Shown: positions 1 to 64,000 of the stretch, piece after piece
Layout: the number at the start of each line of letters is the position of its first letter
Position numbering within the stretch: the stretch's first letter is position 1
Assembly (NCBI GenBank): GCA_965644295.1
Contig: CBFFRP010000247.1
Span: forward strand, 106,194-170,193
Reading direction: 5' to 3'
DNA from: Paraphysomonas bandaiensis
Lineage: Eukaryota > Protista > Chrysophyceae
DNA length: 64,000 nt
Notes under the pieces: model-generated
The model's input: only the letters and a program-made list of their open reading frames with translations
The model's database searches: none
What the model was told of the DNA's origin: nothing
Program-made: the position numbers and the translations under genes

Positions 1-1404
1 TTGCCGTTATTGTCGTAGTTTTCATTTATTAATCACAGACGAAGAAGACTATGGTACGAGTGTAATAGCTAATAATCCAGCTCCGGGCGTGATCAATCAA
101 ATTCCGCCTGCTGAACAACTGCTTGGCACGAAGCCATACCAACTGTCGTGCCAATCTGTTCCACAAGCAAGCCTACTTCCGAGAACCCGTGATGTTAATT
201 CAAAATTCAGTGGCTCCAGTGCATATCGAACGTTGTTGAGGAGAGCTATGAACGACATAGATACTGATATGAAGGATAAATTTAGCTTTCCGGATGGTGT
301 GTGCAAATGTAGCATCAGTTTGCACTATTACACTGCGTCTGTGTTATTAGCATGTATTGACTGTACGCTAACTGGGGACTTTTGTATCATTGTAGTAGCA
401 CGATAGCCGTAATTGATGTATATATATATATAGGAAATAGTTTCACACAAGACATGGAGTCCAAAATCACTCCACATCCTAATTTCAACCTCGTTGTATT
501 GGATGTTCACGTTGAGCTCCCTCCAATGGATTATATTCCTCCGCAGAAACTGGCCGAAGAGAAGAAGAAGCGCCACAGTTCGAAGTTAGGATCATCAGAT
601 CGTCGCAAAAGTTCAAAGTCTCAACAAGAAACGCCGCCTGAACAAAAGCCTTTTCACTTTGTTGCTGAGATTCAACAGGTGGTGATTACCTTTTAATTGT
701 TTGGTAGTGAGCTGAATATATGTTGTGGTTATTTGACAACATGCTTTGTGTATGTACTATGTACGAATTTGATTTTGCTGTGTTTTTAGAGGAAGTCGTT
801 GTGTTGTATTTAGATGATAGTATGCGGTTGTAGGTTGTTGGTGTGTATCCCAGCAATGGCGAACGACCTCCTGCAGCAATCGACCTCGGAATGTTTGCAT
901 GGTCGAATATTACGGGAATGGCCAGCAAATCTGCGGCAATTCGTGATTCCCTTGCAAAGTTAGTCTTTGCACAGTCTACAGATGAAAATGATTCAGGCGA
1001 CGAAAAGGCAGATACAGTTAAAAGCAAGCCGGTCACCAGTGAAGATGCTATGACTGCAATGATTTTAGGGAAAAATGAGGAAGAAGAGACAGTACATTGG
1101 TCGGCAGTATCTCATGAAGCCGGTATGCTGTGCTTTATTGCAATTGATATATCTGTATGAATTGTCTTTCTACTATTGCGTGCGATATTGAGGTGCTAGT
1201 GCAAATGTGTCGTGCTTATTTTAGGCGCTTGGATATTTTTTGACTGGTGGTATGTTTGATCTTGTAGGAATATATAAGGCAACGTTTCCAGCCCCAATGA
1301 AAAATGAATTTCAGTTGCGAGTACTCGGTAAAGCACCATCTAGGGACTTCGTTGACCGAGAGGTCCCAAGGAAAGTGAGAGCGTGGTTAGGATTGAAGTA
1401 TTGA
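1..1404 (+). CDS. 3' part of a multi-exon gene of unknown function (5' end outside window)
   Basis: Consecutive + strand ORF pieces (89-406, 382-696, 843-1160) separated by GT..AG-type segments. The last exon, after ttttag at 1224, reads ALGYFLTGGMFDLVGIYKATFPAPMKNEFQLRVLGKAPSRDFVDREVPRKVRAWLGLKY* with TGA at 1402-1404. No family recognised. Confidence 0.55.
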
Positions 1405-2264
1405 CGCTGTATATTCCAGATTAGTTAGGATTTGAAAATATTTTACATGTTTTTTGCTACCTTTTCACGGCCGACCGAATTGCGTAATACTTTTAATTAC
1501 CAATCGAAGGAAGTTTCTGCATCTATTCATACAGCGCGTGGATAGTTAAAAGGTTTTATTTTATTTTGGTAATACAATTTTATTATTCTATACACTACTT
1601 GTGAGAGCATGTCGTATGAATGTAAAAAGTATTGATTGAATTGTTCAATAAATATTACTGCAGCGAGACACAATCCATCAAGGAACACCGCCGTGTTTCT
1701 TAGTAATTTTCGTAAATCCTAGCGTGTACGTATCAACTGAGATGCTGTATACATAGAAAGAGAACGGTGTATGACTTGTATGCAATTTACACATGGAGCA
1801 TGGAGAGCATGATACCGTGTGATACGTGTTGCATGTAGCTGAAGTATAAATTTTATATCTGACAGTTGGATAGCTGGATAGGAGCTCCTCATAAACGTAG
1901 ACAGCGTTATAGCAAGAGTAATATAGCCTAAACAATCATTGGTAGTTATTGGTGTATACAGTGTTGAAAAGTGTAGTATAGCTAGCTAGGTGTGGGTCGA
2001 GAGTGGAGTTGTAGTAGAAGCAATGCCGACAAAAGCTAGGATACGTGACGTGTCCACTGAATATAGTCGTATGTAGTCTGTGTATTCAGTGCAGATATCT
2101 TAATAAAATGTGCATAGTCTGAAAAATAATTTAACACATGGCCACATTCGAAGTGACATTTCGTTGGAGAAGTGGGAATCATGGGGTACTTTATAAAGAT
2201 ATTGTATTTCTTAAGCATCACTATTTTCTATTTCATAACATTAACAGAGCCAAAAAGTATCTCA

Positions 2265-2806
2265 TCATATAACGTATTTATAAGCAACTAAACTATCGGA
2301 CGATCTGAAAGTTTCCTGTGGTATCCATCCCTTTACCTGAAACTAATAATAGAAATCATTATACACATAATGTCACTTAAATAAACAAACTTACTCCTAT
2401 TGATACCACAACAGTTCCTGGACAACACTCTGATATAAGCTTATCTTTCATCTTGATGTGTCCCACTCTTGACAGATACACGATCACGACTGTGAAATAT
2501 CGTAAATTACATACAGAAAAGTCCGCCAATATAAGATGAAGATATGTCTGTATATTCCCCTATATGGCTGTTAGTATAGAGGGGCTTAGAGGACAAGAGG
2601 GACCTGTTTAATGCGGTGTGTAGCGGTAGATATCCTCTCAGTGTCCATATCCACACCCCAGCAGTGACATGAGAACCTATCGGCTATATGATACAACCAT
2701 CGACCATCTCCACATCCAAGATCAATTACTGTATCAGATGTAGAGAGATGAAGACTATCAAGGACACTGTATGGTATATATATGTATATGTGAGTTGATG
2801 TGTTGC

Positions 2807-2838
<32 letters not shown>

Positions 2839-3145
2839 TGTATGTATGTATGTACGTATGTGTGTATGTATGTATGTATGTATGTATGTATGTATGTATG
2901 TATGTATGTATGTATGTATGTATGTATGTATGTATGTATGTATGTATGTATGTATGTATGTATGTATGTATGTATGTATGTATGTATATGCATGTGTATG
3001 CATGTGTATGCATGTGTATGTATACTTACAGGGATATTAAGTCACTTGGAGTGGGAGAGATGGGAGCCACACGACCACACTCCCATTTATTCCTCTCATC
3101 TTCGGCGTACTTTAGAAGACTTTGTAGAAATATTGACTTCTTCAT
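2265..3145 (-). CDS. Class I SAM-dependent methyltransferase, multi-exon
   Basis: Spliced reading MKKSIFLQ...GRVAPISPTPSDLISL/VLDSLHLSTSDTVIDLGCGDGRWL...CWGVDMD contains motif I DLGCGDG and the preceding APxxPTP motif. Last exon VKGWIPQETFRSSDSLVAYKYVI*. Intron 1 is filled with (CATA)n. Start codon uncertain. Confidence 0.75.
2808..2986. repeat. (TATG)n microsatellite within methyltransferase intron
   Basis: Near-perfect TATG tetranucleotide run seen directly. Confidence 0.95.
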
Positions 3146-3188
3146 ACCTATCGAAGTGATATATATGAGTGAGATACGAGCATGTGTG

Positions 3189-3612
3189 TATGTATGTATG
3201 TATGTATGTATGTATGTATGTATGTATGTATGTATGTATGTATGTATGTATGTATGTATGTATGTATGTATGTATGTATGTATGTATGTATGTATGTATG
3301 TATGTATGTATGTATGTATGTATGTATGTATGTATGTATGTATGTATGTATGTATGTATGTATGTATGTATGTATGTATGTATGTATGTATGTATGTATG
3401 TATGTATGTATGTATGTATGTATGTATGTATGTATGTATGTATGTATGTATGTATGTATGTATGTATGTATGTATGTACGTATGTATGTATGTATGTATG
3501 TATGTATGTATGTATGTATGTATGTATGTATGTATGTATGTATGTATGTATGTATGTATGTATGTATGTATGTATGTATGTATGTATGTATGTATGTATG
3601 TATGTATGTATG
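3189..3612. repeat. (TATG)n microsatellite, ~420 bp, between divergent methyltransferase and COPG genes
   Basis: Near-perfect TATG run with one TACG variant near 3478. Confidence 0.97.
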
Positions 3613-3793
3613 CAGGTAGGTATGCGGAGCAGTACTGTGGTGTGTGTGTGTATGTATGTACAGTATGTGGGGGGGTGTAGTGTGTGTTGTAATTATGTGT
3701 TTGTGTATGGTGTTAGTTCATATCATAACACTCCATTGTATGGCCTTCACCAATAAAGGCTCAAGACATTCCCACTCCACCCCTATATCCCAC

Positions 3794-6701
3794 ATGATTG
3801 ACGACGGGGACAGCATGCAGAAGCCCCTAGCGGCAACTCTCATTCAAGAGTTTCAGAACTTGAAAGATAAGTTTAAAGAGGACGATGAGTATGATCGAGG
3901 TGCACTATATATCCCCCATATTACCTTATTATAACACCTTTATATCCTTTAGATGCCCCTTATATGCATCTTGAGAAAGCTACTGTACTTCAAGAGTGTC
4001 GAGTGTTTCATGATGCCTCTGTTGTTACACAGAACCCACGCAGATGTTGTCTCCTCATCACTAAACTGTTGTTTCTTCTCGTAAAAGGAGATACTTTCTC
4101 ATCGTCTGAAATTACTGAGGTGTTTTTTGGGGTCACGAAGCTTTTTCAATCTTCTGATGTAAATCTTCGTCGCATGATGTATCTGTTCATCAAAGAAGTC
4201 GCGCAGACATGCAATCCGGATGACGTTATAATTGTCACCAGCTCTCTGACTAAAGATATGAACACAGGCGAAGACCTATACCGCGCTAATTCTATGAGAG
4301 TATTGGCTAAGATCATTGACGCTGCAATGTTGGGCGCGATAGAGCGATACCTTAAGCAGGCTATAGTTGACAGAAACGCTTTTGTTGCGTCATCCGCGTT
4401 GATGGCTGGGCTACAGCTCTTCCGCACCTGTCCGGATGTGGTTCGGCGCTGGATAAATGAAGTTCAAGAGGCAGTCACCTCTGTGAATGACATGGTACAG
4501 TACCATGCCCTTTCTCTGCTGTACAATATCAAGCAGCACGACCGCCTGGCTGTGTCCAAGACGGTGCAACAGCTTTCCAAGGGATCTCTTCGCTCACCCT
4601 TGGCGACGTGTTTGCTGATTCGATACACCAGTGGTCTTCTTCGAGAAGATATGAGTTCCACGAATGCGCGTAGTTCTTACCAGTTCCTCGAGAACTGTTT
4701 GAGACACAAAAGCGACATGGTCATTTACGAAGCTGCCAAAGCGATATGTAATCTACCTGGTGTAGAGGCCTCTGACCTGAACCCAGCTATTACAGTGCTG
4801 CAACTTTTTCTTTCATCTTCTAAGTCCTCTCTACGATTTGCGGCCATACGCACCCTTAGTGAGGTGGCGACTCGTCACCCGTCTAGTTTGGCGAAGTGTA
4901 ATGATGATATGGAGGGCCTGGTGGGCGACTCCAACCGGTCTATCGCCACGCTGGCCATTACCACTCTTCTCAAGACAGGCAGCGAGTCTAGCATTGAGCG
5001 ATTGATGAAACAAATTTCCTCATTCATGACAGAAATTGGGGATGAATTCAAAGTGGTTGTTGTGCAGGCTGTGCGTGAACTGTGTATCAAGTACCCAGCG
5101 AAAAACAGAGTTCTTGTGGGATTCCTTGCTACTTTCCTAAGAGAGGAGGGAGGCTTTGATTTCAAGAAGAGTATCGTGGACAGTATCCTGGACTTGATGC
5201 AGTCTATTCCAGAGACAAAGGAAACTTCGCTTCTTCATTTATGTGAATTCATTGAGGATTGTGAATTCGGTGAACTGATAGTTCAAGTCATGCATGTTCT
5301 CGGCCGAGTAGGCCCGACTACCAATGCACCATCCCGCTATATCCGATTTATTTTCAACCGCGTGATATTGGAGAATGCCGCTGTGCGTGCAGCAGCAGTG
5401 AGCACTCTCGGTTCGTTTGCTACTCGCCTTCCTGAGTTACGTCCCTCCATCATCATTCTCTTGAAGCGATCGCTCAGTGATGACGATGATGAGGTGCGTG
5501 ATCGTGCCGCGGTTCTGCTCAAGACATTCGAAGGCCGCGAAGGTGGTGATGATTCGGAGGAGAAAACAGCTAAGGAAAGCAACGCACTGCATTTTCTGTT
5601 GGAAGAGCCTTTACCTATGTCTTTCGCTGCTCTTGATCGTTCCGTTAGAGCATACATGTCCCACCCCTCTGCTGCCACAGATTCTCGACCAGTTTCCCTT
5701 TCGTTGCTGCCCATTATAGAGGACCCTTATTCTCAGACTTCTACTACCAAGGCTAGCACCTCAGGTAGGTCTATTGGTAGTGCAGTGGCAGCCAACAAGT
5801 CTGGTGGTGCAACGCAAGGGGAGACTGAAGTTAGTGCTGATCCTGCGAGTGCCCTTTACAAAATCCCTGAGCTGGCTCATCTCGGCAGAGCCTTCCGTTC
5901 CACTAAAGAGACAGCTCTTACTGAGTCTGAGATGGAGTATGTTGTCTCCTGTGTGAAACACATATTCGATACGCATGTTGTACTGCAGTTTAACGTTGTA
6001 AACACCATTGATGACCAGCGCCTTCTTGACGTTGGAGTGGCTGTGGACCTTTCTGATGAAGAGTCCTATAGTTTGGAGAGTGAGGTGCGTGCTCCTGTGG
6101 CGAAGTATGGGGATACTGCCCATTGTTACGTGTGTATTGCCCGAGCGGAGGACACAGACCCTGGGGCGTCTTGTACCGTTTCGTGCGAGCTTCGTTTCCG
6201 TGTTGTGCAGGTTGATCCGACAACAGGCGAGGTGGAGGGAGATGAAGATGGCTACGAAGAGGAGTATGCCCTTGAGGCGGTTGATATCAACACCAATGAC
6301 TTTATGGCCAAGGTTTCCTTTCCAGACTTCCGTCGATCATGGTATTACATCAGTCTATTTTTATGTGTTTTTTCGTAATCAGTTCTTGTAGGGAGCAGAT
6401 CGGTAATGATGGTGAAGTACTAGAGAAGTTTGCTCTTCAGATCAAAAAGCTCCCGGAAGCGGTGGTGGCAGTTGTGGACTTTCTGGGCATGCAGCCCTGT
6501 GATGGTACCGGATCTGTGTCCGACTCGTCTTTGAAGAGCAAGTCTCATACGCTGCATCTCACTGGCATGTTTTTGGGTAATGTCTCTGTACTGGTTCGTG
6601 CTCAACTGCAGCTCGATGACACTGCAGGTGTCGTACTCAAGATGGCAGTTAGGTCGGATAAAAAGGAAGTGAGTCAAATGGTGGCAGAATGCATTCGTTA
6701 A
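3794..6701 (+). CDS. COPG: Coatomer subunit gamma (3 exons: 3794-3899, 3953-6341, 6392-6701)
   Basis: LEKATVLQECRVFH, FFGVTKLFQS, LRRMMYLFIKE, IIVTSSLTKDM, DSNRSIATLAITTLLKTG, LCEFIEDCE, YIRFIFNRVILEN, LTESEMEYVV and FLGMQPCDGT are characteristic of gamma-COP. GT-AG introns restore the frame. Confidence 0.97.
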
Positions 6702-7375
6702 GCTTTGAGAGTGTACGTTGTGAAGGAAGCTTCGCTGTAGGGATGGGTTGTGTACATTAGAATGAATAAGCCAGTTTGATCGTAATTATAAAGTAGTACA
6801 TCCTGAAAAAGTCTGATAGTTCTAATATACATAGCCGTCTACAACATGATATGCTTCACTAGTTCGTAGTCTACCTGCTTGTAGTACTAATACATGTTCG
6901 TGTGAAAGAAAACAAACTGATTTTATGTCCGTAAATATCAATATTCTACATATAAGCAACGCGCTGGTCTAAATACGAAATCTGAATGGTAATGAAAATA
7001 GAAATGATAATGTAGCTTTATTCAAGTTCGTGGGATTCGATTACCGTGGTATTATTTTAATGCCTAGTATATGTCTGTTAGCAATACAATCACACTTCAA
7101 AAGTTGACGGCAGCTAAATTTTATATACTGTGATTTTAGATGCGCTTAAATAGGTCGGCATCACTAATGTGCTAATGTGATACTGATACTGCTAATCGCG
7201 ACGAGTAAGCTGAAGTGTTTTAGAGCTGCCACGTAATAAAGAGCTTATCACAAACATGACGCTAATTGAGTGAATACAGATACTGATATTAAGTTATCAC
7301 GACTTGCAGTGAACAGTGCACTCATTCATAATTGCAATTGGTATCAAAAACAAACAAATCAAATACTGTAACACA

Positions 7376-7651
7376 TTAAATTTCATCATCACTAGTGGGT
7401 ATCTTTGAATTCTTTTTATATTTCTTACATAACGGTACAGTGCCATCATCTCTGCGTGTGACAACGACGACATGAAACATTTCATCATTGATTGGAGGGG
7501 GGCTTAAGTCCACACCCATGCAATGGCCCAGCTTGATAAGCAAGCCGTTCGTATACATGTATCGTAAGCCGATAACGATGAGTGTTAAGATGAGGAATAT
7601 ACCGAATCCAAGTGCGGTATATTCCTCTTGTTTGACAGTTGGTTGAGTCAT
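7376..7651 (-). CDS. Small single-pass membrane protein, unknown function
   Basis: 91 aa ORF with one hydrophobic helix (ALGFGIFLILTLIVIGL) and a basic C-terminal tail. A (CATA)n tract lies upstream, as for other genes in this window. Confidence 0.4.
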   Translation of the reverse strand: MTQPTVKQEEYTALGFGIFLILTLIVIGLRYMYTNGLLIKLGHCMGVDLSPPPINDEMFHVVVVTRRDDGTVPLCKKYKKNSKIPTSDDEI

Positions 7652-7869
7652 GTGATGGATAGACAGTTATGTGATGTGATTGACCCTCACTGTGATGCTA
7701 TGAGTGGAGGGGAGAGATAAGATAACACCTGCACGATACAGCAGATGGAGTTGTGAGTTATATTAACTGTCTCTGTCTGTCTCTGTCTATGTATGTATGT
7801 ATGTCCCTCAGCTCTCAGCTCTCAGCATATGATTTCAATTAAACACATGCGAGTCTAAAAACTAGGAAA

Positions 7870-7980
7870 TGTATATAAAAATACACAGATATATATATAA
7901 AATACAGATATATATATCTATAAAACATAGAAATATATATAAAATACACAGAAATAAGTATATGGACATATAAAATATAG
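7870..7980. repeat. AT-rich degenerate ~20 bp tandem repeat (TATATAAAATACACAGA-like)
   Basis: Four to five imperfect copies visible. Confidence 0.6.
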
Positions 7981-8383
7981 GCTTTTTTCATTGAGATTTC
8001 TGTATGAGGCTCTCTGTATACTCCTACTGTATATGTCTACTACACTCCAACCTATCCAATGAATGGGCTTCTAATGGATAAGCTACTATATGATTGGCTA
8101 TTAGGACTGTTACTGGTCGTGAGTATTGGAATATGTATGTACATAGGCTTAGAACTGATACATGCAGGACTGATATAAGATTTATCTGTAAACCCCCATG
8201 ACTCTATTGCTTGACTAGGCAATCATCGGGATGCATATCCGCATTGTCTGTCCGAAGATATACGTGTATATACGTTCATATAATCGGCCATTGCTTTTCA
8301 CTGCACGGCTACACGCTTACTGTGTTATACAACAGTAAATACACTCTGCCCCATTCCAAGGGCGTGGCCATAGTGTAGATATA

Positions 8384-8722
8384 GCACTGATTCCACCACC
8401 CGCCTACTTGTGTACCAACGTAGCTGACCGCATAGGTCACGCGCAGATTTTGTTGCCGCCCCACCTGTGTTCACGTTTGCTATGATTACGCGGGATTTCT
8501 CATTGCTATGTATGACTTTTATATATGTAATTCGCGCAGATTCTAGTAGGACCATGTGTATCTTCCCATTATTACCTAACAAAGATTACGCGGAGCTTAT
8601 CGTGACCATGCATGACTCAGTATAGGTCTAGTGTGAGAATGAGCGGGGTTTCTCGTAGTCTCATACAGGATATGCAAGTATAGTGTAGATCTAGCTAGAG
8701 CTTTCTTGGTGCCGACACACAA
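8384..8722 (+). repeat. Dispersed ~340 bp repeat, copy 1 (copy 2 at 38338-38681)
   Basis: Colinear shared blocks, e.g. gtgtaccaacgtagctgaccgc, ttctagtaggaccatg, attacctaacaaagattacgcggag, cgtgaccatgcatgactcag, gaatgagcggggtttctcg. Confidence 0.85.
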
Positions 8723-8904
8723 AGAATACGCTGAGATTTTTATTTATAATCTATACGTTACTTAGCTTAGTCAACACTAGCACTTCACTAAGGTACGCTC
8801 TCGGAATGGGGCACCCCCCGCTAGTCTATTCCAGAATACAGTTCATAAGTTGAAAGCATAAACTTCTTTTTTAATCACGATGTAACAGCGTGTAAATTAA
8901 AAAT

Positions 8905-8966
8905 CTATTAATGAAAAATGTCCCAGCAATTATAGTGGCGTTACCATTAACGGTTACCAGGCCCTG
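8905..8966 (+). mobile_element. Isolated right end (TIR plus subterminal sequence) of the hAT family found at 38725-43797
   Basis: attaatgaaaaatgtccc..caattata and ccattaacggttaccaggccctg match 43749-43797. Confidence 0.8.
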
Positions 8967-9354
8967 GAAGATATAACTAAAAGAAATATTATTTCAGTAT
9001 AAGTGTTGTATGACTTCCAAACTTGGTATATAGTATATCAATTGGGAAAGTGTTACGAGGGACGAGTGGACCATGTAGAATAGTAGGAAAGAGTTTAATT
9101 CAAATAAATGTTCATTTACATCTACAATAGCGCTCATTTTTTTACTTCTTAAGAGTATCATGCTGTGATACTCTTAAGAAGTACATTGTTATCGGAAACA
9201 GTATGGAAAAGTATAATGTACGCACTTCAGCTCACTTCAGCTTTCCACATGAATGTTACGTCATAATAACATTACTTAGCATGAAACACCAAAATGTAGT
9301 TTACTCCCAAGAAAATAATCTTACTAATTGCTCTTTAAAAATGCTAAATCAAAA

Positions 9355-10437
9355 CTACAAATCGAGTTTCTTCAAATTGACGCTCCTTTCCAGCCACTTG
9401 ATGCCGTGATTACGAACCCTTTCGAAAAAAGACTCATATATCGGCATAATGCATCTTTTGGGCAAGTTACATAGTAACCCATTTCCAACAACGAACACAA
9501 TTTTGATTAAAATCACCACAACATTGTACATTAATGTCAGGACGAGAATAATAAACGGAGAAAATACCACATTAAAGCAGAAGAACGTGATAAGGTTTTC
9601 ATTCTCGTTATCATCATCTTCGTAACCATTGTCATCCCCCTCCTCGTCGTCATAATAAGTAAGGAGGTAATTCGCCACCAAGAACGTGCATTGCACAAGC
9701 CAAGCAGCATAAAGACCGTGTGTATATGATGTCCGAGGTATTGCTGCATGGCGGTATTTCTTACTCCATACACTCTTATATAACATAATTTTAATGTCAG
9801 CACGATGTTGCTCAAGATATCCACAGAGAAAATCCGGAATATTCTCAACCTCATGTACTTTTCCTTCTTCAGCAACGGATAATACCACATGAGCTTGATG
9901 CGTCAGTGATGCCTTCAAAAACACATTACTGTCTGATATATTCTCCTCTCGAAACGTCAGTGCACATCTCCAAACAATATTAATGGGCATTCTAACAAAG
10001 AAAAACAAAAGAATGTCAAGAAATATGTGGATAACTCCGATGACAGCACCAACAGCAGTTACAGTAACCCACGCCTGTCTGCTCACATTCGAATTCATAT
10101 ACAGCGCAAAGAAGACAATATCCAGTATCACCAGCACGCCAAAGAAACCACTGTACGTATAGTATCGGGAGGCTTGCGACCAGGCATCTAGAAACCATAC
10201 ATGATAAGGAGTGAGATAGACACTGAGTAGTTGTGGGCCCAGTGTGGTGGCGTAGATGCAGTGGTAGAGGTAGCGGGTGTGCCAGGCGTATGTAGAGTAT
10301 AGAGTTACATCTACACTAGTGTCAGTAACTCTTATACTGCTACTCACACCACCTTCGGCTTGTACTAGTGATGATGTATCCATATTTTCTATATGGAATG
10401 CATTAATAGAGCAGAGGACTGACAATGCAAGCACCAC
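9355..10437 (-). CDS. Multi-pass membrane protein of unknown function
   Basis: 360 aa intronless ORF with a hydrophobic N-terminus, about 4-5 TM-like segments and an acidic loop (DDEEGDDNGYEDDDNENE). True start uncertain. Confidence 0.55.
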   Translation of the reverse strand: MVLALSVLCSINAFHIENMDTSSLVQAEGGVSSSIRVTDTSVDVTLYSTYAWHTRYLYHCIYATTLGPQLLSVYLTPYHVWFLDAWSQASRYYTYSGFFGVLVILDIVFFALYMNSNVSRQAWVTVTAVGAVIGVIHIFLDILLFFFVRMPINIVWRCALTFREENISDSNVFLKASLTHQAHVVLSVAEEGKVHEVENIPDFLCGYLEQHRADIKIMLYKSVWSKKYRHAAIPRTSYTHGLYAAWLVQCTFLVANYLLTYYDDEEGDDNGYEDDDNENENLITFFCFNVVFSPFIILVLTLMYNVVVILIKIVFVVGNGLLCNLPKRCIMPIYESFFERVRNHGIKWLERSVNLKKLDL

Positions 10438-12569
10438 AACAGCACGACAGTAACCGTATCTTTATATCCATCTACAGTACATATAAATATATGGTAATTT
10501 TGCTGAAACTTTCCTTTTTTCTTAGAAAAGTGCAGTTTTCAGGCAATAAAAAGGGTGAAAAAGTTAATATTTGGATGAGAAATTGCTGTACGGTATCTAC
10601 GAATGTGATGCAGGAGTTGTACGATATTTCCAGGATACGTCCCTCCATTGTGCGTACTTTTGTATATTGTACTTCACTACATACTACTTGTATACAAGAG
10701 TACAGGACGTATGGTACGTGGTGGTGATTTCTCAACTGCCAGGACGATTCAAGTCTAGCGTAGACTTAGCTGAAGCTTGCATGTCACCACACAACACAAA
10801 GAATATACATTGCTAACAATCTATGCATTGCTTACAGGGTATATCGAGAGAGTGTGTGTCTGCTAGCAGACTGTAGCACATATGTTGCTCTCCATGATCA
10901 ATGGGTTGACTGTGTATATCCGTATATATGCATGAGAATGACTGTGGATCAATAATTTCACCTTCATTGTGTTCTACATATAAGCATCTTGCAATATGGA
11001 TTCGGATTTATGGAGAAGAACATGCACCAAAAGGTGCAGTACGTCATTCGTGACCATGTTGATACCGAGACTACTTTAAGGTTGTTATCCGACTATTGTT
11101 TTCTTTGGCATATTATTCATGGAAGTTGCTGCATTGATCTATTGGAATCTACTGCTAGCAACTGATTTATGGCTTTACTCCTAATATACGAATAATTTAC
11201 ATGAAGCCTGAGTGAGTGGGCTTGTGGGTGTATGAGTTATATGCAAAACGGCCCAGCCAACACTCATACATGCTGGACCTGGAGTTGCAGTATGCGATAG
11301 CTGATCGTGGAGTCTATTCCTGTCAGCGCTGTAGTAGAACACTGGGGCAAATTATCCACCCCTTTAATTCTACACGAACGAGTAGCACTGTTCTTGTATC
11401 GCCTCGTATTTTTTGATGGAGCTGCAAGAGAGGGACCTGAGGAAGACAGTAAAATATATCGGGGCTATGAATCCACAGCGCTTCCAGCGCTCACTCGTAA
11501 AGTTCGTAGAGATGTCAATGTGCGAGGACAGTGGAATCAGCAGCGTAAAAAAGTCATAGTTCATTCCTTTACCAAGGAAGGAAAGGAAAGAAGTATACCA
11601 CCTTATCCAATGCTTATCATAGATCAACTACGGAGTCTACCGCCAAATCAGTGTATGGTAAGATGTTTGCAGCATGTAATGTATTTAATTCCCAGATTTA
11701 AAATAGGATATGGCTTGATCGGCATGTTAGTGGAAGGCATCTGGGCGAAAATGGAAAGCTCGGCTGTGTATTCAAAAATACATTCAATGCGTATTCTAAT
11801 ATAAGTTCCATAGGTACAAATAGTATTGATTATTGTAGTTTCGGTATTGCGTTAGGTACTGATTTGTTCAAACATGCTGATACTCTATCTGATGAGTCTT
11901 GACGTAGAGGGATACCATGATTGGTTTACTCAGTTTTGTAATAATTGCATGTTATATCTTAAGTAACTTAGGGTTAGAGACTATGGTTTAATGTGCTTGT
12001 AGGGCTAGTGCTATGTAACAATGGCCCAAGATTGATATAACCTCATTCCCAGTTATAGTGCACTAACTAGATCTAAAGATTACTGAGTACTTGCATGGTC
12101 CATACATCATACACAATTATGAGAAATCCGACGCATATACTGGAGGGTGAAGGGGGTTAATCCAGTGCCTTTATAGTAGGCCTACCCAATACATAAATGG
12201 GCCATGTGTTTGCTACGCCACATTCGGTCACTTTCAAACCCTTTTTGATTGTATGTCAGCCGAAATAGAAGATTGCGTGGAAAAGTAGGCGAGTGCGCAT
12301 AATGTATAATTCGCGCAAAATTTCATCAATATATGTGTTGCTTGCCAAATGTCTCGGTGAGTCTACCCTGTGCTTCAGTTACTCGTAGCAATATAGTACA
12401 TTCTGGTGGTTGATATAGGTGCTTAATTACATTTTTCTTTCATATTGTGAATTATTAGATACCCCTTTGAGATAGCACAGCTAATTACCAGCCATAGGTT
12501 ACTCATCGCAACAACTGTGTTGAAAACTATAACAGTCAACCAGTGAGTGTTGTTCAATCTGTGAACTGA

Positions 12570-13544
12570 TTACGTAAGTATACGGTGAATCAGAAAACAG
12601 AAGGCTTTCTTGTCAGCCTTCGATCTCCCTCGAAAAAGATGCCAAGCTGTGGCTTCGATTATGTCAGCTTTAGAATGCTCCGCTTCATTCTCTTGAAGCA
12701 AATTCGATTTACCAAAGGAATCATACACTTCTGAGAGTTTAGTATTCGTGCAAGCATTAGTCACAGCTTTCTCGACATCGTTGGTTTTTTTGTTCACCTC
12801 ATTTATAGCACGAAGAACATAGATTAACCTGTCACCGCAAAATTTAGCGATAGAAAAGGCGCCCAACTCTGGATGCTGTCCAGTTCTGGATTCTATTGTT
12901 TTGTTTATGGCACCCTTCACATGACTGATCCCCTTTGAACTTTCCGTACCATACAGATCCCTGACGACCACATCGCATAAACTTTTCTTTGCCTTGGCCT
13001 TCTTTGCCTTTGGCTTAGCCTGTTGTATGTTGCCAGTAGAATCCGCTGGAGTTCGCAATCTACTGTCAGAAGTGGAAAGTTTTTTTTTGACTTCATCCAA
13101 GGTTAGGCAGTCGCTGCAGCGTATAGCACCCTTCAATTCGTTTTGGATATTTGGAGGCTGAAAACCTGTGTGGCTCTGAGGCCAATACACAATCACGTCT
13201 GTTGTCTTAAAAAGAGTAGTGACAGTTGAGACAAATGCATGGAACCACGTCGTCAATCGCCGAGCATTCGGATTGCATACAAGCACAATAGCCGCCTTTG
13301 TGACCTTATCTTCCTTCAAAGCATTGCTCAGTTGTCCAGTGGAGCTGCTGTGGTTCTTTGAGTCCAGTCCAACCGTATCATAATAAGTATATCCTCCGTG
13401 ACGATGCTTCTCAACACTTTCAGTTCCATCTTTGAACGGATCACTTGAGACGTTAGCAGTAGACTTACCAGTGCACTGGTTGATAAATGTGCTTTTACCT
13501 ACACCAGCAGCACCCAGAACAATTACAGCAGTGGTAGAATTCAT
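12570..13544 (-). CDS. TRAFAC (AIG1/Toc34-like) P-loop GTPase fused to a C-terminal RNase III-like domain
   Basis: G1 GAAGVGKS (aa 11-18), G2 T41, G3 DTVG (56-59), Lys-rich linker KPKAKKAKAKK. The C-terminus has AKFCGDRLI...CTNTKL...SKADIIEA, resembling RNase III motifs LEFLGD...VSNxxL...LADxxEA. GTPase call is firm; RNase III call is moderate. Confidence 0.7.
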   Translation of the reverse strand: MNSTTAVIVLGAAGVGKSTFINQCTGKSTANVSSDPFKDGTESVEKHRHGGYTYYDTVGLDSKNHSSSTGQLSNALKEDKVTKAAIVLVCNPNARRLTTWFHAFVSTVTTLFKTTDVIVYWPQSHTGFQPPNIQNELKGAIRCSDCLTLDEVKKKLSTSDSRLRTPADSTGNIQQAKPKAKKAKAKKSLCDVVVRDLYGTESSKGISHVKGAINKTIESRTGQHPELGAFSIAKFCGDRLIYVLRAINEVNKKTNDVEKAVTNACTNTKLSEVYDSFGKSNLLQENEAEHSKADIIEATAWHLFRGRSKADKKAFCFLIHRILT

Positions 13545-14033
13545 CTTGTTTAGTGTATAATCTTATTAAGTGTGTGTATGAAGGAATTGAAGGGAGTGCA
13601 TGATCGCAGGGTTGTATTGAGGTCATCGCCCACAAAAAATCCAGGCTTTTTTGATGCATGTTGTTTTTTGCGAATATATTTTAGAGAAATAACGAAAAAA
13701 GATCGATTTTTTTGATGGATCGACATATTCTGCTGCATCACAGATAGCTAACATATAGAAAAACACGTAGGATCTCAAATGTCTGGATATTCAGACACTA
13801 AGCAGATGGGAGGTGATGGGGATATATAGCCAATCATATCACCTGTAATTGTATTAACGACTTATGATTGGATAGACATGCTTGCAGGTCCCATTTCTGG
13901 ATTCACGGCATGTGTGAGCGATATGCTGCTATGCACACTGCACAATATCACTATGAAGGACATAACATATAGATATATACATGCAGGTAGATATAAAAGA
14001 CATCAGATAATATCTTCAGCAACACTAAACGAG

Positions 14034-14885
14034 ATGGAGTTTAAGGATAAAGTATGGCACACTGTACAATCCATGTATCACTACATTGAAGCTAAGAGAA
14101 CGGACAGAGATATCTTGAAGGGGCAAATAGAAGAGACTTCATTCTTCACAACTTGTAACAAACAACGAGTACAGATAAAATCAAGTATTTTGACACGAAA
14201 ATTGTGTTTTGTTAACCTGATTATACGTCATGATGTGGAACAAGTTAGACAGCAATACGACCAAGACACTGATGTAAAGGCAGTTGAATCGAAGTTTAAA
14301 GATCTTGTCTCACTTATGTGGACGGGATCTAAACAAGATAACAGCAATAATGAGTACGGAAATGATGATCTTAATGAATTATTTGAACAATGTGAAGATG
14401 CTGACAAAGCGAACCACTGGATACTATTACTGATGACTTATTATGCCAAAGTAATATTAGTACAACGAAGTCAAGATGTCGATAGGCCTCATACAGAACG
14501 AAGATTTGTAGAGAATATGACGAATATAAGGTTTGGAGAATACTCTTTGGGACATATTGCTGTGAAGGGGCAAACAGTTGGTGATATTATCCGTGAATGT
14601 AAAGTTGAGGATAAGTTTCCCCCAGGATGCACAGAGCGAAGACTTATTGGAGATGGTGCTAAGATAGAGTTAGGTACAAAATATATGCCTAAAATAAATT
14701 ATGGCGACTACAAAGCAGTTGTATATTTTCACCCGAGGATGATAAATTGTGTAAAAAGACATATTGAGTTCCATTTAGGGGAAAGTCACCTTCGAAGCTT
14801 CGGCAATTGGAAGAAGAGGGAAATTGATTCTACTGATTTAAGTGTTAAAAATGCAAAAGTAAAATATGAGACAGCAAGAGAATAA
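14034..14885 (+). CDS. Intronless orphan protein (ORF open from 13878; plausible start MEFK at 14034)
   Basis: Uninterrupted ~1 kb ORF in AT-rich DNA with globular-type composition. No motif recognised. Confidence 0.6.
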   Translation: MEFKDKVWHTVQSMYHYIEAKRTDRDILKGQIEETSFFTTCNKQRVQIKSSILTRKLCFVNLIIRHDVEQVRQQYDQDTDVKAVESKFKDLVSLMWTGSKQDNSNNEYGNDDLNELFEQCEDADKANHWILLLMTYYAKVILVQRSQDVDRPHTERRFVENMTNIRFGEYSLGHIAVKGQTVGDIIRECKVEDKFPPGCTERRLIGDGAKIELGTKYMPKINYGDYKAVVYFHPRMINCVKRHIEFHLGESHLRSFGNWKKREIDSTDLSVKNAKVKYETARE

Positions 14886-16457
14886 CGTTCTACCGACTCT
14901 TATTCTCAGTCTTTCCTTCGTTAGTTATCGTTATAATTCGATATGTCTAAATAATTGTTGTCTCATTAGTTGTTGTATTACAGTATTGATCATTTAGTCC
15001 TACGTTCTTGTCTTGATTTTGATTCACTGTGATGTAGCATATCAATGCTATAATACTGTACATTGCGACTAGCTTCAATCAATATATAATACAATATGCA
15101 CTCTAGCATGACAATATATACTGAGGAAAACTCCTGTAAAATATAAACTTATGAAATCATTACCTGTTAATGTTCCTTCATGCTTTAAATCACTACAAAA
15201 TGTATCTCTACGAGTTTTGTTTTCCTCTTTTCTATATTCCAACAATAACGCATGCTATAACAGGATATGAATAACATTAAAGCTATAAACTAGAAACAAA
15301 CATTATGATATAGGCTTGAAAACTTAAGATATATCTGTATGTTAGAAAAGATTTTGATTGTAAAATATATACCCTTAAATATACCCCAAGCTATATTGCT
15401 CCCACTTCCCCGAAAGTCATGTGTATGAGCTATGCATGCATAGAGTAAATCTAGCTGGAGATTTTAATAAGATCTATGCGTTGCATAGTTTATTCATTCT
15501 AGCACTGTACTAGATCACGCCCTCGGAATAGAGCAATTATTGTTTTCTTTTATATTATGAATTATTAGATACCCTATTCGAGTTCGTTAAGCAAATACTG
15601 ATTACAATAACTGTGTCTTGTATTTGTTTCTAGCCAAACGCACCGCCCGTAGGACCTTCACTACGACTACACTGTTGGAATGGGGCACACTCTACTATTT
15701 CTTTCTTCTTCATGCAATGAGATGTTAATTTTAGAACCTGTTAATTGCTTGAAACCTTTGAATTGATATTCTATAGCTAGACTGATATATATGACCTTTG
15801 ATAAATAGATTTGACGGGAATAAAGACGAGTGTCAATTTGCGGCTTCATAACTGCGGAAATCGATGCACCTTAATTAACTTTTGTTGATATAATTACGAT
15901 ATATACGGTAAGAGTATTTTACCAGATCCAACACTATTTTCTGGTCATGCTCACCGTTAACGCAATACGTCAGAAGCGACATGATATCATATGCCTTACT
16001 ACATTGGAGATATAGTATAGCTTTTTAAAATGTTATTACTTTTGCTTATGTTTGTAGAATTTCACCGTCTTCGTTCCATGTTCTACTTCGTACGATTCAC
16101 ATAATGAATGCTGTTTGGCATTTGTTCTTCAGGTGCTTTCCCTAATTGATAAGCGTGAATATGTTCCCAGTACTCTCCCAGACAACGACAGTTCCCATCT
16201 TGAAGGCTCTATACAAGATTAGAAATTAGTATGATAAAATCCTATTAGTAAGAGGGCTGTGTAACAAGTAATTATGAATAATTAATTAATTATTAAGGAA
16301 TATTGTTCTTGCGTTCTTGCTAAACTCATGCAGCAATATCCTATACCGCCGACAAAAACTGGGTAACTCATCACGTACGAGCACAACAATAGTATTCAAA
16401 TAATTAGTATTATTAGGTTTATTGAACGACGTGTGCACTATTTCTACTACGCGTGAT

Positions 16458-18309
16458 TCACGCATTCTCATCGTCGACATTGATATCCTCCAGAATGTCA
16501 TCCAGACATAGTATTTCGCTACCTCTCGCAGAATCCCTACCAGGTTCTGGAACTGTTGAAGACACAGTGGTCATTTCAGTCTCGGAGAGGACGCCTACAT
16601 CACTGTCAGTAGGACGACTTACACCTGTGGAGGGGTTGCTATCATCGCCACGCAAAGGGCCAGCAGCAGTTTGACTAGAAGAAATTGACCTCGGATCCAT
16701 ATTCATAGCCTCCACTTGTCCACTGGTCTGCTCCTGACCAGAAGGTCTACTGGAAGCACTAGAGACTGGAGCATTAACCTGAGAGGTAGTAGTGGCTCCA
16801 GAGTGCTGCTGCTGTGGATGTGGGGCGAAATGTCGAACTACTACGTGCCTTCCCCCCCCCCTACCCTGGCGAACCATTATTCTTCCCCCCCCCCAACCCT
16901 GGCGAATCATTGTTGTTCCACCTCTCACGACATTAGCACCATGCTGATCATGCATAGGCTGCTGCTGGGGGTGCATCATATTCGGTACAGTATTGGTAGG
17001 GTGATTCAAGGACGATGTTTGTGCCCACGCTGTCTGAGTGGTAGAAGGGGGAGAAGGCCTTCCTGTTAAAGCTGGACAAAATACTTCCTGTGCATTGATA
17101 CCACGAACACTGTTAGCAAGATGCCCACACGCAGCTGACATATGGCTCAGCATGGCAGATATGTTCAGCGCTTGAGTTTGTGCAGACACCACTTCATGAG
17201 GTTCAATAGTATTAACACCAGTCGAACGATTTTCTGTGAAGTACACAGTGAATACTTAGCTTCAAACAATACCAGTGGGGACATACAGTCCACAAACACA
17301 TACACCATATCACTTGCAACATGTAAAACAGTAACAAGACAAGAGTCTCACCATGGGCTTGTTGAAGGTTCCCAACAAGTGGTTGCAGTGCTTCATTCAC
17401 ATCAGACATAGCACGCTGTAGTGTCGCCAATGACAAAGCCAGACTCTGCGTAGAATTTTCATAGGGGTTGTGCTGTTGCTGCTGATATGCTGCTCCTGGT
17501 AATAGACTGGATAAAGCATGCAGGTGAGATGTCCCCATCACAATATCATTAGATGCAGACATTTCGGTGGATCCTCCTGTATGTGCGGTGTGATGGGTGT
17601 GGTGTACACGTACTCGATGCTGTGGCTGTGTGTGCAGGTATTGTGGTTGCGGCTGAGGTTGTCCTTGTGGTGGTGGCATCTGAGTATGTGACTGCTGTGG
17701 CTGTGCTGGAACACTAGAATCAATGGTAGGGCCAGATTGTGGCATGCTGTTGCTTTCCATTGGACTGGTACTATTTGAACCACTATTAGCCCCAGTATCA
17801 GACTCGTTGGCATCGTTCGCTCCACTCGGCTGAGGTGGAGGTGGTTGGCTTTGGGGAGAGAGTCCTTGTTGAGCAACAGACATCATTTGATTCACGATTG
17901 CTTGAATTTCAGGAGGCATTCCATTAGATCCCACTTCTGAACTATCGATTGTCATAGAACCAACCATCACACCATTTCCCAGAGTCTGTACGTGCACGCC
18001 GCGTGGTAGAGGTGCAGGCATTGCCGGAGGTGTAGTTTGTGAAGTAGTTGAAGGTGGGGTAGGATTAGAAGCCGGAACATTATCAGGTCGTATTACAATA
18101 TGCACAACAGAATCTTCTGTTATTGAATAATCACTCAGTGTTTGATTGTCTTTAAGGACACGGCCGCAATATATGAGTCTCTGTCTGTCGACAGCCACGT
18201 CTATAGCACTCAACACCTTCGCTTTCACTGCCGATATCTTCGTATCCACCCCATCAAATAGATCGACTGTAAACATTTCTCCATCCATTTTCTTTACTTT
18301 CAATAACAT
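16458..18309 (-). CDS. N-terminal ubiquitin-like domain protein (BAG6/Scythe-like architecture), one intron at ~17233-17352
   Basis: MLLKVKKMDGEMFTV...VKAKV...DRQRLIYCGRVLKDNQTLSDYSITEDSVVHIVIR is a UBL domain, followed by a long P/Q/S/H low-complexity region and GRGGGR repeats. Confidence 0.8.
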
Positions 18310-18799
18310 CTTCACAGTAATGTATGTGTATGTATGTGTGTATGTGTATGTGTGTGTGTATGTGTGTGTGTGTGTGTATGCTAGCAGGAGACGCTCTGTA
18401 TGTTCTATCAGCCTACTGTGAGTGGGACAGAACACTGACAACCTTTAGATGTATAGCTAGTGAGATCTATCAATAGATGGAGTTCAGTTCACTTGATATG
18501 AGGGTCATACGACACTGATAGTATAGTCAACTGGGCTGTATATACACACATACATACATACATACATACATACACTGACTGCTGTATCATACCTTCCATA
18601 ATTCTTCCATTATATTATTGCTAGAAACCCTTAATTTTAGTATTAGAAACATAGAGTTTGGATATATATCTAGAGGTTTTCGAGAAATTGGAATATTTTT
18701 CTGGGGTTTTATCTTCTACTAAACTCCCCATTCGTCCGGGAGAGATCCGTTTAAGTTTGGAACAGATATCCAACCAACCCGTCCCTCCTATAATGACCA

Positions 18800-21700
18800 T
18801 TAAAACCCACCGAAGTGTGTAATTGGAAACCCCAGTTTTTATTGGTTTGTGTAATTCTAATTACACAGGAGGAAAACATCACCCACACAAACGACTGCGA
18901 TTTTGAGATTTTTCGAAACAAACAGATCTGTGTAATTCTAATTACACAGGAGTAAACAGATTTTTAACCTATTTTTGAAGGCACCCAATTCACAAAATTG
19001 TTTTTTTTGCTTAAAAAGCCTTGATTTTATGTTACAGTGATGAACAGTTGATTTGTTCGTTGAACCAAAAGGATATATGCATTATGATATCTTAAGAGGC
19101 TAATATTTCGTAGAATAATCTGCTATAGAACGAACTGAGAGTATTACCTATAGACAAAATGGATCCTGCAGCATTAGACCTAGTGATTCAAGGACAAAAG
19201 GAGAGGAATGTATTGGAAGAGTCCAAAAAAGGATATTTATCTAGAATGTCCACACTGACTCGAATACTAAACGACTCATATATACGACTGGACGCAATTG
19301 AAACAGATGATGATGGTTTGGCACTAATGCATACAGGACAAGCACGCAAACTTTGTAAACTTAAATTACCTATAGCAGAACATACAGCAGAAGTTCTCTT
19401 TGCTGCAATATCAGTCGATCCGACACTTCCCAGAAAGCGGAAAGTAAGAACAGAGATAGATGACTGTCAAGAAGTAGAAGAAGATCTGTTAAACCCAGGA
19501 AAAAACCTTGTGACAGTATCAGCCCAAACTTACCAGAATTACAAATCTGCATTGCGGTGGTGGCATGAGTATGACTGTCCGGCCATGGACAAAATTGGGC
19601 ACCCTTGGCCACCGAAGGTTGACCTAGCATGCAAAACTGCTATTGCTGCATACAAACGTGATATAGGTGCCAAGAAGGAATTTGAATGAGGGAAGAGTGC
19701 TTTACTGGTTATGTAGCAATCACTCGATATGAGACCATGGCAAAGGATTGGAATGAGCTTGCAACTGCATTTGTACAACTAAAGCTGATCAAGCCGGTGA
19801 GAGCACGAGCGATGTAAAGCGTCTTTACGCGAACCCATTTAACCCTGCGATCTGTATAGCACTTCATTTAGCTGTATATAGTTGGTGCAAGCGCCGGGAT
19901 GACTCAAACAATATTCGATTGTTTGATGGCAAAGACCAAAACAAAAGATATTACAATATTTTGATGCAAGCTGTACGCGAAATCGATCCAACAGTTGACC
20001 TGGGATGCCGCAGAGAAGATATAGGTACCCATAGCAATCGCAAGTTTGCGGAGTCAACATCAGTATCAAAAATTGATGGACCCAGCCGTACACAGGTATG
20101 CCTCAGAGCAGGACAGGGTGTCGGTAAGACGCAAGATTGCTACATGTTTCAAGAGGAGTGTGGGGATGCTTTGGTTGGTAGAACTACAGCTCAGTTGAAA
20201 ATGACTCCTGATGAATTTGACATCTTGCCTCCTCACTTTGATAACGAGACGTTACAATATTTAGTTGAGTTTGGGTGGGAGAATATTATTGATGGTTTCG
20301 CTTATTACTCAGAATCGTGGAAGAATAGGATTCTTCCCAAGCTGTTAGCATCTTTAGTTTATCATTGGAGTGAGGGAAATTTGCAAGATTTATACCCTGC
20401 AGATCATCCAATATTTGCTCAACGAATCTTTACGGACCAGACTTTAATCAAAAGCCTAGCTTCAAAAGTTATTTTGGTTCATAATTATTGTCAGAAGACA
20501 CATATGAGTGCGGAAGGTGTTCCAGGCATAATTCTAATAACCCGAGAGTTGCGAGAATTTCGTAAGCATTACGACAATACTTGTTCTAATTATGATAATA
20601 GGATTGCCGAATTTAGCGCCTTGCTTAAGACAGCGATTGATGATGTACCAAAAGTAGTTGTTAATATGATACTTGAGAAATTCAGAATCGATGGGGTAGT
20701 TCCCATGACAGCGGCTGACATTCGTGCAATGATAATTGAAGTGATGGGGGCCAATGATAGTCCCTATGCTAAGCTATCTGAGCAACTTAGTGTAACGAAT
20801 AGTCAGCTAAGTCATCACGGAGCAATTCTAGAAAGATTAGATACTGGGACTAATACGAGAAACCGTCTCACAACTGCAGATGTTCCTAGCTCCTGTGGTG
20901 ATGTTCATACATGGCCTGATGTAGACGGGCGTTTTCATCGTGTTCCCTTAGGATTCAAATTTCCAAGTTATAATGTTCAGACAATGTGGAATCTTTGGTT
21001 TTTTGGTGACAGCACTAATAGAATTTGCCCCTACAGGTATATTGAACCGAAGTACGATTTGGTCACAAAACATTGTAGAACTAATAGAAGCCGCACCGTG
21101 AAAGTAATAGGACGTCTAGTAGCTTTGAATATTGAAGAAGGAAATATTAGTAAATTACGAGATGTTACGAAGGAAAATACACAAGTGTTGTTTGACTATG
21201 CTTATCCTCTGTTGATTGCAGAATGTTACGATGAAATGAGGATGCCAACTAGGAGACATGATATTAACATCAATACAATAGCAAATAGAATGAAAAAGTA
21301 ACTTTAATTTGAATGATAATAATACTATTACCTTTATTGTTCTTATATATGACATTATTACATGCATAAAAGAATAGAAGAAGCACATACATATAAACGA
21401 GAAAAAGCGTAATGAAGGAAGAAGAAATAATACTGACAACATTATTATTGAACTACTGTAAACATTTCAGTAGATTACTAATAATCTTGTCAGAATTAAT
21501 TGTGCAACATTCATGCAACATATTCATAACAATGGTCACTAGGAAACACAATAACATCTTGTCAGTAGTAAAAAGTACGCGCTACTGCAAGTACGTAATA
21601 TATATAACACTCATAATGAAGGATGATTTCCAGCGTAGTCGCAGGAGTTTTTGTCAGAAGTTTATAATCATGAGGTTACGTGTAATCTTGTTTATCCACA

Positions 21701-22115
21701 ATACCTGGCGAGTCGATGGAAGTCTAGCTCTGAATGGGGCACCACCGTTGGCCAGTGTTGGTTACCTGCGCATTACACCCTAAGAGCACTACATGAACTC
21801 TCAATCCAGAACACTTACTCAGCAGTCACTCTGCGGTATGTGGCATATAAGAAGTACCGATCTTACACCGAGATAACTTCTGCTGTATGGCACTGATACA
21901 CGTGATTTATATACTGTACAGTTTACCCAAAATATATTTTTATACAGCGTTAATGATGAATTCTATTGCTATGGTAACCCCCATATAGTATATATATGCC
22001 ATCAACATCGCTCTCTATACCCTTACATGATATGACTACAGAGTACAGTATACCGTTCTGTATTTTGCTCCCCATATACAATTACACGAAAATTACACAC
22101 TTTGGACCATTTTTC
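18800..22115 (+). mobile_element. Crypton (CryptonS-like) tyrosine recombinase DNA transposon, element A
   Basis: Contains the YR pseudogene. Left end ttaaaacccaccga, with subterminal palindromic repeats tgtgtaattctaattacaca (~18848, ~18929). Right end aattacacactttggaccattttt. No TIRs. Confidence 0.8.
19159..21301 (+). pseudogene. Crypton tyrosine recombinase with C-terminal GCR1_C-like domain, disrupted
   Basis: SAQTYQNYKSALRWWH; TKADQAG..KRLYANPFNPAIC (in the broken 19690-19918 interval); IGTHSNRK (HxxR); GPSRTQVCLRAGQ..KTQDCY (catalytic Tyr); FDILPPHF; HTWPDVDGRFHRVPLGFKFP..MWNLWFFGD. Stop/frameshifts and an apparent deletion lie between the two ORFs. Confidence 0.85.
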
Positions 22116-24708
22116 TAAACGGTCGAAACTATGTAAAATTGTGTAAATTACGTATTATTAGAGTATGTATTTTGTATATACGGTTGCTGGTATACTGGCA
22201 GGAGTGTGTTAGATGTGAGGGTCATGTGACCATAAATAGACACACAGACAGTCTATTGTGGGGTGAAATTATGACCCCACCTGCAGATTAAAACAAAGGA
22301 CGATTGATGGAGTCGTTAATGGACTGACATGACTTCACTGTACTGCAAGATTCATGCTGTTCAAGACCAGTATTATGACTTTTATCCGCTTGAGACAACT
22401 GAGTCATGTGTGTGGTTATTGCCATCAGAAGAGACAGTGAAGTGGAAGAGGGCCCTTACAAGAGGATAAAATACTGATTGAATCGTTATTTTGCAGAATG
22501 CCTGCTCAGTGTGCATCCTGTGAAGTTCTCCCGATAATTCAAGGATTCAAGTAATGTGACCGTTAGCATCTTCAATATCCATCAATGGGGGGCAACGTTC
22601 ATATTAGTATTATTAATGCATGCAATTAATAGAAATAATATTTTGGGTAAATTATTTCCTATATATACACCTCTGTACCAGTATCGTACCCGAGAAGTTA
22701 TCTCGGTGTAAGATCGGTGTAAGATGGCTTGGACGAACAAATGTTGTCATTACCTTGGAAGCTAACTGAACTCAGATTGGCGGTGAAGACATCTGAAGTG
22801 CACAATGCTTCTGCTTCTTAGCAGGTGATTGGGAGCTAGTTTACACTTTGGTTCAGATTTCTCGTGGTATGTATATTAGTAGGTTCTAAGTAGTAATTGC
22901 CGTTAATTTTTACTTCGTAAGATGTTAATGCGAATACCGTCTTATTTTAATTGAATACATGCTTTGTCTTTTCATAATTGATACAGATCTGCAATATTGC
23001 TGGTTTTTATATTATTTCCTACTTTGCAATATATATATTATACTGTGTTTATTGTTGTTAATTATAGTACCTCTAGGTCGTATTGGTATTATATTTTTAG
23101 GTAGTACCTATAGGTAGTATTGATACATGTAGGCAGTGCCTGTAGGTACATTTTAATATAAATAGGGATACTTATCAGTAGGAAATGTAGAGGTTATAGA
23201 TACCACCTATAGGGAGGCGATTAGGCACGTGTATTAGTGCAATATCATATGTCGATATTGGCATCATTTAATCCAACCATAAGTCCAACGCTCTTGACAT
23301 ACTCCTCATTGGGGTAACCAGCCATTAGTGGATCATTTTCTTCCAACAGCATTCTTAGTACTGCAATAGCTTCACTTAAATCAACAACTATGGATAGCAA
23401 TAAATCAACAACTATGGATAAGTCTACAATTACAATACTATTTACAAGCAACTTCCAGAGTGAAGAAATTGCATCTTATTATGAATAATCAATATATACT
23501 ACCTACGATTACCAGGTATCATGGTAATGTCAACATAATATTCTACTAATAGGCTGGCGTATTCATCCTCTGCAGAGTGTTACAGGTAGCACTAATATTC
23601 TATTTATGATAGATGGTAAATATCAAGATACAAAGCACCCTATATCTAGGTGACAATGATTGACATGTTTCAATACACCGTCCTTATTTACATCAATACG
23701 TATAGGGCACAGTGAGAAAGTAATATATCTTACATTCATATTAGTATATACATACTCAATTGACAATTGAAGTTATTCTTGCGTGGGTCTCTCCATTATC
23801 GAACTCTGAAGTGTCATTTTCGTCATATGCTCTGTATCATAGAATCAAAATTTCTAAATTAAATATTTTCACAACATAATTCAAGAACGTTACCCTAAGA
23901 CTCCTCTGGTGTTACATGACAATCGAGTTCATACGGCTCCGCAGAGTATGCTGCACGTCAACAATGATTGACATGCTCCAACACAGTATCTTTATATACA
24001 TCAATACGCACAGGACACTATGAGAAAGTATCTATAAATGATACAATCATAGTAGTATTTACCTTCAAATCAGAGAGGAGAATGACACTCAAGTGGAGTT
24101 ATTCTTATGTGAGTCTCTCTGATGATCAGCTCTGCAGTATGAGTATATTCATATGCTCTGCTTCGAACCACTAAATTGAATATATTACAATATCATCCGA
24201 TCGTATTACCTGAGAGCCCTCTGGTGTTATGGTCATAGAATCAACTCTGCTATCTCTGTCTTTGAAATAGACCAACTCTCCTGTATGATTGCCACTTAAC
24301 CATACCTTTCACCAGCTAAATCAACAACCAGCAGCATGTGGCATGAAAGAACTATGAGCTCATGTATTCCCAGTGAGGTTATGATCATATCAGCCTGCGT
24401 TCCTCTTATTACTGTAAAAGTATCGCATCGTATCCTGTATGTGAAGCTAACAGACATCTGTCTCTGGATTCTGTGGACAATATGCCGATTATTATCTTGA
24501 AAATGTGTAGTTTTGTGACATTTTTGAGTGAAAAACCAGGGGATTTTTTAGTTTAGGTTGTGTAATTCATTTTACATAGTTCTTCTAGTTTCGCTAAATC
24601 CAAAAACTCACACACACTACAATAGAGAATAATTTTTTCTCGTGTAAATTATTTTACACAACTCCCAAAAATCCTGCCTTTAGTTTTACATAGATCGGTG
24701 GGTTTTTC
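22110..24708 (-). mobile_element. Non-autonomous Crypton-like unit C, copy 1 (2593 bp period)
   Basis: On the minus strand it begins aaaaacccaccga and ends tttcgaccgttt, resembling element A's ends. It shares accgatcttacaccgagataacttct with A's 3' region. No long ORF. Confidence 0.7.
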
Positions 24709-27301
24709 TAAACGGTCGAAACTATGTAAAATTGTGTAAATTACGTATTATTAGAGTATGTATTTTGTATATACGGTTGCTGGTATACTGGCAGGAGTGT
24801 GTTAGATGTGAGGGTCATGTGACCATAAATAGACACACAGACAGTCTATTGTGGGGTGAAATTATGACCCCACCTGCAGATTAAAACAAAGGACGATTGA
24901 TGGAGTCGTTAATGGACTGACATGACTTCACTGTACTGCAAGATTCATGCTGTTCAAGACCAGTATTATGACTTTTATCCGCTTGAGACAACTGAGTCAT
25001 GTGTGTGGTTATTGCCATCAGAAGAGACAGTGAAGTGGAAGAGGGCCCTTACAAGAGGATAAAATACTGATTGAATCGTTATTTTGCAGAATGCCTGCTC
25101 AGTGTGCATCCTGTGAAGTTCTCCCGATAATTCAAGGATTCAAGTAATGTGACCGTTAGCATCTTCAATATCCATCAATGGGGGGCAACGTTCATATTAG
25201 TATTATTAATGCATGCAATTAATAGAAATAATATTTTGGGTAAATTATTTCCTATATATACACCTCTGTACCAGTATCGTACCCGAGAAGTTATCTCGGT
25301 GTAAGATCGGTGTAAGATGGCTTGGACGAACAAATGTTGTCATTACCTTGGAAGCTAACTGAACTCAGATTGGCGGTGAAGACATCTGAAGTGCACAATG
25401 CTTCTGCTTCTTAGCAGGTGATTGGGAGCTAGTTTACACTTTGGTTCAGATTTCTCGTGGTATGTATATTAGTAGGTTCTAAGTAGTAATTGCCGTTAAT
25501 TTTTACTTCGTAAGATGTTAATGCGAATACCGTCTTATTTTAATTGAATACATGCTTTGTCTTTTCATAATTGATACAGATCTGCAATATTGCTGGTTTT
25601 TATATTATTTCCTACTTTGCAATATATATATTATACTGTGTTTATTGTTGTTAATTATAGTACCTCTAGGTCGTATTGGTATTATATTTTTAGGTAGTAC
25701 CTATAGGTAGTATTGATACATGTAGGCAGTGCCTGTAGGTACATTTTAATATAAATAGGGATACTTATCAGTAGGAAATGTAGAGGTTATAGATACCACC
25801 TATAGGGAGGCGATTAGGCACGTGTATTAGTGCAATATCATATGTCGATATTGGCATCATTTAATCCAACCATAAGTCCAACGCTCTTGACATACTCCTC
25901 ATTGGGGTAACCAGCCATTAGTGGATCATTTTCTTCCAACAGCATTCTTAGTACTGCAATAGCTTCACTTAAATCAACAACTATGGATAGCAATAAATCA
26001 ACAACTATGGATAAGTCTACAATTACAATACTATTTACAAGCAACTTCCAGAGTGAAGAAATTGCATCTTATTATGAATAATCAATATATACTACCTACG
26101 ATTACCAGGTATCATGGTAATGTCAACATAATATTCTACTAATAGGCTGGCGTATTCATCCTCTGCAGAGTGTTACAGGTAGCACTAATATTCTATTTAT
26201 GATAGATGGTAAATATCAAGATACAAAGCACCCTATATCTAGGTGACAATGATTGACATGTTTCAATACACCGTCCTTATTTACATCAATACGTATAGGG
26301 CACAGTGAGAAAGTAATATATCTTACATTCATATTAGTATATACATACTCAATTGACAATTGAAGTTATTCTTGCGTGGGTCTCTCCATTATCGAACTCT
26401 GAAGTGTCATTTTCGTCATATGCTCTGTATCATAGAATCAAAATTTCTAAATTAAATATTTTCACAACATAATTCAAGAACGTTACCCTAAGACTCCTCT
26501 GGTGTTACATGACAATCGAGTTCATACGGCTCCGCAGAGTATGCTGCACGTCAACAATGATTGACATGCTCCAACACAGTATCTTTATATACATCAATAC
26601 GCACAGGACACTATGAGAAAGTATCTATAAATGATACAATCATAGTAGTATTTACCTTCAAATCAGAGAGGAGAATGACACTCAAGTGGAGTTATTCTTA
26701 TGTGAGTCTCTCTGATGATCAGCTCTGCAGTATGAGTATATTCATATGCTCTGCTTCGAACCACTAAATTGAATATATTACAATATCATCCGATCGTATT
26801 ACCTGAGAGCCCTCTGGTGTTATGGTCATAGAATCAACTCTGCTATCTCTGTCTTTGAAATAGACCAACTCTCCTGTATGATTGCCACTTAACCATACCT
26901 TTCACCAGCTAAATCAACAACCAGCAGCATGTGGCATGAAAGAACTATGAGCTCATGTATTCCCAGTGAGGTTATGATCATATCAGCCTGCGTTCCTCTT
27001 ATTACTGTAAAAGTATCGCATCGTATCCTGTATGTGAAGCTAACAGACATCTGTCTCTGGATTCTGTGGACAATATGCCGATTATTATCTTGAAAATGTG
27101 TAGTTTTGTGACATTTTTGAGTGAAAAACCAGGGGATTTTTTAGTTTAGGTTGTGTAATTCATTTTACATAGTTCTTCTAGTTTCGCTAAATCCAAAAAC
27201 TCACACACACTACAATAGAGAATAATTTTTTCTCGTGTAAATTATTTTACACAACTCCCAAAAATCCTGCCTTTAGTTTTACATAGATCGGTGGGTTTTT
27301 C
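24703..27301 (-). mobile_element. Non-autonomous Crypton-like unit C, copy 2 (tandem, apparently identical)
   Basis: Identical small ORFs offset by 2593 bp (23245/25838; 23968/26561). TTTTTC occurs at 22110, 24703 and 27296. Confidence 0.8.
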
Positions 27302-27368
27302 GAAACTAGAAGAACTATGTAAAATGAATTACACAACCTAAACTAAAAAATCCCCTGGTTGTGTAAAA

Positions 27369-29123
27369 TCATTGGAGTGAGGGAAATTTGCAAGATTTAT
27401 ACCCTGCAGATCATCCAATATTTGCTCAACGAATCTTTACGGACCAGACTTTAATCAAAAGCCTAGCTTCAAAAGTTATTTTGGTTCATAATTATTGTCA
27501 GAAGACACATATGAGTGCGGAAGGTGTTCCAGGCATAATTCTAATAACCCGAGAGTTGCGAGAATTTCGTAAGCATTACGACAATACTTGTTCTAATTAT
27601 GATAATAGGATTGCCGAATTTAGCGCCTTGCTTAAGACAGCGATTGATGATGTACCAAAAGTAGTTGTTAATATGATACTTGAGAAATTCAGAATCGATG
27701 GGGTAGTTCCCATGACAGCGGCTGACATTCGTGCAATGATAATTGAAGTGATGGGGGCCAATGATAGTCCCTATGCTAAGCTATCTGAGCAACTTAGTGT
27801 AACGAATAGTCAGCTAAGTCATCACGGAGCAATTCTAGAAAGATTAGATACTGGGACTAATACGAGAAACCGTCTCACAACTGCAGATGTTCCTAGCTCC
27901 TGTGGTGATGTTCATACATGGCCTGATGTAGACGGGCGTTTTCATCGTGTTCCCTTAGGATTCAAATTTCCAAGTTATAATGTTCAGACAATGTGGAATC
28001 TTTGGTTTTTTGGTGACAGCACTAATAGAATTTGCCCCTACAGGTATATTGAACCGAAGTACGATTTGGTCACAAAACATTGTAGAACTAATAGAAGCCG
28101 CACCGTGAAAGTAATAGGACGTCTAGTAGCTTTGAATATTGAAGAAGGAAATATTAGTAAATTACGAGATGTTACGAAGGAAAATACACAAGTGTTGTTT
28201 GACTATGCTTATCCTCTGTTGATTGCAGAATGTTACGATGAAATGAGGATGCCAACTAGGAGACATGATATTAACATCAATACAATAGCAAATAGAATGA
28301 AAAAGTAACTTTAATTTGAATGATAATAATACTATTACCTTTATTGTTCTTATATATGACATTATTACATGCATAAAAGAATAGAAGAAGCACATACATA
28401 TAAACGAGAAAAAGCGTAATGAAGGAAGAAGAAATAATACTGACAACATTATTATTGAACTACTGTAAACATTTCAGTAGATTACTAATAATCTTGTCAG
28501 AATTAATTGTGCAATTCATGCAACATATTCATAACAATGGTCACTAGGAAACACAATAACATCTTGTCAGTAGTAAAAAGTACGCGCTACTGCAAGTACG
28601 TAATATATATAACACTCATAATGAAGGATGATTTCCAGCGTAGTCGCAGGAGTTTTTGTCAGAAGTTTATAATCATGAGGTTACGTGTAATCTTGTTTAT
28701 CCACAATACCTGGCGAGTCGATGGAAGTCTAGCTCTGAATGGGGCACCACCGTTGGCCAGTGTTGGTTACCTGCGCATTACACCCTAAGAGCACTACATG
28801 AACTCTCAATCCAGAACACTTACTCAGCAGTCACTCTGCGGTATGTGGCATATAAGAAGTACCGATCTTACACCGAGATAACTTCTGCTGTATGGTACTG
28901 ATACACGTGATTTATATACTGTACAGTTTACCCAAAATATATTTTTATACAGCGTTAATGATGAATTCTATTGCTATGGTAACCCCCATATAGTATATAT
29001 ATGCCATCAACATCGCTCTCTATACCCTTACATGATATGACTACAGAGTACAGTATACCGTTCTGTATTTTGCTCCCCATATACAATTACACGAAAATTA
29101 CACACTTTGGACCATTTTTAAAA
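27369..29123 (+). mobile_element. Second, 5'-truncated copy of Crypton A (duplicate of ~20360-22114)
   Basis: ORF 27388-28308 is identical to the C-terminal part of 19919-21301. Only a 2-bp indel near 28513 and a substitution near 28895 were noticed. Ends in ggaccatttttaaaaa. Confidence 0.9.
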
Positions 29124-29124
29124 A

Positions 29125-29270
29125 CATAAGCCAGCATCTTATTTTTCGGGAATAAATTGAAGCAAAATTCTTCTATATTACTGCAATACAACTACGGCTG
29201 GAATACACATAATTGTTGTCTCAATATACGAGGCATGTTTGAACAAAAATATACAAAGGATGGCCATACG
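29125..29270 (+). mobile_element. ~150 bp MITE-like repeat, degenerate copy
   Basis: Matches 41345-41494 (caactacggct, aattgttgtctcaatat, gaacaaaaata.acaaaggatg). Confidence 0.7.
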
Positions 29271-29467
29271 TTTGTTCCACTGGTGAAAATCTTATCCTAC
29301 CACAACTACGTATCGTAGCTACCACCAATGAGAGGCCTACACATACATACATACATACATACATGTCCACATATACCGTATGTCTATATTAATTAGACTA
29401 CTTCGTCCATTAATTGTCACCATATCTCATCTCTACATATATACACACCTCTCCATATAATCCAACC

Positions 29468-31034
29468 ATGTCCTCCAAATCCCTCCGATATCATGGATGT
29501 TCCTTATTTCGTAATCGTCTCACTACATCCATTTTAAGTGGAAAGACACTCATCATTAAAGACATTCGATCAGATCATGAGGCTCCTGGTTTACTTGATT
29601 ATGAAGCTAGTTATCTTCGTCTACTTGATAAACTTCTCGATGGTTCCTTCATTGAAATCAATGAAACTGGAACATTATTAAAATTTCGTCCTGGTATTCT
29701 TATCGGTGGATCGATTAAACATGATTGTCCATCCTCACGATCTATCGGATGGTTCATTGAAGGGATCATACCTTTAATAGTATTTGCAAAGAATCCTGTG
29801 AGTATACAATTCACTGGCATTACAAACGATGAGATGGATATCTCTGTGGATGTATTCAAATCTGTAACATTACCATTAATGAGGAATTTTGGTATTGAAG
29901 GAATGACATTAAATATTAAACGACGTGGAGCTGCCCCTAATGGTGGAGGGTTAGTAGAGTTTACTTGTCCTATTGTTAGAGAATTGAAACCTTTAAATGT
30001 TACTGATGCGGGTTTAATCAAACGCATTCGTGGAATAGCTTTCTGTGCGAAGATTTCACCTACCATTCTTACAAGAGTGGTCGATAGTGCAAGAGCAGTG
30101 TTAAATGAGTATATTCCAGATGTTTATATACACACTGATCACTACAGGTACTTAACATGTGAATATAAACTATTTCGCGCTGAAATATACTGCCTATTTA
30201 TGAGTACTGAGGGTGTGATATTATGTCAAATGTTCTCTAAATATTGTGCTCAGGGGAGCTGACAGCGGAGCTTCTGCAGGTTATTCGTTGGCACTTTTTG
30301 CAGGTATGTTCTTTGTACTGTATTTCTACCCTCAATGTATTTACTGTTTATGAGAGGAGGATATATGTTTGTGTATTTCTATGAAGTTCTGTGACCAGTA
30401 TATAGTATCATTGTTTGACGTTATGACTACTAATGGTAATTGGTGACAGAGTCTACCACTGGCGTACTCCTATCATCAGAGTGTACAGCTTCCCCAGGAG
30501 GTAGACAACTACCAGAGGATATTGGGAGGCACGGGGCGTTGCAGCTGCTAGAAGAAATCTGGAAAGGTGTGTTTTAGGATTGCCTTTGCACGCTAACATC
30601 TATTTGAAACTGTAACGTCATTGAAGAGCATTGTTAGACAGTGTCACTGTTAATAGTGAGGCGTGTCACAGTGTGTGGCTAGACTCTGTGTGTTTTTGAA
30701 TAGTGAAGTTCATTCTAACGTGTCCACATAGGAGGTGTTATAGACAGTGCCCATCAAAGCCTAGTTTTGCTACTGATGACTATGAGTCCAGAGGATGTGT
30801 GCAAGGTATATATCATCGCTGATACTTTTTTGAGAGACTTGACTGATATGGTCATTTACAATGCCTTAGGTGAGATTTGGGTCATCTCTTACAGATCAAT
30901 CGGTTGAAACATTGCGGCTTCTAAAAGATGCGTTTGGTATTGTTTTCAAGATAAAGGAGGATCCTGAAACACATACACTACAACTGTCTTGCTTGGGTAT
31001 TGGTTATAAGAATATGTCTAGAAAGGCAACCTAG
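29468..31034 (+). CDS. RCL1: RNA 3'-terminal phosphate cyclase-like protein (18S rRNA biogenesis), multi-exon
   Basis: GCSLFRNRL..SILSGK..IKDIR..PGLLDYEASYLRLLDK..GSFIEINETGT..PGILIGG..HDC..RSIGWFIE..GITND..KRRGAAPNGGG..IKRIRG; C-terminal SCLGIGYKN. Confidence 0.95.
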
Positions 31035-31890
31035 ATAACCATCTTTAGGTAGTTGTTAATTGTGTCATGCCAAGGTCTGTAGTTAGAAATGTGTCTCAAC
31101 TTGTTGCGCTTCAGTAACAGGGATGTTAGTATATACCAGATATATTTAGTAGAAGATAGTATGTTATAATAGTTACGTACCGAATTGTGTGGATATCTTC
31201 TTTTGAAATGTACTTTAACTAGCTACATGATGTAGTTTGTACCAACTATGATTATGTCTTATAACTAGTATACGCACTCAATTACCGGTATCAAATTGAT
31301 GATATTAATATTATAATTATTTTAATCAATAGCAATTATATGTACTGTCCCAATTTCAATAATTAACAATTAATTGATTGCAGCCTTGAGTGACACAGTC
31401 TAATATCGTGTGATAAGATGAAAGCAATAAATTCCCACTCCCTATTCATGATAAAGGATTAAGGGAAAAATGAAGTAGTAGACAAATATCAATGAAGTTC
31501 AACAATGCGGCTGATACCATAGTCAGAAGCACCTACCTCTAGTTCCGCAAGATGCTACCATTTTGAGCTCATTATCGCTCTCATGATAAGATTATACAGT
31601 GATTTTCTTGTTTATTAACCAATCAAAATATTTTGACTTTCTATTCAATTATTCTGTTCTGGCATGCAATATGTCAAAACTCTTCATATGCGTTAACACG
31701 TAAAATCCTCAGCTGCAGCGGTCAAAAATAAACCGCGGCTAGTGTATATACTAGCCGATTCTTATCAACGTCTGTAAGTTGTAAGCATCGACCAGTCATA
31801 ATCTAATTACTGCACTACTACAAAAAGTTTCATTTCTGTGCCTGTGTAGAAGCACAACGGAACTGGCTCCATGAAGCTTCACTAGCGCTG

Positions 31891-34407
31891 TCAGTCAGCG
31901 CTAAACATATCACCTGGTATAATATTCTTTACCGAGAGTAAAACTATTTCGAGAGGAATATGCAGCTGCCTCGCGAAATGTTTCCATAACCGCATTCCCC
32001 CATTGTAAGGATCAGGAATAGGTTCCATATTTTCAACTCGAACAGAGCGAATGGAATTACCCTTGCGACGTGACACAGATCGCATTGAAGTCTCGTCAAA
32101 CGAACCCCATTTCAACAGCATATCCTTCGCTGTATGTGATTTCCTTATTCTTTCCACAGATCTATACTTGGAGACGATTTTGCTCAGGATTAGTTCCATA
32201 TGCTCTAGACGAGCCGCCATAAGCAGGGAATCCATTCGCAAGTCTCGGTCTTCGTTAGAGGCAGAATCACTTCGTAATGAGACTGAAGATGCACTCTTTC
32301 CTGACCTTGAAACGCAATTTTGAGGTGGGTTGATATCGCAGTCACTCTCACTCAGTGAACGCCTTTGTGCAATGGAATGATTAGCCAACTGCGCCACAGA
32401 GAATGTAGAACTGGCAGTAGAAGCGCTCTTACTAATCTTAATAACAGCTATATCAACAAGTCTATTTATCTCTTCTTCAGTTGGAACGTCATGCTGAAAT
32501 TCGTTATCAAATGACAACTGTGGACTAATGGTTTCTGCTGTTGTTGCTGCAGAATATATCGCAGCCTTAGCAATAAACTTGTGTCTAAGTAACTCCTCTA
32601 CCGAAGGTCGATCTGAGGGTTCTTTCTCCAAGCAGAGGGACACAAAATCCCTCAATTCCTCACTATACTGCAATCCTACGTTTGGCGAATCTTCATCACA
32701 GATGCACCTAACTATTTCCCAGTAATTGCTTCCAAACGAAACATATGGATGTTTTCCTTGCACAACTGTCACTACTGCAATGCCCAAGGACCAGATATCG
32801 CTAGGGAAAGAGTATGCGGAGTTCATTATGCGCTCCGGAGACTAAAATACGAACGCGTTAGAGCCAGACAACACGACATATTATGGTATAACTATACTCA
32901 CCATATAATTAAGTGTTCCCACAAATGAATTCTGATGATCGTGTCGTATACTGGCAACTTTGGCCAAACCGAAGTCCGCTATCTTAATACCCCCATTGCA
33001 ATTTATTAGAATGTTTCCAGGTTTAATATCCCGATGGAGTTGCTTCTTGCTATGAAGAAATAGAAGTCCTTCTAAAACCTGTGAGAGGCACCAACAAATG
33101 GTTATAGAGTCACGTAAGTCAAAAAACATATATGATTATTTCAGTACGCATGCAACAACGTTAGTAATCTAGTGTGTAGGTATGAATTCTGTATAAATTC
33201 CGGACATTTCATAGATGATGAATCTACAGTACCTGCTTCGTTATCTGCGCAACGACGATTTCGTCTTGGCAGCCGCCTGCATTAACAACATCTTCTAACG
33301 AACCACCATCCATGTATTCAACAACTATATTCACCATTCCCGTCTCGGGAGATACAAAAGCTACATGACAGAGGTTAATACGTAAAAAAGTCACAAATTT
33401 AGTTCACCAGTAACATGCGGACTATAATCACACCATTCACTCACCGTCATACATTCCAAGAACATTACTGCATCGCTCTTCTTGATCCGAAAGCACAACA
33501 TGGTCGTCTACATTGCTACTCGTGGAATTCCTCAAGTTGTTAACCTAAATATATATATCACGGTTGAAGAGAATGATATAGATAGCCTAATCAAGAGGGT
33601 GCTCTGACTTCACATAAATTCCTACTGAATGACTCCTACCTTAACATCCAATTCATCATGTAAAAGCTGTAGCTCCGCCATATTTTTATACAACACACTC
33701 AGCTCACTGCTGACTCTCTTGACATCATCGTTATCGTTAACTTGCAGCATCTTCAACGCAACTAATGTCATAGATGGCATATGCAATGCTTCGATCACAC
33801 GGCTTGTACTCCCGTTCCCTAAGCACTTCACTTCAACGAACTCCGAGGATTCGGTCATAATACGTTGGTTAATACTGAAGTCTCCTACATGTAAAGTGCC
33901 ACTTGGTGATGTCGTAGAGCTCACAACTGGGGTAATAGCCAAGGCTTTTCCAGCATAACTGTCTTCCTCATTATCAACATCCACTGAGAGTGAGGGTTTG
34001 CGACGAGGCTTTGCAACATAACTCTGTTCAATATTAGTTCTTACACTCTCTGGAACTTCAGATATAGTCGTTCGTTCATCATCAATCGATTGCTTTACAC
34101 TTAATACACTATCAAACCCTTCCTCATCATATGAAGCTGATTTCTTCACATGAATGGAATCAGATCGTAGTGTTTGTGTTAATCTTTGTAAGGCTAAACT
34201 TTGTACAGTTGTTTGTATATGATTGATGTGTATCTGATCCTCTTGTTGACGTATACTGCTACATACATGGCGTATAGAGTGATATATCTGCGAGTCGTTG
34301 TCTCCGGATGTTTTGAGTCGGAGATACTCATGAAGTAAACCATCCGAATCATGGAGAAAACATGGATCATGATGGGGTTGATTAGTTACACTTACAGCAC
34401 TTCCCAT
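31891..34407 (-). CDS. MAP kinase kinase (STE7-like) Ser/Thr kinase, multi-exon
   Basis: [67 protein letters not shown]-terminal MGSAVS is a possible myristoylation signal. Confidence 0.88.
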
Positions 34408-34787
34408 TTGATGATTAGATGAATGGATGGATGTATATGAGGATAATGAGAGGGGTGTCTAGTGATGTATGTATGTATGTATGTATGTGTGGTGGGTTAT
34501 GTATGAGATGTGCCGTTAAAGACTGACATATACATACATCTATATATAGAAGTATGTACGTATGTATGTATGTATTGGGTGACTTCGAAGTGAGTGTCAG
34601 TGTGACGGTTAGGTTTGGATGAGGGAAGAACTCAAGTCAACATCTAGATCCATCTCATGTATGCATGTATGTGTGGATCGTATGACAGACTATTGAACGG
34701 AATTAGATATGAAAACCCTCGTTAAGATCTTCCCTCCTGCCTACCATAATACTGTATGTATAGTTCTGTAGTGCGACAGGGAATAGA

Positions 34788-35110
34788 CATATATGCAGGT
34801 ACAGCAATGTGTATATGCAGGTACAGCAGTGTATATATGCAGGTACAGCAGTGTATATATATGTTGGTACAGCAGTGTATATACAGGTACGGTATATATA
34901 TATGTGGGTACAGGGTATGTATGGAGGTACGGTGTGTGGGTACGGTATGTATGTATGTATGTATGTGTCCAGGTACAGTGTCTGTATATGCACAGGTACG
35001 GTATACTGTATATATATATGTGGGTACAGGGTATGTATGGAGGTACGGTGTGTGGGTAAAGGGTATGTATCCAGGTACGGTTTCTGTATATACACAGGTA
35101 CGGTGTGGTG
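34788..35110. repeat. GGTAC-based degenerate minisatellite between divergent MAP2K and aminotransferase genes
   Basis: ~20 bp units tatatgcaggtacagcagtg and two copies of tatgtgggtacagggtatgtatggaggtacggtgtgtgggta. Confidence 0.75.
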
Positions 35111-35208
35111 TGTCTATCTGTGTATGTATAGATGGGTCCACATGCCTCTACACAGACACCCAGCAGACAGTATCTTCATAACACAAGTCAGAACAACTAG
35201 AAACAAAC

Positions 35209-36868
35209 ATGTCATTAAGTTCTCGTTCTAATCCACTTACCAATTCATCATTACGATACATTGATATCCACATCTCTCTCTTAGGGGACCTCTACTGCCC
35301 TCATACAAACCCCACTGGCTCCATCTTGATGTCCATTGCAGAAAACAAACTTATCATACAAGATATACAACATCGTATCAATTCACATCCATCATTTCCT
35401 TCACATGTCATGACATACACGGATCCATCTGGTTTACCTGAATTAAAAGCATCGTTATGTAGATTTATGAATGAATTCATATGGAAACAAACTCTAGTGT
35501 CCCCTCAAGATATTATTATAAGCTCAGGATGTAATGCATTATTAACACAGTTAAGCATCGTGTTATTCAATCCGTATGAAAGTATACTCATACCATCTCC
35601 ATATTATCCTGCATTTGATATGGATTTTAATCGATTTGGTAATGTTGTAACCATACCAGTTTATACAGAATCACCTGATTTCTTATTATCTATTGAGCAT
35701 ATGGAGGCAGCATATGATCGTGGTGTATCTGAGGGTCATCCTCCACGTGCTTTTCTACTTACGAATCCACATAATCCATTGGGAACAGTGTATTCAACTG
35801 ATGATATTCATATGGTTGTTGATTGGTGTCGCAAGAAAGGATTGCATCTTATAGTGGACGAAATATATGCGCTGTCTGTACATAGCAATGCATGTCCACA
35901 TGACTCTTCTCCATTTAACAGTGTTGCGACTGTGCTTAATCAATCTGTCGCCCATGATGGGTCTGGTGTCTCTGCGAGCGTGAATAAGGGGATGAGAGAT
36001 GATGTTCACGTACTCTGGGGGCTCAGCAAGGATATTGGGGGCAGTGGATTACGCATGGGTGTTCTATTTTCTCATAACAAATATTTATTGCGGGCGATGC
36101 AAGCGTATTGTGATGTATTTATGGTACGTGCGTGATCATTTTCGTGTACACCGAGAAGTATCGGTGTGACTGTATCTAATCACATCGACCTTCCTGTGCA
36201 CATTCTGTAATCTTTTTTAAGGTTCTGAGGCTTTTGTCGCAGGTATCTAATGCAATGCAGCTTATCGCTGTGGACCTGCTTGGTGATCTAAAATTTATGC
36301 GAACATTTATACAAAAAAGCAATCGACTGCTAAAACTCAGTTGCATGAAGCTTATACATGGTCTCGAGGAACTTGGTATCACTGTGGTAGAACCAAAAGC
36401 GGGTTTATATCTCTTTGCGAACTTCCGACGACTTCTGCGGGAACAAACATTTGATAGCGAGAGGGTGAGATCGTGCTTTTGGCATTTAGAGATGACATTA
36501 TAGTATTGCTAACTCACCATATATAGATATATAGTTTCATACTATTGTTATGGCGCCGCACTCGTTGTGATTTGTTCGGCAAGTGAACTTATTATCTGGC
36601 ATTGTCTCTGTGCTGCATACTGTTATCGAGTGCATGGATTTTTGCACATCATATTTAATAAGTGTTAATATTGTTTATATTTGATGTGGATGTGTAGGAA
36701 CTTCATGAGGAACTAGCATCTTCTATTAAGCTATCGCTGACACCCGGTGAGGCGTGTCGTTGTTCGGTTCCTGGATTTTTCCGTCTGTGTTACGCATGGG
36801 TACCACTGGAGGCTGTTGACGAAGCGATTAAACGTCTAACGCAGTTCATAATCGACAGACATATGTAA
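35209..36868 (+). CDS. PLP-dependent aminotransferase class I/II, ACC synthase-like (3 exons)
   Basis: MSIAENKL, PSPYYPAFDMD, LLTNPHNPLG, LHLIVDEIYALS, WGLSKDIGGSGLRMG (PLP Lys), AGLYLFANFR, LTPGEAC..PGFFRLCYA. Confidence 0.9.
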
Positions 36869-37149
36869 AGAGAGGTGTTTCTTTTGTGGACTATACTATA
36901 CACGAGTTCTATTAGTCTAGCGAACCACTGCTTGCGTAAAACATTCGTACAATCAAGGCGTTTAAGTGAAAATGTCTCTAAAATACAGTACGTGTTGATA
37001 AAGTATGACTTTATTCTGCTTTAAGGGCAACAATTTTGTGTATCACTTCTCAAGTCACCTAGTATATATAGAAGTGAGTGAGGGTACACAATATGTTGGT
37101 TTCTTAAGCCCCTGTAACAGATACCTCGAGTAGTGGGAATTCGCTATAG

Positions 37150-37591
37150 AGTGTTGAGTTTTGCTGTTTGAGCAATTAAAAGCTGTAATTCTAAGGTGTT
37201 GGAATTATGACCGTTAGTCGAAGAATACAGTAGTGATGAGCTGTAATATGAGAAGTGATATCATGACGATGTAAGATCGTACTAGATATGAGTGGTACTT
37301 GAGATAACGTGATATATTGCTTATTATATTTATTATAATCTTCCCTCATCTTAACTTGTTTAATGAGTAAATAAATGTCCAGTTAACTTAGTAAATCATC
37401 CAATTGTGTCATAACTTGACATAGAAAACAAGAATATCGCCATGTTGCCGACATAATTTCTACAGTATATATATATGTTTTTTGAAGCATATATATATGG
37501 TTTTTGAAGCATATAACATGAATTTTCCAACTACTTAAGTAACTTTCTATGTGTATTATCTAAAAGGTCACAAACAGCAAAACTCAACACT
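37150..37591. mobile_element. MITE-like element with 21-bp terminal inverted repeats
   Basis: agtgttgagttttgctgtttg (37150-37170) and its exact reverse complement (37571-37591) around an AT-rich non-coding interior. No clear TSD. Confidence 0.65.
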
Positions 37592-37614
37592 ATGTTACCT
37601 ATTACCTACTACGT

Positions 37615-38260
37615 ATACCACCATAATACTGTAGGGTGTAGGGGTTACCATAAACATCCGTTACGTCCATATGTACGGATAGGCCCGATACACTTTAACC
37701 CTACACCTGGCCTTAATACTCGTACCTTCTAATCTAACCCTTACCCTACCGTCTACTTCTCATTTCATACTTCCTATACTACTTCATCCTTATCCTTGCA
37801 CATTTGTAACGACTACGGGTGATTGAGCCTCTCGCCATCATGACTTGTTAACATATTGCTTGTCTTATCACCCCTATCCATGTGCACAGGTGATGTAGGG
37901 TAGGAGATAGCCTCCTTACAACACTCAGTACTTAACTTTACTCTTCTTAACTTTGAACTCAACTACGACATCAACTTTCTATTATATATCTAAAAATCCA
38001 TATCCTTCTACCTATATCCCCATAGTTAATTCTAGAAGTGGTTTCCCAGCCATAAATAGCTCTAGTTTTCTACTTCCAGAAATAATCATATAGAAGTCCC
38101 TTAACATCCTGCTACCTACTCTTATATCATCCTACCGAATACCTGCATATACGCATATACCATCATAATACTGTACGGGTTACCATTAACATCCGTTGCG
38201 TTCGTATGTACGAATAGTCCCGATGCACTCCAACCCTACATCTGGCCTTAATAATGGTAC
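37615..38260 (+). repeat. Two diverged direct copies of a ~100 bp repeat (37615-37720 and 38155-38260)
   Basis: cataatactgta..gggttacca.taacatccgtt.cgt...tatgtacg.atag.cccgat.cact..aaccctaca.ctggccttaata is present in both. Confidence 0.75.
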
Positions 38261-38337
38261 GTTCTAATATATGCCTCATTCCCAGAGCGTGCCAGAGTGT
38301 AGGCTCGCTGGTACACTACATATAACACAGAAATTTT

Positions 38338-38681
38338 GCACTGATTCTACCACCGGTTACCCGTGTACCAACGTAGCTGACCGCTTTGAACACGCGCACT
38401 ATCTGCTGTCGCCTCGCCCATGTTCACCTTCGCTAAGATTACGAGGGATTTCTCAAAGCTATGCATGACTTATATATGTAATTTTGCGCAAATTCTAGTA
38501 GGACCATGGTTTCCTCCCCATTACCTAACAAAGATTACGCGGAGATTCTCGTGACCATGCATGACTCAGTTTAGGCCTAGCGTGGCATTGGCCGGGCCCC
38601 TCCTTCCCCAGAATGAGCGGGGTTTCTCGCAATCTCATAATCTAGATCTAGCTAGAGAGCTTTCTTGGCGCCGACGCACAA
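38338..38681 (+). repeat. Dispersed ~340 bp repeat, copy 2
   Basis: Colinear with 8384-8722. Confidence 0.85.
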
Positions 38682-38930
38682 TGACTACACTAACCTAATC
38701 TAACCCTAACCCTACCATCTACATCAGGGCCTGGTAACTGTTTATGGCCTATTAATGGTAGTCCAGTTCCCGGCTATTATAATGGCATTAATGAAAAATG
38801 TCCCGGCAATTATAATGGCCGTTAATGGCCGTTAATACCTACTAACTTAAAGTAGATAATACCGCTCATAATAGATAGTATGTATAGTGCTCCCTTAATT
38901 ACTTATTTTTAATTAAATAATGAATTGTAA

Positions 38931-39392
38931 CTACTTCTCGCTCTCTACTGGCACATCAGGATCTTCTTGCAGGGCTTCATGGAGGGTATAAGCATCCTAC
39001 AACATGTATGTAATTGGTTCGTAGGAATAGCAACGATTCTAGACGATATAGATTCATGTTTCTACGTTCAGGAGTGATTATCAACTTTGCACGACTAAAG
39101 AGCCTCTCAACAACATTAGATTGTGCTTCAATATGAAGCAAGCAGCGGTAGTTGGCCTCATAGGACCCAAGTCGAGCTCTCTTGGTGACCTCGGCGCTGT
39201 CCAGAACACTCTGCGCAGTTCCTTCACTCTCGTCCTCGTTATTTCTGTCGGGTGCACCAAAATCAATGGATGAATCCAGTTGCAGATAGATGTCAACTCT
39301 CTTTCATCGTTCCCTTGAATTTTTAAAATTGAGGTAATACCAAAACCTGGTGAAATTTTTGATGATGGTTGGAAAAGGGTATAACTATGCAC
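38931..39392 (-). pseudogene. hAT transposase C-terminal (dimerisation domain) remnant
   Basis: A minus-strand frame reads NYRCLLHIEAQSNVVERLFSRAKLIITPERRNMNLYRLESLLFLRTN (SxxxERLFS motif), preceded in another frame by SILKIQGNDERELT. Confidence 0.8.
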
Positions 39393-39539
39393 AATAAGTA
39401 GCTATGAAGATATTAACAGTGTGAAAAGTATTACTTATAATAATATTTTTTACTAATTTCTTGCATATTATTTCAGTTTTACAGCTATGAAAGTCACCGA
39501 CTACACATATAAATATTACATACAGTTCACAAGTATGAA

Positions 39540-39950
39540 CTATAACCATCTCACTATACACCACTTTACGATCTCACTATACACCCATATACCATATATT
39601 ACTATGCATCACTATATACCATCTCACTATATTTTACCACTATACCATCTCACTATACACCCATCATATACCATATTACTATGCATCACTATACCATATC
39701 TCACTATATATTATACCACTATACCATCTCACTATACACCCATATACCATCTCACTATACACCCATATACCATCTCACTATACATCACTATATACCATCT
39801 AACTATACACCCAGATACCATCCCACTTTATACCACTACGCTATCTCACTATATTTTACCACTATACCATATATCTCACTATACACCCATAATATACCAT
39901 CTCACTATACATCACTATACTACCATCTTACTATATTATATACTATACAC
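39540..39950. repeat. Low-complexity satellite of (T)ACCATCTCACTATA units
   Basis: About ten imperfect copies of ccatctcactata; explains the H/Y/T/I/P-rich ORFs called here. Confidence 0.85.
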
Positions 39951-40881
39951 TGTAATAACTGTGTATGATGGTGTAGGAGAAGTGCAACGGGAAGAAGAAT
40001 GTCGTCAACATTCATGGCGACATATCCAACGACGACCCAGAGGCGGAGGAGGAGATACCACGAAAGCGCACGAGCAGGGTAAGTAATACTGTTCATAAAG
40101 ATGATGACAGAGGGCCGTCCAATCCCAGCAGAAAGCAGATCTGATACCTCCCACTGTTGCTGAACTTCGTCAGGAAATGATGCCCGGTCTAGCAGAACTT
40201 TGTGATCATTTTATGAGAAGAAATAATGATCTACTACCTGCGGCGTTGTCAACTCTCTTTCATCGTTCCCTTGAATTTTAGCCACTGCTTGCTCAAAAAT
40301 TGCACTGGCAACAATGCTTTCATTCAGGGAGAGGTATGGATGCAGCTCTGGATATTATTCTTGTAGCTGTATATCGAATAACTGGCGGGCTTGGTACAAA
40401 TTGGTTCCATCTCTTTGTAAGACGAGCGTAACACTTCAAGTTGCGCTTTCGAAAGTTGGCTGGAGTTAGAATCTGGAGTAAGGAGATACTTCCTTCCTTA
40501 TAAATTACAATAAATCGCCACCGTAAGGTAAGTTGTAAAGCCGTGGGCTTTTATAACACCCTTTAACACGTTTAATGACATACATCATCATAACAATATT
40601 GATAACTATGTTATTGCAATAACGATATAATAACATAATATATATGTAGGGTATATTATGCAAAACTTACATTTTGAAGCCTAAGATCACTGAAAAGAAA
40701 TGCGCTTGTTTGTCGAAACAAGAAAACAGAATGGTTATTTAACTTATCACAGCCAGATATACAAGCTCTCAAGTATCTCGCAACCTTAAGCTCCCAAAAG
40801 GTAGATCGATTAACTTCGCTATGATTAGTTAGATAAAAAGAGAGAGAGTGAGAAGAAGACAAGACAGACAGACCCCTAGTT

Positions 40882-41031
40882 CGTATCGGCATCCTTTGTG
40901 TATTTTTGTTCTTATATCCCTCAAATATTGAGATAATAATTATCTGTATTCTAGACGTATTTTTATTGCACTAATATAGATAATTTGTGCTTCAATTTAT
41001 TCCCGAAAAATAGAATGCTGACTGCCCATAC
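40882..41031 (-). mobile_element. ~150 bp MITE-like repeat
   Basis: cgtatcggcatcctttg...gctgactgcccatac; reverse-complement relative of 41345-41494. Confidence 0.75.
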
Positions 41032-41269
41032 TTAGTCTAAAGACTCCTCCTCATACACAGGACATTGAATGCAACCACAACCGTACAATATGCTCATACA
41101 TGTACTACACTACATACGATTCATATCCTACATCGATTATAGTCAAAAACGCCCTGAAATACGCCTAAATACTGTAGGTCTTTTCCAAAAACCACCGATT
41201 TTTGAGTCCCAAAAACACAAAAATCCCCAATTTTTGAGAATTGCAGAAAATCGCCGATTTTCGAGCCAC

Positions 41270-42665
41270 CAACACCCAAAAATGACAATATTCGAATCCA
41301 CAAAAATTGCAAGCACATTTCAACCCGTTAAACATCGCCATTCCCGTATCGGCAGACTGCATCTATATTTCGGATATAAATTGAATCAAATATTCTCTAT
41401 ATTACTGATATACAACTACGGCTTAAATACAGATAATTGTTGTCTCAATATTTGAGGCACCTCTGAACAAAAATAAATAAAGGATGCCGATACGCCTGCG
41501 AACCAGTGTACAACAGACCTAGCCATCTATCTATACATAGGGAAATTTTACCATCAGCATGCCTAGAACACCTATACATCTGCGCCCAATGGCACCGTAC
41601 GAGTTCTCTCCCATTCTACAGAAAATCGACGATGTGTAACACTGCAAAAATATTCGTATATCCGAATCCAGAGCCATGAGCAAGCACACAGTGCTGTTCA
41701 AAACCATCAGAAAGCTTCTCATAATGAGGAATGAACTACGAATATCGCCCATGCGGTACCAATCAATGCTTCCAAACCCGAATCGCTGTTACACCGACTG
41801 CTATATGGATATAGGCGTAAACCAACGGGTGGCAATCATGTAGACCAACGAAATTGTGTGTATCAATGCTTCCTAACCCCAATCGCTGCCGTAAGCCTCC
41901 TCCTAATCACGCTGGTATTACTCATCCCCGTCGTAAAGCTCGTAGGAAATACAGAAGTCGTGTCCATGATGGTGAGTAAGCCTTGTTTTGTTCCCTTTAG
42001 ATAACTCTAATAATTCAATCTATCAACTACTTATAAAACTTATTCATTCCTTCTCCATATACTATAACCGCCTATTATACCAATATATATCATCATATAA
42101 AACTACCAAGGGTGTTATAAAAGCCCACGGCTTTACAATATGTAGCTGGTTTTGTATGAGATTGATGACAACAAAAGATACAGATTATTATTAGGAGAGC
42201 AAGACAGCAGACTACTAGGATTTACCCTCGAACACACGTTTTCTTTGGTCTACGCGATTGCTACCCGTTGGTTTACGCCTATATCCATACGGTAGTCGGT
42301 GTCATAGCGTTTTGGGTTAGGAAGCATTGATTGGTACCGCATGTGCGATATTCGTAGTCCATTCATCATTATGAGAAGTCTTTTGATGGTTTTGAACAGC
42401 TCTATGTGCTTGCTCATGGCTCTGGATTCGGATATACGAATATTTTTCCAGTGTTACACACCGTTGATTTTCTGTGGAACGGGAGAGAACTCGTACGGTG
42501 CCATTGGGCGCTGATGCATAGGTGTTCTAGGCATGCTGATGGTAAAATTTCCCTATGTAAACACGGCTAGGTCTGTTGTACACTGGTTTGCAGGAATGGC
42601 GATGTTTAACGGTTGAAATGTGATTGCAATTTTTGTGGATTCGAATATTGTCGTTTTTGGGTGTT
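41270..42665. repeat. Pair of inverted ~430 bp repeat copies (41270-41344 plus 41495-41860 versus 42232-42665)
   Basis: Long reverse-complement matches, e.g. catagggaaattttaccatcagcatgcctagaacacctat and aatattcgtatatccgaatccagagccatgagcaagcaca. Confidence 0.85.
41345..41494 (+). mobile_element. ~150 bp MITE with 10-bp TIR CGTATCGGCA
   Basis: cgtatcggca...tgccgatacg. The segment is absent from the paralogous inverted copy at ~42590, which is the empty site. Confidence 0.8.
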
Positions 42666-43304
42666 TGGTGCCCTTCTTGGCTACATGATTCACACAACTC
42701 GTGTAACCTCGCAGTATATCTTGTTTAAGGAGATCATTGCACAACGAACTAATATATATGATACAGAGCACTGAGAGGATTCTCTGAATCCACTCGGAAG
42801 AAGACTCAGACTGTAAATTACACTGCCATCATCGTTGCTAATATAATATGCCATAAATTCAGAGAATACTTGCTTTGCTTAGTTAGCTAGATTCTTCAAC
42901 TTTGGGGAAAAATATTGTTTTTATGAATGTTTCTAGGTGAAATATGCATATATTCAATGATTTTTTAGAGTGTTTGGGTATAAGGGTACGTTGCTATGGA
43001 TATTGCTCCCTCGATAAAGTCGGACTCGCACCTTTTCGTGGTGTTCTGGGGGATAAGTACAGGAGAGATTCTCTCTGGGAAACTAACGTGAGCCGCAAAC
43101 ATAGTCAGCAGATATTGTTCTGCCCACTCATAGCCGAATGCTTGTGAGGTACAAGGGACACTAATAAGTGTCACTTGTGTAGACATCTTTGGGCCCTGAC
43201 GAATAAACAGGCATCCGGGAATGGGCCCACCTCAAGGGTAACCGGGGTATTGGGCTGCCTGCTGAAGTCAAGCATCCTGGATGTTCACCTTAAGTACTCA
43301 GAGT

Positions 43305-43492
43305 GGAAGTGGTCGCACCTTGGTGCTTGCGGCGACGCACAAGCAGCTTCTGTAGCGTTAAATAGTAGGATAAAACAAAGTGTGTACTGATTAGTTACAG
43401 GTAGAGCTCTAACTAGTTTGTCTAGCATTCATCAGGCTACTAGGTTGGTGCAGGTTTTTAACGCCTATTGCTAATAATAAGCCTTTCAATAT
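43305..43492 (+). repeat. ~190 bp dispersed repeat (inverted copy at 59624-59810)
   Basis: gcaccttggtgcttgcggcgacgcacaagcagcttctgtagcgttaaatagtaggataaaa is exactly reverse-complemented at ~59739-59799. Confidence 0.85.
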
Positions 43493-44325
43493 GGATATTG
43501 CTCAGGAAACTATTCTCTAACTCAAGAATGCATTGAGAAAATAGTGAACAAGGTCACCACAAAGTTCTTGTAGAGTTGCATGAACATTGTTGTCTAATAT
43601 TGTTTAGAGTTTCTTCGGAGTGTAGAGGAGATACTATATTCTATATTATCTTAATAACACTCAGTTCTATATATAGCAGTACAGGTTATTAATGGGATGC
43701 CATTAATGGTCCATTAATGATAGTCAGGTTACCGGCAATTATAATGGCATTAATGACAAATGTCCCGGCAATTGCCATTAACGGTTACCAGGCCCTGATA
43801 TACATCTCATTTCGTATTTCATACTACATCCTACACACTACTTCTTCCTTATTCTTATGCCTTAATAACCTTCTAAATTGCCATACCCATTTTCGCAAAC
43901 ATTAATAATTAAAAGCCTCCTAAATCACCCACATTTGTCATACCTAATTTTGCCTCATCTGCTTCCAACAATACTATACCTATAGTCCCGCCGTTTTGTC
44001 CTCGAGAAAAGAGAAAGAAGTGTTGTGATGTGTGCTTGTACCTCGTTACGTATCATGATGCCAACTTTACTGTAGCACTGATTTATAGGCCACATACTCC
44101 TTTCAATTTTTAATCAAGTAATAGATGTATTTATATTATTGACACTAAATTATACGTAAGTACGATCATATACTTCTACTAGATGATCAGGAAGTGTACT
44201 ATCTTCTATAATAGCACTGAAACAAACTAAAAGGTAACTAACACTCTCAATTATCTCTCACAAGTCGATTGTGCAGATATAGTTACAGGAATACTTTCCT
44301 GTGGCCCGTGTTTATATAAACAGTC

Positions 44326-47300
44326 TCATGAGGACAATGCATCCACCTTGTTAGTTTCACTCGATGAACTCTCATACACCGACAGATGATTAATTGAGCC
44401 ATCAGATGAACTCATGTATCGATCACTGTTAGTTGACGAACTGGAAATCGAGTACTGATCACGAGATCGAATACTTCCATTGTGAGAACTGTCGTTGTGA
44501 TTATCACCACTATCACAGTCTAGTGAACGAGGCATCATACCATGAACAACTTCTTTCGACGACTCGGAAGATGATGTGATGGAGTAAACTTCGCCAAGGA
44601 ATGACACACCACTACTCGACGAAGAAAAATCAAATGAAAATTTGTCACGCTCTTCACTTATATCTTCTGAGTCCAACGTATCGCCCCTGGCTTTCGCCGC
44701 ACACTCGTTGTCAGAGTGTGGGTAATACAGCTCATCCAGCTCAGTGATGCTGGTCAGCCTCATTCGGGTTCCCTCGTTTTCAACGGAGCCATTTATACCG
44801 GCATCGTCATATTCATCCCCAGTTGAGGAAGCAAAACTGCCGGCCCTAATCCTCGCTGAGAGCTCTTCGCGTGCTGTTGACATTCCCGTGTGGCGCTTAC
44901 TATTGTATTCCTCATCACTCACACTGATATCACCACTGTCCGATACATAGCTCCCGGCACGGTGTCTAGATACTGCACTGTCTAAATCAAATGACCAACT
45001 GCGTTGTCTCACAATGTCAGCCGAAGAGTCAGTAGACACCAACCTTGACCTCTGTTGAGACAAGTTTTCATCACTGGAATTATATACAACTCTCCGCGGC
45101 ATTTCCTCACCGCTTTTCATTTGGTATGATCCATTTTCAGATGATTCAATTTCCAATGGCACACCAACTAATGGTGACACACCATCAGGTATTGACTTGG
45201 TAACTGTACGATTCGATATCATTCTCCTTAAAACTTCGAATAAGATGATGCCCAGCAATAAATAGCCATACCATGGGTTGGACTGAAGGTTGGATAGCAG
45301 TACGAATACAAAAGCAATTATAATTGGCTGTATGCTATGAAGAATAACTCGCTGAAGGCGGATATTTATGGTCCCAATATACTTGAGCAGAGTAACTAAC
45401 ATTGCAACAACACTTACACGCCCCAAGAATCCCATTACGCCCCCTCGTGTACGATTCCTAGAGCGCTTCAACCCCAACATATTACCACTACTATTTTCTC
45501 GCCAGTCGCGGCCCATACGTGATGGTGGATAGTAAGAGTGAAACGCCAGCACGATAGAGCTCTCAAATAGGTCATTGAAGTTTTCAGCCACTCTAGTGCT
45601 CACGAAGAAATATGAAGGTGTGTCTAGAAGGGGCAATTTCCTCTTCACTGGCGAAAATGCATAATCAATGGTGCCCGTCAGGGCCGTAATCGTACGCTCC
45701 ACATCAGCACTGACAAGCTAGCAGAGATATTAACAGGCTATAGATATTATACAATCACTTACTTGCGGGATACCATAATTGATCCATATACATTCAGAGG
45801 TCTCATAGAACAAAACTTCAATGATAAATTGTATAGCGCATGCTATGCAATACCCTTTCTGCCAACCGTAGGTTCTTGACATACCACGAAGGATGGAAAA
45901 ATAGGCAAAAAATAAGTTCAAAAAGACAACACAAATCCATGCCAGAATCTTTGCTGTCTTGGTGACTACAAATGAGTGCTTGAAACTGCAAATCAGAAAA
46001 CTTACATAACAACATTATGGTATACTAAAATCTACTTACTCCTCTTCAGTTTTTGTGTGAAATATTCTTCCAGCTGGACTATTTCGTCCGAGGAGATCAA
46101 TAACAAACAGGTGAAGCAGTTCCAATCCTAAACATACAACATAACAACAACTGTCACACTGTCAACTACATTGCACCTGTGTGCACATCTGTAGCAATAC
46201 GTAGTTTATTGCTTTTTTCGCTACATATAGAAGACACATTCTGAATCTCCAAGTCAACCAAACTTTCAATCGATGGTGTACATGGCAATGCCCACGCCCG
46301 ATCAGCCCTAAAACGACCGGCTTTAGCGTCCCAACTTTAAACAACAGTTACTTATATACAGATATAAATTAAGTAGTCCTACCCCCAGCGATCATCAAAA
46401 TCTCGAAGATATTTTCCATTTAGCTTGGCACGTTGATCATGGAAATCTTCTAAGAATTGGTCAAATGTGACTGAATCCAACTTCTCGTTTGCAACTACAT
46501 CAGGCCCAACTGAGGACGTCGATCGAATCTCATGCGATGGCATCGTGCCGTAGCGTCTCGCCAGTTTGGCTTTTCTTCTACGCGCCTTGCTACTACAGAC
46601 AATAGCATCGAGACTAATTGTGCTGGACTGACTCAGTACTTTAGATTCTCCCCTTTCAGGATCTTCAATGATACCCACACTCGAAAGACGCTTTAAAGAG
46701 CTTCCTAGTGCACCCCTGGCTAACGCATGGCTACTTATTACAGCGGGAGGTAGTGTGCGAGTAGTATCGTCAAGAACAAATGAGCTCTTGAGTCGAGTTA
46801 ATCCCCAAGCTTTTTTCGTTTTCGCTTTACCCATACTATTAACAGCCGCATGCACGGAAGTCGTAACGACATTGGATGCTCTTCGTGCTACCTGGCTCAT
46901 TCGGCGCCCCACACTCTGAACCATAGAATCTACTTTATTCTCATCTGCAGTGGGGGCACTCAATATGTCCTGTCGTATCGCACACATTATTTAAATATTA
47001 GGATGCAATACTTTATTTCAAACCTCGAAGAGAAAATCAACAACCAGGTTGATGGGCGCCGTGAGAACAGCTATCAGGACTGATATTATAACAATGACCT
47101 ATATAGTCCGTTAATAGAAAACATACTTCGTGCGCATCATACTGCACCTTATACGATATCGTTGGCTCCACCCACATACATGAGCCACCGCCATCGTCGC
47201 TAAGATTCCACTCACACGTGGTCGTACTCGTATCGAACATGGACCGTTCCGACAAACATGATTTCTCGTCTACGTATGTACCACATGTGCCATCATCAGT

Positions 47301-50300
47301 GGGGTACTCCACATCATAAAAAATTGCAATCAAAAACATAAGCATTGTTTGCACAGTTAACACATGCAGTCCAGCTTGTAACCGTCTTTCTTCAGCATCC
47401 GGTCCATTGGCCAAAATCATAACAACATATCTACCCAGTTCGTAATTAAAATAAAGTGGTATATAGAGCGAACGTCTACCTGTGGTGTTTTGCCACTTCG
47501 GAAACTAGACACTGCCATGAAGAGCCATGGGACTGAAACACGGAAGGCACAAGTTCCCTACGTTGTATTGATCAAGTGGTACTTAAATACAACCTAACAC
47601 ACAATACCTGATGTAATTCAACAAATATTTTTTCTGTACACTAGTGTCGCTCTCCTCTAAGCCACTCTTCGTAGTTCGATTTCCAACTACCGATTTGTGT
47701 CGAATCTTGTTTTGTTTATGTGCGAACGAAACACGAGTTAATTCTAGCATAGATACCAAACCCACTGCCCACATAGAAAAAAACATTATGATCACGAGCA
47801 ATACGTCCCTACAAGTTGTGTGTTAAACTACCAGTGCATTGCATACATATGTAAAGTACCTAATGCCAGCAGTTGTGATATTATCCGACTCTAAAATGGT
47901 TTCAACGAAATCAGTATATGTATTTTCCATTATAGCAACAACTTCCAATGACCCAGATGAGCGTAGGGCGTTATCGCTAGTTGACGACAGCAATCGTTTC
48001 GATTGCGCATAGTTGATCATGCACCGACATGTTGTATTGGTCTCGGTGAAGCCAACCACTTCGCAAGTTTTGCTGTCAGAAATCATAACTCCACCAACAA
48101 TGACACGACACTCTGGTATTGTCTGAAAGAAAGGACAAGTGGTCTTCAGCACTCTTGGAGTTCCGGTGCACTCGTGGGATACAATAAAATTTGATCCCGG
48201 ACAGGTATAGTTGTGTACGCTGTGGTCGTAATCTAAGCAGCTCGTCGTGAATGACGTATTTGTAATGTTAAATAAGCTGCCATGTAAGGGTTGGTGATTT
48301 CTCAGTACCACCATAACTTCCTCGAAAGCTTTTCCACTGCGGGGGGTTGTAATTCGAATATTAATTGGGTTGGAGGTAAAATTAGAACTGTTTTGATATA
48401 GCTTAGCTGCGCTTTCAATAACACTCACAGCGACAGAAGATACACTCTCTGCCTTACTCCCATTGATTATAACCACAGACTTCTGAATATCAAGGGCCTC
48501 CTCTTCACCTGTTCGTGGCAATGTGACCGCAAACCCACTACCATCCAATGATCGCACGGCAGACACAACCCGTGATAATGATTGTACATATGCTACGTCT
48601 TTCTGACCAGCCACCATCTGTGAAGAAATTAAATCAGAGTACTTGTCGATCAATTCGGCGGACGATGTCCAGTTGCTGAAGGCAGTTAACCGTCGTCGAG
48701 AAGAAGGGTTAGTAACAATTGAGGAGCACATATCAATCGCTTTGTATACGCTAACCTCCTCATATGCCAATTCGAGAACATCGGCACTATCAAGCAAGAA
48801 GTACACAAGATCATACAATATGGCACACGCATCGGGTGTCAGCTCAGCTGGATTAGCAGACAACTGAGATACTGTCGCAACAGCACTTACGATGTTATCC
48901 GAGGTAGCATCACTGTACACCACAGTTGTCGATGCAGAGTCAATCAATTGCCACCTCGACTGCTGCTTGATTTCAAGCACCTCAGTTGATGTATCACAAG
49001 CGTCACCAGAAAAACCATTATCACAAACACAGACAGCTCGACAAGAAACATCATCAGCTCGACAAAGACCAACGACATTTCCAGTCGAAATATCTTCCAT
49101 TTGGCATATTCCCCTTCCCGTACAATTGCGAGGACATTGCTTCAACATGTACTCGCAAACTTGCTCTGTACAGCTCTGATACATTCCACAGTCATTATCA
49201 GTACCACATAACAACCCCAGCGTTTCAATATTTAAAGTGCCCGAGTAGCACACAGAATTCGCATCTCCTTCTGCTCCAAAGTATCCAGTCCAGCATTTGC
49301 CACAGGAATGGGACGTAGAACCACAATCATACCGATGCAGGGAAGCGCAATCAGGAGCTAGAGAGCAGTTTGCTGTGTTGATGACGCCTGTCAGTACAGC
49401 TATAGTCTGTTTCGTCGTATCTATACTACTTTCACTTTCCATTAAAAGATCGACAACAATAGACGACAGGTCTTCCGGGGTTGAAGTAACTGGCTCAACA
49501 GTTACAGTGTAAAACTCCACAGCATTGGCATCCAATAAATTGTACACGGTAACTTGACAACTCACACTATGATTCGCACTGGAAGAGACTGCGGGAAGTG
49601 TGCTGCTGACGTATGTCAACTCCGACCTCGCGTGCAGCGTCAACAGATCACCACTGGCAGAAAAATAGCCAAATGAATACGTCAGTGGCAGCTCTGAATC
49701 TGTCCACTGTGATGCCATCATCATGAACTTGTCTTGCAGTTCATAGCCACTTGTAGGGTCAACCACGAAGCTGCCAGGTGAAGGGGGACCCACAACATCT
49801 ACAGTCACGGATGATGAAGCACTCCCCACGGAGCAGGTAAAAGTAAATGAGGCTCCCATATAGAGCGTACTACCTCCCAATACAAGATTGAACGCAGTCA
49901 AACTACCTGGTGTCACTACTCTGCTAACCGGTGTCAACGCTGATGATACCAAATCGATGCTGTCATCGTTAATGAACCACTCAGCTGTGGTTAAGGAGAA
50001 TACTTCAACAAGAGCCTGTACTTTAATCTTTTCCGCGTACTTCACTTTTCTCGACGACAATGACAAGGAAACTTTGGGAGAGAGTGGTGGGGCGATTCTG
50101 ACAGTCACAACAGCCACATCAGAGCGGTCATAGGAACCAGATACTGTCAAGGTCACAACGGTTTCTGTGTTCACCAGAGACTCTGAATTAGCAGTGACGG
50201 TCACAGTGTCGAGACTTTCACTTGGAGTCAAAGTTAATCCACACCCAGCCCTGCTACTGTCGACAGAGTCTGTGCAGCTCCACGACAATGAAAGGCCAGC

Positions 50301-53300
50301 TGCCACACCGCCGACATCATACATATCATTGTCATAACTTCCAGAGCCATCCAGAACCAGGGATTCCCCATATCGCATAGTCTGTACCGAACCTCCTTCA
50401 ATAACAGCGACTACAGATGACGGCAGAACGCTTACTTTAACGGATGATGAGGTACTAATCTTCGACACATCGTGCATGACATTCAGGACTATAGTATACA
50501 CTTCTCCCACATCGAGAGAATATGGCAATAATTTGAACTTGGACGAATCGGAGTTGGTGTTAATAAGATCGTCCTGTATAGTCCCGTTCTTTTCAACAAA
50601 CCATAAATAAGATAGTCCCCTTTGGGTTTTATCAGCCCCACAGCTCGCCGTATACGCATGCGATGATAACCCAAGCGGATATCGACGATACACATTTCTT
50701 TGAGCCTGACCAACTATAGTCGCAACAGGAACGCTTGTGGCCTTGACAGCAACATTGTGGATTGCAGAACTGCATTTCTGAAGAAAGTTGCACAGTCTAA
50801 TCTCGAAAGCGTATACCTCATTGGCTTTGAGGTACGAACCAGGAAGGGGTGTGGGAGGTGTATATTTGTATACACTACGATAGAAGCGCCTGATGTCAGA
50901 AGCATTCTGAAGAGAATACGAGGAATTGGAAAAACTGAATACATCCACGGAAAAATCGTACCAGCCACGTCCACCCGAACCGCTTGACCCCGAAATATCC
51001 ACAACAAAATCATCGCACTGACCGAGAGTAGATGGCGCGGATATGGACACCGCTGGAGATATGGGGTTTGGAGGAGGCAGTACGACGCATGACTGGGAAC
51101 TAGCTGTTGCCCATCTTGAGCACTCGACTTTACTGGCTCCTGAAGGACACATCGCACGCAGTATGCCTCCTTTCATAGTGACAGAATCACCAACATCTAG
51201 AATAGATGAAGCTGAATGAAGCCACACTCTCGATGAACTTTCCTTCCAGCGACATACAAAGCTAGAAGATCCACTAAAATCAAAAAGTTGTGAGCATTGA
51301 AACTGACTACCAAGTCCACCCATATCTGAGGCAGCATCAAGCACAAGAATCACATAGCTTCCATCATTAGAAAGTGTACAGGTCTGTATATTCGGAGGCA
51401 CCACGGGTACGACAGTGGGACTGAATGTAGGAGAGAATGTAGGAAATTGAGTTGGTGGAATCGTGTCGCCGAGAAGAGTAGGCTTATGTGTTGGTCGTAA
51501 GGTTGGGGTAATAGTGGGATTGTGAGACGGACAGGAGGTAGGAGTGATGCTAGGGTGGCCAGTCGGTACGCAAGTTGGATTTTCTGACGGAACCACAGTA
51601 GGAACGCAGCTTGGAACTAGCGAAGGAGATGAAGTAGGCACCGATGATGGAGTTGACGATGGTTCACTCGTGGGTTGGTGGCTTGGTAGACCACTTGGCA
51701 CCACTGAAGGCAGAAAAGTAGGTTGTCCAGATGGCTCGCCAGTTGGCACTCCAGAAGGTACACAAGTAGGCTCGCTAGATGGTACATAAGAAGGCACTCC
51801 AGAAGGTACACAAGTAGGTCCGCCAGTTGGCTGTCCAGATGGTACACTAGTAGGTTGTCCAGATGGCTCGCCAGTTGGCTCTCCAGAAGGTACACAAGTA
51901 GGCTCGGCAGTTGGATCTGCAGACGGTACACCAGAAGGTTGTCCAGAAGGCTCGCCAGTTGGCTGTCCAGAAGGTACACAAGTAGGCTCGCCAGTTGGAT
52001 CTCCCGAAGGAACACCAGTAGGTTGTCTAGAGGGCTCTCCAGAAGGTACACAAGTAGGCTCGCCAGTTGGCTCTCCAGAAGGTTGTCCAGAGGGCTCGCT
52101 AGTTGGATCTCCCGAAGGTATACCAGTAGGTTGCCTAGAGGGCTCACCAGTTGGCTCTCCAGAAGGTACACAAGTTGGCTGTCCAGATGGTACATTAGTA
52201 GGTTGTCTAGATGGCTCGCCAGTTGGCTGTCCAGATGGTACACAAGTAGGCTCGCCAGATGGCCGTCCAGAAGGTACACATGTAGGTTCACCTGTTGGCT
52301 CTCCAGAAGGTTGTCCAGAGGGCTCGCTAGTTGGATCTCCCGAAGGTATACCAGTAGGTTGCCTAGAGGGCTCACCAGTTGGCTCTCCAGAAGGTACACA
52401 AGTTGGCTGTCCAGATGGTACATTAGTAGGTTGTCCAGATGGCTCGCCAGTTGGCTGTCCAGATGGTACACAAGTAGGCTCGCCAGATGGCCGTCCAGAA
52501 GGTACACATGTAGGTTCACCTGTTGGCTCTACAGACGGTACACCAGAAGGTTGTCCAGAAGGTACACAAGTAGGCTCTCCAGATGGTATACAAGTAGGCT
52601 CGCAAGTTGGCTGTCCAGAAGGTTGACCAGAGGGCTCGCCAGTTGGCTCTCCAGAAGGTACACTAGTAGGCTCACCAGTTGGATGTCCAGAAGGTACATA
52701 AGTAGGTTGTCTGGAAGGCTCTCCAGAAGGTTGTCCAGAAGGTACACTAGTAGGTTGTCCAGAGGGCTCGCCAGTTGGCACTCCAGAAGGTACACAAGTA
52801 GGTTGTCCAGAGGGCTCGCCAGTTGGCACTCCAGAAGGTACACAAGTAGGTTGTCCAGATGGCTGTCCAGAAGGTACACTAGTAGGTTGTCCAGATGGCT
52901 CGCCAGACGGCACACCTGTAGGTTGTCCAGTTGGTTCTCCAGAAGGTACACAAGTAGGTTGTCTAGAGGGCTCGCCAGTTGGTTCTCCAGAAGGTACACA
53001 AGTAGGCTCACTAGTTGGCTCTCCAGAAGGTGCACAAGTAGGCTCGCCAGTTGGCCGTCCAGAAGGTACACCAGTAGGCTCTCCAGAAGGTGCGGCAGAA
53101 GGTTGTACTGAAGGCGCAGCAGTGGGCTGTCCAGATGGTTGGCAAGTAGGCCGCCCAGATGGTTTTACCGAAGGGAGTCCAGAAGGTGAACAAGTAGGTT
53201 GTTCTGAAGGTCGACTGGTGGGGTATCCAGACGGTTTTACCGAAGGGGTCGATGAAGGTGCACTAGTAGGTTGTTCTGAAGGTTGAGTAGTGGGCTGTCC

Positions 53301-55575
53301 AGACGGTTCTCCCGAAGGCAGCGATGAAGGCTGACTAGTAGGCAGCCACGAGGGTTCACAAGTAGGCTGAGCTGACGGTGCCCCTGTAGGCATATATGTC
53401 GGAATTGCCGTTGGACGCAATGATGGTTGATAAGAAGGATGCTCCGAGGGTTGCCCAGACGGTTCTCCCGAAGGGTGGAGACTTGGCGCAGTGGGAATAG
53501 CAGTGGGGGAGATCGTAGGGGCAAACGACGGAGGAGCAGATGGTATTCTGCACTCATGATGAGACGTCTGAGTCAAATAGAAAACTTCCATTCCAGTAAT
53601 ATCACAAAGACCAGGAGGAAAGTCCCCATTCAAATTATTAGAGTCCAACCTGAGTGACCGTATCGAATTTAAATTCGCATAAGACAAAGGAATACTTCCA
53701 GTCAGGTAATTCCCATTCAACTGAAATACTTCCATACGACTGAGCACCCCAAAAGACGAAGGTAGAGTTCCAGATAAAACGTTGTTAGCCGCACTGAGAA
53801 TCCGTAGACTCATCAACGAACTGAGTTCAGTTGGAAGGGGCCCAGAGAGAAGATTATTATAAAGTCGAATAAAATATAAACCTACAATTTCACCCAAAGT
53901 CGATGGAATACCACCAGAAAGCATGTTCGAATCTAATCTCAGATTCGTAAGACCGGACATTAAACCATTCAATGGAGGTATCACTCCACTCAGACGGTTG
54001 TTTCCTAAGTCAATATCAATTAAATTAGTCATATCCACCATCCCCATCGGAATAGTTCCTTGCAAAGAATTATTACCGAAATTAAGTAGACTAAGATTTG
54101 ACAATGAAGTTATGGTATCGGGAACACCACCAGCGAGAATGTTCGATTTGAAATTCAAGGCTGTTAGTTTCGTCAATGACCCTATGGATGATGGCAGCGT
54201 GCCACTCAAACCACGTGAACTCAAATCTATACTGATTATTGACCCATCGTTAAAGCCGAGTCCATCCCATGCCATTCTGTCATCGGTATTGGTGCAACTC
54301 CAGCTCGGGTGAACAATACCCACACTGGTGAAAGTGACCATGTCACACAGAAAGGTCACCTCGGCAGCACTATATGGTGAAATTGTGGGAGAAATTGTCG
54401 GCAAACTAACAGGGAGAGTAGGTAGGACACTGACCTTGGCAATACGATGGCTATACATACTACAAACTAACATGAATGACTCGTCATCAGAAATGTCAAG
54501 GGAAGAAGGGGTTGAAATTGAAGCGCTTGTACCAACACCTTCTATACATGCATCGGCCGTGGTTCCAACGACCCTTGTCACCTGCAGGGTGGCCATATCA
54601 ATGTGTCGAATGGCATGTCCACCTAGGTCAGTCACATATGCCACAGTATCCGATTGGGAAAGGATCACCGATGATGGGGTCGAAAAAGTAGCTGAAGTTC
54701 CCACACCATCCACCGTACCCACCGAACTAGATCCTGCAATGGTAGTAACCATAGATGTTGATAATACCATCTTACGTACACGATTACCCGCAAATTCTGT
54801 TATCAACACAAAAGATTTGTCAGAGGACATGAACATACCAATAGGATTATTAAATTGAGCATTCGTACCAATACCATCGGCATTTCCACCCGTGCCGCCG
54901 CCTGCAACAGTAGTAATCGCATTGTTCGTCAGAAGTAATTTCTGAATTCGATTATTATTTCTGTCGACAATGAGGGCATACGAGTCATCTGCAGATAGTA
55001 CTATACCACTTGGGCTATTGAAACTAGATGCTGCTCCACTGTCCTGCGATCCACCCCCAGAACTGTCAGGATGAAGAGTAGCAACTTGCCGAGGTGATAA
55101 CAGCAATAGTCGTATGTAATGACTATCAAAGTCTGCCACCACTGCGAAGCTATTGTCCGAAGATATCGCTAATCCATATGGTGCCACAAACTGTGCAAGG
55201 GTTCCAACACCATCAGCGTTACCAACGTTTCCATTTCCAGCTAATGTGGTTACTGCCATTGTAGCCATATCGATCTTACGTATACGCTTATATTCACCAA
55301 TCAATGCATATTGATCCGAGGAGTATAACTTCACGGCTGCGGGTCGGATAAACTTTGAGTTTGTCCCAATTGCATCGTAGTATGCCTCTTCGCCGTTTCC
55401 AGCTATAAAAGTGAGCGAATACTGTTGTTGAGATAAGTGACGATGTAACTCAGATATATTATGGCCTAATCAATCATATGATCATTATGTTAGTATGATA
55501 ACACGAACCATTACCTTGAGATGGTTGATATCCCATAACAGCCACGCAGAGGAACAGACACAACTCAGGCAGCAT
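44326..55575 (-). CDS. Very large polycystin-1-like surface receptor: signal peptide, NHL propeller, LRR, P/S/T stalk, REJ, EGF/Cys-rich, GPS-like, multi-TM, Ser-rich tail
   Basis: Exon 1 MLPELCLFLCVAVMG; NHL repeats (TTLAGNG..ADGVGTLAQF..PYGLAI); plant-type LRRs (LxLxxNxLSGxIP); PSGEPT repeats; LVLDGSGSYD, SWSC, WTDSELPLTYSFGY (REJ/PKD-like); CPRNCTGRGIC..CVCDNGFSGDAC (EGF); CEVVGFTETNTTCRC; downstream exons with TM segments. The 3' exon structure is approximate. Confidence 0.8.
51390..53540 (-). repeat. Coding tetrapeptide (12-bp) repeat array PS[G/R][E/Q]/PT[G/C][E/V]
   Basis: About 700 aa of xPSx/xPTx units, including a near-exact internal 76-aa duplication. Confidence 0.92.
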
Positions 55576-56050
55576 ATCAGTGGATGAGCAGAGCACTGGG
55601 ACTGAAGAGGCTGAAGAGTGTCTGATCTGATGAGAGTGTGTATATGTGTGTTTGTTAGTTGTGTTTAACCATCACACTCACTCTTGTTATGTATACATAT
55701 CTCCGCATAGTCACTTAGGAGTGTGTGGAAGCTGTCGTCTCACTTCACTGACAACTTCGTATCAACTCCATGATAGTCTTTTATGGCACTGTGAACAGCT
55801 CGACTATCCTTCATGTCATGTTTGAAAACCTTGAAATTTTTTTGTATTGTATTTGCATGGTCTGCTGCTGTATAAAGATATAAAGAGTGTTGTGTGTAAA
55901 ATTGGGGAAGAACTTCCCCTTGGAGTGTACCTAAAAAAAGTATTGTATATGGTGTAAACTCTACACATATACAGCAGAGTATAGTAAACAAAAAATAAGT
56001 CATCCATACAAAGTTGACAACATTTTAGGCCACTAATATTCAGTGTTCAG

Positions 56051-56195
56051 GGGGTGGTTGTGCATATCGATTTCATCAAAATCATCGTTTTTTCAATGAA
56101 AAGTGAAAAAAAGCGACTTTTTAATGAAAAAACGATGATTTTTCAATGAAATAAACGATGAACAAATCGATGAAATCGATATGCACAACCACCCC
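56051..56195. mobile_element. PIF/Harbinger-type MITE (145 bp)
   Basis: 27-bp perfect TIR ggggtggttgtgcatatcgatttcatc / gatgaaatcgatatgcacaaccacccc with 3-bp TSD CAG on both sides. Confidence 0.85.
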
Positions 56196-56385
56196 CAGAA
56201 TTCAGGTTTGCTTAATAAGCCACCTAAAAAGCCATTTTTGCTCTAAAGTCTTCTGAGCATGAAAAGCTGAAGTTATAGGAGGACAAAAGACAGAAATCAG
56301 ACATAATAGAGTGTTTGCGCATTCGATTTCGTTTGGGGTTCGTTTTTGAGATGTGGGATTCTAAAATCGAAAACTGAAAAAGAAT

Positions 56386-56536
56386 TGTATCGGCATCCTT
56401 TGTATATTTTTGTTCAAAGATGCCTCTAATATTGAGACAACAATTATGTGTGTTCCAGCCGTATTTATACTGCTGTTATAAAGAGAATTTCTGCTTCATT
56501 TTATTACCGAAAAATAAGATGCTGACTGCCTATACG
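56386..56536 (-). mobile_element. ~150 bp MITE-like repeat
   Basis: tgtatcggcatcctttgtatatttttgttc...gctgactgcctatacg, flanked by aat on both sides. Confidence 0.75.
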
Positions 56537-56657
56537 AATGATGGAGTCACATTAGCTTAGGACTCACATATATTATAAAGCATTTATATATATAAACCTT
56601 GTCCAAAATGCAGCGGAGACATGTATTGCGACTGAAGGTTGACATGCAGCTCGAAGA

Positions 56658-57780
56658 GTGGAAGGCAGGAGAGCTATCACATGTTCTATCTTTTTCATTG
56701 TGATTACAATTTTGTCACCCGAAAGAGCAGTCAAGCTAGTCGCATTCATACTTACTTTATTTCATCTGAAGCGCAACCACGATTGCCTTTACGGGCCTGT
56801 AGTACAACCACCAGAATTTGTGCGTGAAAATCGTCGAATCGACCAGTTCGATGCAACGATATTTCGGGAAAATTATAGGTTTCAGCAACAACATGCTTGG
56901 ATGATATTTGACTGCCTAGGCTTTAATATTAATGATGACGTCATATGTGAAAATAGGAGCAGATGTTCAAGTGAGGAGGCATTTTTGATACTGTTAAGTC
57001 GGTTGGCGTCATATAAGAGACTCACTGACATATCCATGCATTTCGGGATTGAGACGACACAGGTCAGTCGAATTCTCAATGCGACAATAGATATTATTGT
57101 TCAGCGCAACCACCACCTTGTGTACAATAACATAGCTTTCTTTGTCCATCGATTCGAAATGTATAATGCCGCGATTCGTCGTAAACTTGGCCCTAACAAC
57201 TCAGCTGCCGTAGAGTAGATACAGCTTTATTTCTTGATGGCAAATCTTTGCAAATCTGCAGACCTGGTGGGCGTGATATAAATCAAGCAAGAATATATAA
57301 TGGTCATCACCGTGTGCACTGTTTGCAATTTCAAGGTGTCAGTGCCCCAGACGGAATGATTGTCGACTTCTTTGGTCCATTACCCAGGGTTAGGCATGAC
57401 CAATACTTAATTGATAAAAGTAAATTCAACGAGAGGTTAGCTGCATATCAACAGAACAACAATTTGCAATACAAATCTTACTCGGATAAAGGTTATATCG
57501 CACAAAGTCATTTGCATGTTGCTTACCGTGGCAGAATCTTACCTCAGCCATTGATTGACGCTAACATAGCTATGTCGGCGCAGCGAATTGGAGTTGAGTA
57601 GTCCTTCGGAAAGATAAGCCAAATCATGGCTTTCGTTGATCAATATAAGGTGCATAAATGTCAAGTAGGCAAAATAGGCAAGGTGTATGTTCTTGCGGCT
57701 AACTAGCTAATTTTCATACTTGTCTTTACTACTCCTTGGCCTCTCAGTACTGGGATTGCTCCACCAACATTGGGTGCTTA
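56658..57780 (+). pseudogene. PIF/Harbinger-superfamily (DDE_Tnp_4-like) transposase, disrupted
   Basis: FRENYRF..SSEEAFLILLSRLA..FG..QVSRI (HTH); FLDGK..QICRP..YNGHHRVHCLQFQGVSAPDGMI..FFGP..RHD; YSDKGY; NIAMSAQRIGVE*SFG. In-frame stops and frameshifts present. Confidence 0.85.
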
Positions 57781-58228
57781 TTGCAATAAGCCCGAGTATG
57801 ATCGCACTTATGTTTAGTGACTAATTAATTATTATATTGAGATGAGGAACATTACTAGTTTCTAGGTATACTTTACTCTATTGCGCAGCAATGTAGGGAT
57901 AGTAAGGTAAAATCATTTACACCGACTTTGACTTAATTTTTACATCAAAATTAAGGGCTACCTAAGACTTATTTAGTTGAACATAATGCTGTGTACTTCA
58001 AAGAAAAAATTCACAATCGTTCACATATTACGGATTATAATTGGTGTCATACAGCAGGACTCAACGAAAATCAAAACAAAACCAAAATCGGTAAGAGCAG
58101 CAGACGTAAACAATTCAATCAAATATATATAAATCAAATAAATATCGAAGTAAACATGTGACCAGGAGGAAGTAAAATAAAGGCCTATGAGGGTCTGGAA
58201 AAAGTACCAACAGCACGCTCTACCAGTT

Positions 58229-58696
58229 CTAGTAGTTGTCTTTCAAATGGTGTAAATCCAAGTTCTGGATGGCGCTCATGTCTCCTTCTACGTTGAGGCC
58301 TTGGCTCTTCAACGTGGTCTCCATCCGGATCTGGAAATCTTTCCACACGACCTCCTCCAAAAGTATTATTTGTCTTTCGGTGCTTTGGCTACAAAACAAA
58401 TTTAGATAAATATAAGACTTATTCAACTTACACTTCGTCCGATGCTTTCCTATTTCCTTCATGGATCTGATTGCATGACTCACGAATGCTGTCCAAGTTC
58501 CTTCAGAGTTCGTTTAGCTCACCACGTAAAAAGCCTCGCCCTCTTCTTCATCCGCTGGTACTTCTTCGGCAGGTGCATACATATACAAACTGTCCCGCAT
58601 TTCAACGCCTAAGATAGAATAATTAAAACGTGTAACCATTCCTGGCTCCCTTTGTCGAATCTCAAGAAGCGAGAGGATTTCATTCTTTGCGCACAA
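58229..58696 (-). pseudogene. Disrupted unknown ORF, possibly the second (accessory) gene of the Harbinger element
   Basis: Two protein-like pieces with an intron-like gtaagt..ttgtag, convergent with the transposase and cut off by the gypsy fragment. Assignment is inference only. Confidence 0.3.
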
Positions 58697-59625
58697 GTAT
58701 GACGATGACCCGTTCTACGTACATGGACCTTCAGGACTTTTGATGCTGACAGACTTATATGATGTGGAACACGAGGATGATGATGCTAAGTGGCCGACGA
58801 CACCTTTACAATGGAGAGCGGAACAGATGAGAGATGAACAGTTAAGGGAATGGGACAAAGAGATAAAAGAAGGAGAAGTTAAAGAAGTAGAAAAAGGTTT
58901 GGTCATAAGCAAGCGCGATATGGGTGAAGGAGTATATGGGATCCATAGACGATGGACACCTGCTGGAAGGACTATATGGCAAAGATGGGTACCTGAGAGG
59001 TTGAAGCGTACATGTATTGAGATCTTTCATGAGGGTCTAGGACATGCAGGAGCAACAAGAGGAGTGAATACCATGGCTCTGCATTACTATGGAGAGAACA
59101 TGAAAGAAGAGTTGGGTGTGCACACTGTAGGACTTGTATATCATGTAAGCTTAGACAGGCATACTACAGGAGACCAAAAGTCCTGAAAATGGAGTATCCT
59201 GAGGTTAAGGAACCCATGGAAAGACTACATATCGACTTGGTAGTGGACCTTCCCGAGACAGATAATGGCAACAAGCATATATTGGTGTGTAAGGATTCTA
59301 AGAGCAAGTTTGTATGGTTATTCCCATTGTTGGCAGATAAGGAAGCTGAAAGTGTAGCGCAAGCTCTAGTGAAAGGAGTGTATAATGCATTTGGAGTACC
59401 AAAGATGGTAGTATCTGATAGAGGAAGAGAGTTCAGAAACCAGTTGGATACGAAGCTAGCTGAGTTGTATAGGATTCACCAAGTATGTACTACACCACAG
59501 AATCCAAGATCTAATGGGTTGGTAGAGAATATGAACAAGACACTGAGGGATCAACTACACCATTACATTAATGCACGACAATCAGATTGGGATGTTTTCT
59601 TGACAACGGTGCAACTGATGTATAT
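58697..59625 (+). pseudogene. Ty3/gypsy integrase fragment (H2C2 zinc domain plus rve core)
   Basis: WVPERLK..FHEGLGHAG..HYY; PMERLHIDLVVDLPET.NGNKHILVCKD..SKFVWLFP..FGVPKMVVSDRGREF..TTPQNPRSNGLVENMNKTL. Frameshifted and truncated. Confidence 0.9.
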
Positions 59626-59934
59626 ATTGAATGTCTGATTATTTAGCAATAGGCGTTGAAAGCCTGCACCAATTAGTGGCTAGAAGAATGCTAGTCATAC
59701 TAGTTAGACTACTACCCGTAACTAATCAATACAAACTCTTTTATCCTACTATTTAACGCTACAGAAGCTGCTTGTGCGTCGCCGCAAGCACCAAGGTGCA
59801 ACCACTTCCGTTCTTAGTGTGTGTTATGAGGCTCGCCATGATCGTGTGTCCTGGGACTCACCGGCGCGTGTGATCTGGAGGTCTCCTCTTGGGACGAGAC
59901 TCCACTCGCTATATGATAGATAGCCTTATGTACC

Positions 59935-61305
59935 TCACGGGGACTGACTTATTAGCCTTATGGCAGTTAGGGGAAACAGTAATATGCCCTTCTGAGATTG
60001 GCGATCTGGTGGCCTTCCTTTAGGCATTGTTCCAAGTGGCTCGGAGGTATGTGGATGAAGGTCTTGCAAAAGGTTATGGCCTACTGTGAAGAAGCGTCGA
60101 AATCGGCTCTTTTGCTGTCTTAGCCAGCGGTAGAGAACACATGCAAGAGGGTGTATAGCTGTACAGGGGTGGGATGTGAGGGTCATCCGGTGTGTCCAGC
60201 TACAGGGAGTCGAGAGGGAGTGTGATGGTGCAAGAGAGGCAACATCTGATTGAGGAGAGTGAGACTGCGCAACAGAACAAGAGTCACTGAGGTCGAGTAC
60301 TCTGATAGACCTATGCACGAGATGATCGTGATGATGATGATGGTCTGGAGGAGACACTCGGACGTCCTCGGCTGCCCTTGTTAGTATCTGTGTTGGTGCA
60401 GGGGGGTACAGGCTGAGGCATAGAGAGTGTGTGGAAGGAAGATGACGGCAAGGTATCAGAGACGAAGGGAGAGGCGATGGTTTGTCTGGGGGTTTTCTAG
60501 GAGGAGGTAGAGTGTACTGTGTGTGTGTATGACAGTGCAGTGGTGTTATGAGTGTGTTGGACAGAGAGAGAGAGCTGGTGATGTGTCCAACAGTACAGGT
60601 AGACAGGTACATGGACATGGTGATGTGTCCAACAGTACAGGTAGACAGGTACATGGACATGGTGATGTGTCCAACAGTACAGGTATACAGGTACATGGAC
60701 ATGGTGATGTGTCCAACAGCAGTAGAGGTATACACGGAATGGTATACATCCTGTAGGACACAGTAGTACAGTAGTCGAGTATACCGTATGCGGAATACAG
60801 TGTCTATCCAATGAGATGGATGGGCTGTGGGGGTGATAGGTGAACAGGGTGAGGGGGTAGCCTGCTGGGTGGATGGACCACAGACAAACCATGCTGGGTT
60901 GGGTTGAGTGGGCGGCAGAAGGCAGCCCTGTTGCACAGTTGAGAGGGATCGAGAGTATTCAGTGATTGCATAGGGGATCCATGGGGGTCGTTTTCGTGAG
61001 CCTGCTCGCACGAGCCATGTTCTGAGAGGTTGTAGCCGTAGAAAGCGATGGGTGAGACGAAGTTGTCTGCTGAGGGGATAGCACATAGGTGCGGTCAGCG
61101 CTGCATTGGTGCAGGCACGTGGTTTAACTGAAGTAGTTGAGTAGGGTGAAGGTTGCAAGGCCAGGCAGGGGGGCTTGGAGCGTGTACAACATGGTGTGAC
61201 AGGTAATTTGTCGGAAGCGTGGTGGTCAACAAAATGCAGCAGTAAGGGAGTGTAAAAGGCCCTGGGCACACTGATGTGACTCAGCCACGGTCTCAATAGA
61301 GACAT
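59935..61305 (-). other. 456 aa low-complexity ORF, probably retroelement-associated
   Basis: P/T/H/L-rich with PPRKPPD and GRPPD motifs, embedded among gypsy fragments. No domain recognised. Confidence 0.3.
60576..60722. repeat. 42-bp tandem repeat, ~3.5 copies
   Basis: tggtgatgtgtccaacagtacaggtagacaggtacatggaca starting at 60576, 60618, 60660 and 60702. Confidence 0.9.
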
Positions 61306-61336
61306 TGGGCTTGGAGCTGGTTAATAGGGTGAAACT

Positions 61337-61556
61337 TTATATGATGTGGAACACGAGGATGATGATGCTAAGTGGCCGACGACACCTTTACAATGGAGAG
61401 CGGAACAGATGAGAGATGAACAGTTAAGGGAATGGGACAAAGAGATAAAAGAAGGAGAAGTTAAAGAAGTAGAAAAAGGTTTGGTCATAAGCAAGCGCGA
61501 TATGGGTGAAGGAGTATATGGGATCCATAGACGATGGACACCTGCTGGAAGGACTA
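61337..61556 (+). repeat. 220-bp direct duplicate of 58755-58974
   Basis: ttatatgatgtggaacacgagg...cctgctggaaggacta appears identical in both places. Confidence 0.92.
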
Positions 61557-64000
61557 ATTCGTCATCTTCATTACACAGGTGACATAGCCCTTCCGCTGTA
61601 TGACAATCTTCATACTCGTCCTCTTCAGCAACACATAGATGGAGTCTGGAGAGTGTATCGGCCAGTACATTTTCTTTTCCAGGGATGTGTCTCACCTTAA
61701 ACACAAATGACTGCAGGTAAATTCTCCATCGTATAATTTTGGGTACTTCTGACGCTTCTATCCATCTCAGGTTGTTATGATCCGTCTCCAACAAAAACTC
61801 CTTCCCAATTAGATAGTAAGCCAGTCGTTTGACCACATAATAGATTGCAAAGCCCTCCTGCTCAATAGTGTCCCACTTCTGTGCTTGCTTTGAGAATCTT
61901 TTGGAGATCAGCGCTATAATTTGCTCTTCCTTTGAACCATCTGCATGTGTCTTGATTTGAATGAGAACTCCGCCAACACCTATCTCACTCACATCAGTTC
62001 TTATCACCCATGGTAGCTCGTAATCTGGGTAATGAAGTGCACATGCCTCTTGCAAATCCCTCTTGAAATCTTCGAATTCCTGTCTGTAGTCGTGCTCCCA
62101 CTTTGACTCATCTGACCAGTCGAATTCAGGTTTCGTAAGATCCGTCAAATGTCTAATTTTCTCACTGTAATTTTTCACAAAAGGTGCAAAGAAAACTCCA
62201 CATCCTAATAATGATCTGATTTTCTTGGATCTGTTCCCGGATTCTGGAAAAGGTATCTCAAGTAATGCAGCCTTTCTATCCTCTGTCAACTCAAAGCTCT
62301 GGTGCTTACATCTATAGCCAAAGAACTTGACTTCTCCAAAACCTAGCCAGCTCTTTGCAAACTTGAGAATAACATTGTGTTGTATGCATCTCTCGATGAA
62401 GATTTTCAGTCTCTCGTATGCCTCTTGGTAATTCATCGCCAGAAGCAAAATGTTGTCGAATATCACTATGGCCCACGGTAAGCCTGAAAACAATGCATTG
62501 ACAGTCTCTTGTAAAACTTCAGTAGCAGGACCTATTCCCTCAGGCATGAATCGTGGTTGATATTGACCCCAAGGAGTTTGAATGGATAGCTTCTCCGCCG
62601 TCTCTTCATGCAATGGGATTTGGTGGAAGGTGTTTGTGAGATCTATGTCTAAAAATACCTTGTATCCCATGATACGATCTAACTGGTGCCTAATATTAGG
62701 TATAGTGTAGTTACCGATGTGAATATGCCTGTTGATCTCTACGTAATCACCACAGAACCTGATGAACGGCTTCGTAGCCTTGGGAGCCACAACCAAGCAA
62801 GACGCCCATGGAGATCTACTCCTCTCGTACATGTACCCACGCAGTCTCAAAAATTCCTTTTCTGCCGCCTCCCAGAGTCTTGGGTTTATGGGTCTGGCTT
62901 TGGGCTTGAGTCGCTGAGGTAAAGTGTCTTTGAAGGTGAGTTTTAATGGTTCAACACCTCTGATACCAGTCCATGTCTCTGGTACGAAAACCTTCAAACC
63001 TTCATTTAGTAACAGTTCTCGAACAGGTGTTGCTTTGTCAAAATCTTCAGCTATATGCTCGGGCATCTAATCCTTGAATTCCTGAATGGCTTCTTCTCTG
63101 TTTTTTCCCAAAAACGTGATCACCTCACCAAACTGCACTGGCAACGGAGACATTTCTTCTTCCAGTGGCTCTCCCTCCATACTATTTGACCAGGGATACA
63201 CTATGTTGTCCATTGATGCCAAGAACTGCAACATCTCCTCCTCCGCATCTGCCACGCTCGTTCTAATCCTTCTTTCTGCATTACCTTTTAGACTGTAGCA
63301 AAAGAAGTCCCACAAGTCCCCTAGTATCGCAGGTAACCCAATTATGATCTCATTATCTTTCATGTCCAACACAATAAATTCTCCAGAGTATTCGCATGAA
63401 ACCGCGCTCAGTGAACGATCCTCGAACTTCAAGGTAAGCCTCACCATGATGTCACTCCATGCCACTGTCTTATTGTCTGCTAATCCGACTTTTGTTCTCT
63501 TGTGTATTATGTCCTTAGTATGCATGTGTTTCTCGATATCTCTAAATTTCTTTATGCTGATGTAGTTCGAACAGAGGGCTCCTGTGTCGAACAGTACAGT
63601 TGTCTCTACTCCATTTTCATTACTCAACTCTTTCTCCTGGCTATCTACTACTCCGATTGTTGCTTTTGTGTGAGCGGCTGTCCATAGTCTCCTGCCTACG
63701 CCGCATGCCTGCAGGAAACTTCGCTCCAGGGCCTTTCTGCAAGCCTTCCTACTGTGTGAAAACCTTTCATCTTCAACAGCAGGTGCCCCAGAAAGACCCT
63801 GCAGTAGTCAAGATTTCGTTGGATCACGCTTCATTATCTTAGGAGGTCCCGGACCATCTCTTTCCATCGTCGCCAACTTCTTCATCATCCACTGTCTGCA
63901 GTCCCTTGCACACTTCTCATTGTGACTTCCGGCATATTTACACTGGTCTCCTCGAAAGCACTTCTCATACAAGGCGAAATTGACACATCCCAACCCGGTA
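61557..64000 (-). mobile_element. Ty3/gypsy LTR retrotransposon fragment: gag-end CCCH finger, protease, RT, RNase H (disrupted; continues beyond window)
   Basis: CVNFALYEKCFRGDQCKYAGSH; VLFDTGA; SPWASCLVVAPK..RFCGDY..IN..IDLTNTFHQIPL..TPWGQY..MPEG..IFDN; RTDVSEIGVGGVL..EQEGFAI..ETDHNNL..HIPGKENVLADTLSR. In-frame TAG at 63067-63069; integrase missing. Confidence 0.92.

Follow-up and report, generated by a model that had tools for sequence, protein, structure and literature searches.

A predicted GTPase joined to an RNase III-fold domain in Paraphysomonas bandaiensis and other microbial eukaryotes

RNase III enzymes are grouped by a small, fixed set of architectures (those of bacterial RNase III and Mini-III, the Rnt1 type, Drosha and Dicer), while GTPases of the GIMAP/AIG1 type are tied to plant and animal immunity; to our knowledge, none of the latter has been clearly assigned a direct effector activity. 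One gene in the 64,000-nucleotide stretch of Paraphysomonas bandaiensis DNA analysed here (hereafter referred to as the window; contig CBFFRP010000247.1, positions 106,194 to 170,193) appears to bring the two together, and a first-pass annotation had read it as an AIG1-like GTPase fused to an RNase III-like nuclease domain. We asked whether this fusion is genuine, whether the catalytic site of its nuclease-like half is preserved, and what such a protein may do in the cell.

The coding sequence is complete and intron-free, and occupies positions 12570..13544 on the minus strand (324 aa plus stop codon; ORF list and residue-to-codon check), with an ATG start, a stop codon at 12570-12572 and no internal stops in a 100% self-match. 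The open frame measures 330 aa, which leaves at most six further in-frame codons 5' of the ATG. The intact, intronless 324-aa ORF of the first-pass annotation is confirmed, and every motif and residue listed for it lies where it had been placed (G1, Thr41, DTVG, K177-K187, K234, G237, D238, D294 and E297). The gene product is a two-domain protein, with an N-terminal GTPase, a disordered basic linker and a single RNase III-fold domain lacking a dsRBD. This protein is cytosolic or nuclear; organelle targeting was rejected, because the P-loop strand, which begins as early as residue 5, leaves no room for a presequence. The window also holds a coatomer gamma gene and an LTR retrotransposon, and together with the eukaryotic nature of the homologue contigs, these led us to reject a prokaryotic or contaminant origin.

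Evidence that both domains are expressed as one unit came from an exact, ungapped assembled contig of 1120 nt in run X1, which is colinear with the gene at 12461..13580 (minus, the strand being that of the gene, as contigs cannot show strand) and covers the whole coding sequence, reaching 36 nt beyond it upstream and 109 nt beyond it downstream. This contig is probably mRNA, the RNA label of run X1 being a guess. Runs X2 and X3 yielded only pieces, all within 12461..13580, and a 161-nt contig of the polyA metatranscriptome X4 matched 12784-12944 exactly. For the homologue P0023, there is a further listing under the MMETSP source, with a transcript id.

The RNase III-fold domain extends over 12573..12920 on the minus strand (residues 209-324; family profile, AF2 model and fold searches), and its AF2 model reached a pLDDT of 92.8. 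In an exhaustive fold search (VIA, 48,161 chains), RNase III folds took every one of the ranks 1-31 (Z 10.8-5.9), before a drop to 3.9 for the chain that followed. The top structural match was Mini-III (B. subtilis 4oun; Z 10.8, 96 residues aligned), and the best neighbours also included a chain of the T. brucei RECC1 complex and mitoribosomal RNase III-like subunits from yeast and human. RNase III families likewise filled 10 of 10 rows of the atlas search (TM 0.61-0.75) and the top Foldseek matches, with weak E-values in the latter (5e-3 or worse). At the sequence level, the C-terminus of the protein itself matched no Pfam family, so the assignment rests on the family profile and the predicted fold. 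A profile of this domain built from 26 relatives matched Drosha (1e-7) and, over the whole domain, Aquifex RNase III (4e-6) in the PDB; all matches at E <=0.001 were RNase III proteins (E 1e-7 to 1e-5), 36 of the 37 matches at E up to 10 were RNase III-family chains, and the signature residues were in register in the alignments. Individually, 7 of the 26 relatives matched PF00636 at E up to 10, four of them at 1.5e-5 to 0.055. None of the family members reached the Pfam RNase III cut-off (best 26.2 bits vs 27), which explains why the architecture escapes annotation. On profile and model, then, the C-terminal half is an RNase III fold. It has no dsRBD, as had been stated; Mini-III is active without one (PMC3867540), and hence a dsRBD is not required for RNase III activity. 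A homodimer prediction with two copies of the domain gave no answer (score 0.00, alignment unused, fold uncertain).

The GTPase half occupies 13050..13544 on the minus strand (residues 1-165; MMR_HSR1 match, Foldseek and atlas models) and matched Pfam MMR_HSR1 (PF01926) at 36 bits against a curated cut-off of 21.9 (E 8.3e-9). Its P-loop (G1 GAAGVGKS, residues 11-18) lies at 13491-13514, G2 Thr41 at 13422-13424 and G3 D56-T-V-G59 at 13368-13379, all on the minus strand by residue-to-codon check, and the three motifs are essentially invariant across the 26 relatives. The best Foldseek matches were GIMAP7 (3zjc), Toc34 and GIMAP2 (E 4e-6 to 1e-4), and the nearest atlas models were AIG1 clusters, while sequence matches of the G domain in NCBIfam and the PDB included Der/EngA, Era and YlqF. 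The family motif VLV...RxT aligned to IVLVLQLGRYT of GIMAP7, with Arg96 (13257-13259, minus strand) at the arginine of GRYT; this arginine is present in 24 of the 26 family sequences and is Lys in the other two, and T98 is kept in 23. GIMAP7 was the top match of the conserved-box segment profile, yet at an E-value of only 0.09. The label "AIG1-like" thus stands by fold, with GIMAP and Toc proteins nearest, and by the conserved-box arginine; Pfam AIG1 (PF04548) was not matched by the protein itself at E up to 10 but was matched by 6 of 9 relatives at E up to 1 (best 7.5e-5). The AIG1 domain definition includes a G5/IAN motif (PMC7053062), and in GIMAP7, GTP hydrolysis is activated when the protein dimerises, by means of a catalytic arginine finger (PMC8066113). 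The absence of a canonical G4 was borne out by the alignment, which puts VYWPQS at the place of LFTRKEE in GIMAP7; many relatives keep W-T/S in this region, followed in some by an Asp. With no recognisable G4 in the protein, its guanine specificity is putative. Sequence and predicted structure together support a TRAFAC GTPase of AIG1/GIMAP/Toc34 type.

Between the two domains lies a basic, low-complexity, disordered linker (12921..13049, minus strand; residues 166-208, with KPKAKKAKAKK at 177-187). Its residues 168-186 have a pLDDT below 50, and it is net basic in 25 of the 26 family members. Compared with a paralogue in the same genome, dN/dS was 1.37 for the linker, 0.59 for the GTPase and 0.41, the lowest value in the protein, for the RNase III-like domain.

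We further compared the putative catalytic site with that of known enzymes. D238 (12831-12833), D294 (12663-12665) and E297 (12654-12656) are the counterparts of D44, D107 and E110 of Aquifex RNase III, and Lys234 (12843-12845; all on the minus strand, residue-to-codon check) lies where known enzymes have their fourth metal ligand (Aquifex E40, E. coli E41), so three of the four acidic positions are kept, as first described. In the family alignment of 26 sequences, D238 is conserved in 25, D294 in 22 and E297 in 24, together with G237 (25), H290 (21) and K292 (23); members are only ~20% identical overall, yet these site residues are kept. The fourth position is K in 17 sequences, A in five, H in two and C and R in one each, and is acidic in none. 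No replacement of E41 is tolerated in the E. coli enzyme (PMC10037077); this intolerance and the lack of any acidic residue at the position across the family make canonical catalysis doubtful. The missing first Glu counts against the reading as a GTP-switched dsRNA nuclease more than the first-pass annotation allowed. In P0001, the closest relative outside the genome, both D294 and E297 are lost and the ORF is still intact. The fusion itself held on the three points that had been named beforehand as able to overturn it: modelling gives the C-terminus an RNase III fold (AF2, Foldseek, VIA and atlas), the acidic residues are conserved in homologues, and a single colinear contig, from a run whose RNA label is a guess, spans both domains.

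How widespread is this architecture? The family comprises ~25 sequence clusters and is small, fast-evolving and intron-free, with members in microbial eukaryotes that databases label "hypothetical", "predicted GTPase" or, wrongly, "EcfA2". No close orthologue was found among 5.8 billion proteins, where a word-indexed search with the single protein returned P0001 alone and one with the family alignment, dominated by P-loop words, added nothing; a search of IMG/VR viral contigs, low in sensitivity, found no relative with either the protein or the family alignment A1. The genome carries two copies in total, the second being a 66%-identical paralogue at another locus, and tandem paralogues occur in L009. 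Canonical RNase III genes and a Dicer-like gene are present in the same genome. In the literature on RNase III with GTPase, AIG1, GIMAP or fusions, we found no description of a GTPase-RNase III architecture, and surveys of AIG/GIMAP proteins nowhere mention an RNase; within this literature, the earlier remark that no such protein had been described holds, and the design is apparently undescribed. AIG genes have been described as patchily distributed and prone to expansion (PMC7053062).

The gene has a divergently oriented orphan neighbour (14034..14885, plus strand), which was duplicated together with it and shares a common promoter region. The same gene pair occurs at G000:C169, with a nucleotide identity of 75-76% and a protein identity of 66%, and a shared direct repeat of 40-140 bp flanks both loci and is absent elsewhere in the genome. 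RNA-type contigs cover both genes. We found no homologue of the neighbour in Pfam, the atlas or databases, no copy of it beside the homologues in other organisms (L005-L014), and no transposase or integrase inside the duplicated unit. On the first two of these results, we did not take it for a conserved partner.

Comparison with known systems clarifies what is unusual in this design. Mini-III, found in bacteria and chloroplasts, likewise has one RNase III domain and no dsRBD; it is, however, a stand-alone protein of ~130 aa with no NTPase, whereas the present domain is fused to a GTPase, carries Lys for the first metal-binding Glu and shares only ~10% sequence identity with it. GIMAP, AIG1 and Toc34 proteins, such as human GIMAP7, GIMAP2 and pea Toc34, provide the best-matching G-domain fold, an aligned conserved-box arginine and a similarly patchy, expansion-prone distribution, but what accompanies the G domain in known GIMAPs is a coiled-coil or transmembrane tail, or else a death, kinase or Hint domain, and not a nuclease, and the P. 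bandaiensis protein differs from the group in lacking a G4 motif and a Pfam AIG1 match. Dicer, the standard eukaryotic dsRNA nuclease against viruses and transposons, also couples an NTPase to an RNase III-fold nuclease in one polypeptide; its NTPase is an SF2 helicase, it has PAZ and a complete acidic set, and its two RNase III domains dimerise within the chain, whereas the protein studied here combines a single RNase III-fold domain with a GTPase and lacks both PAZ and a dsRBD. The bacterial rnc-era operon pairs RNase III with Era, a GTPase that has a KH domain and serves a housekeeping function on rRNA. In this operon, too, RNase III is functionally linked to a TRAFAC GTPase, but the two are separate proteins, and the G domain studied here is GIMAP-like rather than Era-like by fold. 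The RNase III-like proteins of mitoribosomes, the T. brucei editing complex and Mucor (R3B2) share the fold at Z 7-10.7 and have catalytic sets that we take to be incomplete; unlike such non-catalytic proteins, the GTPase-fused family keeps three of four carboxylates under clear constraint.

As an explanation of the whole, we tentatively favour a GTP-gated nuclease for structured or double-stranded RNA with a conflict or immunity-type role, in which our confidence falls slightly short of even. The RNase III-like domains would pair in the manner of all known RNase III enzymes to form an RNA-binding valley, with D238, D294 and E297 holding metal in each site, and Lys234, His290 and Lys292 may together substitute for the missing fourth carboxylate in a variant of the canonical two-Mg2+ mechanism. 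In lieu of a dsRBD, the basic linker may help to retain the RNA, and it may double as a nuclear localisation signal. When GTP-bound, the GIMAP-like G domains would dimerise, with Arg96 as a putative trans arginine finger, and their dimerisation could open or close the nuclease valley, so that the nucleotide would gate the cleavage of structured or double-stranded RNA. Both RNA cleavage by the domain and the control of this cleavage by GTP are what we infer. The patchy distribution, lineage-specific duplication and high dN/dS are the reasons for proposing a conflict or immunity-type role, with viral or transposon RNA as the target, in preference to a housekeeping one.

The alternative that we take most seriously, though we consider it unlikely, is a pseudo-nuclease, in which the RNase III-fold domain would have ceased to cut RNA and would serve as a constitutive dimerisation and/or RNA-binding module uniting two G domains, with GTPase-driven scaffolding or RNA binding as the output. 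The never-acidic E40/E41 position, intolerant in E. coli, speaks for it, as do the activation of AIG1/Toc GTPases by dimerisation and the intact ORF of P0001 despite its lost D294 and E297. The mitoribosomal subunits and the RECC1 chain among the best structural neighbours, which are presumably non-catalytic, point the same way. Retention of D238, D294, E297, H290 and K292 in very divergent members would be unexpected for a mere scaffold, however, and the lowest dN/dS in the protein falls in precisely this domain.

A housekeeping factor for rRNA or ribosome assembly, as a eukaryotic fusion counterpart of rnc-era or of Mini-III acting on pre-rRNA, seems improbable to us. Its appeal lies in the Der/EngA, Era and YlqF matches of the G domain, Mini-III as the top structural match and a linker that could be a nuclear or nucleolar signal; these are set against a very patchy distribution with no conserved orthologues, lineage-specific paralogues with dN/dS of 0.4-0.6, the decayed active site of P0001, the lack of an organelle presequence, canonical RNase III genes already in the genome, and a G-domain fold nearest GIMAP and Toc, not Era. 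We give marginally less credence still to a selfish, toxin-antidote-like cassette of two genes copied as a block, with the divergent orphan as inhibitor or partner. Joint duplication, a direct repeat confined to the two loci, the common promoter region and RNA-type contigs over both genes would fit such a unit, but there are only two copies, the neighbour is without any homologue and absent beside homologues in other organisms, and the unit contains no transposase or integrase. Chance resemblance of a helical bundle to RNase III is scarcely credible: although the C-terminus has no Pfam match of its own, Foldseek E-values are 5e-3 or worse and a Z of ~10 is by itself unremarkable for helical domains, the profile matches reach down to 1e-7 with signature residues in register, seven relatives match PF00636 singly, and 31 RNase III folds precede the gap to Z 3.9 in the exhaustive search.

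Under the most far-reaching form of the favoured GTP-gated nuclease, which we regard as rather unlikely, the family would be a new class of RNase III in which a GTPase of GIMAP type, activated by dimerisation, acts as the gate to an altered active site (Lys for the first Glu), serving as a Dicer-independent antiviral or anti-transposon dsRNA nuclease in stramenopile algae and other protists. A naturally occurring fusion of this kind would extend the RNase III family by a GTPase-coupled architecture and would offer a GIMAP-like protein whose output, the cleavage or binding of RNA, is open to direct readout, making the switch mechanism testable. The conserved Lys at an otherwise intolerant catalytic Glu poses a clear question of enzyme mechanism. 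Diatoms and related algae are heavily infected by RNA viruses, and for these organisms the gene is a candidate for innate defence that current annotation has missed.

The gene for the GTPase-RNase III protein is an intact open reading frame of 324 codons plus stop on the minus strand (12570-13544), lying in an open frame of 330 amino acids that leaves at most six extra in-frame codons between the ATG and the upstream stop. A residue-to-codon check agreed with every motif position in the first-pass annotation: the P-loop GAAGVGKS (residues 11-18), the G2 threonine (Thr41), G3 (D56-T-V-G59), the lysine-rich stretch (177-187) and the RNase III-like site residues K234, G237, D238, D294 and E297. 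We compared the window with contigs assembled from four sequencing runs (X1-X4) and found one 1120-nt contig in X1 that matches 12461-13580 exactly and without gaps, covering the full CDS with overhangs of 36 nt on the upstream side and 109 nt on the downstream side, and thus spanning both domains of the claimed fusion. Exact pieces from runs X2 and X3 stayed within the same bounds; neither flank (12300-12449, 14900-15700) had any. This transcription-like coverage has the pattern of transcribed sequence, the "RNA" label of X1-X3 being a guess and X2 being flagged as probably DNA. Run X4, labelled a polyA metatranscriptome, contained an exact 161-nt contig within the RNase III-like domain (12784-12944).

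The C-terminal module (residues 209-324) returned no Pfam match when searched alone. An exhaustive representative search recovered some 25 clusters of relatives, 320-390 aa long and laid out in the same way (alignments A2 and A3). When a profile of the 26 aligned C-terminal domains was searched against the PDB, every significant match (E ≤ 0.001) was an RNase III protein, including Drosha (E = 1e-7), the Aquifex RNase III endonuclease domain (4e-6; profile positions 3-119 on chain residues 19-136), Dicers and Giardia Dicer. Individually, 7 of the 26 members matched PF00636 at E up to 10 (four listed at 1.5e-5 to 0.055), the best at 26.2 bits, slightly below the cut-off of 27; because every member falls below this cut-off, the architecture would be invisible in domain databases. 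A template-free AF2 model of the domain (pLDDT 92.8, pTM 0.87) retrieved RNase III folds as nearly all top Foldseek matches (TM 0.55-0.65, E-values weak) and in 10 of 10 ESM Atlas rows (TM 0.61-0.75), and a second look with VIA gave Z 10-10.8 over residues 1-116. When VIA was run exhaustively over 48,161 chains, the first 31 ranks were all RNase III-fold (Z 10.8 to 5.9; next 3.9), among them Mini-III, a T. brucei editing-complex subunit, mitoribosomal RNase III-like proteins, Entamoeba RNase III, Giardia Dicer and E. coli RNase III. The four fold searches and the family profile agree, and the fold predicted at the outset is secure.

In Aquifex RNase III, two Mg2+ ions are held by E40, D44, D107 and E110 (PMC3867540). 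HMMER aligned the family's k-f-l-G-D with E-F-L-G-D and K-A-D-v-v-E-A with G-D-V-F-E-A of Aquifex, bearing out the earlier reading that three of four acidic positions are kept and the first Glu is replaced. D238 (Aquifex D44) is conserved in 25 of 26 members, D294 (D107) in 22 (otherwise three Asn and one Thr) and E297 (E110) in 24, while K234, at the position of E40, is Lys in 17, Ala in five, His in two, Cys in one and Arg in one, and never acidic. H290 (21/26) and K292 (23/26) are further conserved residues specific to this family. In E. coli RNase III, deep mutational scanning showed that E41, D45 and E117 tolerate no mutation and that D114 is tolerant (PMC10037077). Taken with the conserved acidic residues and the non-acidic K234, this indicates a site clearly under selection yet non-canonical. 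One possibility is a remodelled catalytic centre, with Lys or His standing in for one carboxylate or one metal; another is a ligand-binding site in a non-cutting domain. The main rival to a nuclease is a non-catalytic RNase III-like module serving dimerisation or RNA binding. P0001, the closest relative beyond the host genome, has lost G237, D294 and E297, and the site is thus able to decay in some lineages.

The N-terminal domain matched Pfam MMR_HSR1 (36 bits, cut-off 21.9). The full-length AF2 model (mean pLDDT 84.8) gave GIMAP7, Toc34, Toc33 and GIMAP2 as top Foldseek matches (E 4e-6 to 1e-4), and the nearest ESM Atlas models were AIG1 clusters. Across the 26 members G1, G2 and G3 are near-invariant, R96 is Arg in 24 and Lys in two, and T98 and W121 are each kept in 23. 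A G3-to-beta6 segment profile ranked GIMAP7 first in the PDB at a weak E of 0.09, aligning its IVLVLQLGRYT with the family's VLV...RxT; the PDB entry label "L100Q" sets the GRYT arginine as residue 103, which we take to be the catalytic arginine finger. Activation of GIMAP7 through dimerisation and an arginine finger is confirmed by a secondary source (PMC8066113). By definition an AIG1 domain comprises G1-G4, G5/IAN and a conserved box (PMC7053062). As first annotated, the window protein has no recognisable G4 (VYWPQS, where GIMAP7 has LFTRKEE); it gave no Pfam AIG1 match by itself, and six of nine relatives did (best 7.5e-5). The label "AIG1-like" is therefore fair, given the fold, the conserved box and the relatives' matches, whereas membership of the AIG1 family is unproven.

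Between the domains, residues 168-186 are disordered in the full-length model (pLDDT < 50), and 25 of the 26 members carry a net-basic linker; KKKRKK in one member and KKKKRK in another resemble classical nuclear localisation signals. The window protein lacks an N-terminal presequence and, as initially stated, a dsRBD. Its paralogue on host contig G000:C169 is 66% identical, with dN/dS of 0.59 for the whole protein, 0.59 for the GTPase domain, 1.37 for the linker and 0.41 for the RNase III-like domain; both domains are thus constrained, though the gene is fast-evolving.

Homologues came from the chrysophyte Ochromonadaceae sp. CCMP2298 (KAJ1412498.1, a "hypothetical protein" in its annotation that is also MMETSP-listed with a transcript id), EukProt, and marine and other metagenomes; none was found in IMG/VR. 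They are named "predicted GTPase", "SAR1 family" or, wrongly, "EcfA2", and none carries an RNase III annotation. Their contigs are eukaryotic nuclear DNA with split SNF2, CD36, LRR, Rpb2, Tim17 and cofilin genes, beside which the family gene is always single-exon. One eukaryotic metagenome contig carries two relatives, P0025 and P0037, as paralogues in tandem (L009:10001-11143 and 12072-13196). KAJ1412498.1 as annotated lacks the P-loop, which lies about 50 nt upstream in another frame (L013:624-701 versus 752-1690); the short contig L014 has the same sequence and displacement, which could be explained by a frameshift, a short intron or an incorrectly assigned start.

The neighbouring orphan 283-aa ORF (14034-14885, plus strand) is divergent from the GTPase-RNase III gene and was duplicated with it as a block, the two loci being 75-76% identical in nucleotides; its own paralogue (66% identical) sits beside the paralogous gene on G000:C169. 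RNA-type contigs, including one of the polyA metatranscriptome, cover part of it; it has no homologues in Pfam, the atlas or databases, and was not found beside family genes in other organisms. A 40-bp direct repeat (88% identical; 12425-12464 and 15535-15574) brackets the 3.1-kb two-gene unit, recurs on both sides of the paralogous locus (G000:C169:211030-211130 and 214144-214284) and occurs nowhere else in the host genome. The probable mRNA 3' end (12450-12461) lies inside the left copy. The promoter region common to both genes contains a high-copy element of about 106 bp (13634-13739) with at least 40 genome copies at 93-96% identity, many with an adjacent inverted 45-bp match; it looks TIR- or MITE-like, and run depth spikes above 100 there. 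Elsewhere the window holds a coatomer gamma subunit (3964-6378, plus), a ubiquitin-domain protein (17212-18441, minus) and an LTR-retrotransposon RT/RNase H ORF (61321-63066, minus), a setting usual for eukaryotic nuclear DNA that carries transposons.

Full-text literature searches turned up no account of a GTPase-RNase III fusion, and published surveys of AIG/GIMAP architectures mention no RNase, in keeping with the initial claim that no such protein had been described. We rate the combination as what is new, RNase III and AIG1-like GTPases both being known kinds. In the proposed mechanism the RNase III-like domains would dimerise in the RNase III manner around a variant metal site, the basic linker would contact RNA, and GTP-dependent G-domain dimerisation, with R96 acting in trans, would control cleavage. 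A canonical Dicer-like gene, with two PF00636 domains in a 1695-aa open frame (G000:C377:216520-217656), and one further RNase III gene (G000:C451:113360-113605) are also present in the host genome; the fusion protein thus adds to the standard RNase III set and replaces none of it. Because its distribution is patchy, its duplication lineage-specific and its evolution fast, the family may have a role in immunity or conflict.
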